IMG/VR virus record: IMGVR_UViG_2585428088_000002
Span: 64,395 to 103,450 of that record
Length of the DNA: 39,056 bases
Source of the DNA: a virus
Reading direction: 5' to 3' (one strand)
The notes under the pieces are model-generated. The model was not told the origin of the DNA and ran no database searches. It saw nothing but the letters and a program-made list of their open reading frames with translations. Made by a program: the position numbers and the translations under genes. Numbering within the stretch: the first letter of the stretch is position 1; the number at the start of each line of letters is the position of its first letter. This document shows positions 1-39,056 of the stretch, piece by piece.

Positions 1-2
1 GA

Positions 3-362
3 AGGAAATTGCCCTATATCAAGCCGCGAATGGCGATCAACAAGTTTGGCCGCGAGGGGCTGACCTATGAGGGGATCGGCGAAAGCAAGAAGTGGCTTCG
101 TATTGAAACCTATGGCCCCAAGCTAGTGGAGAACATCGTCCAGGCAACGAGCCGCGACCTGTTGGCGCTCGCCATGTTGCGGCTCCGTAGCCATGGGTTT
201 GCAATCGTCATGCATGTTCACGATGAAGCCGTACTGGAGGTGTCGGAAGGACAATCAAGCGTTGGGGAAATCTGCAAAATCATGGCGGAGGCTCCCGGCT
301 GGGCAGCTGGACTTCCGCTTAGAGCCGATGGATACGAGTGCGGTTTTTATAAAAAGGATTAG
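3..362 (+). CDS. Phage family A DNA polymerase, C-terminal part (5' truncated by window edge)
   Basis: Frame is open from the window start; ENIVQATSRDLL, motif C VMHVHDE, and the GLPLRADGYE...YKKD terminus. Confidence 0.9.
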   Translation, partial: RKLPYIKPRMAINKFGREGLTYEGIGESKKWLRIETYGPKLVENIVQATSRDLLALAMLRLRSHGFAIVMHVHDEAVLEVSEGQSSVGEICKIMAEAPGWAAGLPLRADGYECGFYKKD

Positions 363-373
363 GGGTGATTGCC

Positions 374-784
374 TTGGGAATCAGCAAATACAATGCGGAG
401 GGCTATTATGACCCGACCGCCTACGAGGGCATCCGACGGGCGGAAGTGGATACCGGAAAGCTAAAGATCGTTTATCCCACTGGATATATGGAACTGAACC
501 TGGAAGGCTTCTTTCCCTGTCCTTTGGATAAAGCCAGGAAGGTCTTTTCCTTGATTTACAGATACTCGCCGGAGCCGGACAAGGACAGGTTGCTTGCTTT
601 CCTGCGCAGACTGGAGAAAAGGTGCTTTGCCCAGATGCAAGAGTACGCCAATGAAGCGGCAGCCTATCCGGCAAACTCAGACAAGTGGCGCGAGTATACC
701 GCAAAGTTTAAGGAAGCGATGCGGCTCCGGCAAAGAACCGCAAAAAATATAGAACTTTTTATCGCAGGGAGGGGCGGCAAATGA
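374..784 (+). CDS. Phage hypothetical protein
   Basis: AGGGGTG RBS then TTG at 374 (GTG at 365 is an alternative start); N-terminal KYNAEGYYDPTAYE; ATGA overlap with the next gene. Confidence 0.7.
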   Translation: MGISKYNAEGYYDPTAYEGIRRAEVDTGKLKIVYPTGYMELNLEGFFPCPLDKARKVFSLIYRYSPEPDKDRLLAFLRRLEKRCFAQMQEYANEAAAYPANSDKWREYTAKFKEAMRLRQRTAKNIELFIAGRGGK

Positions 785-3147
785 AAATTAGGCTTTCTAC
801 TGGCAATTCCCGTACAGACAAACGCTGGAATCTGGCCGAGATGGAACTGGATGAGTTCCGTGACCGGATTTCAGCCACGCGCAGGACCGCGGAAACCGTG
901 GAGCAGTACAAAAAACTCAGCAAGGCCAGACAGGATGATATCAAGGATGTGGGCGGTTTTGTCCTAGGAACGCTGAAGGGCGGCAGACGGAAAAAGGATT
1001 GCGTCCTGACGCGATCCGGGCTGTGCCTGGATATGGACTACGCGCTGCCGGATATCATCGAGCAAATCGAGATGTTTTGTTCCTTCAAGTGCTGGCTTTA
1101 CTCCACTCATAAGCATACGCCGGAAAAGCCTCGCCTTCGCCTTATCATCCCGCTTGCCCGCGAGGTGTCGCCGGATGAGTACTCTGCAGTGGCAAGGAAA
1201 GTAGCGGACGAAATTGGCATTGAACTTTTCGACGACACCACCTACGAACCGAGTCGTTTGATGTACTGGCCGTCCACCTCCGCAGACGGGGAGTTCGTGT
1301 TCCGCGAGGTTGACGGCGAACTTCTCGATCCCGACGAGGTGCTCGCAAAATACACTGACTGGCGTAATTCAGCGCTGTGGCCTGTGTCCAAGCGGCAGCA
1401 GACCGTGGTGCAGCGTGAGGTCAAGAAACAGGCCGATCCCCTGGAAAAACAAGGGGCGGTGGGTGCGTTCTGCCGCGCTTACTCCGTGACGGATGCTATG
1501 GATACCTTTCTTGCTGATGTATATCGAAAAAGCGCCATGCCCGGCCGTTATGACTATATCCCGGCAGACAGCCAGGCGGGCGTGGTCATTTACGAGGATA
1601 AATACGCATATAGCCATCACGCCACCGACCCGGCGTGCGGAAAGCTGATGAACGCCTTTGACGCGGTGCGGATTCACAAATTCGGAGAACTGGACGCAAA
1701 GGCGGATGAAGACGCCGATCCCGCCAAGATGCCTTCTTTTAAGGCCATGCAGGAGTTTGCGGTTGCTGACGAACGGGTTAAAGTCCGGCTTGCCAAAGAG
1801 CGCGAAAACTTGGCGCTGGATGAGTTCAATGAAGTGGACAACGAAAACTGGCAGACTGTACTGGAACTGGATAAGCAGGGCAAGGTCAAGGACACTCTGA
1901 GCAATATCGCCAATATCATCCGCTTCGATCCGAATCTCAGGCCAATCGTATACAATGAGTTTAAAAGCATGGTGGATGTGATCGGCGAGCTCCCCTGGAA
2001 GCAGGTGCGTCCCGGTTGGGGCGATGCCGACCTTGCCTGTGCCAAGGTGTACTTTGAACGGGTATACGGGATTTGGTCGCCAGCCAAATTCAAGGACGCG
2101 CTTCTTGCTGTGGTATCAGCGGAGCGGCCATTCCATCCGATTAAGAAGTATTTTGAAACCCTGGAATGGGACGGAACGGAGCGTATCGACACACTGCTCA
2201 TTGATTATCTGGGCGCGGAGGATACCGCCTTTGTTCGGGCAGTTACCCGCAAGACCCTGTGTGCCGCCGTAGCCCGTGTATATGAGCCGGGAATCAAGTT
2301 TGACTCCATCCTCGTCCTTAACGGCCCGCAGGGTGTGGGCAAGTCCACGCTGTTCGCCCTTCTTGGCAGACAGTGGTATTCGGACAGCCTGTCCATCTCC
2401 GACATGAAGGACAAAACCGCCGCCGAAAAGCTGCAAGGGTACTGGATTTTAGAACTAGGCGAACTGGCCGGAATCAAAAAGGTGGACGTGGAAACGGTCA
2501 AGTCCTTCATCAGCCGTACGGACGACAAGTTCAGGCAGTCCTATGGCGTCAATGTGGAAAGCCATCCCAGAACCAATATCATTGTAGGTTCCACCAACTC
2601 GGAGAGCGGGTTTCTTCGCGACATCACCGGAAACCGGCGCTTCTGGCCGGTGCATGTGACGGGCAATTCTAAGTTTCGCGCTTGGGAGCTGACCGAGGTT
2701 GACCAGGTTTGGGCGGAAGCCATCGTGAAGTACCACGCCGGCGAGGAATTGTTCCTGAAAGGCGATGTGGTCGCCGAAGCCTATGTCCAGCAACAACAGG
2801 CGATGGAAGCCGACGACCGAGAGGGTATTATCGTAGACTACCTGGAAGTGCTGCTTCCCGAAGGGTGGGACGGGATGGACCTATACCAGAGAAGGACGTT
2901 TCTAGGCGGCAATGAGTTTGGCGGCTCTGCCATGACGGGAACCGTGCGCCGGGACAAGGTCTGCGTGATGGAGATCTGGTGCGAGTGCTTTGCCAAGGAG
3001 CGCCAGAACCTCAAACGGTCTGATTCCTATGAAATAGAAGGCATCTTGACCCGCATCGGAGGGTGGAAGAAGTTGACCGCCAACAAATCCGGCAAGGTCA
3101 GATACCCCCTCTACGGCCCGCAAAAAACCTTTGTGCGGGAGGGGTAA
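781..3147 (+). CDS. VirE (virulence-associated E)-like primase/helicase
   Basis: 788 aa; N-terminal primase-like LDMD...STHKH..PRLRL; Walker A GPQGVGKS, Walker B ILELGEL, and FLRDITGNRRFWP. Confidence 0.88.
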   Translation: MKIRLSTGNSRTDKRWNLAEMELDEFRDRISATRRTAETVEQYKKLSKARQDDIKDVGGFVLGTLKGGRRKKDCVLTRSGLCLDMDYALPDIIEQIEMFCSFKCWLYSTHKHTPEKPRLRLIIPLAREVSPDEYSAVARKVADEIGIELFDDTTYEPSRLMYWPSTSADGEFVFREVDGELLDPDEVLAKYTDWRNSALWPVSKRQQTVVQREVKKQADPLEKQGAVGAFCRAYSVTDAMDTFLADVYRKSAMPGRYDYIPADSQAGVVIYEDKYAYSHHATDPACGKLMNAFDAVRIHKFGELDAKADEDADPAKMPSFKAMQEFAVADERVKVRLAKERENLALDEFNEVDNENWQTVLELDKQGKVKDTLSNIANIIRFDPNLRPIVYNEFKSMVDVIGELPWKQVRPGWGDADLACAKVYFERVYGIWSPAKFKDALLAVVSAERPFHPIKKYFETLEWDGTERIDTLLIDYLGAEDTAFVRAVTRKTLCAAVARVYEPGIKFDSILVLNGPQGVGKSTLFALLGRQWYSDSLSISDMKDKTAAEKLQGYWILELGELAGIKKVDVETVKSFISRTDDKFRQSYGVNVESHPRTNIIVGSTNSESGFLRDITGNRRFWPVHVTGNSKFRAWELTEVDQVWAEAIVKYHAGEELFLKGDVVAEAYVQQQQAMEADDREGIIVDYLEVLLPEGWDGMDLYQRRTFLGGNEFGGSAMTGTVRRDKVCVMEIWCECFAKERQNLKRSDSYEIEGILTRIGGWKKLTANKSGKVRYPLYGPQKTFVREG

Positions 3148-3380
3148 TGGAACCAAGGAACAAATTTTACCCGTTCCGTTGTAACCCGTAATGTCGTGGG
3201 AACGCCGACAGGCACAGTCCGCGAAGGCGGAAAAACAGCGAGCCTTGCTGGTTCTGTGCCTACCGTTCCTAAAAAAAGACATATTGATTATTTTGATGTA
3301 GGTATTAAGAAGAAAGGCACTTGCAAGTACGTATACGCGCGTATAGGATTTTTAGCACATAGGAACGACACAAGGAACAG
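3148..3380. repeat. Putative phage replication origin: clustered GGAAC/GTTCC direct and inverted repeats plus palindrome TATACGCGCGTATA
   Basis: Non-coding gap directly after the primase/helicase, with several GGAAC/GTTCC copies and an AT-rich centre. Confidence 0.45.
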
Positions 3381-3401
3381 ATGGTGAAAGGGGCGGCTAT
3401 T

Positions 3402-3683
3402 TTGCAGGAAAGTACCATCGAGCGAAAATTGGTCACTGAAGTAAAAAAGCGTGGCGGGCTGGCCGTAAAATTCGTATCCCCAGGTTTTGATGGGGTGCCG
3501 GACCGACTGGTTCTTTTCCCCGGTGGCGTTTTTGCTTTTGTAGAATTGAAGGCTCCTGGCAAGAATCTGCGGCCTTTGCAAGAATTACGGGCAAGGCAGT
3601 TGACCGCTTTGGGTTTTCGGGTTTACCGCATTGATAACAAAGAAATGATTGGAGGTGTGCTTGATGAAATACAGACCGCATGA
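3402..3683 (+). CDS. VRR-NUC domain nuclease
   Basis: ESTIE...GVPDRLVL...FVELKAPG...RPLQ; AAAGGGG RBS before TTG at 3402. Confidence 0.9.
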   Translation: MQESTIERKLVTEVKKRGGLAVKFVSPGFDGVPDRLVLFPGGVFAFVELKAPGKNLRPLQELRARQLTALGFRVYRIDNKEMIGGVLDEIQTA

Positions 3684-5013
3684 TTATCAGAAATACGCAA
3701 CCAAATTTACGCTGGAACATCCTGTCTGCTGCTTAATGCTGGATATGGGATTAGGCAAAAGTGTTATTGCCTTGACGGCACTGTGGATAATGGCTCTGGA
3801 CAGCTTTGACATCGGGAAGATACTTGTTATCGCTCCCAAGCGCGTAGCTGAAAACACCTGGCCGAAGGAATTGGCGAAGTGGGAGCATCTGACCGGGCTA
3901 TCTTATTCCCTGGTTCTGGGCAGCAAGAAACAGCGTGAAGAGGCTCTTGCCCAAAAAGCGTCGGTGTATATCATAAACAGGGAAAATGTGGCGTGGCTTG
4001 TGGAGAATCATCGCTGGGATTTTGACACGGTGGTGATTGACGAGCTGTCAAGCTTCAAGTCCAATCAGGCACAGCGGTTCAAGGCGTTAAAGAAAGTCCG
4101 ACCCTTTGTGCAGCGGGTGATCGGCCTTACTGGCACTCCGGCGCCCAATTCTCTCCTAGACCTTTGGCCGCAGATGTTTCTTCTGGATATGGGGCAAAGG
4201 CTCGGACGCTTCATCGGCGGCTATCGGGACCGGTTTTTCGTTCCTGACAAACGCAATCGTGAAATTATTTACTCTTATAAGCCCCGCGAAGACTCGGAGG
4301 GAAAAATCTATGAACTGATTTCAGACATATGCATTTCCATGAAAGCCGTTGACTTCCTCGCTATGCCGGAGAAAATCAGCAATTGCGTTGAGGTTGAACT
4401 GGATCAGAAGGAGCGGCGGATTTACGACGATTTCCAAAGAAAAATGTGTATATCTCTCGGCAATGAGGAGGAGCTGGACGCCATGAACGCGGCAGGCCTT
4501 TCGAACGAACTGCTGCAGATGGCAAACGGCGCGGTTTACGGCGAGGACAAAAAAGTCATTTATATTCATGACAGAAAGCTGGACGCGCTTGAGGATTTGA
4601 TTGAAGCCGCCAACGGCAAGCCCCTTCTTGTGGCTTACTGGTACAAGCACGATCTGGCTCGCATTTGCGAGCGGTTTGACATCAGAACAATTGATACGGA
4701 AAAAGACATTGATGACTGGAATGCTGGAAAGATTCCCGTTGCCCTCATCCATCCGGCGTCGGCGGGACATGGACTGAACTTGCAGGAGGGCGGCTCCACT
4801 GTAGTGTGGTTTGGACTTACCTGGTCATTGGAATTATACCAGCAGCTGAACGCAAGACTCTGGCGGCAAGGTCAGAAAAATACGGTGGTGATTCAGCACA
4901 TCGTCACCCGCGGCACACACGATGAAGATGTCATGAAAGCTTTGGAGACGAAGGATACGCGGCAGTCGGCTCTGATTGCGGCAGTCAAGGCCAGGATAGG
5001 AGGTGCGGCATGA
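3664..5013 (+). CDS. SNF2-family phage helicase
   Basis: LDMGLGKS, VIDELS, GLTGTP, SAGHGLNLQ, QLNARLWRQGQ. Confidence 0.92.
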   Translation: MKYRPHDYQKYATKFTLEHPVCCLMLDMGLGKSVIALTALWIMALDSFDIGKILVIAPKRVAENTWPKELAKWEHLTGLSYSLVLGSKKQREEALAQKASVYIINRENVAWLVENHRWDFDTVVIDELSSFKSNQAQRFKALKKVRPFVQRVIGLTGTPAPNSLLDLWPQMFLLDMGQRLGRFIGGYRDRFFVPDKRNREIIYSYKPREDSEGKIYELISDICISMKAVDFLAMPEKISNCVEVELDQKERRIYDDFQRKMCISLGNEEELDAMNAAGLSNELLQMANGAVYGEDKKVIYIHDRKLDALEDLIEAANGKPLLVAYWYKHDLARICERFDIRTIDTEKDIDDWNAGKIPVALIHPASAGHGLNLQEGGSTVVWFGLTWSLELYQQLNARLWRQGQKNTVVIQHIVTRGTHDEDVMKALETKDTRQSALIAAVKARIGGAA

Positions 5014-5501
5014 ACGGCAGAGTGGAAAGAATAATGCAGGAATACCGGCAGATGGTGATGGAGCGGGTCTGCCTTGAAAACCAGATCCGAAACTTTCAAG
5101 GGATCACGGAAGAGGAGATGATTGATTCCTTGCAATTTTCCCAACCAGACGCAGAACGTGTGCAGACCAGCGGCGTTTCCGATAAAACCGGACGTATCGC
5201 CGTTTCCTATAAAGACAAGATGGACCGAATCAACAAGGAATGGCAGGTGCACCTGGAAAAGAAGCATACCGTCCTAATAGAGGAACTGATTTTTTTCGAG
5301 TCGGCCGTTTTTTCATTGAGCGGCACTCTGCCTGAGTTCATTTCGGATATGGTCATCAAAGGGCTTACCTGGGATGACCTTTCCGCCAAATACCATATTA
5401 GCCGGACGATGGTGGCGAAGAACCGCAAGAGGGCAATTCGTGAACTGGAAACACTTTATGCCATCCACGATAAGGAGATGGCGGAATATATTCTGAGCTG
5501 A
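5010..5501 (+). CDS. Phage late transcriptional regulator (RinA/ArpU-like, C-terminal sigma-r4-like HTH)
   Basis: Last gene of the replication module; C-terminal GLTWDDLSAKYHISRTMVAKNRKRAI HTH. Confidence 0.7.
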   Translation: MNGRVERIMQEYRQMVMERVCLENQIRNFQGITEEEMIDSLQFSQPDAERVQTSGVSDKTGRIAVSYKDKMDRINKEWQVHLEKKHTVLIEELIFFESAVFSLSGTLPEFISDMVIKGLTWDDLSAKYHISRTMVAKNRKRAIRELETLYAIHDKEMAEYILS

Positions 5502-5511
5502 GGTGAGTGCA

Positions 5512-5877
5512 ATGTGCAGAAGAGGCGACATTTATTATGTGGATTTCGGAGAGAACATAGATACGCGAAAACAGAGCGGAATCCGTCCGGCGGTAATTGT
5601 CAGCAACAATAAGGCAAATGAGCATTCACCGGTCATTACGGTGGTGCCACTGACATCTAAAGTTCATAAGAAGCGGTTCCTTCCAACCCACGTGTATATT
5701 CCCGCGTCCGCTGGGTTTGGATTAAGCTGTGGAAGCCTGGCGCTTGCCGAACAGGTGGAAGCCATTGATAAGGACCGCCTTCTGGAGAAAAAGGGTACTA
5801 TAAAGAGCACTGAAATCATGGAGAAAATTACAAAGGCGATACAGATACAAATCGGGGTGTTTGAAGAATATAATTAG
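5512..5877 (+). CDS. PemK/MazF-family endoribonuclease
   Basis: RRGDIYYVDF...QSGIRPAVIVSN..N......VVPLTS and LAEQVEAIDKDRL; GAGGTG RBS. Confidence 0.88.
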   Translation: MCRRGDIYYVDFGENIDTRKQSGIRPAVIVSNNKANEHSPVITVVPLTSKVHKKRFLPTHVYIPASAGFGLSCGSLALAEQVEAIDKDRLLEKKGTIKSTEIMEKITKAIQIQIGVFEEYN

Positions 5878-5980
5878 AAAGTTATATGTGGGCAAGAAAG
5901 ATATACTTAATTTAAAAAAGAGATTATACTGATTTAGTGTATAGTATGTTTAGATCATTGACTTAAAAGGGGGAATCTAT

Positions 5981-7099
5981 ATGGCGCACTCTATACAAGC
6001 TATGAGAACAGTATTTGATGTTGTTAAGGCTGCAAGAGATAACAATAATGCGTTTTCTGATGAAGATATACAAAGATTGTTACAAGCAATAGTACCTGAT
6101 GAGAATACTAGAAAACGATATGATAATTTTTCTAAAGGCTACTATTCTGAAGAACTTTTTCGAAGAATTTATTCACTTTTACCTTGGATAAGATTAATTA
6201 CTCCATTGGGGCAGGAACAATTTCCAGAAAAATCAAAAGAGGAAATGCAAGTACCAGATTTTGAAATAATGTATGAAGTAGGTAGTTCAGATAATATAAA
6301 AAAAATTTTAGTCGAGGCTAAATTAGTGGATGGTGATAAGCAGACATTTGAATTGCTTAAACATACTTATAATGTTTTGAAAAAATATGAAGATAATTCT
6401 GAAAGCCCTTTGTTATTCGCGATTTTTTGGAGAAAACAAATGATATGGACAGTGAACTCTATAGAATCATTTTCAGAGAAAAGCAGTTCTTATAAAATTT
6501 CATTTAAGAATGCGTGTAAAAGTGATGTCTCTGCTATATTTGGAGATTACACATACTTGTTTAGAAAAAGGCCACTTAGAAAGTCAAAATTCTCTAACGG
6601 TGAATTATTACAGTGTAATTATTCCCATAGTCATGAAAAATATGGGCGTACCCTTTATGAAGGGATTTCATTGAATGGTAAGAACTTTGATGATTTAGGT
6701 GCTTTGGAAACACCGGTGTTAGATTGTGCGTTTGACTTTAAAGAAATAGAGTCCTTTAAAATAAATGAATTCGAAACAGAATTAACAGAACAATTGGCAG
6801 ATGTAAAATATGCTTATAGATTATCCTCTTTAATGCTTGGATATTTATTGAAAATTCATTGCTACAACTATAATGATATGTATTGTCAAGAACATAATAT
6901 TGTAGAAAATACTTTTGGTATAGTTGATACAGTAAGAAGAAAAATGGGAGGAGAGAAGTTTTATTTATTGCCATATGATAAAAAAATATCAATAAAAAAA
7001 CTGATTAATTTGCAGTTTGGCAATGTTCCTCGTATTTATAAGGCATACATTGAGACGAATAGGAAGGAAGGTTACGGTATTTTGTGTAGTCATGATTAA
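5981..7099 (+). CDS. AT-rich moron, putative PD-(D/E)XK nuclease
   Basis: 372 aa with a sharp GC drop; KGYYSEELF helix, VPDFEI...ILVEAKL motif; AAAAGGGGG RBS. Confidence 0.6.
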   Translation: MAHSIQAMRTVFDVVKAARDNNNAFSDEDIQRLLQAIVPDENTRKRYDNFSKGYYSEELFRRIYSLLPWIRLITPLGQEQFPEKSKEEMQVPDFEIMYEVGSSDNIKKILVEAKLVDGDKQTFELLKHTYNVLKKYEDNSESPLLFAIFWRKQMIWTVNSIESFSEKSSSYKISFKNACKSDVSAIFGDYTYLFRKRPLRKSKFSNGELLQCNYSHSHEKYGRTLYEGISLNGKNFDDLGALETPVLDCAFDFKEIESFKINEFETELTEQLADVKYAYRLSSLMLGYLLKIHCYNYNDMYCQEHNIVENTFGIVDTVRRKMGGEKFYLLPYDKKISIKKLINLQFGNVPRIYKAYIETNRKEGYGILCSHD

Positions 7100-7117
7100 T
7101 TAACATTTGATTTTCAA

Positions 7118-7180
7118 GGTGTACTAAAGGTGTACTAACGGTGTACTGCTTTTTCATTTCGACTGCGCTATACTTATAAT
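7118..7180 (+). promoter_or_regulatory. Late promoter: three GGTGTACT direct repeats with 11-bp period, followed by TATACT/TATAAT -10 boxes
   Basis: GGTGTACT at 7118, 7129 and 7140; TATACTTATAAT at 7169-7180; upstream of the HNH/packaging genes. Confidence 0.65.
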
Positions 7181-7196
7181 TGCCTAGAAATGATAC

Positions 7197-7230
7197 GAGT
7201 CTGGAGTTGACCTCCAGGCTCTTTTTCTTT
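7197..7230 (+). terminator. Intrinsic terminator-like hairpin just downstream of the late promoter
   Basis: GAGTCTGGAG-ttgac-CTCCAGGCTC-TTTTTCTTT. Confidence 0.65.
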
Positions 7231-7292
7231 GGCCGGATGCGTCTTTCTTTCATCCTTTCACGCATCCGTACATACGAAAGGAGAAAGTAGGT

Positions 7293-7646
7293 ATGCCGAA
7301 AAGACCACAAAAACCGTGTAAGCATCTGGGATGCCCACGACTGACGAACGATCGTTACTGCGATCAGCATGCTAACCTGCATATTGGTGATAGAGCCAGC
7401 GCCCTTGAACGTGGCTATAGTAGTCAATGGCAAAAGGCGAGAAAGCGGTTCTTGGCAAAGCATTCTCTTTGCGCGGAGTGTGAGTTGACCGAAAAATTGA
7501 CTCCAGCGACCGTTGTGGACCACATCAAGCCGCACCGGGGAGACAAGGCGTTGTTCTGGGACGAGAGCAACTGGCAACCGCTGTGCAAAAAGTGCCACGA
7601 CAGGAAAACCCGGACGATGGATCAGCATCAGGAATATAACTACTAA
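7293..7646 (+). CDS. HNH endonuclease (packaging-associated, HK97 gp74-like)
   Basis: CAEC...ATVVDHIKPHRGD..LFWDESNWQPLCKKCHDRKT. Confidence 0.92.
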   Translation: MPKRPQKPCKHLGCPRLTNDRYCDQHANLHIGDRASALERGYSSQWQKARKRFLAKHSLCAECELTEKLTPATVVDHIKPHRGDKALFWDESNWQPLCKKCHDRKTRTMDQHQEYNY

Positions 7647-7675
7647 CAATCATGCTAAGAAACGGCGGTGAGCCG

Positions 7676-7765
7676 AGGGGAGGGGCGGGTCAGATCTTTA
7701 CGGCCTTTACCCCCCAGACCGCCGCCCCCCTTCGCGTGAAAAATCGCAGAATTAGGCAGGGGGGA
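7676..7765. other. Putative cos (packaging) region
   Basis: GC-rich imperfect inverted repeat GGGGCGGGTC...GACCGCCGCCCC then CGCGTGAAAAATCGC, directly after the HNH gene, as is typical for HNH/P27-terminase cos phages. Confidence 0.5.
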
Positions 7766-7950
7766 TACCAGAGGAGCGTTGGAACACCTGCAAATTTTGA
7801 AATAAATAGCGAAAACGCCAATGAAAATTAGCAACGGATGCATCGGCAGTTTCGCGGAATTGTTACGGTTAAGGCTGTATAACACTTGCTCAAATGCAAG
7901 GTTTTGCGGCCTTTTTCTATGCAAAGATTTTGCGAAAAGGATGTGAAGCA

Positions 7951-8433
7951 ATGACGAGTGTCCAGGAAAAACAGATACGGAATTTCCGGATGAAGGGAAT
8001 CGGCTACAAAGCCATTGCTTCCACTCTTGGACTTTCCCGCGATGTGGTCCGCAACTACTGCAAAAGCCATGGACTTGACGGTTATGCGACAGAAGTGGTT
8101 GTGAATCTGAAAGAACAGATGCAGCAGGGTGACGTTTGCGGATGCTGCGGTACAGTCATTCTGCAGCCGGCGATAGGCCGAAAGCGAAGATTCTGTTCAG
8201 AAAAATGCAGGCGGGAATGGTGGGCCGCACACCCGGAGGAGTCGCGTAAAAAGGAAGCGGCTTTTTATGAAAAGACCTGCGTTTACTGCGGTCAGCATTT
8301 TACCGTATACGGCAACAAAAACAGAAGGTACTGCCGTCATGAATGTTATGTGCATGACAGATTTTGGCGGGAGGAGGAAGGCAGAGAGCCATATGCAAGT
8401 CCCGCCCGGAGTGAGGAGGAAAAGCATGAGTGA
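7951..8433 (+). CDS. HTH plus Cys-rich Zn-finger phage protein
   Basis: GIGYKAIASTLGLSRDVVRNYC HTH; CxxC, FCSEKCR, CVYC, YCRHEC. Confidence 0.75.
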   Translation: MTSVQEKQIRNFRMKGIGYKAIASTLGLSRDVVRNYCKSHGLDGYATEVVVNLKEQMQQGDVCGCCGTVILQPAIGRKRRFCSEKCRREWWAAHPEESRKKEAAFYEKTCVYCGQHFTVYGNKNRRYCRHECYVHDRFWREEEGREPYASPARSEEEKHE

Positions 8434-9679
8434 AATGAAATGGCAGTCAGTGCCGGTGGAGGAGCTTCGCCCGGCGGCATACAACCCGCGCAAAAAGCTG
8501 AAAGCGGGGGATAAGGAATACGAGAAGATCAAGAATTCCATTTTGGAATTTGGCTATGTGGAACCCATTATTGTGAACTATGATATGACGGTTATCGGCG
8601 GACACCAACGGCTGACGGTCCTGAAAGACTTGGGATATACCGAGGTGCAATGTGTAGTCGTTGAAATCAGGGACGAGAACAAGGTCAAGGCTCTGAATAT
8701 TGCTCTCAATAAAGTCACGGGAGCATGGAATGAACAGCTTCTTGCTGATTTGATCGTGGATTTGCAAACGGCAAATTTCAATACGGATTTTACGGGCTTT
8801 GAAGCGCCGGAAATCGAGCAGCTTTTCTCAAAGGTTCACAACAAGGAAATCAAGGAAGACGATTTCGATGTGGACGAAGCCTTAAAGAAGCCGACCATTT
8901 CACAAAAAGGTGACATCTGGCTGCTTGGTAGGCACCGGCTTATTTGCGGCGACGCTGTTTTACCGGAAACGTATACTGCTCTCATGAATGGCGGCAAGGC
9001 CAATCTGGTGGTGACCGACCCGCCGTATAACGTCAACGTGGAGGAAGCCGCCGGAAAAATTAAAAACGACAATATGCCGGATGCGGACTTTTACAAGTTC
9101 CTGTTCGCGGCGTTCGTCAATATGGAGCAGAACATGGAAAACGACGCTTCCATCTATGTATTTCACGCAGACACCCAGGGGTTTAACTTCCGCAAAGCCT
9201 TTGCCGATGCCGGATTTTATCTTTCCGGGTGCTGCATCTGGAAGAAAAACGCGCTGGTTCTTGGCCGTTCTCCTTACCAATGGCAGCATGAGCCATGTCT
9301 GTTCGGATGGAAGAAGGGCGGCAGGCACCAATGGTACTCCGACCGCAAGCAGACCACCGTCTGGGAATATGATCGCCCGAGATCCTCTAAAGAGCATCCG
9401 ACAATGAAGCCGGTGGCTTTAATGGCGTACCCGGTTCAGAATTCCAGCATGAGCAATTGCATTGTGCTTGACCCCTTTCTGGGAAGCGGCTCCACGCTGA
9501 TTGCCTGCGAGCAGACGGGACGTATTTGTTATGGCATTGAACTGGATGAGAAATTTACAGACGTCATCGTTAATCGTTTTGTTGAAGCCGTCGGAGATTT
9601 ATCCGGCGTCTTTTTGCTGCGTGACGGGATTCGAATTCCCTACGAAGCGGAGATGGATTCTGAACTGGTGGAGGTGTGA
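8426..9679 (+). CDS. ParB-like N-terminal domain plus N4/N6 DNA methyltransferase
   Basis: YNPRK...GGHQR ParB-like part; TDPPYN, HPTMKPV, LDPFLGSGST; GAGGAGG RBS before ATG at 8426. Confidence 0.92.
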   Translation: MSEMKWQSVPVEELRPAAYNPRKKLKAGDKEYEKIKNSILEFGYVEPIIVNYDMTVIGGHQRLTVLKDLGYTEVQCVVVEIRDENKVKALNIALNKVTGAWNEQLLADLIVDLQTANFNTDFTGFEAPEIEQLFSKVHNKEIKEDDFDVDEALKKPTISQKGDIWLLGRHRLICGDAVLPETYTALMNGGKANLVVTDPPYNVNVEEAAGKIKNDNMPDADFYKFLFAAFVNMEQNMENDASIYVFHADTQGFNFRKAFADAGFYLSGCCIWKKNALVLGRSPYQWQHEPCLFGWKKGGRHQWYSDRKQTTVWEYDRPRSSKEHPTMKPVALMAYPVQNSSMSNCIVLDPFLGSGSTLIACEQTGRICYGIELDEKFTDVIVNRFVEAVGDLSGVFLLRDGIRIPYEAEMDSELVEV

Positions 9680-9683
9680 AGCT

Positions 9684-10022
9684 GTGGAACAGACCCGGAG
9701 AACTGATTTTGTCCTATTTATTCAAGATAAGTTCGAGGATATTCAAAAGCTGTTTGCTAGAAAAAATGAAGGCTATGGCGCAAGCGGTGATCTCTTCTGG
9801 AATTTTCGCCAGACTGCCGAGCGGCTATACCCATCTATGTATGCTCAGGACCCTTGCGCAGCCATGTTTCTGGTAGCCGAAACGCTGGTGGACAAGCATA
9901 ACGTAGCTCTGGCCAAAGGCATTGCGGTCAGCGAATGCGAAGAACGCCTGCTGGATCGGATTGTGTATTCTCTGCTGGAACTGAAGATGGTATATGATCG
10001 TTCTGAACGGTCAGAAATATAA
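9684..10022 (+). CDS. Small helical protein, DUF1599/nucleotide-modification-associated-like
   Basis: GGAGGTG RBS and GTG start; KNEGYG...NF...DK...LLDRIVYSLL pattern. Confidence 0.55.
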   Translation: MEQTRRTDFVLFIQDKFEDIQKLFARKNEGYGASGDLFWNFRQTAERLYPSMYAQDPCAAMFLVAETLVDKHNVALAKGIAVSECEERLLDRIVYSLLELKMVYDRSERSEI

Positions 10023-10053
10023 GGGAAATCTACGGAAACATGTGCGTAAGCCC

Positions 10054-10085
10054 TTGCTAATTCCTGTGTTTAGAGTGATATATAG
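10054..10085 (+). promoter_or_regulatory. Promoter/operator motif, copy 1 (TTGCTA-N11-TAGAGTGATATATAG)
   Basis: Matches the copy at 34206 in sequence and spacing; precedes an RBS and ATG. Confidence 0.55.
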
Positions 10086-10113
10086 ACTACCAAAACACAG
10101 GGAGGGAAAACAC

Positions 10114-10311
10114 ATGAGAATTCAAAAAGGCGACCGGTTTCAAGCCACCTACTCGAAGCAAAGTTATGTGATTGTTGGGAAATGGGGCGGCAACCTGGTG
10201 CTTGCCCCGACGGCGAAGGACAATGACGAATGCCTGATCTACTCGGTTGGCGAAATTGAAGAATTGGTGAACACGTTGAAGTGGGTACGGGAAGCGGGGT
10301 GTGAACAATGA
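10114..10311 (+). CDS. Phage hypothetical protein
   Basis: GGAGGG RBS, ATG at 10114, ATGA overlap with the next gene. Confidence 0.65.
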   Translation: MRIQKGDRFQATYSKQSYVIVGKWGGNLVLAPTAKDNDECLIYSVGEIEELVNTLKWVREAGCEQ

Positions 10312-11126
10312 CTCGCAAAGAACTTGTGCAGGCGCTGGAAACAAAATGGGGAGTCAAAGCAAACTATCTTGGCGTACCAAGCTGCGCGTATGAAATCTAT
10401 TGCGAAGCGGGAAACTTCCTAATCGACCGTCATGGCGTAGTCAGAGATCAAACCGGCCGCGAGTATTCCGCTGAAGAAGTATTGAACCAACCCCAGACCG
10501 AGCCAGCCGAAGAGCCGGAGCCGATCGGGTGGGAGGAACTGCCGCTTTCGGGGTATGCGGTTGAATTGCCGCTGGAAGGCCACACGGCGGCGAGTCTGCG
10601 AAATTTGATCAACATGCTCGCCAGCAAAGAGAGGCTGCTTGTGAGCGCCTTTGCCCTGACGCGGTCGCTGGTGGACAGCCGCTTGGCGGAGGAACTTTGC
10701 AAAAGAAGCGTCGAGGATATGGAGAGTTTTCAGGCGGTTTGGAGTGAATTCGGAGATGGGCACTGCCTTGGATTTGAAATGAATTTTGAAAAGCAGACCA
10801 TGGCCGTGAAGCTGGTAAAAGAAAACATGGCAGTGGAGGAAATGACGGCCTTTTTGGATCTGGCGGTTTGCATGAATGAGAATGCCAGAAAGCTTAAATA
10901 CTCTTCCTTCAAACCCGCCCAAGAGGACAACCCCAAATACGCCATGCGAACCTGGCTGCTCCGGCTGGGTATGAGCGGCGACGCTTTCAAAAAGACCCGA
11001 AAAGTTCTGCTGGCCCGTCTTTCCGGTAGCGCCGCCTTTCGCACACCGGCAGAGGAGGAAAAGCATAAGGCCCGCTTGCTGGCCAGAAAACAAAACCTGT
11101 GCGAGGAGGATGGCGATGTTTGTTAA
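10308..11126 (+). CDS. Conserved phage protein (so-called virulence-related family)
   Basis: RKELV...YLGVPSCAYEI and DNPKYAMRTWLLRLG...RKVLL..LSGSAAFR. Confidence 0.75.
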   Translation: MTRKELVQALETKWGVKANYLGVPSCAYEIYCEAGNFLIDRHGVVRDQTGREYSAEEVLNQPQTEPAEEPEPIGWEELPLSGYAVELPLEGHTAASLRNLINMLASKERLLVSAFALTRSLVDSRLAEELCKRSVEDMESFQAVWSEFGDGHCLGFEMNFEKQTMAVKLVKENMAVEEMTAFLDLAVCMNENARKLKYSSFKPAQEDNPKYAMRTWLLRLGMSGDAFKKTRKVLLARLSGSAAFRTPAEEEKHKARLLARKQNLCEEDGDVC

Positions 11127-11334
11127 AAGAGAAATAGTCGAGCGGCTGCGCAGACAGTATCCTGCCGGCACGAGGGTTGAGCTTGTGCGTATGAATGACG
11201 AACAGGCGCCGCCCATTGGCACTCTCGGGACGGTAACCGGCGTGGACGACATTGGCAGCATTATGGTTTCCTGGGACAACGGCGGCAGCCTGAGCGTGGT
11301 CTACGGAGAGGATTTGTGCAAAAAGGTAGACTAA
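11116..11334 (+). CDS. DUF4314 domain protein
   Basis: YPAGTRVELVRMND...GTVTGVDDIGSIMVSWDNGGSL.V.YGED. Confidence 0.85.
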   Translation: MFVKREIVERLRRQYPAGTRVELVRMNDEQAPPIGTLGTVTGVDDIGSIMVSWDNGGSLSVVYGEDLCKKVD

Positions 11335-11389
11335 AATAGCATATTGAGATGCGGCCCTGGCAGGGGCTGTTTCTCGTACAACCAGACAC

Positions 11390-11416
11390 GAGACTTCTTC
11401 GGAGGTCTTTTTTTTC
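11390..11416 (+). terminator. Intrinsic terminator upstream of terS
   Basis: AGACTTC-TTCG-GAGGTCT followed by a T-run. Confidence 0.7.
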
Positions 11417-11452
11417 ATGCCATGAAAGCTGATATGAGGAGGTGAGGGGCTT

Positions 11453-11926
11453 ATGGCGCAGAGAGGAAGAAAACCAAAACCGACCGCTCTTAAGGAACTG
11501 GAAGGCAATCCGGGCAGACGGCCGTTAAACAAAAATGAACCAAAGCCTAATAAAAAAGCCCCGCGCTGTCCTTCGTGGCTGGAAGAGGAAGCAAAAAAAG
11601 AATGGAAACGCATGGGCAAGCTCTTAGAGCAGATGGGACTGCTAACGGAAATGGATATGGCGGCTTTCGCGGGATATTGTCAGGCGTATGCCCGCTGGAA
11701 GGAAGCCGAAGAATTTATAACCCAGCATGGTACGATGATCCGAACTCCCAACGGCTATCTGCAGCAAGTGCCGCAGGTGTCCATAGCCCAGACAAACCTA
11801 AAAATCATGCTGAAATTCTGCGAGCAGTTCGGCCTTACGCCTTCGGCCAGAAGTAGAATTGCGGCAGGCGAAGGCTCTGTTGATCCAACAGACGAGATGG
11901 AGCAACTGTTGGGAGGCGGTGAATGA
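11453..11926 (+). CDS. terS: Terminase small subunit, P27 family
   Basis: RGRKPKPTALK.LEGNPG.R and FGLTPSARSRI. Confidence 0.95.
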   Translation: MAQRGRKPKPTALKELEGNPGRRPLNKNEPKPNKKAPRCPSWLEEEAKKEWKRMGKLLEQMGLLTEMDMAAFAGYCQAYARWKEAEEFITQHGTMIRTPNGYLQQVPQVSIAQTNLKIMLKFCEQFGLTPSARSRIAAGEGSVDPTDEMEQLLGGGE

Positions 11927-13515
11927 TGTCGTACCACTACACGCCTTCTCCCTTCATACTTGCAACTTCCCGTTATGACAAGGCAAAGGCTGACCGGGCG
12001 GTTGCTTTTATTGAAAATCTCTGCCACACCAAAGGCAAGTGGGCGGGAAAGAAGTTCCTGCTATTGCCTTGGCAGGAGCAGATTGTCAGGGATCTTTTCG
12101 GCATTGTCGGCGAGAACGGCAAACGGCAGTTTCTTACCGCCTATATAGAAATACCGAAAAAACAGGGCAAGTCGGAACTCGCAGCCGCCATTGCCCTTTA
12201 TCTTTTGTATGCCGACAACGAACCTAGCGCCGAAGTGTACGGAGCCGCTTGCGACAGGTCGCAGGCTTCCATTGTGTTCGACGTGGCCAAGCAGATGGTG
12301 CAGATGTCGCCGGCTTTGTTAAAACGGTCGAAGATTACAGCCGCCACTAAGCGCATCGTGAACTATTCTAATGCAGGGTTTTATCAGGTACTTTCGGCGG
12401 AAACAGGGACAAAACATGGTCTTAACGTGTCTGGTCTTGTTTTTGACGAAATTCACGCCCAACCGGATCGCAGACTGTACGATGTCCTGACCAAAGGTTC
12501 CGGAGATGCCCGTGAGCAGCCGCTGTTCTTCATCATAACCACAGCAGGAAATGATAAGAACAGCATCTGCTATGAATTGCACGCCAAAGCGCTGGATATC
12601 AAGGCCGGTCGCAAAAAAGACAGTACTTTTTATCCGGTTGTATATGGGCTGACCGAACAGGACGATTGGAATGATGAAGACAACTGGTACAAGGCAAATC
12701 CGTCCCTCGGTCACACCATCGCTATAGAGCGTGTCCGCGAAGCCTATAAAAACGCGCTGGAAAATCCTGCGGAAGAAAATGTGTTCAAACAGCTTCGCTT
12801 AAATATCTGGACATCGGCGACCGTGTGCTGGATTCCGGAGCATATCTATGGCCGGGGCGATCTTCCCCTCGACATGGATTCGCTCCATGGCAGAGAGTGT
12901 TACGGCGGGCTTGACCTTTCAAGCACCTCTGATATTACCGCTTTCGTCCTGGTGTTCCCGCCACGCGCGGAGGACGAGAAGTATGTCGTGCTTCCGTTCT
13001 TCTGGCTGCCAAAGGATACTTTGGAGCTGCGGTGCCGCCGGGACCATGTGCTTTACGATGTGTGGGAACTGCAAGGCTATATTCAGACCACCGAAGGCAA
13101 CGTCATTCACTACGGCTTCATTGAAAAATTTATAGAGGAGTTGGGCGAGAGATACCACATCAAGGAAATCGCCTATGACCGCTGGAACGCCACGCAAATG
13201 GTGCAGAACCTGGAGGATATGGGATTTACGGTTGTTCCCTTCGGGCAGGGATACAAGGATATGTCTCCGCCGTCCAAGGAACTCTATAAGCTGCTGATGG
13301 AAGGCAGCATCAATCACGGCGGAAACCCTGTCCTCAAATGGATGGCGCAGAACGTGGTTATGCGCCAGGACCCAGCCGGAAATATCAAGCCGGACAAGGA
13401 AAAGTCGGTGGAAAAGATCGACGGAATTGTCGCCGTCATTATGGCGCTTGACCGATCGATACGAAATAAAAGCGATGCTAGCGTTTATGATGGGAGAGGG
13501 ATTCTGTTTATTTAG
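11923..13515 (+). CDS. terL: Terminase large subunit
   Basis: PKKQGKSEL Walker A, VFDEIH Walker B, GLDLSSTSD, KIDG. Confidence 0.96.
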   Translation: MMSYHYTPSPFILATSRYDKAKADRAVAFIENLCHTKGKWAGKKFLLLPWQEQIVRDLFGIVGENGKRQFLTAYIEIPKKQGKSELAAAIALYLLYADNEPSAEVYGAACDRSQASIVFDVAKQMVQMSPALLKRSKITAATKRIVNYSNAGFYQVLSAETGTKHGLNVSGLVFDEIHAQPDRRLYDVLTKGSGDAREQPLFFIITTAGNDKNSICYELHAKALDIKAGRKKDSTFYPVVYGLTEQDDWNDEDNWYKANPSLGHTIAIERVREAYKNALENPAEENVFKQLRLNIWTSATVCWIPEHIYGRGDLPLDMDSLHGRECYGGLDLSSTSDITAFVLVFPPRAEDEKYVVLPFFWLPKDTLELRCRRDHVLYDVWELQGYIQTTEGNVIHYGFIEKFIEELGERYHIKEIAYDRWNATQMVQNLEDMGFTVVPFGQGYKDMSPPSKELYKLLMEGSINHGGNPVLKWMAQNVVMRQDPAGNIKPDKEKSVEKIDGIVAVIMALDRSIRNKSDASVYDGRGILFI

Positions 13516-13605
13516 TTCTTCGAAATAAGTTGACTCATAGTGGCGTCTGGTATTGCAATAAAGGAAGAATGCCGCCTACGTAAAGATTGATCTATCCGGG
13601 CGCTG

Positions 13606-13668
13606 GACAAAGAAAAAAGCACCGATTGCATTTGCGGTGCTGTGATTCTTGATTATGGCGTTAAACGT
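13606..13668 (+). pseudogene. Degenerate relic of a second terL 3' end
   Basis: Translates as DKEKSTDCICGAV/(frameshift)LIMALN, versus DKEKSVEKIDGIVAVIMALD in the intact terL. Confidence 0.55.
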
Positions 13669-13669
13669 A

Positions 13670-14266
13670 TTAAGCATTCATTTCTTTCTTAACAGTCTCC
13701 CATTCTTCTTTCAATATCTTTGCTGCTATTTCGTTAAAGGAAAAAAGGTGATTTGTGAAGTTCTCATTATACCCATCATTATCTGGATGAGAATATTCCA
13801 TCAAGTCAAGAATATTTCTGATTGTCTTAAGGACATCTTTATGTAACTGATCCTTTTCTTCGTTAGGATTTAAAGAGAATTGTATATACGATGCCATCCA
13901 TTGGATTTTTTTTATTTTCTCTATATCAGTGTTATTAAGGCCAATTTCTGGGCCTTTAATAAATCTGATGTATAAATGGTATTCGTTGCAGGCGGCACTA
14001 AAATCAGCAAACTGTTCTCTAAGCTTATGTATCCATTTCATTCTTTCTGAAGTTACGAAATCATTATAACTCTTCTTTTTTTGAATATCCATTTTTGCTT
14101 GTTCTGTATCTAGTTTTGACTTTTCAATCATTCTCTGATTGGTTTGAGTAAATTTTACACCATATAAGGCTAAGATCGGACTCAAAAAAGCCGCCAAGGT
14201 TAGAAATAGATCTTTGAACTGTCCCCAGTTAATTCCATTGATTATTTGAATTGCTGAATCCATCAT
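13670..14266 (-). CDS. AT-rich moron, membrane-anchored hypothetical protein
   Basis: Reverse orientation between terL and portal; N-terminal TM segment LFLTLAAFLSPILALYGV then coiled coil; AGAGGT RBS; TGcTATAAT at 14344-14336. Confidence 0.75.
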   Translation of the reverse strand: MMDSAIQIINGINWGQFKDLFLTLAAFLSPILALYGVKFTQTNQRMIEKSKLDTEQAKMDIQKKKSYNDFVTSERMKWIHKLREQFADFSAACNEYHLYIRFIKGPEIGLNNTDIEKIKKIQWMASYIQFSLNPNEEKDQLHKDVLKTIRNILDLMEYSHPDNDGYNENFTNHLFSFNEIAAKILKEEWETVKKEMNA

Positions 14267-14404
14267 AATACCTCTCTTCAAGATGAACCTATAGGATATA
14301 GGTGTTTTGGTTATTTATTTGGCTGTTACTTGAAAATTATAGCATGTTTTAGTGAATAAATCTTGTTATCAATGTACATTAAAATGCTCTTTGGGAGGTG
14401 ACTC

Positions 14405-15643
14405 ATGAAGATTCCTTTTATATCAAGACTTTTTCAAACAAGAGCCAGCCCACAAAACAGCTTCTGGGGCAGCTCCTACAGCTTTTTCTTCGGCGCAAGC
14501 TCCAGCGGCCAGACGGTCAATGAGCGAACGGCGCTGCAGACCACGGCGGTCTACGCCTGCGTCAGAATCCTGGCGGAAACCATCGCTTCTCTGCCGTTTC
14601 ACACCTACAGATATACAACCAACGGCAAAGAAAAAGCCATGGACCATCAAATATACTATCTGCTCCACAGTGAGCCAAACCCGGAGATGACCTCATTCGT
14701 GTTTCGTGAAACACTGATGGGGCATCTTTTGTTATGGGGTAATGCTTATGCGCAGATCATCCGGGACGGGCGGGGCAGAGTGGTCAGCTTATACCCGTTG
14801 CTTCCAAACAAAATGCTGGTCAACCGGAACGATCAGGGAATTCTGTACTACCAGTATGAAAAGGATGGCCAGACATTTTTATTGCGCAATTACGAAGTCC
14901 TCCACATTCCAGGGCTTGGCTTTGACGGCCTTATCGGCTATTCACCGATCGCCATGGCCAAAAACGCCATCGGCATGGCAATCGCCACCGAAGAATACGG
15001 TGCCAAGTTCTTTGCCAACGGGGCTAATCCAGGCGGTGTCTTAGAGCATCCCGGCGTGGTCAAAGACCCGGCGCGAATCCGGGAAAGCTGGAACGCCGTG
15101 TATCAGGGAAGCAGCAACGCCCACCGGGTAGCGGTGCTGGAAGAAGGAATGAAGTTTCAAAGCATAGGCATACCGCCGGAACAAGCGCAGTTTTTAGAAA
15201 CGCGCAAATTCCAAATCAACGAGATTGCCCGCATCTTTCGCATCCCGCCCCATATGATCGGCGATCTGGAGAAATCCAGCTTCTCCAATATCGAACAGCA
15301 GTCGCTGGAATTTGTAATGTATACTTTGGACCCGTGGGTGGTTCGCTGGGAAGAAGCCATACAGCGAGCCTTGTTCAGCGAAAGCGAAAAGCGGCAGTAC
15401 TTCGTAAAATTCAACGTGGACGGGCTGCTCCGCGGCGACTACCAGAGCCGGATGAACGGCTATGCCGTAGGTAGGCAAAACGGCTGGCTTTCCAGCAACG
15501 ACATCCGCGAACTGGAAAACCTCAACCGAATACCGGCAGAATTGGGCGGAGACTTGTATCTCATCAACGGCAACATGACTAAGCTGGCTGACGCGGGGGC
15601 ATTTGCCCAAAAGAATGCAAAGGGAATGGAGGGAAGCAAATGA
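14405..15643 (+). CDS. Portal protein, HK97 family
   Basis: AVYACVRILAETIASLP, PNPEMT, LLLWGNAY, EIARIFRIPPHMIG. Confidence 0.96.
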   Translation: MKIPFISRLFQTRASPQNSFWGSSYSFFFGASSSGQTVNERTALQTTAVYACVRILAETIASLPFHTYRYTTNGKEKAMDHQIYYLLHSEPNPEMTSFVFRETLMGHLLLWGNAYAQIIRDGRGRVVSLYPLLPNKMLVNRNDQGILYYQYEKDGQTFLLRNYEVLHIPGLGFDGLIGYSPIAMAKNAIGMAIATEEYGAKFFANGANPGGVLEHPGVVKDPARIRESWNAVYQGSSNAHRVAVLEEGMKFQSIGIPPEQAQFLETRKFQINEIARIFRIPPHMIGDLEKSSFSNIEQQSLEFVMYTLDPWVVRWEEAIQRALFSESEKRQYFVKFNVDGLLRGDYQSRMNGYAVGRQNGWLSSNDIRELENLNRIPAELGGDLYLINGNMTKLADAGAFAQKNAKGMEGSK

Positions 15644-16332
15644 AGAAATTTTGGAACTGGGTAAAAAACGAGGACGGCCGCACCTTGTATTTTGACGGCT
15701 ACATCGCACAAGACAGCTGGTTTGACGATGACATCACCCCGGAAAAATTCAAGGCCGAGCTTACTGCTTCTGCCGGTGACATCGCGGTTTGGCTCAATTC
15801 TCCAGGCGGCGATGTGTTTGCGGCCAGCCAGATCTACACCATGCTCAAGGAGTATGAAGGCAAGGTCACAATCAAGATTGACGGCATCGCAGCCAGTGCA
15901 GCATCGGTGATCGCTATGGCCGGCGATGAAATTGTGATGTCGCCGGTGGCCATGATGATGATCCACAATCCAGCCACGGTTGTCTTCGGTGAAGCGGCTG
16001 ATCTCGCAAGCGGCATTAAGCTGCTGAACGAGGTCAAGGAAAGTATCATCAACGCCTATGAACAGCGGACCGGCCTGCCGCGCGGAAAAATTTCAAATAT
16101 GATGGACGCGGAAACCTGGTTCAGCGCGCAAAAAGCGGTGGAACTGGGCTTTGCCGATAAAATCCTCTACGCGCCTGATGCACAGGATGCGGCAGAGGGT
16201 TTTATTTTTGACCGCCTAACCGTCACCAATGCTTTTTTGCGGAAGCTTCCCAGGGAAAAAGAGAAGCCGCAGGCTGCATTGGCAGGGACGCCGCACAAAG
16301 AACTGCTGACTAGACTTGAACTTTTGAAATAA
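15640..16332 (+). CDS. ClpP-like prohead protease
   Basis: LNSPGGDVF, GIAASAASVIAMAG, MIHNP, ETWFSAQKAVELGFAD. Confidence 0.94.
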   Translation: MKKFWNWVKNEDGRTLYFDGYIAQDSWFDDDITPEKFKAELTASAGDIAVWLNSPGGDVFAASQIYTMLKEYEGKVTIKIDGIAASAASVIAMAGDEIVMSPVAMMMIHNPATVVFGEAADLASGIKLLNEVKESIINAYEQRTGLPRGKISNMMDAETWFSAQKAVELGFADKILYAPDAQDAAEGFIFDRLTVTNAFLRKLPREKEKPQAALAGTPHKELLTRLELLK

Positions 16333-16352
16333 AAAACAGGGAGGAACTCACT

Positions 16353-17549
16353 ATGAATAAAATACTGGAATTGCGCGAGAAGCGCGCCAAGCTTTGGGAC
16401 AGCACCAAAGCTTTTTTAGATTCCCGGCGAAATGAAAATGGTCTGCTGTCAGCCGAAGACACTGCTACCTATGAAAAGATGGAAGCCGATGTTGTGAGCT
16501 TGGGTAAAGAAATCGACCGCCTGGAGCGCCAAGCGGTGCTGGACCTCGAACTGTCCAAGCCTACCACCGCTGCCATTACGAACAAACCCAGCCAGCATCA
16601 GGAGACAGAGAAAACCGGCCGGGCGTCCGGCGAATACAAAGCGGCCTTTTGGAAGGCAATGAAGAACAAAAACAGCTTTGATGTGCAAAATGCCCTGCAA
16701 GTTGGAACCGACTCCGAAGGCGGTTACTTGGTGCCGGATGAATTTGAGCGCACCCTGGTGGAAACCCTGCAGGAAGAAAACATTTTCCGGCAACTGGCTA
16801 CTATCATTACCACTTCATCGGGGGATCGTAAAATTCCGGTAGTCGCCACCAAGGGAACCGCTTCCTGGGTGGACGAAGAAGGCGCGATCCCCGAGTCGGA
16901 CGATGCCTTTGGTCAGGTTTCCATAGGAGCCTACAAGTTGGCTACGATGATCAAGGTGTCGGAGGAGCTCTTAAACGACAGCGTGTTTAACCTGGAGCAG
17001 TATATCGCCAAGGAGTTTGGCCGGCGCATTGGAGCGAAAGAGGAGGAAGCCTTCTTTGTCGGCGACGGCACCGGAAAACCTACCGGCATTTTCAATACCA
17101 CCGGCGGTGCCGGCGTGGGAATCACGACTGCTAGCGCTTCGGCCATCACTATTGACGAAATCATGGATCTGTTCTACTCGCTGAAATCGCCATACCGCAA
17201 GAATGCCGTATTCGTCACCAATGACGCGACCGTCAAGTCCATCCGCAAGCTGAAAGATGGAAACGGCCAGTACCTTTGGCAGCCTTCGGTGACCGCGGGC
17301 CAGCCGGATACCATCTTAAACCGTCCGCTGAAGACCTCCGCTTATGTTCCAGCCATCGCGGCGGCGGCAAAAACCATCGCCTTTGGCGATTTCAGCTACT
17401 ACTGGGTGGCGGACCGCCAGGGCAGAGCCTTCCAGCGGCTTAACGAACTCTATGCGGCAACCGGGCAGGTCGGCTTCAAGGCCACTCAGCGTGTCGACGG
17501 CAAACTGCTTCTTGCCGAAGCTGTCAAAGTGCTCCAAATGAAAGCGTAG
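16353..17549 (+). CDS. Major capsid protein, HK97 family
   Basis: N-terminal coiled-coil delta domain; GGYLVP, FGDFSYY, RVDG. Confidence 0.96.
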   Translation: MNKILELREKRAKLWDSTKAFLDSRRNENGLLSAEDTATYEKMEADVVSLGKEIDRLERQAVLDLELSKPTTAAITNKPSQHQETEKTGRASGEYKAAFWKAMKNKNSFDVQNALQVGTDSEGGYLVPDEFERTLVETLQEENIFRQLATIITTSSGDRKIPVVATKGTASWVDEEGAIPESDDAFGQVSIGAYKLATMIKVSEELLNDSVFNLEQYIAKEFGRRIGAKEEEAFFVGDGTGKPTGIFNTTGGAGVGITTASASAITIDEIMDLFYSLKSPYRKNAVFVTNDATVKSIRKLKDGNGQYLWQPSVTAGQPDTILNRPLKTSAYVPAIAAAAKTIAFGDFSYYWVADRQGRAFQRLNELYAATGQVGFKATQRVDGKLLLAEAVKVLQMKA

Positions 17550-17559
17550 GTGAGAAGCG

Positions 17560-17778
17560 ATGAGTAACGTCAAAAACTATACGGAGCAAGGCGGGGAGAG
17601 AACCGTAATTGGCGGCACCTTGGAGATTGTGGCAGGCGGGCAGGTGGTCGGCCTTTTTACGCCAGCCGCCTTTCAGGCTGACAGTACGGCTACTACCATA
17701 GCAGGGCTGGTGACGGACTTCAATTCGCTTCTGGCCAAGCTAAAAGCCGCGGGCCTCATGGAACCGACCAATGGCTGA
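17560..17778 (+). CDS. Head fibre/decoration protein
   Basis: KNYTEQGG.RTVIGGTLEI and DFNSLLAKLKAAGLM; directly after the capsid gene. Confidence 0.75.
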   Translation: MSNVKNYTEQGGERTVIGGTLEIVAGGQVVGLFTPAAFQADSTATTIAGLVTDFNSLLAKLKAAGLMEPTNG

Positions 17779-18037
17779 GCCGCTGACACTGACGGAAATA
17801 AAGGAATACCTGCGCATTGACGGTGAGGAGGGAAATTCCCTTCTCACCGCCTTACTTTCGGCGGCGATATCTCACTCAGAAAACTATCTGCAAGCGCCGC
17901 TGCCGAGTGAAACGCCAACTCCCGTTAAACAAGCCTTGCTGATTTTAATCGGACATTTTTATGAACAGCGCGCGGGCGAGGATATTCCCAATGTGGTGTA
18001 TGTCCTTCTTTCCCCATATCGCGCGCATCTCTGGTAG
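17771..18037 (+). CDS. Head-tail connector (HK97 gp6-like)
   Basis: LTEIKEYLRID...KQALLILIGHFYEQR...LLSPYR. Confidence 0.9.
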   Translation: MAEPLTLTEIKEYLRIDGEEGNSLLTALLSAAISHSENYLQAPLPSETPTPVKQALLILIGHFYEQRAGEDIPNVVYVLLSPYRAHLW

Positions 18038-18045
18038 GTGATGAT

Positions 18046-18384
18046 ATGAACCCAGGAGAACTGAACTGCCGCTGCATCTTGCTGAAGGAAACTCAGGTGC
18101 CGGACGATCAGGGCGGCTATGAAACGATTTATATGACGCGAGCTACCGTTTGGGCTAAGGTCATGGCGTTGACCGCCAAGACGGTAGACCAATATGAGCA
18201 GCTAACACCTGAGATTTTACACCGCATCATTATTCGCTATCGCCGCGATGTGGCGGTGTCGGACCGGATTCAATACGGCGGCCGTATCTTTGAGCAGATC
18301 GGGCCGCCTATTGATGTGGAAGAAAAGCATGCGTTTTTAAGCCTGGAATGCCGGGAGGTAGTGGCCGATGCGGCTGGCAATTAG
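18046..18384 (+). CDS. Head closure protein (SPP1 gp16-like)
   Basis: MNPGELN.R...DDQGG...WAKV...IIIRYR. Confidence 0.88.
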   Translation: MNPGELNCRCILLKETQVPDDQGGYETIYMTRATVWAKVMALTAKTVDQYEQLTPEILHRIIIRYRRDVAVSDRIQYGGRIFEQIGPPIDVEEKHAFLSLECREVVADAAGN

Positions 18385-18730
18385 GGTAACCGGGATTGAT
18401 CAATGCGTTTCCTTCGGCGACCTCATTTCTACCAATGTCAGCCAGGCGATTGAAAAAGAAACCGAGCTGGGGGCTAAAGAAGTTCGAAAGCGCGAGCGCT
18501 CGCTGGCTCCGGTCAAAAGCGGCCTTTTGCGCAAAAGTATCGTGAGCCGCAAAGGAAAGTACGGTATCTCTCGCATGGTCAGGGCTAAAGCGCCGCATGC
18601 GCCGCTGCAGGAATATGGCACTAAACGGGGCGTGAAGGGCAAGCATTTTGCCGAGCGGGCGCGCCGTGAGCTGATGCCGGGCATCCAAGAGAAGATCCGG
18701 ACAGCGGTGCGAAATGAGGTGAGACGATGA
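18368..18730 (+). CDS. HK97 gp10-family tail completion protein
   Basis: APVKSGLLRKSI and EYGT motifs. Confidence 0.85.
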   Translation: MRLAIRVTGIDQCVSFGDLISTNVSQAIEKETELGAKEVRKRERSLAPVKSGLLRKSIVSRKGKYGISRMVRAKAPHAPLQEYGTKRGVKGKHFAERARRELMPGIQEKIRTAVRNEVRR

Positions 18731-19119
18731 AGCGATCCCCAGTGTCGCCGCTAAACAAGGCGCTCTTTGAGCGTTTAAAAAGTCATATGGCGGCTCCGGT
18801 TTATGACTATGTGCCGGCAGGCAAAAAAGCGCCCTATGTGGTGCTGACCGACACAACGGCAGAGAGCTGGAGCACCAAAACGGTATGCGGCGCGGATGTC
18901 ATGGCCACCCTCAAAGTCTACAGCGAGTACCAGGGAGACAAGGAAGTGGCGGAGCTTTGCGATAGGGCTATTTCGGCGATACAAAGCGAGCCACTGATTT
19001 TAACCGACGAGTGGCAGGTCGGGCTTTCGAGCGTGGACAGCCATTCGGTGGAACGCCTGGAAACGCACCGCGAAGCTACGGTAACCTTCAAGTTTACGAT
19101 TATTGATACTAAGGAGTGA
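18727..19119 (+). CDS. Tail terminator (DUF3168-like)
   Basis: VYDYVP....PYVV; position before the tail tube gene. Confidence 0.8.
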   Translation: MKRSPVSPLNKALFERLKSHMAAPVYDYVPAGKKAPYVVLTDTTAESWSTKTVCGADVMATLKVYSEYQGDKEVAELCDRAISAIQSEPLILTDEWQVGLSSVDSHSVERLETHREATVTFKFTIIDTKE

Positions 19120-19125
19120 TGAAAG

Positions 19126-19917
19126 ATGCCTTTGATTCCAAGCGATGGTGTGGATTTTCTGTTAAAAGTAAATACCGGAACAGCCGAAATCCCAATCTGG
19201 ACGGTGATTGGCGGCCAGCGGGGCGCGACCTTGAGCCTGACAGCGGAACAGATCGATGCGTCCAATAAACAATCGGGAGCCTGGAAAACCAGCGTACCCG
19301 GCATGATGTCCTGGAGCATTGACGCCGATGCGGTGATGCTAACCGACGCATCAGGCCTGAGTATTGACGCGGGCCGTGCCAAGCTGCTCACGGTGTTTGC
19401 CAACCGCGAGCTGGTGCATGTGCGGTATGTCCGCAAGGATGGCTCGAAATTCCAAGGCTATGCGGCCATTACCGATTTGAGCGAGGAGTCTCCGCATGAC
19501 GGGGTAGCGACATATAAAATTACCTTGGCCGGAGCGGGTGCGCCGGAAGAGGTAAACGGCACCAAACAGGTGGAAACGGCTGAGGTTATCGGTGCCATTA
19601 CGACCGCCGGCAATGCCACCTTCACAGTGACTGCCGCCGGGATGACCGGCTCGCCAAAAGCCATCAGCGTAGCCGTGGCGCTCAATGATTCGGCGGCCGT
19701 AGTAGCGCAAAAAGGCAGAGAAGCTTTGGCTGCAGACAGCGCGGTGACAGCCAAATTCAGCGTGGGCGGCTATGGGGCTATCGTGGAACTGACAGCTTTG
19801 ACCGCAGCGGCTAATGACAGCACTCTCAATATTGCCATTGCCAACGGAACATGCGCCGGTTTGACAGCGGCTCCGGTTTCAGCGAATACAACTCCGGGCG
19901 TTGCGCCCGCAGCATAA
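19126..19917 (+). CDS. Major tail tube protein (TP901-1 family) with C-terminal accessory domain
   Basis: GGQRGATL...IDASNK..GAW....PG..SWSIDAD...APHD-like ESPHDGVATY; Ala/Thr-rich extension of about 115 aa. Confidence 0.88.
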   Translation: MPLIPSDGVDFLLKVNTGTAEIPIWTVIGGQRGATLSLTAEQIDASNKQSGAWKTSVPGMMSWSIDADAVMLTDASGLSIDAGRAKLLTVFANRELVHVRYVRKDGSKFQGYAAITDLSEESPHDGVATYKITLAGAGAPEEVNGTKQVETAEVIGAITTAGNATFTVTAAGMTGSPKAISVAVALNDSAAVVAQKGREALAADSAVTAKFSVGGYGAIVELTALTAAANDSTLNIAIANGTCAGLTAAPVSANTTPGVAPAA

Positions 19918-19922
19918 CGGAT

Positions 19923-19958
19923 GGGGTGTGCAGTTTGGACTGTGCACCCTGTTTTCTT
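19923..19958 (+). terminator. Terminator after the tail tube gene
   Basis: GGGTGTGCAG-tttgga-CTGTGCACCC-TGTTTT. Confidence 0.65.
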
Positions 19959-19978
19959 GAAAAATGGAGGAATGAACG

Positions 19979-20341
19979 ATGACAGGACCCGTGTTTATTA
20001 CGATTGGCGGCAAGGAGCGCCGCCTTCGCTACGATATTAACTCAGCCGCCGAGATGGAAGAACTGATGGGAGGAAAATCCCTGCTCTATGTGATGAGCAA
20101 TCCCATGGCGGCTGGCTTTTCGGCGATCCGCATTTTGCTCTGGGGCGGCTTAAAGCATGCGGAAAAAGGGATTACCTTGCAACGCGTGGGGCTAATGATG
20201 CAAGAATACATGGAAGCCGGCGGAAACTTCGGGGAACTGGCCGGCAAGATCGGGGAAGCCATCAAGGCCTCGAAGATCATGGGCGAAAGTCTGGCCGATG
20301 AAGAAGGAACGCAGGAGGAGAACGACGTGGGAAACGAGTGA
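19979..20341 (+). CDS. Tail assembly chaperone (gpG-like)
   Basis: Between tail tube and tape measure genes; ends in a slippery heptamer. Confidence 0.8.
   Translation: MTGPVFITIGGKERRLRYDINSAAEMEELMGGKSLLYVMSNPMAAGFSAIRILLWGGLKHAEKGITLQRVGLMMQEYMEAGGNFGELAGKIGEAIKASKIMGESLADEEGTQEENDVGNE
20329..20335 (+). other. -1 programmed ribosomal frameshift site G GGA AAC
   Basis: In-frame X XXY YYZ heptamer; the -1 frame reads GKRVTTVVQW into ORF 20338-20655; AGGAGGAG lies about 9 nt upstream. Confidence 0.8.
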
Positions 20342-20655
20342 CCACCGTAGTCCAGTGGATCGAAAAGGCCGCGCCGGTGGCTTACGGCCCGTTGGGCTTA
20401 AAGCCATGGGAATTTGGACGGCTGACCTTCGGCGAGTTTTACGAGCTGGCGGAAGGCTATCACTGGCGAACCAGGCAGGAACAAATAATGACAGCGGGTT
20501 TTGTCGCTTCCATTATCAACACCTGCACGTCGCGCGAGCTAAAAAAGCCGGTTACGGTGGATATGCTACTTGGCCGGGAGCCAAAAGAAAAACAAAAAGT
20601 AACGCAAGATGAAGCCAAGAGGGCAATAAAAGACTTGCTGTCGAAAGTGGGGTGA
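20338..20655 (+). CDS. Tail assembly chaperone gpT part (expressed as a G-T fusion)
   Basis: LGLKPWEFGRLTFGEF motif; -1 frame relative to the upstream chaperone. Confidence 0.8.
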   Translation: MTTVVQWIEKAAPVAYGPLGLKPWEFGRLTFGEFYELAEGYHWRTRQEQIMTAGFVASIINTCTSRELKKPVTVDMLLGREPKEKQKVTQDEAKRAIKDLLSKVG

Positions 20656-20659
20656 GACT

Positions 20660-23560
20660 ATGGCCGGGAACGCTTCGATGACGATTTTTATCGGCGGGGA
20701 CAACAGCGACTTTTTAAAAAAATGGGAGAGTACCAAGCGCGCACTCCGCAAAGGGCTTGGCTCGGAAGCGATGGCAGCGTCGGAGAGCATTGCGACCGGC
20801 CTAGCCGCCGCGACCGCAGCTCTCGCCGCTTTCGGGGTTGCCAGCATCAAACTGGCAGGCGACATGGATGCCAGCCGCAAAGCCTTGACTACGCTGTTGG
20901 GCGATGCTAAGGCCGCGGAAAAAATGCTCGCCGATTTGGCAACCTTTGCGGCGGATACTCCTTTTGAACTGCCGGGGCTTTTAACTGCATCGAAAAAACT
21001 ATTGGCCTTCGGCTTTGCGTCGCAAGACATCATTCCGATGCTGGCAGCAATCGGCGACGCGGCGGCCATGCTGGGCATCGGCGAGGAAGGCATTAGCCGT
21101 TTGACCAACGCTATTGGGCAGATGCAAGCCAAAGGGAAAGTGTCCGCCGAAGAGATGATGCAGCTAGCCGAAGCCGGAGTGCCGGCGTGGAAGTTCCTGG
21201 CGGACGCCATTGGAAAAGATATTCCCACAGCCATGAAAATGGCAGAGCAAGGGGCGATTGACAGCACTACCGGAATCAACGCGCTTTTAATGGGCATGCA
21301 GTCCAAATTCCAGGGCGGCATGGAAGCCATGAGCAAGACCATCCCCGGACTCATGTCGACTATCAAGGATAATGTGAGCATGGTCATGGTGGAAATCGGC
21401 GACAGCATCGCGAAAAACCTAAACCTAGTGGAAAAGCTGCAAGGTGTTGCCGACTGGCTGTCGCAATTTGCCGCGGCGGTGAAGGCGCTCGGGTTGAAAG
21501 AAGCGTTGCAAGGCATGATTCCGCCGGAAGTAATCGCTTCGGTGTTCGTCCTTTCCGGAGCACTTTTAGGCGCGGCGGTTCCGGCAATGGTGGCGCTTGG
21601 AATCGCGACTTGGACGGCGCTCGCACCGCTTCTGTCTTTCATCGCGATTGGCGCGGCGGTTGGCTTGCTGGCCTACGAGATTTGGGTCAACTGGGAGCCG
21701 CTGTCCGAGCTTTTCAGCACTTTGTGGAGTACGGTTACGGACATTTTTACTGATGCTTGGAACGCGATTACCAATGTCGTAGACAATGCTGTGACCACAG
21801 TGACTACAGCTATTTCTGACGCTTGGAATGCCATCGTAAGTTTCACGGTTGGCATCTGGAACAGCATTGTAACGACCTTATCCGAAGCGTGGAATTGGAT
21901 CACCGTTCTTGTTGAAGATGCTCTGAGTTCGGTGGCCCAGTTTATTGGCGATGGCTGGAACGCAGCGGGCGAAGCCACCTCCAGTGTATGGAATGGCATT
22001 GTGGATTTCATCGACGGCGCTTGGGCCAGCATTAAAGAGTTGGTTGCACAGGGAATCAACTGGATTGTAGACAAACTCAGTCCGTTGAAAAGCTTTTTTG
22101 CCCAGTTTATTCCCGATTCGGTGGGGAATTGGTTTAACAAGGTCACTGAAGGAATCGGCAAAATAGGCGCGGTGGCGGGAAAGTTCAGCTTTGGCTTTAG
22201 CCGCAAGGATATATCCGCTCTACTCCCTCAGATGACGAAGCCTAACACCAAGTTCACAGGCCTAACTAATGCTACCCCAGCAACCGCTTCTCCAACTACA
22301 GGCGGAGGAGCTGATAAAGAATACGAAAAACTCCAGAAAAAAGCGGAGCAAGCGAGTAAGGCAATTGAAAAAGAATGGCTGCAGCTTACCGCTACCCAGA
22401 TGGACGCCCTCGAAGCATGGTATGCCGATGAACTGGACACCTTGAACGAATCTAAGGATGCCAATGAAAACTATGAGAGGGATGTCCTGTGTCTTAATGA
22501 GATTTACACCGCGAAAAAGAAAAAGATTCTGCTCGATGAGCAAAAAGAAAACAACCGGATTGCCGATCAGGCGAGTGACCTAGCCCGGAGTCTTTCCGAT
22601 AAGCTAGGCGGGCTTGGCTTGACTGGCGTCGATAAGCAGAAGTTTGACATCGCAACCGATGCGACGCGGCAAATAGATGAAGTGCGGAAAAAATACAGAG
22701 ATCTTGCCCTGGAGTATTCCGCCAGCACAGCCGATCAGCAGGACCAGTTCCGCAAAGCGTGGGAAACCAATGGAATCCAGTTTTCTATCACAGAAATCGG
22801 CATGGTAGATTTTTGCCGCCAGGCGGCTGCCGAACAGGTCGCCATTGAAGCTGAGAAAAGCAAAAAAATTAAAGATCTGCACTATGACCGCGTCAAGTTT
22901 CAGGAGGAACTGGACCGGGCGCGCGCGGATGGAGACGTAGCCAAATTCCAGCAGCTTCTAACTACCGAGCAGGCGATGTTCGCACAAGACTTGGCAGGAA
23001 AACAGCAATACATTGACACGTATTATGAAGTTTGGAAGGGGTCTCATAAATCCTCCATGGAAATTATGGCTCAGCAAATGGCCGGTACTTATGACGGCCT
23101 GAAAGGCTTTTTCTCAGACATTCTTACTGGTACAAAGTCCATAGGCGAAGCCTGGCAAGCCCTAGGCAAAAGCATAATGAAAATCATTGCAGATATGGCG
23201 GCACAGTGGCTGGCTAGCCAAATTACCATGTCTTTGTTTCCCGCACTGGCGCCTGCAAAATCGCGAGGCGGGATATCCGGAATTCCCGGACAATATGCTG
23301 CCGGCGGTAACTACTCCGGTGGTCTTGCTTTAGTAGGGGAAAAGGGGCCAGAATTGATTAACTTTAATCGCGGTGGATATGTGTTTACTGCGGCTGAAAC
23401 AAAGAAAATGTTAAGTCAAAGCGCCGATTCAAGAACGAGCCGACCTATGGTCATTACTATGAACATCACGACACCGGATGCGGCCAGTTTCCGCCGCAGT
23501 CAGTCGCAAATTTTGGCAGAAGCAAATGCTGCTTTGGCTATGGGAAGGAGAAATCTCTAA
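20660..23560 (+). CDS. Tape measure protein
   Basis: 966 aa; tape-measure domain FAADTPFE...GQMQAKGK; Trp-periodic repeats; C-terminal VGEKGPEL and DAASFRRSQSQI. Confidence 0.93.
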   Translation: MAGNASMTIFIGGDNSDFLKKWESTKRALRKGLGSEAMAASESIATGLAAATAALAAFGVASIKLAGDMDASRKALTTLLGDAKAAEKMLADLATFAADTPFELPGLLTASKKLLAFGFASQDIIPMLAAIGDAAAMLGIGEEGISRLTNAIGQMQAKGKVSAEEMMQLAEAGVPAWKFLADAIGKDIPTAMKMAEQGAIDSTTGINALLMGMQSKFQGGMEAMSKTIPGLMSTIKDNVSMVMVEIGDSIAKNLNLVEKLQGVADWLSQFAAAVKALGLKEALQGMIPPEVIASVFVLSGALLGAAVPAMVALGIATWTALAPLLSFIAIGAAVGLLAYEIWVNWEPLSELFSTLWSTVTDIFTDAWNAITNVVDNAVTTVTTAISDAWNAIVSFTVGIWNSIVTTLSEAWNWITVLVEDALSSVAQFIGDGWNAAGEATSSVWNGIVDFIDGAWASIKELVAQGINWIVDKLSPLKSFFAQFIPDSVGNWFNKVTEGIGKIGAVAGKFSFGFSRKDISALLPQMTKPNTKFTGLTNATPATASPTTGGGADKEYEKLQKKAEQASKAIEKEWLQLTATQMDALEAWYADELDTLNESKDANENYERDVLCLNEIYTAKKKKILLDEQKENNRIADQASDLARSLSDKLGGLGLTGVDKQKFDIATDATRQIDEVRKKYRDLALEYSASTADQQDQFRKAWETNGIQFSITEIGMVDFCRQAAAEQVAIEAEKSKKIKDLHYDRVKFQEELDRARADGDVAKFQQLLTTEQAMFAQDLAGKQQYIDTYYEVWKGSHKSSMEIMAQQMAGTYDGLKGFFSDILTGTKSIGEAWQALGKSIMKIIADMAAQWLASQITMSLFPALAPAKSRGGISGIPGQYAAGGNYSGGLALVGEKGPELINFNRGGYVFTAAETKKMLSQSADSRTSRPMVITMNITTPDAASFRRSQSQILAEANAALAMGRRNL

Positions 23561-23561
23561 C

Positions 23562-24167
23562 ATGCAAGCTTTTCACGAAGTGCAGTTCCCGCCGGATATT
23601 TCTTATGGAGTAACTGGGGGGCCGGAGTATTCTACCGATGTTGTTATTACTGGTTCGGGCTATGAGCAGCGTAATATCAATTGGTCTCAGGCAAGGTGTA
23701 AGTACCAAGCCGCTCATGGTGTGAAAAATGAAGATCAAATGAGACGGTTACTGGCCTTCTTTCGGGCTCGACGAGGCAAGGCATATGGTTTTCGTTTCAA
23801 AGATTGGCTCGACTTTAGGGGAAAAGGAGAATATATCGGTACAGGCGATGGCAAAAAGACAACATTTCAACTGAGTAAAACCTATATAGACGATGGTGGA
23901 TATACCGATGTACGTAAAATCAGAAAACCAGTCGTTGAAACAGTGAAAGTGTATCTTGCTGGTATTGAGCAGCAAGCCAATTGGTCGGTAAATTTCACTA
24001 ATGGCGTCATTACTTTTGTCTCGGCACCGGCTCAAGATGCTGTTATTACTGCTGATTTCGAGTTTGACGTGCCCGTTCGATTTGATACCGACCATTGTCC
24101 TCAGTCTATCAAAGACTGGAATATTTACGGCTGGGATAATATCCCCCTCATAGAAATACGTGTTTAG
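23562..24167 (+). CDS. DUF2460 (GTA-like distal tail protein)
   Basis: FHEVQFP.DISYG..GGPEYSTDVV...G.EQRN..WS; FFRARRGKAYGFRFKDW.D; FEFDVPVRFDTD. Confidence 0.92.
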   Translation: MQAFHEVQFPPDISYGVTGGPEYSTDVVITGSGYEQRNINWSQARCKYQAAHGVKNEDQMRRLLAFFRARRGKAYGFRFKDWLDFRGKGEYIGTGDGKKTTFQLSKTYIDDGGYTDVRKIRKPVVETVKVYLAGIEQQANWSVNFTNGVITFVSAPAQDAVITADFEFDVPVRFDTDHCPQSIKDWNIYGWDNIPLIEIRV

Positions 24168-24178
24168 GGAAAAAAAAT

Positions 24179-24535
24179 ATGGCCATCATTGTCTATAACG
24201 GCACGGTTACAACAGGAGGGACAGATGGAAAACCAGTAACACAAGATAATCCCATTGTTGTTTCTGCAGATAGAGGCACGGTATCTGAAGCTCTGAATCT
24301 TGCGCTGCGTGCCACAGGTCCCTTTCATTTCTTATGCAATATTAAAGTTACAGGAAAAGATGCTGAGGCTGTGCAGTTATCACTCGACGGCGTTACATGG
24401 TCTCAAAATTTATTTATCCAGCAGGCGGACACAGTCAACCGTCTGTTTTTTTTACGGACAGTAGTCGGCGATGAGGAAGATTATGGTGATAACACTACCG
24501 TATCGCTCAAGCTAGACTACTATCAACCGGTTTAG
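24179..24535 (+). CDS. Tail-tip associated beta-rich protein, paralog 1
   Basis: N-terminal VYNGTVTTGGTDGKPV; within the tail operon. Confidence 0.7.
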   Translation: MAIIVYNGTVTTGGTDGKPVTQDNPIVVSADRGTVSEALNLALRATGPFHFLCNIKVTGKDAEAVQLSLDGVTWSQNLFIQQADTVNRLFFLRTVVGDEEDYGDNTTVSLKLDYYQPV

Positions 24536-24545
24536 GGGTGATAGT

Positions 24546-24944
24546 TTGGGATTGAAATTTTATATTAATGGAACCGTTGGTGCCAAAGATGGTACATTAG
24601 TGTCTAGTGGCAGTATGACGTCTCCTATTGTCTTTGACGGCATGTATCCGGGAGCAAGCGGATCACAAGTCTCAAAAACTATTTTTATTCGCGCCGACGA
24701 CGGTGAGACTTGGCGTGATGTCAACGTGCAGTTTAAGGGAAGCACTTCTGCCCGTTTCGAATATTCTTCTCCCTCATCCGGCTTTGTTACTAATTATGAC
24801 ACGAACACACCACAAGTCATACTATTTCTTCCTAAGGTTACTTCAAATAATATTTCGTTCGTGGTAACCGCTAAATCTCTTTCCAGTGAATCTACATCAC
24901 CCGACACTTCCGTATCTTTAGTCGCTTGGGGGTGGCAAAGCTAA
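24546..24944 (+). CDS. Tail-tip associated beta-rich protein, paralog 2
   Basis: AGGGGTG RBS and TTG start; FYINGTVGAKDGTLV. Confidence 0.7.
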   Translation: MGLKFYINGTVGAKDGTLVSSGSMTSPIVFDGMYPGASGSQVSKTIFIRADDGETWRDVNVQFKGSTSARFEYSSPSSGFVTNYDTNTPQVILFLPKVTSNNISFVVTAKSLSSESTSPDTSVSLVAWGWQS

Positions 24945-25372
24945 TGGCGCATTTACGCTTGTATAAAAGGGGAACTCCGGGACTAACAGATGGTATTGAG
25001 CTGATACCGGGGACAGATATGATTGATGCGAGTGGCCTTTATCCTAGAATACCGTCAGGACATGTAAGTGCAGCGGTTATGTCCTTATGCTTACGATGTG
25101 ATCCTGGCTTCAAAGCAACGAGTGTGACTATTTCAGCTGTTTCTCCAGGCATATCAGGTGTATATGGTAATGTTTACGGGCCAATTACTACGGTAGCTCA
25201 GTGGGAAAGCCTTTCGAGCATGAGTAATATTGTAAACTGGGGTTGCAGTATTTCGACTGTGTTAAATGTTAATATCATGTTTTTGCTTGCAGTCTATGCC
25301 TATTCTGGATACCCTGCCATAAATCAAGCTGGGAATCTCTTAAATATCTCCTTTACCGAGGCCGCGCTATAA
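24944..25372 (+). CDS. Tail-tip associated beta-rich protein, paralog 3
   Basis: TAATG coupling with the upstream gene; LYKRGTPGLTDGIEL. Confidence 0.7.
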   Translation: MAHLRLYKRGTPGLTDGIELIPGTDMIDASGLYPRIPSGHVSAAVMSLCLRCDPGFKATSVTISAVSPGISGVYGNVYGPITTVAQWESLSSMSNIVNWGCSISTVLNVNIMFLLAVYAYSGYPAINQAGNLLNISFTEAAL

Positions 25373-26644
25373 ATGGCTACTACCCTAATCTGGCAGGCCC
25401 AGTTTAAAACGTATGGGAATAACACTACTGAGTATTTGGCGGATACTAAACGCATTTGGACTCCGGGAGGATTGACTTGGCAAGCTCAGTATCGAACAAA
25501 CGCAAACAATCAGACTGAATTCATAGCCGATATGCAGAGAAACTGGATTCCAGGCGGATTGATATGGCAAGCGCAGTATAGAACGTATGGTAATAACCAA
25601 ACGGAGTATTCAGCGGATATCCAGAGAATCTGGGTCCCGGGTGGATTAACGTGGCAAGCTCAGTTTAAGACGTATGGTAATAGTAACAGTGAAAGTATTG
25701 GCGACATATTCCGCATTGTAGGCGTTACGCTTATTTATCGTACCGATATTGCTCCGCTAATTCGAAGAGTGAATCAGCCTCCTGGAGTACCTTGGTTACA
25801 AGAAGAAGTAACAACAGCGGCATGGTGCTGGAAGCTTTCGCTTAGGGACGGGACGGTATTTGGGTTTACCAATCATGATGAAGATATCACCTTAGGCGGT
25901 GTAACGTACGAAGCATCCACCGGCTTTGTCCCAACTGCTGTGGAAACCTCAAATAACATGGCAGTAGATAATCTGGAAGTCGAGGGCTTTTTAGACAGTA
26001 GCCGAATTCAGGCGGAGGATATTGCTACAGGGCGATTCGATTTTGCTAAAGTTGAAGTCTTTTTGTGCAACTGGAGGAATACCAAAGATCCTTTATTAGT
26101 TGTCCGTAAAGGAACAACAGGACAAATAAAAACCGGCAAGTACGGATTCCAGGCAGAAGTTCGGGGATTGCTTGAGGCCTATCAACAATCAGCAGGTACA
26201 GTGTATCAGAAAAGCTGCCGGGCAAAGCTTGGCGATTTTCAATGTAAAATTGAGCTTAGCCTATTAACTACATTTGGACAGGTAATGCAGGTAAACCAGA
26301 ATGGAACAATTCAGACTAATCTTTCTCAGTCTAAGGGTTATTTCGACTACGGAGTAATGACTTTTAATACGGGTGGCAATAGCGGGTGTCAGTATGAAGT
26401 AAAGACCTTTGAAGATGGATTACTAACGCTTTTCCTGCCAGCCACTTTTAGCGTAGCGATAGGGGATACCTTTTCTATAACGCCCGGATGTGATGGTAAC
26501 TTTTCAACTTGTCGGAAAAAGTTTAATAATGGGATGAATTTCAGAGGAGAGCCGCATATACCGGGCAATGATTATCAATCGGCATATCCGGGACAAGGCT
26601 CCAGTAATACCGTTTCAGAAGGCAGTAATCTTAGACGTGGATAG
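25373..26644 (+). CDS. DUF2163/BR0599 GTA-like hub protein with an N-terminal repeat extension
   Basis: CWKL...DG.VFGFT.HD, NMAVDNLEV, CRAKLGD.QC, GCDG...TC..KF.N..NFRGEPHIPG. Confidence 0.9.
   Translation: MATTLIWQAQFKTYGNNTTEYLADTKRIWTPGGLTWQAQYRTNANNQTEFIADMQRNWIPGGLIWQAQYRTYGNNQTEYSADIQRIWVPGGLTWQAQFKTYGNSNSESIGDIFRIVGVTLIYRTDIAPLIRRVNQPPGVPWLQEEVTTAAWCWKLSLRDGTVFGFTNHDEDITLGGVTYEASTGFVPTAVETSNNMAVDNLEVEGFLDSSRIQAEDIATGRFDFAKVEVFLCNWRNTKDPLLVVRKGTTGQIKTGKYGFQAEVRGLLEAYQQSAGTVYQKSCRAKLGDFQCKIELSLLTTFGQVMQVNQNGTIQTNLSQSKGYFDYGVMTFNTGGNSGCQYEVKTFEDGLLTLFLPATFSVAIGDTFSITPGCDGNFSTCRKKFNNGMNFRGEPHIPGNDYQSAYPGQGSSNTVSEGSNLRRG
25385..25723 (+). repeat. About 3.9 tandem 87-bp (29-aa) intragenic repeats
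   Basis: L(I/T)WQAQ(F/Y)(K/R)T..N..E...D..R.W.PGG units starting at 25385, 25472, 25559 and 25646. Confidence 0.95.
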
Positions 26645-26657
26645 GAGGGAATCGGCA

Positions 26658-27089
26658 GTGACGCGTGGAGAAATAGTAGAGGAGGCTCGTTCCTGGATTG
26701 GTACAAGGTGGGTTCATCAGGCCTGCCTAAAGAATGTAGCCGCGGATTGTGTTGGATTAATACGAGGGGTTTATGAACGCATTACCGGTCAAGCGGTGAA
26801 GGTAGTAATTGATTATCCGGCTACCTGGCATTTATTTAAGGCGGAGGAACGCTTATACAATGAAGTAAAAAATTATCTAGCAGAAATTCCTGTAGAAGAA
26901 GCGCGTCCTGGTGATGTGCTTCTTTTTGGTTTTGGAAAAGGTCCAGCGCATCATGCAGGTATTTTAGCAACATCACATACGTTTATTCATTCATGGGCCG
27001 ACGTAGGAAAAGTATCGGAAACCAGGCTGGATGAGTTTTGGACAAAAAATATCCGGGCCGCTTTTCGGTATCCTGGAGTTCTTGACTAA
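26658..27089 (+). CDS. NlpC/P60 family tail peptidase
   Basis: ARSWIGT...HQ......DCVGLIRGV, PGDVLLF, HAGI, FIHS; AGGAGG RBS and GTG start. Confidence 0.9.
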   Translation: MTRGEIVEEARSWIGTRWVHQACLKNVAADCVGLIRGVYERITGQAVKVVIDYPATWHLFKAEERLYNEVKNYLAEIPVEEARPGDVLLFGFGKGPAHHAGILATSHTFIHSWADVGKVSETRLDEFWTKNIRAAFRYPGVLD

Positions 27090-29326
27090 TGGCTACGCTC
27101 ATTTTAGGAACTATAGCGAAGAACGCTGGCTGGAATGCGTTTTGGTCTGGAGTAGCCGCTATGGCCGGCAGTGTCATTGACCAATCCTTATTTGCTCCTA
27201 ACGTTAGCAGAGAAGGACCGAGATTAGATGACCTCAGACTGCAAACTTCAACGTTCGGTGCTAGCATACCTAAGATTTACGGAACGGTCAGAACAGAGTG
27301 CAATGTAATTTGGGGGACAAATTATGTTGAGCACGTTACAACAGAAAAACAAGGAGGCGGGAAGGGTGGCGGAGGCGGGTCGGTTACCACAACCAGCTAT
27401 TCCTATTCTGTGTCCTTTGCGGTTGGACTCTGTCAGGGGCCGATTAGCGGTATTGGCAGAGTGTGGGCAGACGGTAAGTTAATTGATTTAGCAAAACATG
27501 ACTATACCCTCTACTATGGTACGGAAGCACAGACTCCCGACCCTTATATGGAAGGTATCGAGGGAGTGGGCATGGTTCCGGCATACCGTGGACTAGCCTA
27601 CATCGTATTCAAGAATTTCTTTGTTACAGACTACGGAAATCGGATACCTAACCTGTCCTTTGAGGTGATGCATTCCACTACCGAGCTTAAAAACATTGTA
27701 GAAGAGATTAGCGTTAATGCTGGATTAGATTTATCCGAGATAGACGTATCGAGTATGGCAGATATCCATGTTCCGGGCTACAAAACGAGTGGCGAAAAGT
27801 CTCGCAGAAGCCAAATCGAGCAATTACAGCTGTTATATGTATTTGACGGGGTAGAGAGAAACGGCAAAGTAGTATTTAAGCAGCGGGATTTTACGAAAGT
27901 GTTACCGATCAGCTTAGATTCGATAGGCGCTTATGAAAACTCTCCGTCCTCTGAAGCCTATACTGCTACTCGCATGGATGAGAGAGAACTGCCGGTCCGT
28001 CTTACCATCAAATATTTGTCTGCAGATAAGGAGTATCAGCAAGGGGTGATGTCTGCCTTTCGCCAGTTAACACTGAGCCGAAATGAGAAATCACTAGACA
28101 CCGAATTTGTTTTAACTGATTCGCAGGCGAAAACTCTGGCAGATACTCGTCTCTATGAAGCGTGGGTTGGCAGAACCAAATATGAGTTTTCGCTTGGATC
28201 ACAATATGCTCACATACTTCCCGGTGATATTTTGGAACTGAATCTGGCCAACGAACGTAAGGCTCTAATCGTTGTTAGCAAAGTCTCATATGGCAAGCCA
28301 GGAATCATAAAGATTCAGGCAGAGTCGACTTATGCTAGTACGTATACTCTTGTAACTCGGAACGTCGATCCTGAACCGCAGCTCCAGACGGCAGAACCAG
28401 CAACCGAAATTACTACTGAGTTCTTAGATATACCTCGTTTGCCGGGGGATAACAGCCAGACCGATGATACGATTTACGTTGCTTCAACAGCTAGTGTTTA
28501 TTACGGAGCCAGTGTATTCCGCTCAAACGATGGAGGCCTGACCTATTCCTTAAACCTGTATCGAACACCACAAGCCTATATGGGGGTCACTACGACTGCT
28601 TTAGCAAGTGGACCAACTGTTTATTGGGATAACGCTAATACATTAGATGTAGTTATGAGCTATGGAAGTTTAGAAAGCCGACCAGTTCTGGATGTACTAA
28701 ACGGATTTAATGCCGCGCTAGTGGGCGATGAAATTATTCAGTTTACTACTGCCCTACTGATTGCGCCCAACACCTATCGAATATCGGTTTTGCTAAGAGG
28801 AAGGCTTGGTACTGAACACAAAGCAGCGTCCCATGTGGCGGGCGAGAGATTTGTTTTGTTGTCATTGTCTATGCTCGGCAGGCTCACAGTGCCTTCTTCG
28901 GACTGGTTTCAGAGTCGATTGTTCCGCGTTGGGCCTTCGACACTTCCAATGACAAACCATTTATATCAGGATAAACACTTTACTTCCCAGGGAATTATGG
29001 CTCTTCCTTTATCGCCTTGTCACATAACTGGTTCTAGAGATGACAGTGGAAACCTCACTATTTCCTGGATTCGTCGTACACGTGGAGACGGTAGCTGGAA
29101 GGAACTGGTTGATGTTCCGCTAAGTGAGAAAAGTGAGATGTACGAAATCGATGTGGTAAGTGAAGGAACTGTTAAAAGAACCTTACGGACTGTATCGTCG
29201 TTTGTTATCTATTCAGCAGATGAGCAAATAGCCGATTTTGGTAGTGTGCAAAGTCTGATAAAGGTCCGGATTTATCAGATGAGCGAATCGAGAGGGCGAG
29301 GAACCGTGAGGGAGGAGATAATTTGA
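27089..29326 (+). CDS. Large tail tip/host specificity protein (GTA megatron/gpJ-like)
   Basis: EGPRLDDL..QTS..G..IP..YG..R...NVIW, PAYRGLAYIVF, YGNRIP, LLRGRLGTE, W.RRTR. Confidence 0.88.
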   Translation: MATLILGTIAKNAGWNAFWSGVAAMAGSVIDQSLFAPNVSREGPRLDDLRLQTSTFGASIPKIYGTVRTECNVIWGTNYVEHVTTEKQGGGKGGGGGSVTTTSYSYSVSFAVGLCQGPISGIGRVWADGKLIDLAKHDYTLYYGTEAQTPDPYMEGIEGVGMVPAYRGLAYIVFKNFFVTDYGNRIPNLSFEVMHSTTELKNIVEEISVNAGLDLSEIDVSSMADIHVPGYKTSGEKSRRSQIEQLQLLYVFDGVERNGKVVFKQRDFTKVLPISLDSIGAYENSPSSEAYTATRMDERELPVRLTIKYLSADKEYQQGVMSAFRQLTLSRNEKSLDTEFVLTDSQAKTLADTRLYEAWVGRTKYEFSLGSQYAHILPGDILELNLANERKALIVVSKVSYGKPGIIKIQAESTYASTYTLVTRNVDPEPQLQTAEPATEITTEFLDIPRLPGDNSQTDDTIYVASTASVYYGASVFRSNDGGLTYSLNLYRTPQAYMGVTTTALASGPTVYWDNANTLDVVMSYGSLESRPVLDVLNGFNAALVGDEIIQFTTALLIAPNTYRISVLLRGRLGTEHKAASHVAGERFVLLSLSMLGRLTVPSSDWFQSRLFRVGPSTLPMTNHLYQDKHFTSQGIMALPLSPCHITGSRDDSGNLTISWIRRTRGDGSWKELVDVPLSEKSEMYEIDVVSEGTVKRTLRTVSSFVIYSADEQIADFGSVQSLIKVRIYQMSESRGRGTVREEII

Positions 29327-29868
29327 GCGACAATACACCAAGATTGATATTACCTTATATTGTGCAAAGCCAGGCGCAGAAGGAAGTCACACATGCTATG
29401 GGACTCAACCGCCTAGATGCATTTACTCAAACGGCAGTAGAAACTACCTCACTTACGGCCCCGCCTGTTGGTATAGAGGGGAACCTGTATATTGTAGGAA
29501 TAGGAGCAACTGGAGCTTGGGCTGCGAAAGATAAGCAACTAGCTCAGTTTATTGGTGGGAGTTGGGTTTTCTATACACCTTTTGAAGGTATGAGGGTTTG
29601 GGATAAACAAACAGCGCAACCACTTGTCTATAAAGGTTCAATCTGGCAAAATGAATTTTCAGCCGCAAATAGAATCGGTTTCTTCGGCGCAACACCTATC
29701 GTTAAAGCGATAGTATCTTTCGGGAATATGGATAATGAAATCGGCGGCCTTACTGTCAGTGCATCCTATTCGCAGGTGGAGGTGCAGGCGCTGCGGGATA
29801 AATGCGAGGAACTGGCTGATGATGTGCGAGCGCTAAAAGCGGCGCTGAGCAGCTATGGCTTGGTATAA
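29323..29868 (+). CDS. DUF2793 domain tail fibre-like protein
   Basis: TPRL.LPYI..SQAQKEVTH...L..LD; YIVG.GATGAWA. Confidence 0.88.
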   Translation: MSDNTPRLILPYIVQSQAQKEVTHAMGLNRLDAFTQTAVETTSLTAPPVGIEGNLYIVGIGATGAWAAKDKQLAQFIGGSWVFYTPFEGMRVWDKQTAQPLVYKGSIWQNEFSAANRIGFFGATPIVKAIVSFGNMDNEIGGLTVSASYSQVEVQALRDKCEELADDVRALKAALSSYGLV

Positions 29869-29883
29869 AAAGGAGGATGAGAA

Positions 29884-30315
29884 ATGATTGAGTATACTCA
29901 AATAGAGCTGCGCATCATGGCTTTGTTTTCAGCCATAGGCGCAGCGTTTTCCTTTCTTGTCGGCGGTGTCGACAAGTTGATTACGGCACTTCTTATTTTT
30001 GTTGTGATTGATTATGTGACCGGGTTGATCGCTGCGTGGAAGACGGCAACGCTTGACAGCAAAAAGGGCTTTGAAGGGATAAAACGCAAAATCGTTATGC
30101 TGGTGATCGTTATTATGGCTCACTGGATTGATGCGAGCATCTTTGGCAGCAGCACCTGCCGGTCCATGGTGATCTTTGCGTATCTGGGCAATGAAGGCTT
30201 GAGCATTATTGAAAACTTGGACCGTATGGGGTATAGCGAATATATTCCCGTTTTTATCCGGGAGAAGCTGGTGCAGTTAAGAAGTGAAAAGGAGTCTCTC
30301 CGAAAAGAACCATAG
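29884..30315 (+). CDS. Holin (phage holin 4/TcdE-like)
   Basis: GG.D..I.ALL..V.IDYVTG, S.KGF.GI.RK, NEGLSIIEN; three hydrophobic segments. Confidence 0.92.
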   Translation: MIEYTQIELRIMALFSAIGAAFSFLVGGVDKLITALLIFVVIDYVTGLIAAWKTATLDSKKGFEGIKRKIVMLVIVIMAHWIDASIFGSSTCRSMVIFAYLGNEGLSIIENLDRMGYSEYIPVFIREKLVQLRSEKESLRKEP

Positions 30316-30337
30316 CCGGTCGGCTAATAAGGTGTTT

Positions 30338-30391
30338 ATCTGCATATTGCATTTGCTTTCTGCATAAAAAGGTGATAAAATTATGCAGAAA
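30338..30391 (+). repeat. Left 54-bp fic-flanking site (three TCTGCAT boxes) overlapping a sigmaA promoter
   Basis: 40/54 identity with 31476-31529; TTGCTT-17-TAAAAT with an extended TG. Confidence 0.85.
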
Positions 30392-30416
30392 GCAAAACGG
30401 TGAGGCAGGTGATTGA

Positions 30417-31472
30417 GTGAGAACCTTTGATTACGGAACAATAAAGCAAGAGCTTTTTACACCGGAAATAGTTAATCTTCTTTCCGCCATACATGAGTAT
30501 AAAGGTAAGCAGGAGCTGTTCATCGAAGCGCAGCCAGACATACTGAAAGCCATGCTGGAGGTTGCGAAGATACAAAGTACAGGAGCTTCAAACCGGATCG
30601 AGGGAATCTACACATCCGAAGCACGCTTAACGGAACTGGTTAAAAACAAGGCTGAGCCAAGAAACCGGAACGAGCAGGAAATTGCCGGCTATCGGGAAGT
30701 GCTTAATACCATTCATGAAAGCTACGAATATATTGTTCCTCGCTCCAGCGTAATTTTGCAGTTGCACAGGGATCTTTACTCCTATAATCCAACTTCAATG
30801 GGCGGGCGCTATAAGAGTGCGGACAACCTTATCGAAGAAGTGGACAGCTTAGGACAGCGCAGAGTCCGGTTTCAGCCCCTCCCGGCTTATGCAACGCCGG
30901 AAGCAATGGATAGCTTATCTAATACATTTTTGAAGTCCTTGGATGCAAGCAAGGTTGACCCGCTATTACTCATCTCCATGTTCATTTTGGATTTTCTCTG
31001 CATTCATCCTTTCAGTGACGGAAACGGACGGATGAGCAGGCTGTTGACGCTTTTACTGCTTTACCGGGAAGGATATATAGTCGGAAAATACATCAGCTTT
31101 GAGATGATTATTGAAAAGACGAAGGAAGCGTATTACGACGCTTTGGAGCAGAGCTCCCAAGGTTGGCACGAGGAGAAGAACAGCTATGTTCCCTTCGTAA
31201 AGTACTACCTTGGCATTGTATTGAATGTCTATAAGGAATTTGAAAGCCGAGTGGAATATATTCGCGCCAAAGGAGTAACGAAAGCTGACCGAATCAGAAA
31301 TATTTTTGCGGGCAGGGTCGGCAAAATTACCAAGGCTGAACTTTCCGCGCTATGTCCGGATATTAGTGTGACGACGATTGAAAAAGCGTTGTCTGATTTA
31401 TTGAAGGAAGAGTGTATTCTCAAGGTAGGGACCGGACGCACAACCGCTTATATTCGGAATCAGGAGGAATAA
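30417..31472 (+). CDS. fic: Fic family protein with C-terminal winged HTH (moron)
   Basis: Catalytic HPFSDGNGRMSR; N-terminal inhibitory SNRIEG; C-terminal ITKAEL..LCPDIS..TIEKAL..L......KVG.GR. Confidence 0.93.
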   Translation: MRTFDYGTIKQELFTPEIVNLLSAIHEYKGKQELFIEAQPDILKAMLEVAKIQSTGASNRIEGIYTSEARLTELVKNKAEPRNRNEQEIAGYREVLNTIHESYEYIVPRSSVILQLHRDLYSYNPTSMGGRYKSADNLIEEVDSLGQRRVRFQPLPAYATPEAMDSLSNTFLKSLDASKVDPLLLISMFILDFLCIHPFSDGNGRMSRLLTLLLLYREGYIVGKYISFEMIIEKTKEAYYDALEQSSQGWHEEKNSYVPFVKYYLGIVLNVYKEFESRVEYIRAKGVTKADRIRNIFAGRVGKITKAELSALCPDISVTTIEKALSDLLKEECILKVGTGRTTAYIRNQEE

Positions 31473-31475
31473 AGA

Positions 31476-31529
31476 ATCTGCATATTGAAATTGATTTCTG
31501 CATATTTTGATGGGCTGATGATGCAGAAA
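31476..31529 (+). repeat. Right 54-bp fic-flanking site
   Basis: ATCTGCATATTG-N7-TTTCTGCATA-N16-ATGCAGAAA, same spacing as the left copy. Confidence 0.85.
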
Positions 31530-31540
31530 AAATTATTAGT

Positions 31541-31570
31541 AAGGAACTTCAAACATGAGGTTCCTTTTTT
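31541..31570 (+). terminator. Terminator after fic
   Basis: AAGGAACTTCA-aaca-TGAGGTTCCTT-TTTT. Confidence 0.75.
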
Positions 31571-31639
31571 GTTACTCATTTTTATAACAGAAACAAGTGA
31601 TCATAACCAAAGTTGAATTTGAAGAGGGAGAGGTTAAAG

Positions 31640-32224
31640 ATGAGAATAGTCATTGATCCGGGCCATGCGGGCCGAAACATTGATCCCGGCGCAGTTCATG
31701 CGGCAACAGGCTTGCAGGAGGCGGATGTCGCGCTGATAATTTCGCGGCAAGTAGCAAGATATCTGCTTAATGTAGGGTATGCGGTGAAACTAACTCGAAC
31801 CGAATGGGAACAAGAAGAAACGGATGATCTAAGCTATCGGACAGTTCTGGCGAATGACTGGGGCGCCGATATTTTTATTTCTCTTCATTGCAATAGCGCG
31901 GCGAATCAGAGCGCGGAAGGCTATGAGGTTTGGACTTCGCCGGGAAATACACTCGGTGACAAGCTTGCCACATGCATATATGGGCAAATTGCCGCCGAGT
32001 TTCCCAACCGGGCAGGAAGGACGGATTACTCTGACGGTGATCCCGATAAGGAGTCGCGCTTCTATGTATTGGTCTATACCGACGCGCCTGCCTGCTTGGT
32101 GGAAATGGCGTTTATTTCAAATGATGAGGAAGCGGCCTTGTTGGCAAACGCCGCGTGGCGGGACCAGTATGCGAGGGCAATTGCGCGGGGAGTGACTGAT
32201 TACACAGCGACGCTGGGGGGATGA
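31640..32224 (+). CDS. Endolysin, N-acetylmuramoyl-L-alanine amidase (Amidase_3), no cell-wall-binding domain
   Basis: IDPGHAG..DPGA...E, FISLHCNS, ACLVEMAFISN. Confidence 0.93.
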   Translation: MRIVIDPGHAGRNIDPGAVHAATGLQEADVALIISRQVARYLLNVGYAVKLTRTEWEQEETDDLSYRTVLANDWGADIFISLHCNSAANQSAEGYEVWTSPGNTLGDKLATCIYGQIAAEFPNRAGRTDYSDGDPDKESRFYVLVYTDAPACLVEMAFISNDEEAALLANAAWRDQYARAIARGVTDYTATLGG

Positions 32225-32227
32225 GGC

Positions 32228-32857
32228 ATGATCCAGGTATTCCAAACTTGGGGAGCAGCCTTTAAGCAAAATAAGTGGCTGATAATGCTCGTTGTTTTCT
32301 TCCTATTCATAAGCGCAATGCTTATCTGGCTTTGGCAGCGTGTCCAACAAGCAGAGGAAAAGAACCGACAGGCCGTTGTGCTGCAGCAGGAGCAGCTTGA
32401 GAAGACTCAGGCGTTAAGCAAAGCGCTTCATATCTCACAGATGAACGCTAAGGAACTGCAGGCGGCTTATGACAAACTGAAAACTAAGCCGCCTGCTGCC
32501 AGTTTTACCGTAAAAGCGCCTTCGTTAGAGGTTGCGGCTGAACAGGTGGCGGAGCGGATCAACAAGCAGGATGCCGCCTTGCCGCCTGCCGCGCTGGAAA
32601 AGACCGACCGGACGGCTGTGGTCAAAAACGATAAGGACTACAAGGTGGACGTGTTGAAAATTAATCTGGACAAAGCTTGGGAACTTTCAACAGGGGTAGG
32701 CAGCCACCGCGGCGACGCCTATATTCCGCTCGGCGTGCAGCGAAACTACGCTCCGAATAAAGCCATGGCGGTGGAAGCGCATCTGGTGCCGGAGGATTTG
32801 GCGAGGGGAAAAATAAAGACCTCCGGCTGGGAGGTCAGGCAGGTTTGGCGGTTTTAA
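32228..32857 (+). CDS. Membrane-anchored coiled-coil protein, spanin candidate
   Basis: Follows the endolysin; N-terminal TM, Gln/Glu/Lys coiled coil, beta-strand-like C-terminus ending WRF. Confidence 0.6.
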   Translation: MIQVFQTWGAAFKQNKWLIMLVVFFLFISAMLIWLWQRVQQAEEKNRQAVVLQQEQLEKTQALSKALHISQMNAKELQAAYDKLKTKPPAASFTVKAPSLEVAAEQVAERINKQDAALPPAALEKTDRTAVVKNDKDYKVDVLKINLDKAWELSTGVGSHRGDAYIPLGVQRNYAPNKAMAVEAHLVPEDLARGKIKTSGWEVRQVWRF

Positions 32858-32893
32858 AGTGAAAATATCTTTTGGGTTTAGCCCAGATATCGC

Positions 32894-32921
32894 TTGCTAT
32901 TTATAAACACGGAGCTATACT
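32894..32921 (+). promoter_or_regulatory. SigmaA-like promoter for the symE leader transcript
   Basis: TTGCTA-16-TATACT. Confidence 0.55.
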
Positions 32922-32936
32922 GGTGTCAGGTGGAAA

Positions 32937-33032
32937 TAAAAAAGTCGCCGCGACCTGGAAGTGTTCCCGCACTCCCAAGCTCGCGCAGGTGAGTAAGCAC
33001 CTACACGTAACAGCCAAGCTGTCCACGACGAC
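32937..33032 (-). ncRNA. About 95-nt four-way-junction antisense RNA (candidate type I antitoxin)
   Basis: Four fully paired stems on the minus strand with six G-U pairs; starts 7 nt after TATAAT; ends in U6. Confidence 0.75.
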
Positions 33033-33038
33033 AATTTT

Positions 33039-33067
33039 ATTATACAGCGCGCCCTTCTTTTCAACAA
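33039..33067 (-). promoter_or_regulatory. SigmaA promoter of the antisense RNA
   Basis: TTGTTG-17-TATAAT on the minus strand. Confidence 0.7.
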
Positions 33068-33357
33068 GCAAGGAAACGCCTTTTCTGTGTAATGAAAATG
33101 GTCAGGCTCGGGCAGGGGCTGAGCGGCTGCATGCGGAAAAACCGACGAAAGCCAAGGAGAACTACAATGGCGGGCTACGCCGGCCGGTCCTTGGAGTACG
33201 TCGGACAACTAAGCCTTTCAGCGCATGTGTAGGTCGATAGAGGCCTGGCGTGCGCTTTTTGATTTCCCCCGCAAAACAGGCTCCGTCCGTTTCTTTTCCG
33301 CCATTGAAGCGGCGGAGGCTTCGGCGCGGCCTGAATATCAGGGGAGGTGGCTGACCG

Positions 33358-33549
33358 ATGCCAGAGAAGACAAGGCTAAACCGTAGGCTGTCCGTCTATT
33401 ATCTTTACCAGAACAACAAGCCGGTGCCGATTATCCGGCTGCAGGGAAAATGGCTCCGGAGGCTTGGCTTTGAGCCGGGCGGCAAGATTACAGTGGTTGC
33501 AAGAAAAGGCCTGTTGCTTGTCAGGCTTATTCCCGATGCCGAAGCATAG
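33358..33549 (+). CDS. symE: SymE-family type I toxin
   Basis: RRLSVYY......VPIIRLQGKWLRRLGFEPG.KITV......L; GGAGGTG RBS. Confidence 0.85.
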   Translation: MPEKTRLNRRLSVYYLYQNNKPVPIIRLQGKWLRRLGFEPGGKITVVARKGLLLVRLIPDAEA

Positions 33550-33614
33550 GCACAGGCTAACAAAAATGAACAACAATCAAGACCTTCGGCTGGGGACTAT
33601 TGGCTAAGTGGGTA

Positions 33615-34146
33615 TTATGTTTGCTCCTGGTTTACCAAGCCGGCCAATTCGTGCCAATAGCCAGGCTCCCAATACCGCCTCGCCGCTCCCGAAGTCGAGG
33701 GCGCTACAAGAATAGCGGCAGGATTGTCCTTCATGAGGCAAGGGCCATAGCTGATCTGGGAGGTTTTTCGCCTGCGCTGGTCTTGCCGGCTGAAAAATAA
33801 GGCGGCCGCGCTTTGCCGTTGAAACAAATGACTTGGGGGCGAAAAAGGGCCAGCTTTTGCACAAAAGCTTCCAAGTCATATTCTTTTTGCGCGATTTTCG
33901 CGTCCACGCCGGCCGCTTTTTTTGCGATGTCTGTCAATCCAATGCCATAGCTTAGCAATCCAGATACTCTGAAGTGTGCAGCAGGCGGTCTGTCAAGCCG
34001 GTTTCATGAAGTATCCTCCAAAATCTGTTGTTTTCGCCTGCATAATAAGAGCCAAGCTTGGCGGAATGTTCGGCAGCAGCTGTTCCGCAAATAACAAGCT
34101 TCAGATTGGGACGCAAGACGTCTGGCAGAATGTCGCTGGTTGGCAT
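33615..34146 (-). pseudogene. mug: Mismatch-specific uracil-DNA glycosylase (MUG/TDG family), two 1-bp deletions
   Basis: Three frames join: LPDVL.P.L..V.CG...YYAG..NRFW / YGIGLTD...FNGK / PSTSGAARRYW; breaks near 33959 and 33811. Confidence 0.85.
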
Positions 34147-34205
34147 GTGCTCATCACCTCTAGCCTTGATTATTCTTGGCTGGAGTTGACTTTCCTCTAT
34201 TTTAG

Positions 34206-34237
34206 TTGACTTTACGGTACTTTAGAGTGATGTATAG
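34206..34237 (+). promoter_or_regulatory. Promoter/operator motif, copy 2 (TTGACT-N11-TAGAGTGATGTATAG)
   Basis: Upstream of the recombinase RBS AAAGGAG; matches the copy at 10054. Confidence 0.6.
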
Positions 34238-34267
34238 GTATGGAATTTGATAGAAAGGAGCAGGCTT

Positions 34268-35569
34268 ATGCGGGTCAGAATCATTGAACCAGTGAGTTGG
34301 GTGCAGCTAAAACGCAAACGGGTCTGTGCTTATGCCAGGGTATCTTCTGGCAGCGAAGCCCAAGGCGAGTCGCTGGAAAACCAAACCACCTATTATCGGA
34401 AGCTGATTGCAGCCAATCCGGAATATGAATATGTTGACATTTTTGCAGACTATGGAACCACCGGCACCAAGGAAGCGCGGCCGGAGTTTCAAAGGATGCT
34501 GGCTTTGGCGAGAACAAGGGAAATTGACTTAATTCTAACGAAATCCATCTCCCGTTTTGCCCGCAACACAACGCTGGTGCTGGAGACGGTCAGGGAGTTA
34601 AAGGAACTGGGGGTAGAAGTCGTTTTTGAAAAAGACAATATTTCGACCTTTACGAGGGACGGCGAGCTGATGCTTACCGTCCTCTCTTCTTTTGCCCAGG
34701 AAGAAAGCAAAAGCGCCAGTGAAAATCTCAAGTGGCGGTATCGGCGAAAATTTGAGCAAGGGGAACTGGCCCTCAATGTCACCCGGTTTTTGGGCTATGA
34801 CAAAAACAAGCACGGCGAATTGGTGATCAACCCAATTCAAGCCAAAGTGGTCGAGCGTATTTTCGCCGACTATGTCAGCGGCAAGGGAAGCTTTGTCATT
34901 GCCAGAGAACTGAACGCCGCAGGGGTTAGGACAGTGGCAGGAGGCAAGTGGCACTCCGGCACTGTGCTGAATATCCTCAAAAACGAAAAATACAAGGGCG
35001 ATGCCAAGCTGCAAAAGACCTACAGCAAGGACCATCTCAGCAAAAAGAAGTGCGTCAATCACGGCGAGGTCGAAAGCTTCTATATCGAGAATAACCATCC
35101 GCCAATCGTAAGCAGAGAAATCTGGGATGAAACACAAAGACTGATTATTTTGCGCGCTAAGGCCAAGGGCAATGTAGAAGAAACCAAAAACAAGTACCAA
35201 AACCGCTATCCGCTGACGGGGATGCTGCTGTGCAGCAAGTGCGGGGCGCCTTTGCGCCGGAGAACTTGGAACAGCAAATATTGCTGTAAAAAAGTGGTGT
35301 GGCAATGCAGCACCTATATTAAAAACGGTAAAAACGCCTGCCAGGGCACAACGATTGAAGATGATGAGATTGGCAGAGTGAATATACAAACCGAAACCGT
35401 GGTCGAGGAGGTTATGACAAATGGCAAAAAACATTACCGTTATACCAGCCAAGGCGAACCGGACAAGCCTTGCGGAAAACCTAGAGCTACAGAAAAAACG
35501 TGTAGCCGCGTACTGCCGGGTATCGACCGATCAGGAAGAGCAGTTATCAAGCTACGAAGCCCAGGTTAA
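34268..35569 (+). CDS. Large serine recombinase 1
   Basis: CAYARVSS catalytic motif, TKSISRFARN, recombinase domain NEKYKGD, Zn ribbon CSKC...WQC...C. Confidence 0.93.
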   Translation: MRVRIIEPVSWVQLKRKRVCAYARVSSGSEAQGESLENQTTYYRKLIAANPEYEYVDIFADYGTTGTKEARPEFQRMLALARTREIDLILTKSISRFARNTTLVLETVRELKELGVEVVFEKDNISTFTRDGELMLTVLSSFAQEESKSASENLKWRYRRKFEQGELALNVTRFLGYDKNKHGELVINPIQAKVVERIFADYVSGKGSFVIARELNAAGVRTVAGGKWHSGTVLNILKNEKYKGDAKLQKTYSKDHLSKKKCVNHGEVESFYIENNHPPIVSREIWDETQRLIILRAKAKGNVEETKNKYQNRYPLTGMLLCSKCGAPLRRRTWNSKYCCKKVVWQCSTYIKNGKNACQGTTIEDDEIGRVNIQTETVVEEVMTNGKKHYRYTSQGEPDKPCGKPRATEKTCSRVLPGIDRSGRAVIKLRSPG

Positions 35570-36833
35570 CTACTACACGAACTATATCGAAAAACATCCG
35601 GATTATAAATTTGCCGGCATTTATGCCGATGAGGGCATCAGCGGCACCACCACCAAAAAGCGCGAGCAGTTTAACAGGATGATTGAAGACTGCAAAGCTG
35701 GAAAAATCGATAGGATCATCACGAAATCCATCTCGCGGTTTGCCAGAAACACATTGGATACCTTGACCTATGTTCGGATGCTCAAAGAGTTAGGGATCGA
35801 AGTGTTTTTCGAGAAGGAAAATATAAGAACCCTTGACAGCAAGGGAGAGGTGCTTTTATCCATTTTAAGTTCACTTGCGCAAGACGAGTCGCGATCAATC
35901 TCGGAAAACTCGACCTGGGGCATCCGACGGCGTTTTGAGCAGGGCAAGCTGCATGTTAATCACACCAAGTTTTTGGGATATGACAAAGATAAAAACGGCA
36001 ACCTCGTTGTCAATGAAAAGCAGGCTAAAATCGTCAGACGCATTTACACAGAATTCCTTGACGGCAAAGGAGCCAACCGGATCGCGAGAGACTTGGAGTT
36101 GGGCGGCGTAGCAAACTGGAATGGCAAGGCCAAATGGTATGAAGGCAGCATCCGGAAAATGCTTACCAATGAGAAATATAAGGGCGACGCGCTGCTACAG
36201 AAAACCTACACTGTTGATTTCTTGAGCAAAAAACGGGCAGACAACAATGGCCAGGTGCCGCAGTATTATGTGGAAGATAGCCATCCAGCAATTATTGACA
36301 AAGAAATGTGGGAAGCGGTGCAGCTTGAGATGGAGCGCAGGCGGAATTTTGCTCTGCAGTATGGCATTCAGAAGCTTGAGTACGCGACAACGGACAATCC
36401 TTTTGCGGGTAGAGTCATCTGCGGCTCCTGCGGTCAGGTTTTTGGCAGGAAGGTTTGGAACTCAACTGATGACCGGTTCAGGCGGATTATCTGGCGCTGC
36501 AACGGCAAATATCCGGCGAAGGGCGAAAAGGGCTGTGAAAGCAGGCATATCGATGATGTGGTTTTATATCAGGCTTTCGTTGATGTATTTAATACGCTGG
36601 TCGAAAACAAAGAGTATTTTCTCGGTAAATGGAAAAAACTGCGGGGAAGTGACAATCCGCTTCAACGCTACAAAGCAAAACAGTTTTCCAAAATCATTGT
36701 TGAGGCAGGGCGGATCAGTAAATTTGATATTGACCTCTATTTTGCCCTGACGGAAAAAATAGAGGTATTTGGCGAGGGCAGATTGGGTGTCAGTTTGCTT
36801 GACGGTACAGAACTCGAATGCCTAATTGAATAG
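35421..36833 (+). CDS. Large serine recombinase 2
   Basis: AAYCRVST, DEGISG, TKSISRFARN, CGSC...WRC...C; GAGGAGG RBS. Confidence 0.95.
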   Translation: MAKNITVIPAKANRTSLAENLELQKKRVAAYCRVSTDQEEQLSSYEAQVNYYTNYIEKHPDYKFAGIYADEGISGTTTKKREQFNRMIEDCKAGKIDRIITKSISRFARNTLDTLTYVRMLKELGIEVFFEKENIRTLDSKGEVLLSILSSLAQDESRSISENSTWGIRRRFEQGKLHVNHTKFLGYDKDKNGNLVVNEKQAKIVRRIYTEFLDGKGANRIARDLELGGVANWNGKAKWYEGSIRKMLTNEKYKGDALLQKTYTVDFLSKKRADNNGQVPQYYVEDSHPAIIDKEMWEAVQLEMERRRNFALQYGIQKLEYATTDNPFAGRVICGSCGQVFGRKVWNSTDDRFRRIIWRCNGKYPAKGEKGCESRHIDDVVLYQAFVDVFNTLVENKEYFLGKWKKLRGSDNPLQRYKAKQFSKIIVEAGRISKFDIDLYFALTEKIEVFGEGRLGVSLLDGTELECLIE

Positions 36834-36839
36834 AAGCAA

Positions 36840-36886
36840 AAAAAGGCCAGTTGGGGTTAGATTTATCACCTTGACCGGCTTTTTTG
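36840..36886 (+). terminator. Bidirectional-type terminator after the recombinases
   Basis: A-run, GGCCAGTTGGGGT...ACCTTGACCGGCT, T-run. Confidence 0.6.
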
Positions 36887-36980
36887 TCATATTTAAACAG
36901 ATTTATGGAATATTTTGTAGATGATTATTTGTGTGAATTGTATAATGAAGTTAATATTGGAAATAGTCGGAGGTGAGAAA

Positions 36981-37307
36981 GTGGACAAGTACTCGGATGA
37001 TGAAATAAGGAGTTGCAAGAAAATCACATTACAAATCGCGGCGGGCTATTTGGGGATTTCTCCCTTAGCGGTGGGCCTTGGCATGAGAAATGATTTGTTG
37101 CCGATAGGTTTTGCCATTAAACATGAGGATCGATATTCTGAAAGCTGGGGCTATCATATTATTGATGAGCGGCTGATAGCATATAAGCATGGGAAAATAA
37201 CGAACATTCAGGTGCAAAACATTGAGAAAAACCTGGAAACGATTATTTCTAAGTTTGAGGAGATGAAAAAAGACCTGCTTTTTATATTAAGCGAAAGCGC
37301 GGAGTAG
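36981..37307 (+). CDS. Small putative DNA-binding protein
   Basis: GGAGGTG RBS and GTG start; TATAAT upstream; ITLQIAAGYLGIS HTH-like segment and C-terminal coiled coil. Confidence 0.65.
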   Translation: MDKYSDDEIRSCKKITLQIAAGYLGISPLAVGLGMRNDLLPIGFAIKHEDRYSESWGYHIIDERLIAYKHGKITNIQVQNIEKNLETIISKFEEMKKDLLFILSESAE

Positions 37308-37418
37308 GCGATATACGACTTTTTGAATACGCGTTTTCGCTTTCATGGGATAATGACTACGTGCATGGCGATTTGCAGCAGTACCTACACTCCATACTGG
37401 ACAAAAGGGGGAAGGATA

Positions 37419-39056
37419 TTGACTGAGGAGCAAGCTTCTAAAATAACCAGAGAGCAGCTTTATAATGAAATTTGGGAAATATCTGTAGCCGGCGTCGCGA
37501 AAAAGTATAACGCTAACTATAATGATCTGTTGAAATTGTGCAAAGAAGCAGATGTTCCGGTTCCTCCCTCGGGATACTGGGTGAAATTACAGTATGGAAA
37601 GCCAGTTGTGCAGCTGCCGCTCCCGGAATCCACTATCGCTGAAGTAACGCTTCCTGGCAACGACAAGCCGAAACGCATACGCAAGGCTGTTGCAGAAAAA
37701 AGTGTTGAAAAAGCTTTGAATCATGAAGACGCGCCGGAAAAAACGCCGGAAGATGACAGTGGCAACAACTCTGGCGATGAAACTGGGGATAATTTTGACG
37801 ATGCTGAAGACGATTATGTTTCTTATTGGGGTGTGAGCGGCAAGCACAATACCTATAAACGAGAAAAATTGTACAAAGAGGTTTGGGCCAACCCGGTTGT
37901 TAAAGTTGCTGCGCAATATGGAGTATCAGACGTTGCGATTCATAAAATTTGCAAAAAGCTAAATGTTCCTACCCCTCCGTTAGGATATTGGGCAAAAGTT
38001 AACGCCGGAGCGAAAGTGGCAAAAACTCCCCTGCCCAAAACTAATGGGCCTACGCAGATTACTGGGGCAAAAACTTTTGAGGGAGTCAAGGAAAAGATTG
38101 CTGATCCTGCAAAACAACCGCTCGAATTTCTATCAGATACCGAAAGGGAAAAGGTACTAAGCGCTGTCAAGGAAATCGAGATGCCTGCTGAAAATGCTCA
38201 ACTGCATAAAAAAATAGCTGCCTACAGGGCTGTGGTCAGAGAGTGGAACCAAAAAGACAGGAAATCTGAAGGGGCGCAAAGGAAAAGGGATTATAATTAC
38301 AGTCCTCCCTTTTTGGCCGGAGTGATTTCCAATGAGTCGCTTCCGCGCGTGTACCGGATACTTGACGCTTTATTTCGCCATGTTGAAAAGCTCGGCGGAT
38401 CGGTCAATGATGACCTTTCGCTTCGTGTCAGGAATGAACATGTCCGTATTGAAATTGCTGAGGGCCAGGATAAGGTCGAGCATGTAATTACAAAACAGGA
38501 AGCGCAAGCCCTTATTAAGTATAGAGATGAGAAACGTCGTAGCTCATGGGCATCAGAGCCGCAGATCCGCAAATATGACTATGTGTTCAACGGAAGGCTT
38601 AGAATAAACATTCGGGAGAGTCGATATTTCAGAGATACGGATAAAATTAATGTTGAATCTCGGCTTGGCGAAATGTTAATAGAGTTTTATGAGGAATCTG
38701 AAGCGGTTCGCCTTGACCGAGAAGCGAAAGAAGAGGAAGCTCGCAAAAAGGCAGAAGCTGAACGTCGGAAGGAAGAACGGCGGAAAAAATACAATGAGGA
38801 AGTTGAGCGAACAATAGCACTGGAAAACGCCGCACTCGACTATGCGACTGCGTGTAGAATCCGCGCTTATGTTAAGGCTGTTGAAACTTCCTGTGGCCAA
38901 GATGGATTGGATGAGGAAACGGCCGCATGGGTTGACTGGGCGACGAAAAAAGCCGATTGGTTTGATCCAACGGTGGCCAGAGATGACGAATTGTTTGGAG
39001 AACGCGAACACGAAAAAAGTTCTAGTGAGAAGGCGCTTAAAGAAATTTGGCGTTAG
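37419..39056 (+). CDS. Hypothetical protein with a duplicated HTH-like domain and C-terminal coiled coil
   Basis: TTG start after AAGGGGGAAGG; two copies of RE.LY.E.W......VA..Y..........CK...VP.PP.GYW. Confidence 0.8.
   Translation: MTEEQASKITREQLYNEIWEISVAGVAKKYNANYNDLLKLCKEADVPVPPSGYWVKLQYGKPVVQLPLPESTIAEVTLPGNDKPKRIRKAVAEKSVEKALNHEDAPEKTPEDDSGNNSGDETGDNFDDAEDDYVSYWGVSGKHNTYKREKLYKEVWANPVVKVAAQYGVSDVAIHKICKKLNVPTPPLGYWAKVNAGAKVAKTPLPKTNGPTQITGAKTFEGVKEKIADPAKQPLEFLSDTEREKVLSAVKEIEMPAENAQLHKKIAAYRAVVREWNQKDRKSEGAQRKRDYNYSPPFLAGVISNESLPRVYRILDALFRHVEKLGGSVNDDLSLRVRNEHVRIEIAEGQDKVEHVITKQEAQALIKYRDEKRRSSWASEPQIRKYDYVFNGRLRINIRESRYFRDTDKINVESRLGEMLIEFYEESEAVRLDREAKEEEARKKAEAERRKEERRKKYNEEVERTIALENAALDYATACRIRAYVKAVETSCGQDGLDEETAAWVDWATKKADWFDPTVARDDELFGEREHEKSSSEKALKEIWR

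Follow-up and report, generated by a model that had tools for sequence, protein, structure and literature searches.

The window, by which we mean the whole 39,056-nt stretch of DNA that was analysed, represents a prophage, located on contig C12 of a genome of 4.15 Mb; the genome collection includes a relative of the same genus, Propionispora sp. 2/2-37. The late operon of the prophage encodes a tail tip of the GTA/phiJL001 type, and its genes and domains are summarized in Table 1. The baseplate hub contains both PF09931 and PF09356 and, judged by these domains, belongs to the GTA/phiJL001-type hub family. Its residues 142–413 align to residues 11–290 of RcGTA g13 (6tba/6teh; E 5.4e-45), and four cysteines that are invariant in nine hubs (C282, C291, C373 and C380) fall, in the alignment, on the Fe-S ligand cysteines of g13. 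The first ~127 residues of the hub have no counterpart in g13. Between the Dit gene and the hub gene lie three further genes (1.2 kb), designated pA, pB and pC, so that the adjacency of Dit and hub is broken; this is a variant of synteny that leaves the protein family unchanged. The Dit open reading frame opens at 23478, and orthologs start near 23562 (the G045 ortholog aligns from residue 29). The hub gene as called in the genome itself (P0003, 390 aa) starts at TTG 25472 and loses the first repeat described below; the ATG that immediately follows the pC stop, at 25373, is the likelier start because the resulting N-terminus, M.T.L, is conserved in all types.

Table 1. Tail-tip genes of the window, with the repeats and domains of the hub protein.
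Feature	Coordinates	Strand	Evidence or remarks
Tape measure protein (TMP)	20660–23560		
Dit, distal tail protein (DUF2460)	~23562–24167	+	PF09343, E 1.8e-73
pA, first small beta-sandwich paralog, 118 aa	24179–24535	+	Alignments; family HMM E 1e-38
pB, second paralog, 132 aa	24546–24944	+	phrog_23562 (unknown function), E 4.7e-6
pC, third paralog, 148 aa from TTG	24926–25372	+	Alignments; TAA stop abuts the hub ATG
Baseplate hub, 423 aa, repeat extension plus GTA g13-like core	25373–26644	+	PF09931 + PF09356
Repeat 1 (r1), hub residues 5–33	25385–25471	+	Unit HMM E 1e-14
Repeat 2 (r2), hub residues 34–62	25472–25558	+	
Repeat 3 (r3), hub residues 63–91	25559–25645	+	
Repeat 4 (r4), terminal degenerate unit, hub residues 92–120	25646–25732	+	
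Linker to core, hub residues 121–140	25733–25792	+	Alignment; conserved QPPG.PW
Hub attachment domain, residues 141–293	25793–26251	+	PF09931, E 3.6e-54
BR0599 C-terminal domain, residues 322–400	26336–26572	+	PF09356, E 3.5e-27
NlpC/P60 tail peptidase (g14-like)	26568–27089	+	PF00877, E 4.2e-8
g15/megatron-like tail tip protein	27089–29326	+	PF13550, PF23666; phrog_4271, E 1e-197
DUF2793	29323–29868		
Holin	29884–30315		

The N-terminus of the hub consists of three full and one degenerate 29-residue repeats. An earlier note, made from the sequence alone, had described three complete and one near-complete 87-bp repeats, and a direct-repeat finder bears this out, returning four copies at an exact 87-nt spacing (25386, 25473, 25560 and 25647). 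The start that the note gave, 25385, stands; the end that it gave, 25723, falls short, as the array reaches 25732. At a lag of 29 residues, 52 of 87 positions are identical, compared with 5.5 ± 2.3 (maximum 15) in 20,000 shuffles, and no other lag between 20 and 39 gives more than eight identities. The first three units follow the consensus L.WQAQ[FY][KR]T.(G/A)NN.TE[YF].AD..R.W.PGG. The fourth retains the first half and then ends with ..GDIFRIVGVTL, and this D.FRI..VTL junction motif closes r4 at the same position in all sequence types. The note was also right that the array precedes the hub core (PF09931 and PF09356 span residues 141–400), that it immediately follows three paralogous genes, albeit weakly related ones, and that the protein is conserved while synonymous sites have diverged. 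Within the window, r1–r3 are 59–76% identical in amino acids, with third-position identity of 31–52% and a different synonymous codon at 45–73% of the conserved degenerate codons. Nucleotide identity among the units is only 48–71%, a divergence too great for Tandem Repeats Finder, which at a score of 30 missed the array. In comparison with the Propionispora sp. 2/2-37 ortholog, dN/dS is 0.13 in the repeats and 0.11 in the hub core; the array is therefore translated and constrained, under purifying selection. It is real, old and selected, and not an artefact of chance or slippage.

Comparison between sequence types reveals a common skeleton: an alternating first strand, a polar turn and then [YF]..D..R.[WY]..GG. 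Within each type the first three repeats are homogenized (53–84% identity). Between types, by contrast, units at the same position are no more alike than units at different positions (for example, 0.32 vs 0.33), so that in these alignments r1–r3 show concerted evolution and no positional orthology. The terminal unit behaves differently, the identity of r4 to r4 between types being greater than that of r4 to other units. Homogenization of this kind fits equivalent units that pack against one another or bind a common feature, rather than three specialized sockets. AlphaFold2 (AF2) run on the single sequence gives one long hairpin per repeat (E5–14/E19–30, and so on), with a pLDDT of only 50–62 over the repeat region; the model of the entire hub is poor (pLDDT 37.5). 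On this low-confidence model, the four 29-residue beta-hairpins would form an eight-strand antiparallel meander of ~116 residues.

The three genes upstream encode proteins that are weakly paralogous by alignment. A family HMM matches all three at E 1e-38 to 1e-45, and on this basis they can be placed in the same family of small phage proteins as pB (phrog_23562). Invariant columns (Y6, G12, G16, R49 and N102) and an N-terminal motif, Y..GT.G.TDG, are common to all of them. As an open reading frame from TTG 24926, pC overlaps pB by 19 nt; an ATG at 24947 lies 2 nt past the pB stop, is equivalent to the start of the G090 ortholog (M8) and is probably the real start. An AF2 model of pB from a 43-sequence alignment is a complete nine-strand beta-sandwich (pLDDT 86.8, pTM 0.83). 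Fold searches with this model return only generic Ig-like sandwiches (Z 6–8.5, best 8.5), which include PapD-like/MSP, mu-homology, cohesin and glycosidase accessory domains and pilins, many of them peptide- or strand-binding; for the PapD-like and pilin folds Z is only ~6. Such scores are typical of any beta-sandwich and hence show the fold class but no function. pB is also similar to large unnamed viral clusters of the ESM Atlas (score 0.98–0.99); a PDB profile search with the paralogs gave nothing below E 0.27. pA, pB and pC retain one-to-one orthology between types over long distances. Single-copy pB-like genes occur in other tail modules (L062 and L063) whose neighbours lack the 29-residue repeats, and the sandwich family can therefore do without the hairpins.

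The repeat domain is very rare, with about seven sequence types found, and matches no Pfam or PHROG family. A full HMMER search with the extension as query, run over 1.84 billion representatives, gave seven matches. Just one of them, a 110-aa fragment (P0006), is truly related; the remaining six are repetitive but unrelated (a YSIRK surface protein, Ig_7 repeats and eukaryote-like low-complexity sequences). A word-based protein search with residues 1–130 yielded no more than a single ortholog and the shorter gene call of the genome itself, and look-alikes of the extension in the ESM Atlas (score 0.76) are uninformative. When 185,579 species genomes, IMG/VR and JGI metagenomes were scanned by pattern, the domain turned up in one Propionispora genome, in two Pelosinus MAGs and otherwise in only a handful of uncultured viral contigs. 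Among GenBank phages there is no match to pB, to the extension or to the single-copy pB-like protein, and no cultured phage has the module. Six types are statistically secure (window/G045, second prophage/G054, G090, L047/L059, L058 and L060), and all six have three full units and one terminal unit of 29–31 residues each.

One of these types belongs to the second prophage, which lies on the same contig ~26 kb upstream of the window (L003, G000:C12:52000-68000; hub at L003:8398-9687). The architecture of its tail module is the same, and the sequence of its repeats is strongly diverged. The two prophages are 91% identical in TMP and 80% in Dit, but only 31–48% in pA, pB, pC and the extension; by sequence, it is mainly in this cassette that two related prophages of one genome differ. 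The comparison with G090 gives the same picture at greater resolution. The flanks are well conserved (TMP 93%, Dit 80%, hub core 73%, P60 83%), whereas identity is 42% for pA, 41% for pB, 36% for pC and 22% for the extension. The three genes and the extension thus diverge as one block, the boundary of which lies within the hub gene. Over five types, identity of the extension correlates with that of pB (r 0.75) and pC (0.73), but not with that of Dit (0.00), its own core (0.09) or P60 (−0.13); as the ten pairs are non-independent and the loci few and related, these statistics, like those of co-occurrence, overstate independence.

Co-occurrence itself is strict. Every repeat-bearing protein found directly follows a pA-pB-pC triad. 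Conversely, in about 25 relatives without the extension Dit lies next to the hub and there is no insert: Dit abuts the hub where the hub cores are 47–60% identical (L037, L038, L041, L043, L051 and L052), and 21 further Negativicutes hubs have Dit–hub gaps of −52 to +36 nt. The association also extends beyond the hub. In L060 (5848–6765), four repeats (unit HMM ~1e-12 each) are attached to a C-terminal domain that is not that of a hub, with the triad upstream and tail-fibre genes downstream. In L061 (2088–2939), three N-terminal units of ~28 aa (2+1) precede a phrog_120 baseplate-wedge domain, beside Baseplate_J and after a triad. The comparison by hhalign of the extension profile with the L061 repeats is not significant (E 0.03), nor is that with L066, so that this myovirus baseplate-wedge protein is only probably the seventh carrier type, on the basis of layout and short motifs. 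The triad and repeat domain are portable between baseplate proteins, as L060 and probably also L061 show.

Within the window, the genes are tightly packed (gaps ≤11 nt, with TAA-ATG at the pC/hub junction), with no excess of promoter- or terminator-like sites; this arrangement fits coupled, equimolar synthesis. In six of the seven types the repeat protein starts in the frame in which pC stops, with gaps of 0, 18, 12, 12, 0 and 12 nt (window 25370–25375; L003:8377-8400; L035, L047, L060 and L061). Programmed read-through from pC into the hub was considered but is unlikely, and was rejected, since in two of the types the gap contains a further in-frame stop. It should also be noted that L060 contains, between pA and the intact pB-pC (4021–4964), a frameshifted second pB (4021–4203 and 4197–4463) and second pC (4450–4575 and 4872–4964), which represent either a decayed tandem duplication or an assembly error; they are not accompanied by an extra repeat.

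Since the repeats are always inherited with the three paralogs, they probably anchor an add-on adhesion module on the baseplate. We consider it slightly better than an even bet, from the gene linkage, that the hairpin array keeps pA–pC attached to the baseplate, where they would form an accessory adhesion layer that evolves fast. The hub of RcGTA is a trimer, and its N-terminal attachment domain contacts the Dit hexamer (PMC7296036); the N-terminal extension of the window hub would therefore start at the Dit–hub junction. The array is a distinct N-terminal domain that precedes the Dit-binding attachment domain, and array and triad form one genetic and evolutionary cassette. On the proposed mechanism, the array would be an adaptor that holds pA, pB and pC at the periphery of the Dit–hub junction, where a trimeric hub could display as many as nine small sandwich domains around the tail tip. 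These would be part of the virion and serve in adsorption, as a fast-evolving accessory layer facing the host, with a stoichiometry that would be fixed rather than expandable. Some observations weigh against docking. No longer protein with a pB-like domain was found, and hence no natural fusion of pB with the repeats, although this is a weak negative; nor does any cultured phage offer an example. The fold matches of pB lie within the range of any beta-sandwich, L062 and L063 have pB-like genes without repeats in their neighbours, the hairpin model is of low confidence and the loci are few and related.

A bolder form of the same idea is that the cassette is a self-contained plug-in receptor-binding module, graftable onto unrelated siphovirus- and myovirus-type baseplate proteins, in which each hairpin captures one sandwich by edge-strand augmentation to give a hetero-oligomeric adhesin. 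We regard this as unlikely, though not negligibly so; were it true, it would be a docking principle previously undescribed for phage host-range modules.

The earlier note had itself suggested a docking scaffold for the triad, and as a statement about gene linkage this holds, given the co-occurrence, block divergence and portability. It had gone further and proposed that every repeat provides a strand or a docking site for one particular paralog in the manner of pili, the array being an expandable one-to-one scaffold, and in this respect its proposal is not supported; we judge it distinctly improbable. There is some attraction in finding three full repeats, each terminated by R.W..GG, beside three paralogs in all six established types, in the PapD-like chaperones and pilins among the nearest folds to pB, and in the Y..GT.G.TDG motif that could be a shared docking element of the paralogs. 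An expandable device is nevertheless not what the types present. The 3+1 repeats and three paralogs are constant in the six secure ones, and the extra pB and pC of L060 are decayed and brought no added repeat. The note had proposed a test of whether repeat and paralog numbers co-vary across genomes; as no variation in number was found among the six, co-variation cannot be shown, and the 2+1 repeats of L061 beside three paralogs mean that no single counting rule applies to all types. Nor does strand complementation of one subunit by each repeat agree well with repeats that lack positional likeness between types, when the paralogs are clearly orthologous, or with pB modelled as a complete nine-strand sandwich (pLDDT 87), in which a missing strand is not apparent.

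A further reading, to which we give about the same small weight, is that the repeat domain folds by itself into an eight-strand meander sheet or barrel and serves as a spacer, as a collar in contact with Dit or as a glycan-binding element. In that case the paralogs would attach elsewhere or act separately, and the linkage would reflect a shared host-range function instead of contact. The homogenization of r1–r3 is as expected for units that pack mutually or meet a repetitive ligand, AF2 gives a continuous hairpin meander with no partners present, and other hubs bear unrelated accessory fusions at the N-terminus (the NCTSP TIM barrel of G048 and 1020 aa in G206). However, the triad accompanies the repeats to proteins that have neither a hub core nor a DUF2460 neighbour (L060 and L061), and with triad and repeats together outside the GTA-type tip it is hard to explain them by paralogs that bind another part of that tip. 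The tracking of extension identity with pB and pC also speaks against this reading. Fibre tips and their chaperones are a known case in which a structural segment and adjacent small genes co-diverge, and this pattern, with the PapD-like chaperone fold matches of pB, could suggest that pA–pC are dedicated assembly chaperones of an aggregation-prone hairpin domain, outside the virion like tail-fibre assembly proteins; but this is the least probable of the readings, since it would have three diverged paralogs kept as orthologs over long distances for a client of 116 residues, their genes lie upstream rather than downstream of that client, and single-copy relatives occur among tail structural genes with no hairpin client.

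Other hubs carry varied N-terminal additions, which fits the hub N-terminus being a general display site. In the G048 hub (L042:3809-6550) the core is preceded by NCTSP_N and a non-contractile tail sheath TIM barrel (PF23844/PF23845), and the hub of G206 (L041:3355-7287) has ~1020 extra N-terminal residues with no confident Pfam match. In G180 (L039:2276-3340 and L039:3352-4809, two copies in that genome) the hub has a different 65-residue N-terminal extension with four LYAQAL repeats ~15 aa apart, the periodicity of which is borderline; between Dit and this hub lies one 485-aa gene with no family match, a parallel to the rule of an insert plus a hub extension. With the paralog HMM, no pB-like domain is detected in the large fused hubs of G048 and G206, nor in the 485-aa protein encoded by the insert in G180. 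Two further short arrays, with a comparable core motif, lie in genes next to single-copy pB-like ones: one of Y.ADT.R with a period of 14 (60/126 identities) in L064:547-2718 (~residues 280–470), and a weak one of HGDTERTL with a period of ~15 in L066:5375-7057 (residues 1–110).

The host range of siphophages depends on parts that hang from the tail tip, and the GTA-type tip is usually regarded as an alphaproteobacterial design; in the present case, phages of diderm Firmicutes have elaborated it. As judged from its genes, the cassette is a rare accessory baseplate module with an undescribed adaptor domain, and adaptor and triad together are apparently a compact and undescribed means of equipping a GTA-type tip with further parts. 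Should docking be confirmed, the adaptor would represent a new protein–protein attachment module, both small and portable, and would help to explain how two close Propionispora prophages come to differ (TMP 91%, cassette 31–48%).

The closest known systems are the hubs of RcGTA (g13, Rcc01696; 6TBA/6TEH) and roseophage R4C (8GTC), which share the homologous core (141–413; E 5e-45 and 6e-39, respectively), the four conserved cysteines and the order TMP-Dit(DUF2460)-hub-NlpC/P60-g15-like-DUF2793. RcGTA g13 differs in that it begins at the attachment domain (the alignment starts from its residue 11) and has no N-terminal repeats, and RcGTA has no genes between Dit and hub. The pB-like members of phrog_23562 and of the unnamed viral clusters have no assigned functions, and the single-copy ones occur without the hairpin domain. 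RHS/YD repeats resemble the array in being short hairpins with a Y..D..R-like core, and PF03527 matches the window extension alone (33 bits). That match covers 16 profile positions and the WQAQ type only, the other five extensions giving none and PF05593 none at all; membership of the RHS/YD family was rejected on these grounds. Chaperone–usher pili likewise combine small Ig-like sandwiches with an extended beta segment, but they are not homologous, the pB model gives no sign of an incomplete fold, and its matches are no better than those of generic sandwiches. In TP901-1-type modules, extra receptor-binding or adhesion subunits are borne on a core tail-tip protein through an adaptor segment, and are fast-evolving and exchangeable. 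Such systems, namely BppU/BppL of TP901-1 and the ‘evolved’ Dit and Tal extensions of Gram-positive siphophages, may be analogues in their manner of working. They have no sequence or detected fold relation to the window cassette, in which the adaptor would instead be an array of hairpin repeats on the N-terminus of the hub and the additions three paralogous sandwiches.

Follow-up and report, generated by a model that had tools for sequence, protein, structure and literature searches.

All known spanins reach the outer membrane by way of a lipoprotein (PMC6139136). The u-spanin gp11 of phage T1 is one polypeptide, encoded in the lysis cassette and proposed to be anchored in both membranes, with an N-terminal lipoprotein signal (outer membrane), a C-terminal transmembrane (TM) segment (inner membrane) and a beta-rich part between these anchors (Kongari et al. 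2018, PMC6139136). The i-spanin Rz of the lambda Rz/Rz1 pair has a type-II N-terminal TM segment, a helix-rich membrane-proximal region and an Rz1-binding end, and its gene lies right after that for the endolysin. A non-spanin form of outer-membrane disruption has been described for disruptin (phiKT gp28), found in a phage that has no canonical spanins (bioRxiv 10.1101/515445). On the spanins of Negativicutes phages, we found no literature.

In hosts of this class, the Lol-sorted lipoprotein route appears closed. LolA and LolB were found in no Negativicute (Antunes et al., PMC5007114), and Veillonella parvula has no known outer-membrane lipoproteins or Lol homologues (Grasekamp et al., PMC10665443). 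That a host protein can bridge the envelope without a lipoprotein is suggested by the precedent of V. parvula MlaD, which combines an N-terminal inner-membrane TM segment with a C-terminal outer-membrane beta-barrel, as supported by membrane fractionation (PMC10665443).

Here, we describe a gene in a 39,056-nucleotide stretch of viral DNA (the window) whose product we propose to be an inner-membrane-tethered, beta-anchored outer-membrane disruptor of Negativicutes phages, that is, a spanin analogue that works without Lol; we judge the case for this reading to be about evenly balanced. Like T1 gp11, the candidate protein is a single polypeptide encoded in a lysis cassette, with a beta-rich part and proposed anchors in both membranes. 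Its topology is the opposite, with a TM helix at the N terminus, no Cys and a beta module at the C terminus, and no sequence similarity between the two was found. With lambda Rz it shares the type-II N-terminal TM helix, the helix-rich membrane-proximal region and the position of its gene, whereas it has no o-spanin gene beside it, no PF03245 match and no long coiled coil, and ends in a membrane-like beta module where Rz ends in its Rz1-binding end. MlaD, a Negativicutes protein with the layout that we propose for the candidate, differs in that it is not phage-encoded and serves host lipid transport; it contains an MCE domain, its barrel has 10 strands per chain and it plays no part in lysis, and no homology links the two. 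As an anchored protein of 209 aa with a beta module, the candidate is also unlike disruptin, which is reportedly a small cationic amphipathic helical peptide with no membrane anchor.

Position of the candidate gene in lysis cassettes

The candidate gene closes a cassette that also encodes a holin, a Fic-domain protein and an endolysin (Table 1). The Amidase_3 domain of the endolysin spans residues 3-186 of 194, and a cell-wall-binding domain is absent. As the initial annotation had noted, the candidate gene follows directly, its ATG standing 3 nt past the endolysin TGA (32222-32224). The G-run that could serve as its ribosome-binding site lies inside the endolysin gene, which suggests that translation of the two genes may be coupled.

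Table 1. Features of the lysis cassette and of the encoded candidate protein, in window coordinates
Feature	Position	Strand	Basis
Holin, same lysis cassette	29884..30315	+	Pfam Phage_holin_4_1, E 8.7e-35; phrog_199 holin
Fic-domain gene with C-terminal DIP2311-like wHTH, between holin and endolysin	30417-31566 (including hairpin)		
Endolysin, single-domain N-acetylmuramoyl-L-alanine amidase	31640..32224	+	Pfam Amidase_3, E 2e-42; phrog_435 endolysin
G-run, possible ribosome-binding site of the candidate gene, within the endolysin 3' end	32215..32220	+	Sequence reading
Candidate outer-membrane disruptor gene, 209 aa	32228..32857	+	ORF and translation; phrog_10797, E 3.6e-70
Predicted N-terminal transmembrane anchor, residues 17-36	32276..32335	+	Hydropathy; AlphaFold2 helix
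Predicted periplasmic alpha/beta region, residues 47-147	32366..32668	+	AlphaFold2 pLDDT >=94; alignment A2 consensus
Predicted C-terminal beta module, residues 148-209	32669..32854	+	AlphaFold2 strands; column alternation; YadA/Hia anchor matches

The surrounding DNA holds several other elements. A terminator-like hairpin (31541-31566) follows the Fic gene, so that the endolysin and candidate genes would need either read-through or a promoter of their own. Just 3' of the cassette and ahead of the recombinase genes lies a SymE-type type-I toxin gene (33358-33549; Pfam E 3.5e-11). The window then runs into two or three large serine recombinase genes in tandem (34247-39056), located at 34247-35569, 35421-36833 and probably from 37323 onward, the first two of which share ~150 nt. 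Their domains are Resolvase, Recombinase and Zn_ribbon_recom, assigned by Pfam in the first gene and judged from the sequence in the others.

The arrangement recurs among relatives. The gene and its predecessor are immediate neighbours in 19 further genomes as well, being either 3 nt apart or overlapping by 1-31 nt. The upstream hydrolases tested were Amidase_3, Amidase_2, GH25 and VgrG3-like_C, which are unrelated families and all single-domain proteins, and an endolysin of one of these four types ends <=500 nt upstream in 40 of 51 named Negativicutes loci (the 51 being those with enough upstream DNA among 57 from named genomes). The expected placement of the family in lysis cassettes was thus recovered behind four unrelated kinds of endolysin. 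The host genome itself carries five paralogues, each in a separate prophage-like region.

A further group of family members, in which the C-terminal module stands behind a short linker, is found in T7-like prophages. There, the gene comes after a T7-type large terminase gene and a 59-aa gene and is followed by an excisionase gene (HTH_17). The 59-aa product, a TM protein, is a possible holin. In phiKMV-like podoviruses, the lysis cassette occupies this same spot, at the right end of the genome. Examples of the short-linker arrangement include a paralogue in the host genome (G000 contig C55:4537-5079; L003:1471-2046) and the loci L135 and L137, all in T7-like temperate podovirus elements of Negativicutes. 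It is from the position of the gene that we infer a part for the candidate protein in lysis, and because the association extends over four unrelated endolysin families and two phage types, that part would be independent of any particular endolysin.

Predicted architecture of the candidate protein

The candidate protein (P0001) contains no Cys and therefore no lipobox. Its one strongly hydrophobic segment (residues 17-36; Kyte-Doolittle 2.75 over 19 residues) is the sole such helix in the protein, is preceded by K13 and K16, and falls within an AlphaFold2 helix of residues 16-46. The N-terminal TM helix without a lipobox Cys that had been read from the sequence at the outset is thus well supported. 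Two other readings of this segment, a SAR domain and a cleavable signal, were set aside, the segment being too hydrophobic and an AxA site not being conserved. Nor does the protein have a Sec signal peptide; its N terminus is instead a stable TM anchor of 20 residues in which a cleavage site is not conserved, and a passenger-like region is absent.

With an alignment of 105 sequences, AlphaFold2 modeled the full-length protein at a mean pLDDT of 94.3 and a pTM of 0.80, and the same elements were obtained after removal of the TM helix (residues 44-209; pLDDT 96.6, pTM 0.82). The predicted periplasmic region carries the motifs LPPxALEKTDRT and KVDVYKINL in the A2 consensus. It is modeled as a strand (49-53), a series of helices (54-58, 60-67, 71-84, 100-112 and 120-123) and a hairpin of strands 128-134 and 139-145 (span 128-145). 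The initial annotation had described a long coiled coil here; this does not stand, since the models, at pLDDT 94-97, break the region into helices of 5-14 residues, with strands and a long loop between them.

The rest of the chain is predicted to form four long strands (151-160, 163-175, 178-186 and 198-207), which match all four segments first singled out as amphipathic strands, and F209 is the last residue, as had also been noted. W151, Y174 and W207/F209 are clustered at one end of this module. As modeled in the monomer, each protein contributes four module strands. AlphaFold2 models residues 44-209 by themselves as one confident unit, so that the periplasmic helices may cover the apolar face of the sheet, as in a soluble domain; this is the chief weakness of the membrane-anchor reading.

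We also compared the locus with the defining traits of spanins. In 20 loci, no conserved lipobox ORF was detected, whether embedded, overlapping or adjacent, in agreement with the earlier remark that an o-spanin lipoprotein gene was not evident. One embedded ORF was considered as an o-spanin and rejected: a GTG-started stretch of 41 codons in the +2 frame (32275-32400) that encodes a lipobox-like LAAC. Of 9 close homologues, 8 have Y, S, R or F in place of its Cys, and some have lost the start codon, which marks it as a chance ORF. Of the i-spanin traits, an N-terminal TM helix and a periplasmic C-terminal part are predicted for P0001, and long coiled-coil periplasmic helices are absent from the AlphaFold2 models. 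PF03245 (Phage_lysis) matched neither P0001 nor any other part of the genome, and the Rz-like spanin profile phrog_1152 gave a weak, non-significant match to P0001 (E 0.064). Both traits of u-spanins, a lipobox Cys near the N terminus and a C-terminal TM helix, are absent; the C terminus of P0001 is beta.

Weak structural resemblance of the C-terminal module to autotransporter anchors

Foldseek returned no significant match in the PDB for the whole chain. For the last 60 residues, it found the anchors of Hia and YadA at a probability of 0.92-0.98 and an rmsd of 3.2-3.8 A, with Hia at 3.3 A over 60 residues and a probability of 0.98. An aligner independent of Foldseek also returned AtaA (Z 5.2), Hia (4.7) and YadA (4.5), along with KdgM, OmpW, OprF, OmpA, designed membrane barrels and gasdermin pores; every one of these is tied, at Z 4.5-5.5, with unrelated sheets such as WD40 blades, hot-dog folds and colicin-M domains. 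In ESM Atlas and BFVD, proteins with YadA_anchor were again recovered after members of the family itself. The YadA, Hia and AtaA anchors are thus the named match to the module that recurs in three libraries (PDB, ESM Atlas and BFVD), at Z <=5.5. Structure matches were confined to residues 148-209, with none to the periplasmic region 47-147.

Sequence comparisons gave a different picture of the YadA-type resemblance. Pfam searches with P0001 and 105 members produced no significant hit, including to YadA_anchor, OMP or spanin families, and PF03895 matched 0 of the 105 members at E <=1. Profile alignment against 30 anchors from Negativicutes (hhalign) reached a probability of 31% (P 5e-4) in an inconsistent register, and for module subfamily B (described below) it found nothing. 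A profile search of PDB sequences returned only noise, such as ribosome recycling factor (E 0.25) and dUTPase (E 2.4). Of the YadA-type resemblance proposed at the outset, what holds is its recurrence in three structure libraries; the match scores are weak, and the PF03895 and hhalign comparisons do not establish sequence homology. We consider the modeled geometry of the module to be compatible with, but not specific to, an anchor of the trimeric-autotransporter type.

The likeness to YadA_anchor proteins (PF03895; Hia, YadA and AtaA) consists of four long C-terminal strands, of similar geometry as modeled (rmsd 3.0-3.3 A over 55-60 residues), and a Gly-rich first strand, and the host itself encodes such anchors. 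Unlike these proteins, the candidate has no Pfam match, Sec signal, passenger or pore-filling helix, and its N terminus is predicted to stay in the inner membrane, which would leave the rest of the chain in the periplasm rather than exposed at the cell surface. In the trimeric autotransporters of Negativicutes (L038 to L068), the four-strand YadA_anchor is not C-terminal; 30-40 or more residues lie beyond it, so the beta-signal of these host proteins is internal. Architectures combining SLH with YadA_anchor are also seen among Negativicutes proteins.

Family-wide conservation and module subtypes

P0001 is a member of phrog_10797, annotated in PHROGs as "unknown function", with residues 2-201 aligned to positions 3-194 of the 194-position profile. 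An exhaustive HMMER search extended the family to 183 clusters at 50% identity, and nearly all members have 165-240 aa and a common plan. The last residue is F or W in 102 of 120 full-length cluster representatives (85%), compared with 4.9% of host ORFs of >=150 aa. The features of the family, including this terminal excess, exceed chance.

Several types of module can be distinguished, every one of which has four strands in ~45-65 aa. Subfamily A, with 46 cluster representatives, follows the pattern W-E-x-G-x-G-x-G-x-H ... Y-I-P-V-x-x-Q-R-N-Y ... E-x-H ... G-G-E-V-x-W-K-x-x-F. Subfamily B (29 representatives) is characterized by H-K-I-K-A-G ... G-Y-Q-A-G-R-x-E-G-L-x-H-F ... V-M-Y-T-V-K-E-W, and there are further, smaller types (e.g., ...GYEVGVGYVIRF). 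In subfamily A, apolar and polar residues alternate strictly along strands of 9-13 residues, and there is little or no variation at W151 (45 of 46), G156, G158, Y165, P167 (45 of 46), R172 and G200. Of the two faces, the polar one is better conserved: its positions have an entropy of 1.13 bits, compared with 2.08 bits at apolar mid-strand positions, where V, I and L interchange (Mann-Whitney p = 0.0014). Such a pattern is expected of a small barrel in a membrane, where polar residues pack the lumen and the exterior faces lipid, and is the reverse of that usual in soluble proteins; it is suggestive only, and a conserved binding surface could equally yield conservation of the polar face. Apolar residues at -3, -5 and -7 from the C terminus are present in subfamily A and in the type ending in ...GYVIRF, whereas in subfamily B (...YTVKEW) the final ...KEW does not keep to the phase of the canonical beta-signal.

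Module and periplasmic region occur in several combinations. In ~20 clusters, and in a single paralogue of this genome (contig C55), the same 55-aa module is preceded by an unrelated linker rich in T, S, P and K; the linker region carries the motif PDLVV..Y.A.ING..VEVPV. Conversely, the region with LPPxALEKTDRT and KVDVYKINL is paired with module types A, B and C. As one module is shared by unrelated regions and one region by several modules, the module behaves as an autonomous unit. The short-linker members have no helices able to cover its apolar face.

Host range and host envelope

The A1 profile matched 137 of 401 sampled genomes of Negativicutes, the class of the host, or about one third at E <= 0.001, some of the matches being weak or partial. 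At E <=1e-5, it matched 0 of 388 genomes that belong to the phylum but not to this class, so the restriction to diderm Firmicutes on which the initial annotation had staked its reading survived this comparison. No phrog_10797 matches were obtained in 14 control genomes. A motif scan based on alignment A3, with one genome for each of 185,579 species, confirmed 62 loci, essentially only in Negativicutes: Veillonella, Megasphaera, Selenomonas, Acidaminococcus, Centipeda, Sporomusaceae and a few unclassified metagenome-assembled genomes (MAGs). The exceptions are three MAG contigs labeled Lachnospiraceae or Streptococcus. One of these is 69% identical to the first sequence of the query alignment, and the Veillonella loci are 64-68% identical to it; because the off-label contig lies at the level of the Veillonella loci, we suspect that these contigs are mis-binned. 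Among named homologues, the closest is that of the Negativicute Anaeroselena agilis, and V. parvula, which is genetically tractable, carries a family member. Searching 50,697 GenBank phage records by tblastn with three members gave no match.

The envelope of these hosts offers a possible reason for a beta-anchor. The host genome contains two Omp85 genes, the products of which both end in F, and neither a LolA match nor an Rz (PF03245) match. With Omp85 present and LolA absent, lipoprotein spanins look unworkable in this host.

Proposed mode of action and alternatives

We propose that the uncleaved N-terminal helix would hold the candidate in the inner membrane with its N terminus inside, and that ~110 periplasmic residues would link this helix to the C-terminal module. 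The four amphipathic strands in the C-terminal 55-60 residues would contribute to a homo-oligomeric beta-barrel in the outer membrane, into which they would most likely be inserted by Omp85/BAM of the host under the direction of the C-terminal aromatic residue. After the endolysin has cleared the peptidoglycan away, the doubly anchored protein would be free to move, and it could then draw the two membranes together or destabilize the outer membrane in the manner of a spanin. In this scheme, the beta-anchor would take the place of the lipoprotein anchor of spanins because the hosts have no Lol pathway. The layout of the protein, its conservation across the family, the place of its gene in lysis cassettes and its host range are shown by the analyses above, and entry into the outer membrane, the oligomeric state, dependence on BAM and the part in lysis are inferred. 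In the compact modeled fold, ~110 residues may be too short to span the periplasm. The scheme is further weakened by the out-of-phase terminus of subfamily B, by the ties of the fold matches with soluble sheets and by P0187 (below), which carries the module and has no signal sequence.

Taken further, the data raise the prospect of a third spanin architecture. Such a protein would be unimolecular, with a portable 55-aa four-strand module that oligomerizes into a BAM-assembled barrel and evolved for lack of Lol, and this module would have been joined to >=2 unrelated periplasmic regions in siphovirus-like and T7-like prophages. This broader proposal is tentative, and we incline slightly against its being correct in full.

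The chief rival, which we think unlikely, treats the candidate as a type-II protein of the inner membrane in which everything outside the cytoplasm folds as a soluble alpha/beta domain, possibly an oligomeric one. The strands would then pack with their apolar side against the helices or inside a beta-prism-like trimer, and the polar face would bind LPS, OmpM or polyamine-modified peptidoglycan, allowing a role in lysis without insertion into the outer membrane. That residues 44-209 are modeled as a confident unit in the absence of the TM helix (pLDDT 96.6, pTM 0.82) fits such a domain, as do the many tied fold matches that are soluble sheets, the presence of the module in a signal-less, tail-like protein (P0187, below) and the strong conservation of the polar face, as expected of a binding surface. 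A soluble domain is harder to reconcile with the ~20 clusters and one paralogue that have a hydrophilic T/S/P/K-rich linker and no covering helices. Invariant Gly residues on the polar face combined with interchangeable apolar V, I and L would be unusual for a soluble sheet, and the strict terminal F/W is left unexplained. The compact AlphaFold2 fold and the membrane-like strand pattern could both be accommodated by a self-inserting beta-pore former, which would adopt a pre-pore fold in the periplasm and, after loss of the peptidoglycan, oligomerize its hairpins into the outer membrane without BAM, as gasdermins or beta-toxins do; gasdermin and complement pores and de novo membrane barrels are among the tied fold matches. 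We nevertheless regard this as improbable, since conservation of an aromatic residue at the C terminus typifies BAM substrates and not pore-forming toxins, the short-linker members have no domain to hold a pre-pore state, and no homology to pore-former families was found in Pfam or PDB profile searches.

It is also conceivable that the protein is no disruptor at all and acts as an antiholin-like regulator of lysis timing, excludes superinfecting phages or is a moron product whose gene simply comes last in the late operon. Its function is read from gene position only, the PHROGs label is "unknown function", and there are other morons in the cassette (Fic and SymE). We give such roles little credence: the tight coupling to the preceding lysis gene is kept across four endolysin families and two phage types, and none of these roles would explain the restriction to diderm hosts. 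For an antiholin in particular, the holin is of the Phage_holin_4_1 type, which, to our knowledge, is expected to have no large periplasmic domain for RI-like antiholin binding. Finally, the N-terminal TM helix, the helix-rich membrane-proximal region and the non-significant phrog_1152 match (E 0.064) would be consistent with an i-spanin-like half whose outer-membrane partner is a host protein or an unrecognized phage protein encoded elsewhere. This seems very improbable to us, given that a search for embedded, overlapping or adjacent lipoprotein ORFs turned up none that is conserved, that the genome has no PF03245 match, that no long coiled coil is predicted and that Lol was not found in the host.

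How phages of diderm Firmicutes breach the outer membrane becomes a directly testable question with a widespread candidate gene at hand. If the reading that we find most economical, an inner-membrane-tethered, beta-anchored disruptor, is correct, the family would represent a new class in the phage lysis toolkit and would serve annotators as a marker by which to recognize lysis cassettes in Negativicutes phages. It would also provide a very small natural outer-membrane anchor with which to study the outer-membrane assembly of proteins that remain tethered to the inner membrane.

Module-like sequences in other proteins

Two metagenomic proteins carry sequences related to the module. P0187 (contig L069:2006-3373) is a signal-less protein of 455 aa that starts with a CBM96 domain, contains short repeats (phrog_11333) and has at its C terminus the same TDKT-hairpin and four-strand module (...GGELQWKVHF). 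It is known from a single contig, on which its gene lies downstream of one for an RCC1-like repeat protein. The module may therefore be used in a virion or tail protein too, or the gene may be chimeric. P0241 (contig L070:660-5516), a protein of 1618 aa encoded in a putative tail-fibre region, has 11 repeats of the form W-T-x-V-G-Y-x-T-G-D-A-Y-x-P-V-x-V-Q, and these match, at E 1.3e-7, the hairpin with which the module begins (GxGxHxGDAYIPxxVQ); this likeness could reflect a common hairpin origin or convergence. In a comparison by ESM features, the look-alikes of the candidate were DUF6549 and DUF6808, with a score of 0.89.

Follow-up and report, generated by a model that had tools for sequence, protein, structure and literature searches.

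A conserved antisense RNA predicted upstream of a prophage symE-like gene, with relatives in Negativicutes and Desulfitobacteriaceae

In Escherichia coli the antisense RNA SymR covers the ribosome-binding site and the start codon of symE. How could a symE-like gene be governed by an antisense RNA that is encoded far upstream of both sites, and is such an RNA devoted to symE at all? These questions are raised by a locus in a viral sequence (IMG/VR record IMGVR_UViG_2585428088_000002, positions 64,395 to 103,450), here called the window, meaning the whole stretch of 39,056 nucleotides that was analyzed and in whose numbering all coordinates are given. As in the E. coli pair, a cargo with the SymE_toxin domain is faced there by a cis-encoded antisense RNA; unlike SymR, the window RNA has its 5' end 326 nt before the symE ATG and overlaps neither the ribosome-binding site nor the start codon; a first-pass annotation of the DNA had recognized that it does not reach the symE start and had put the distance at more than 320 nt. 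The same annotation reasoned that control would have to be long-range, attenuation being one of its guesses, and that the locus represents an undescribed type I toxin-antitoxin architecture or class of non-coding RNA.

This article describes the RNA, the leader that separates it from the downstream gene and the related loci of other genomes. The convergent promoters, the RNA gene, the terminator hairpin and the anti-Shine-Dalgarno tract (Table 1) make up a cassette that appears to be a portable control unit and is apparently undescribed: no description of the RNA or of the cassette was found in the literature on non-coding RNA discovery, Sporomusa small RNAs, type I toxin-antitoxin systems in Negativicutes or DUF6809.

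Table 1. Elements of the cassette in the window, with the basis of each assignment.
Feature	Position	Strand	Basis
P+ promoter of the leader/symE transcript: TTGCTA, 16 nt, TATACT	32894..32921	+	promoter scan
Conserved box AGGTGGAAAT(T)AAAAA, predicted 5' end of the plus-strand transcript	32928..32943	+	-10 spacing
Antisense RNA, ~95 nt, four-way junction	32938..33032	-	MFE fold; family fold and covariation
P1 closing stem	33032-33024/32952-32944	-	MFE fold
P2 hairpin	33023-33018/33014-33009	-	MFE fold
P3 hairpin	33007-32998/32991-32982	-	MFE fold
P4, third hairpin	32980-32970/32963-32953	-	MFE fold
U6 tail of the RNA	32943-32938	-	directly after closing stem P1
Leader segment ACCUACACGU, complement of the RNA P3 5' arm; predicted antiterminator partner of 33225-33234	32999..33008	+	nascent-leader MFE and centroid
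P- promoter of the RNA: TTGTTG (33067-33062), 17 nt, TATAAT (33044-33039)	33039..33067	-	read directly
Conserved leader block (GGC..GCG.CTGCATGC.)	33117..33136	+	conserved across leader subgroups
Attenuator: hairpin 33220-33255 and U5 33256-33260; 5' arm CGCATGTGTAGG copies the RNA P3 5' arm	33220..33260	+	fold, homologs
Anti-Shine-Dalgarno C-rich tract AUUUCCCC, directly 3' of the attenuator	33262..33269	+	MFE pairing with 33341-33348
Shine-Dalgarno region GGGGAGGU of symE, 10 nt before the ATG	33341..33348	+	predicted paired with 33262-33269
symE-like ORF, 63 aa; ATG at 33358	33358..33549	+	PF08845

The minus-strand RNA and its relatives

The cloverleaf is predicted to be a real and conserved antisense RNA gene of about 95 nt, well beyond what a chance fold would give. 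Its promoter motifs, their spacing and the G at 33032 are present where the first-pass annotation had placed them, and this G, the predicted +1, lies seven nt 3' of the TATAAT. For the 96 nt from 33032 to 32937 the MFE structure is the closing stem P1 around three hairpins, as had been drawn before, with -52.0 kcal/mol and 76% of the ensemble; shuffled versions average -31.0 kcal/mol (z -6.76) and none of 200 is as stable. The complementary plus strand folds to just -31.0 kcal/mol (z -3.1). The earlier argument for a strand-specific fold was built on six G-U pairs; eight are counted in the minus-strand MFE, and with these the argument holds. Unusually, the stem that closes this multibranch fold would have to serve as the terminator of the RNA.

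Two other readings of the same nucleotides were rejected. A tRNA identity is at odds with arms of 9, 6, 10 and 11 bp and with variable loops unlike those of a tRNA, and ARAGORN found no tRNA or tmRNA gene in the whole window. The plus-strand ORF that runs across the RNA (32872-33240) has no Pfam match, and the variation falls on paired, compensating positions of P4, which speaks against coding.

Searches for known families with Rfam 15 gave no match in the whole window at the gathering score; when the segment 32700-33700 was scanned at E<=10, two chance-level matches (E 4-6) were obtained, both outside the RNA and neither of them to symR. In line with the first-pass annotation, the RNA is unrelated to SymR and apparently undescribed. 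No match to the cassette was found by blastn in phage and plasmid collections. In 60 related genomes blastn showed positions 32928-33046 to be 75-86% identical to many loci, a conservation far above that of symE. In an alignment of 56 copies the TATAAT of P-, the TTGT of its -35 element and the stems are nearly invariant, and RNAalifold on 55 homologs independently gives the same four-way junction. A covariance model built on the RNA (R1), with which the window RNA scores 97.3 bits, gives 80-111 bits on the RNA strand versus about 27-37 bits on the opposite strand. With 97 distinct sequences aligned and full-length matches of 73.7-111 bits, all but one at 84 or above, the RNA qualifies as a candidate for a new Rfam family.

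Full-length R1 matches of 80-111 bits were found in 28 of 151 genomes of Negativicutes, belonging to 11 families and carrying 1-25 copies each, and in none of 147 genomes of the same phylum outside the class; the genome of the window has one copy. By a 16-mer scan filtered through R1, the named carriers are Sporomusa, Pelosinus, Propionispora and Propionispira, together with Desulfosporosinus and Desulfitobacterium (Desulfitobacteriaceae) outside the class Negativicutes. A few hundred chance matches of 16-mers are expected, by estimate, in a collection of that size, and those in Lachnospiraceae, Erysipelotrichaceae, Paenibacillus, archaea and other groups, as well as a single IMG/VR record, were rejected because none passed R1. 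Most families of Negativicutes that were searched, including most with genomes under about 3 Mb, have no copy. Most of the named carriers are endospore formers with large genomes; a link of the RNA to sporulation or to life in soil and sediment is possible, and the distribution may as well simply mirror genome size. Full-scoring RNAs (87-99 bits) without a recognizable leader or attenuator occur at L058/L125 (one locus), L078 and L116; these are perhaps orphan genes of the RNA or the remains of decayed cassettes.

How the RNA varies is informative on its structure. In the 97 distinct RNAs 99.3% of cells pair, compared with 28-47% when the partners are slid. Covariation among homologs, named as a check in the first-pass annotation, bears out the third hairpin, P4, which contains all seven pairs with compensatory changes, and does not extend to P1-P3, where no stem pair varies on both sides. 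The G-U pairs U8-G112, G14-U28 and U34-G71, which would be A-C on the opposite strand, are kept in 91-97 of the 97 RNAs. Alignment columns of stems P1-P3 have an entropy of 0.07-0.08 bits, those of the three loops and of the middle of P4 one of 1.06-1.33 bits, and the sets of loops are distinct among all paralogs compared (6, 9, 9 and 8 paralogs in four genomes). In plasmid antisense RNAs, loop-loop contacts initiate pairing and keep related systems apart (studies of pIP501 and ColE1, cited in PMC3181467); hypervariable loops are the pattern to be expected here if such contacts were to start the pairing and to separate paralogous switches.

Convergent promoters and the leader

The convergent plus-strand promoter that the first-pass annotation had located at 32894 was recovered independently by a promoter scan and is conserved in homologs: among 97 distinct homologs the -35 element of P+ is TTGCAA in 81, and its -10 element TATAAT in 75 and TATACT in seven. 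In the same number of homologs P- has TATAAT in 96, a -35 element that is almost always TTGTnn and a 17-nt spacer in 85. Both promoters are of sigma-A type and converge about 100 nt apart, with predicted start sites about 104 nt from each other. The box AGGTGGAAAT(T)AAAAA is almost invariant in the alignment of the RNA element (A1) and in two leader alignments, and the spacing from the -10 element suggests that the plus-strand transcript starts in it. The scan detected no promoter-like site between the terminator at 33220-33260 and symE, so that expression of symE would need read-through. If P+ is the symE promoter, the RNA would be complementary to the symE mRNA; P+ and P- are both conserved, and no other promoter was detected ahead of symE. 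In one subgroup of homologs only, a second plus-strand promoter (TGGTATAAT-like) is seen just beyond P-. The LexA box of Gram-positive bacteria has a GAAC-N4-GTTC-like consensus; with up to one mismatch allowed, no such site was found after window position 28384, about 4.5 kb before the cassette, and hence, unlike E. coli symE, the locus has no LexA-like box near P+.

The first ~100 nt of the leader are the exact complement of the antisense RNA. About 290 nt into the leader, the hairpin at 33220-33255 with its U5 run has, as modeled, the shape of an intrinsic terminator (-22.8 kcal/mol on the plus strand and -10.5 on the minus strand). Such an attenuator is present in all 81 distinct copies, with a mean dG of -22.4 kcal/mol and 5-8 U within 9 nt 3' of the stem, and a comparison of 80 homologs shows no variation in the 5' arm CGCATGTGTAGG and covariation in the outer pairs. 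The earlier guess that control is exerted over a distance by attenuation fits such a conserved hairpin, placed as it is between the RNA and symE. The 5' arm of this terminator (AUGUGUAGGU) is nearly identical to the 5' arm of P3 in the RNA (ACGUGUAGGU), both containing GUGUAGG, and the P3 hairpin as well as the terminator hairpin precede a U5-6 run that is followed by AAUUUCC.

Since the terminator arm is close to a copy of the P3 arm, the complement of P3 in the leader (32999-33008) can pair with 33225-33234. This duplex has -14.5 kcal/mol, and in the nascent leader 32928-33241 the long-range pairing is present in the MFE as well as in the centroid structure. When nascent leaders were folded up to the terminator loop, 78 of 106, that of the window included, had the terminator arm paired with the antisense target in their MFE structure. 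Where the arm was forced to pair upstream, the mean cost was 5.9 kcal/mol (median 5.65), to be compared with total energies of -90 to -160 kcal/mol, and for the window leader it was 0.0; the partner preferred in these constrained folds was the P3 complement. With the antisense target blocked, the terminator formed in all leaders; in the full leader at equilibrium it is in the MFE even with the target unblocked. Equilibrium folding thus gives the terminator with and without blocking, and the alternative structure is seen solely in the folds of nascent or constrained leaders; any switch must therefore be kinetic, which is usual for attenuators. To form, the antiterminator proposed here would have to bridge about 215 nt in the window and some 150-290 nt in homologs, in competition with local hairpins. 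Both of its partners are invariant, so covariation cannot bear on it. The invariance of P3 would follow if P3, its complement and the terminator arm constrain one another, and this three-way constraint does not cover P1 and P2.

A palindromic core of GCAUGC type recurs in the leader at 33126-33133, in the upstream conserved block, and at 33221-33227 and 33249-33255, in the arms of the attenuator; it is found at the same sites in homologs and, in most of them, also just 5' of the ribosome-binding site. Several further alternative pairings of the leader are possible on account of this repetition.

Beyond the attenuator, the pairing of the anti-Shine-Dalgarno tract with the Shine-Dalgarno region of symE is part of the MFE of 32928-33380. 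It is predicted in 92 of 105 leaders, and changes are matched on both sides, as in the variants UUCCCC/GGGGGA, UUCUCC/GGAGGG and UUCCUC/GAGGA. The ribosome-binding site that follows the attenuator opens a short leader ORF of 2-73 codons in 39 of 86 homologs, which ends at, overlaps or lies near the start of the cargo; symE of the window is without one. The stop of the leader ORF mostly overlaps or abuts the cargo start (offsets -8, -4, 0), for example in L010, L013, L075, L105 and L114, whose cargo belongs to the MYRTYRTT family treated below, and in MYRTYRTT loci these ORFs are located about 380-540 nt into the cassette. The offsets hold despite indels that change the frame, which suggests translational coupling and not a conserved peptide.

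Cargo genes and a possible attenuation switch

The symE-like ORF is present in a single copy in its genome. It matches SymE_toxin (PF08845) over residues 8-56 with E 3.5e-11 and 43.5 bits (cut-off 29), and the protein barely exceeds the 54 positions of the domain. Unlike E. coli SymE, it has 63 aa versus the 113 positions of the NCBIfam SymE equivalog, to which it is a weak match below the cut-off (25.5 bits vs. 132). At related loci the order of RNA element, second conserved block and ORF is constant, and the RNA with its leader precedes at least eight unrelated families of small ORFs: SymE-like, DUF6809-like, MYRTYRTT (90-110 aa), a 105-aa family (..YVFDRV..), a Sporomusa family of 61-67 aa, a 55-aa family of Desulfosporosinus/Desulfitobacterium, and families of 84 and 64 aa. 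For this reason the RNA is not a symE-specific antitoxin, and the first reading was too narrow in this respect; it was right in kind, as the RNA is predicted to be a new antisense RNA that acts at a distance.

Comparison of the cargoes with Pfam, NCBIfam and PADLOC put a name only to SymE and, at or below threshold, to DUF6809; models of defense and toxin systems gave no match, and a typical hydrophobic type I toxin is not among the cargoes. The commonest cargo is the MYRTYRTT family (81-110 aa; L075:1985-2251, minus strand, and 21 relatives in alignment A5), which is under clear protein-level selection. Its AlphaFold model (pLDDT 77) has six beta strands and a C-terminal helix; neither a Pfam, NCBIfam or PADLOC family nor a PDB fold match to the model was found.

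By analogy with pT181, pIP501 and pCF10, the cassette may operate by countertranscript-driven attenuation, to which occlusion of the ribosome-binding site is added, and would in this way control a possible type I toxin; the chances that this proposal is correct are put at about even. P- would make a very stable four-way-junction RNA of ~95 nt, and P+ a long leader of the downstream gene whose 5' ~100 nt are complementary to that RNA. In the nascent leader the terminator arm would pair with 32999-33008, the terminator would be delayed and the polymerase would reach symE; with the antisense RNA bound to its target, the terminator would form and transcription would stop. Binding would probably begin at the three hairpin loops, which differ among paralogs. 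Transcripts that had read through would be translationally silent, the anti-Shine-Dalgarno tract pairing with the symE ribosome-binding site. Given the minimal SymE-type cargo, the unit may act as a module like a type I toxin-antitoxin, carried as a moron at the prophage end.

RNAI of pT181 (Novick 1989) and RNAIII of pIP501 (Heidrich & Brantl 2007) are reportedly countertranscript attenuators of this sort. Anti-Q of pCF10, whose promoter and PQ converge, targets the nascent prgQ RNA and favors the terminator IRS1, an effect for which no host factor except RNA polymerase is needed (PMC3181467; see also Johnson 2010 on Anti-Q/prgQ, as cited there). The cassette shares with the three plasmid systems a small multi-hairpin antisense RNA that is made from a convergent promoter and has its target in the 5' leader, a factor-independent terminator, here predicted, between the target and the regulated gene, and an alternative pairing that involves the target sequence, here predicted in silico. 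It has no sequence or Rfam relationship to them. Those systems are plasmid-borne, control replication or conjugation and have one copy per replicon; the cassette resides in chromosomes or prophages, occurs 1-25 times per genome and precedes small ORFs that are unrelated, and it differs further in the four-way junction of its RNA and in the additional occlusion of the ribosome-binding site. The class of mechanism is already known; the RNA family, the architecture and their spread apparently are not.

A classical type I toxin-antitoxin would use the same parts in another way: the RNA would base-pair to the symE mRNA near its 5' end, with a post-transcriptional effect through duplex cleavage of RNase III type or a locked inert fold, and the hairpin at 33220-33255 would be a mere stabilizer or leaky terminator. 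The SymE_toxin domain of the cargo, a cis-antisense RNA expressed from a separate promoter, the dispersal of many copies over the chromosome of one genome and a long structured leader whose ribosome-binding site is occluded, as in many type I toxin mRNAs, all agree with this reading, as does the leader ORF near the cargo start in 39 of 86 homologs, which resembles the ldrX arrangement (PMC8167048). With hok/sok, ldr/rdl and tisB/istR (PMC8167048) the cassette shares a long and highly folded leader, an occluded ribosome-binding site, an antisense RNA acting upstream of the toxin start, several copies per genome and, in many homologs, leader ORFs coupled to the cargo; SymR itself, according to the summary of Kawano 2007 given in PMC8167048, blocks translation by pairing within the symE 5' UTR. 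The toxins of hok/sok, ldr/rdl and tisB/istR are, however, small membrane peptides, none of these systems uses a terminator between target and ORF, and there is no homology to the cassette. Most cargoes here lie outside known toxin families, the U-run conserved in every copy with no promoter beyond it points to control of termination, and purely post-transcriptional action would leave the mimicry between terminator arm and P3 arm without a role, so that this explanation is considered rather unlikely.

That mimicry could also mean that a protein or another factor reads the GUGUAGG hairpin of P3 and of the terminator, with the RNA titrating or sharing the factor and the pairing with the leader being secondary. 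In two bacterial classes the sequence of P1-P3 stays invariant, a constraint beyond structural need, while P4 covaries freely, and the two hairpins have sequence, U-run and AAUUUCC in common; yet the cassette offers no candidate protein, its flanks are not conserved, and the three-way pairing constraint already accounts for the invariance of P3, which makes a decoy role improbable. A similarly low probability is given to a leader that senses a ligand or signal as a cis-regulator, the minus-strand RNA being the by-product of a divergent or interfering promoter that acts chiefly by transcriptional interference. Convergent promoters merely ~100 nt apart would suit such interference, and several conserved blocks of the leader do lie outside the antisense overlap; against this, it is the minus strand that has by far the stronger and strand-specific structure, its terminator and G-U pairs are conserved, and no Rfam cis-regulator was matched.

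More broadly, the loci of spore-forming Negativicutes and Desulfitobacteriaceae might form an undescribed superfamily of RNA-controlled small-protein modules, a view that is offered tentatively and with more doubt than confidence. A loop-hypervariable RNA would serve as a private switch for each of up to 25 paralogs per genome, by means of terminator mimicry and occlusion of the ribosome-binding site, and the cargoes, soluble and unrelated to one another (SymE, DUF6809 and at least six unnamed families), would represent new type I toxins that are not membrane proteins, or effectors of stress or sporulation. If the attenuation model is correct, the cassette would be the first chromosomal, multi-copy case of countertranscript-driven attenuation beyond the control of plasmid replication and conjugation, and would provide a natural set of mutually distinct antisense switches with a common scaffold and differing loops. 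It would also give a handle on at least eight uncharacterized families of small proteins, DUF6809 included, of acetogens and of Firmicutes that reduce organohalides or sulfate, which are genetically hard to study, and extend SymE-type proteins to a regulatory architecture far from E. coli symE/SymR.

Genomic surroundings of the cassette

The window cassette is located between the lysis cassette of the prophage (amidase at 31613-32224) and serine recombinase genes (34247 onwards), and is in moron position at the prophage end. Most copies of the family occupy ordinary chromosomal sites, and the flanking genes differ from locus to locus. In Pelosinus fermentans and P. baikalensis one of the copies is found at an equivalent site among ordinary chromosomal genes, and a Desulfosporosinus copy is likewise surrounded by ordinary genes.

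Between symE and the recombinases, a gene of the uracil-DNA-glycosylase superfamily is apparently split into two adjacent minus-strand ORFs (33731-34146). The ORF at 33952-34146 (64 aa) matches positions 1-50 of PF03167 and that at 33731-33958 (75 aa) has no match; the region looks like a frameshifted or decayed gene. Two overlapping plus-strand ORFs follow: the product of 34247-35569 contains Resolvase, Recombinase and Zn_ribbon_recom domains and is a large serine recombinase, and the N-terminus encoded by 35421-36833 is similar to it by eye. Together they probably constitute the prophage integration module, which places the cassette at the end of the prophage.
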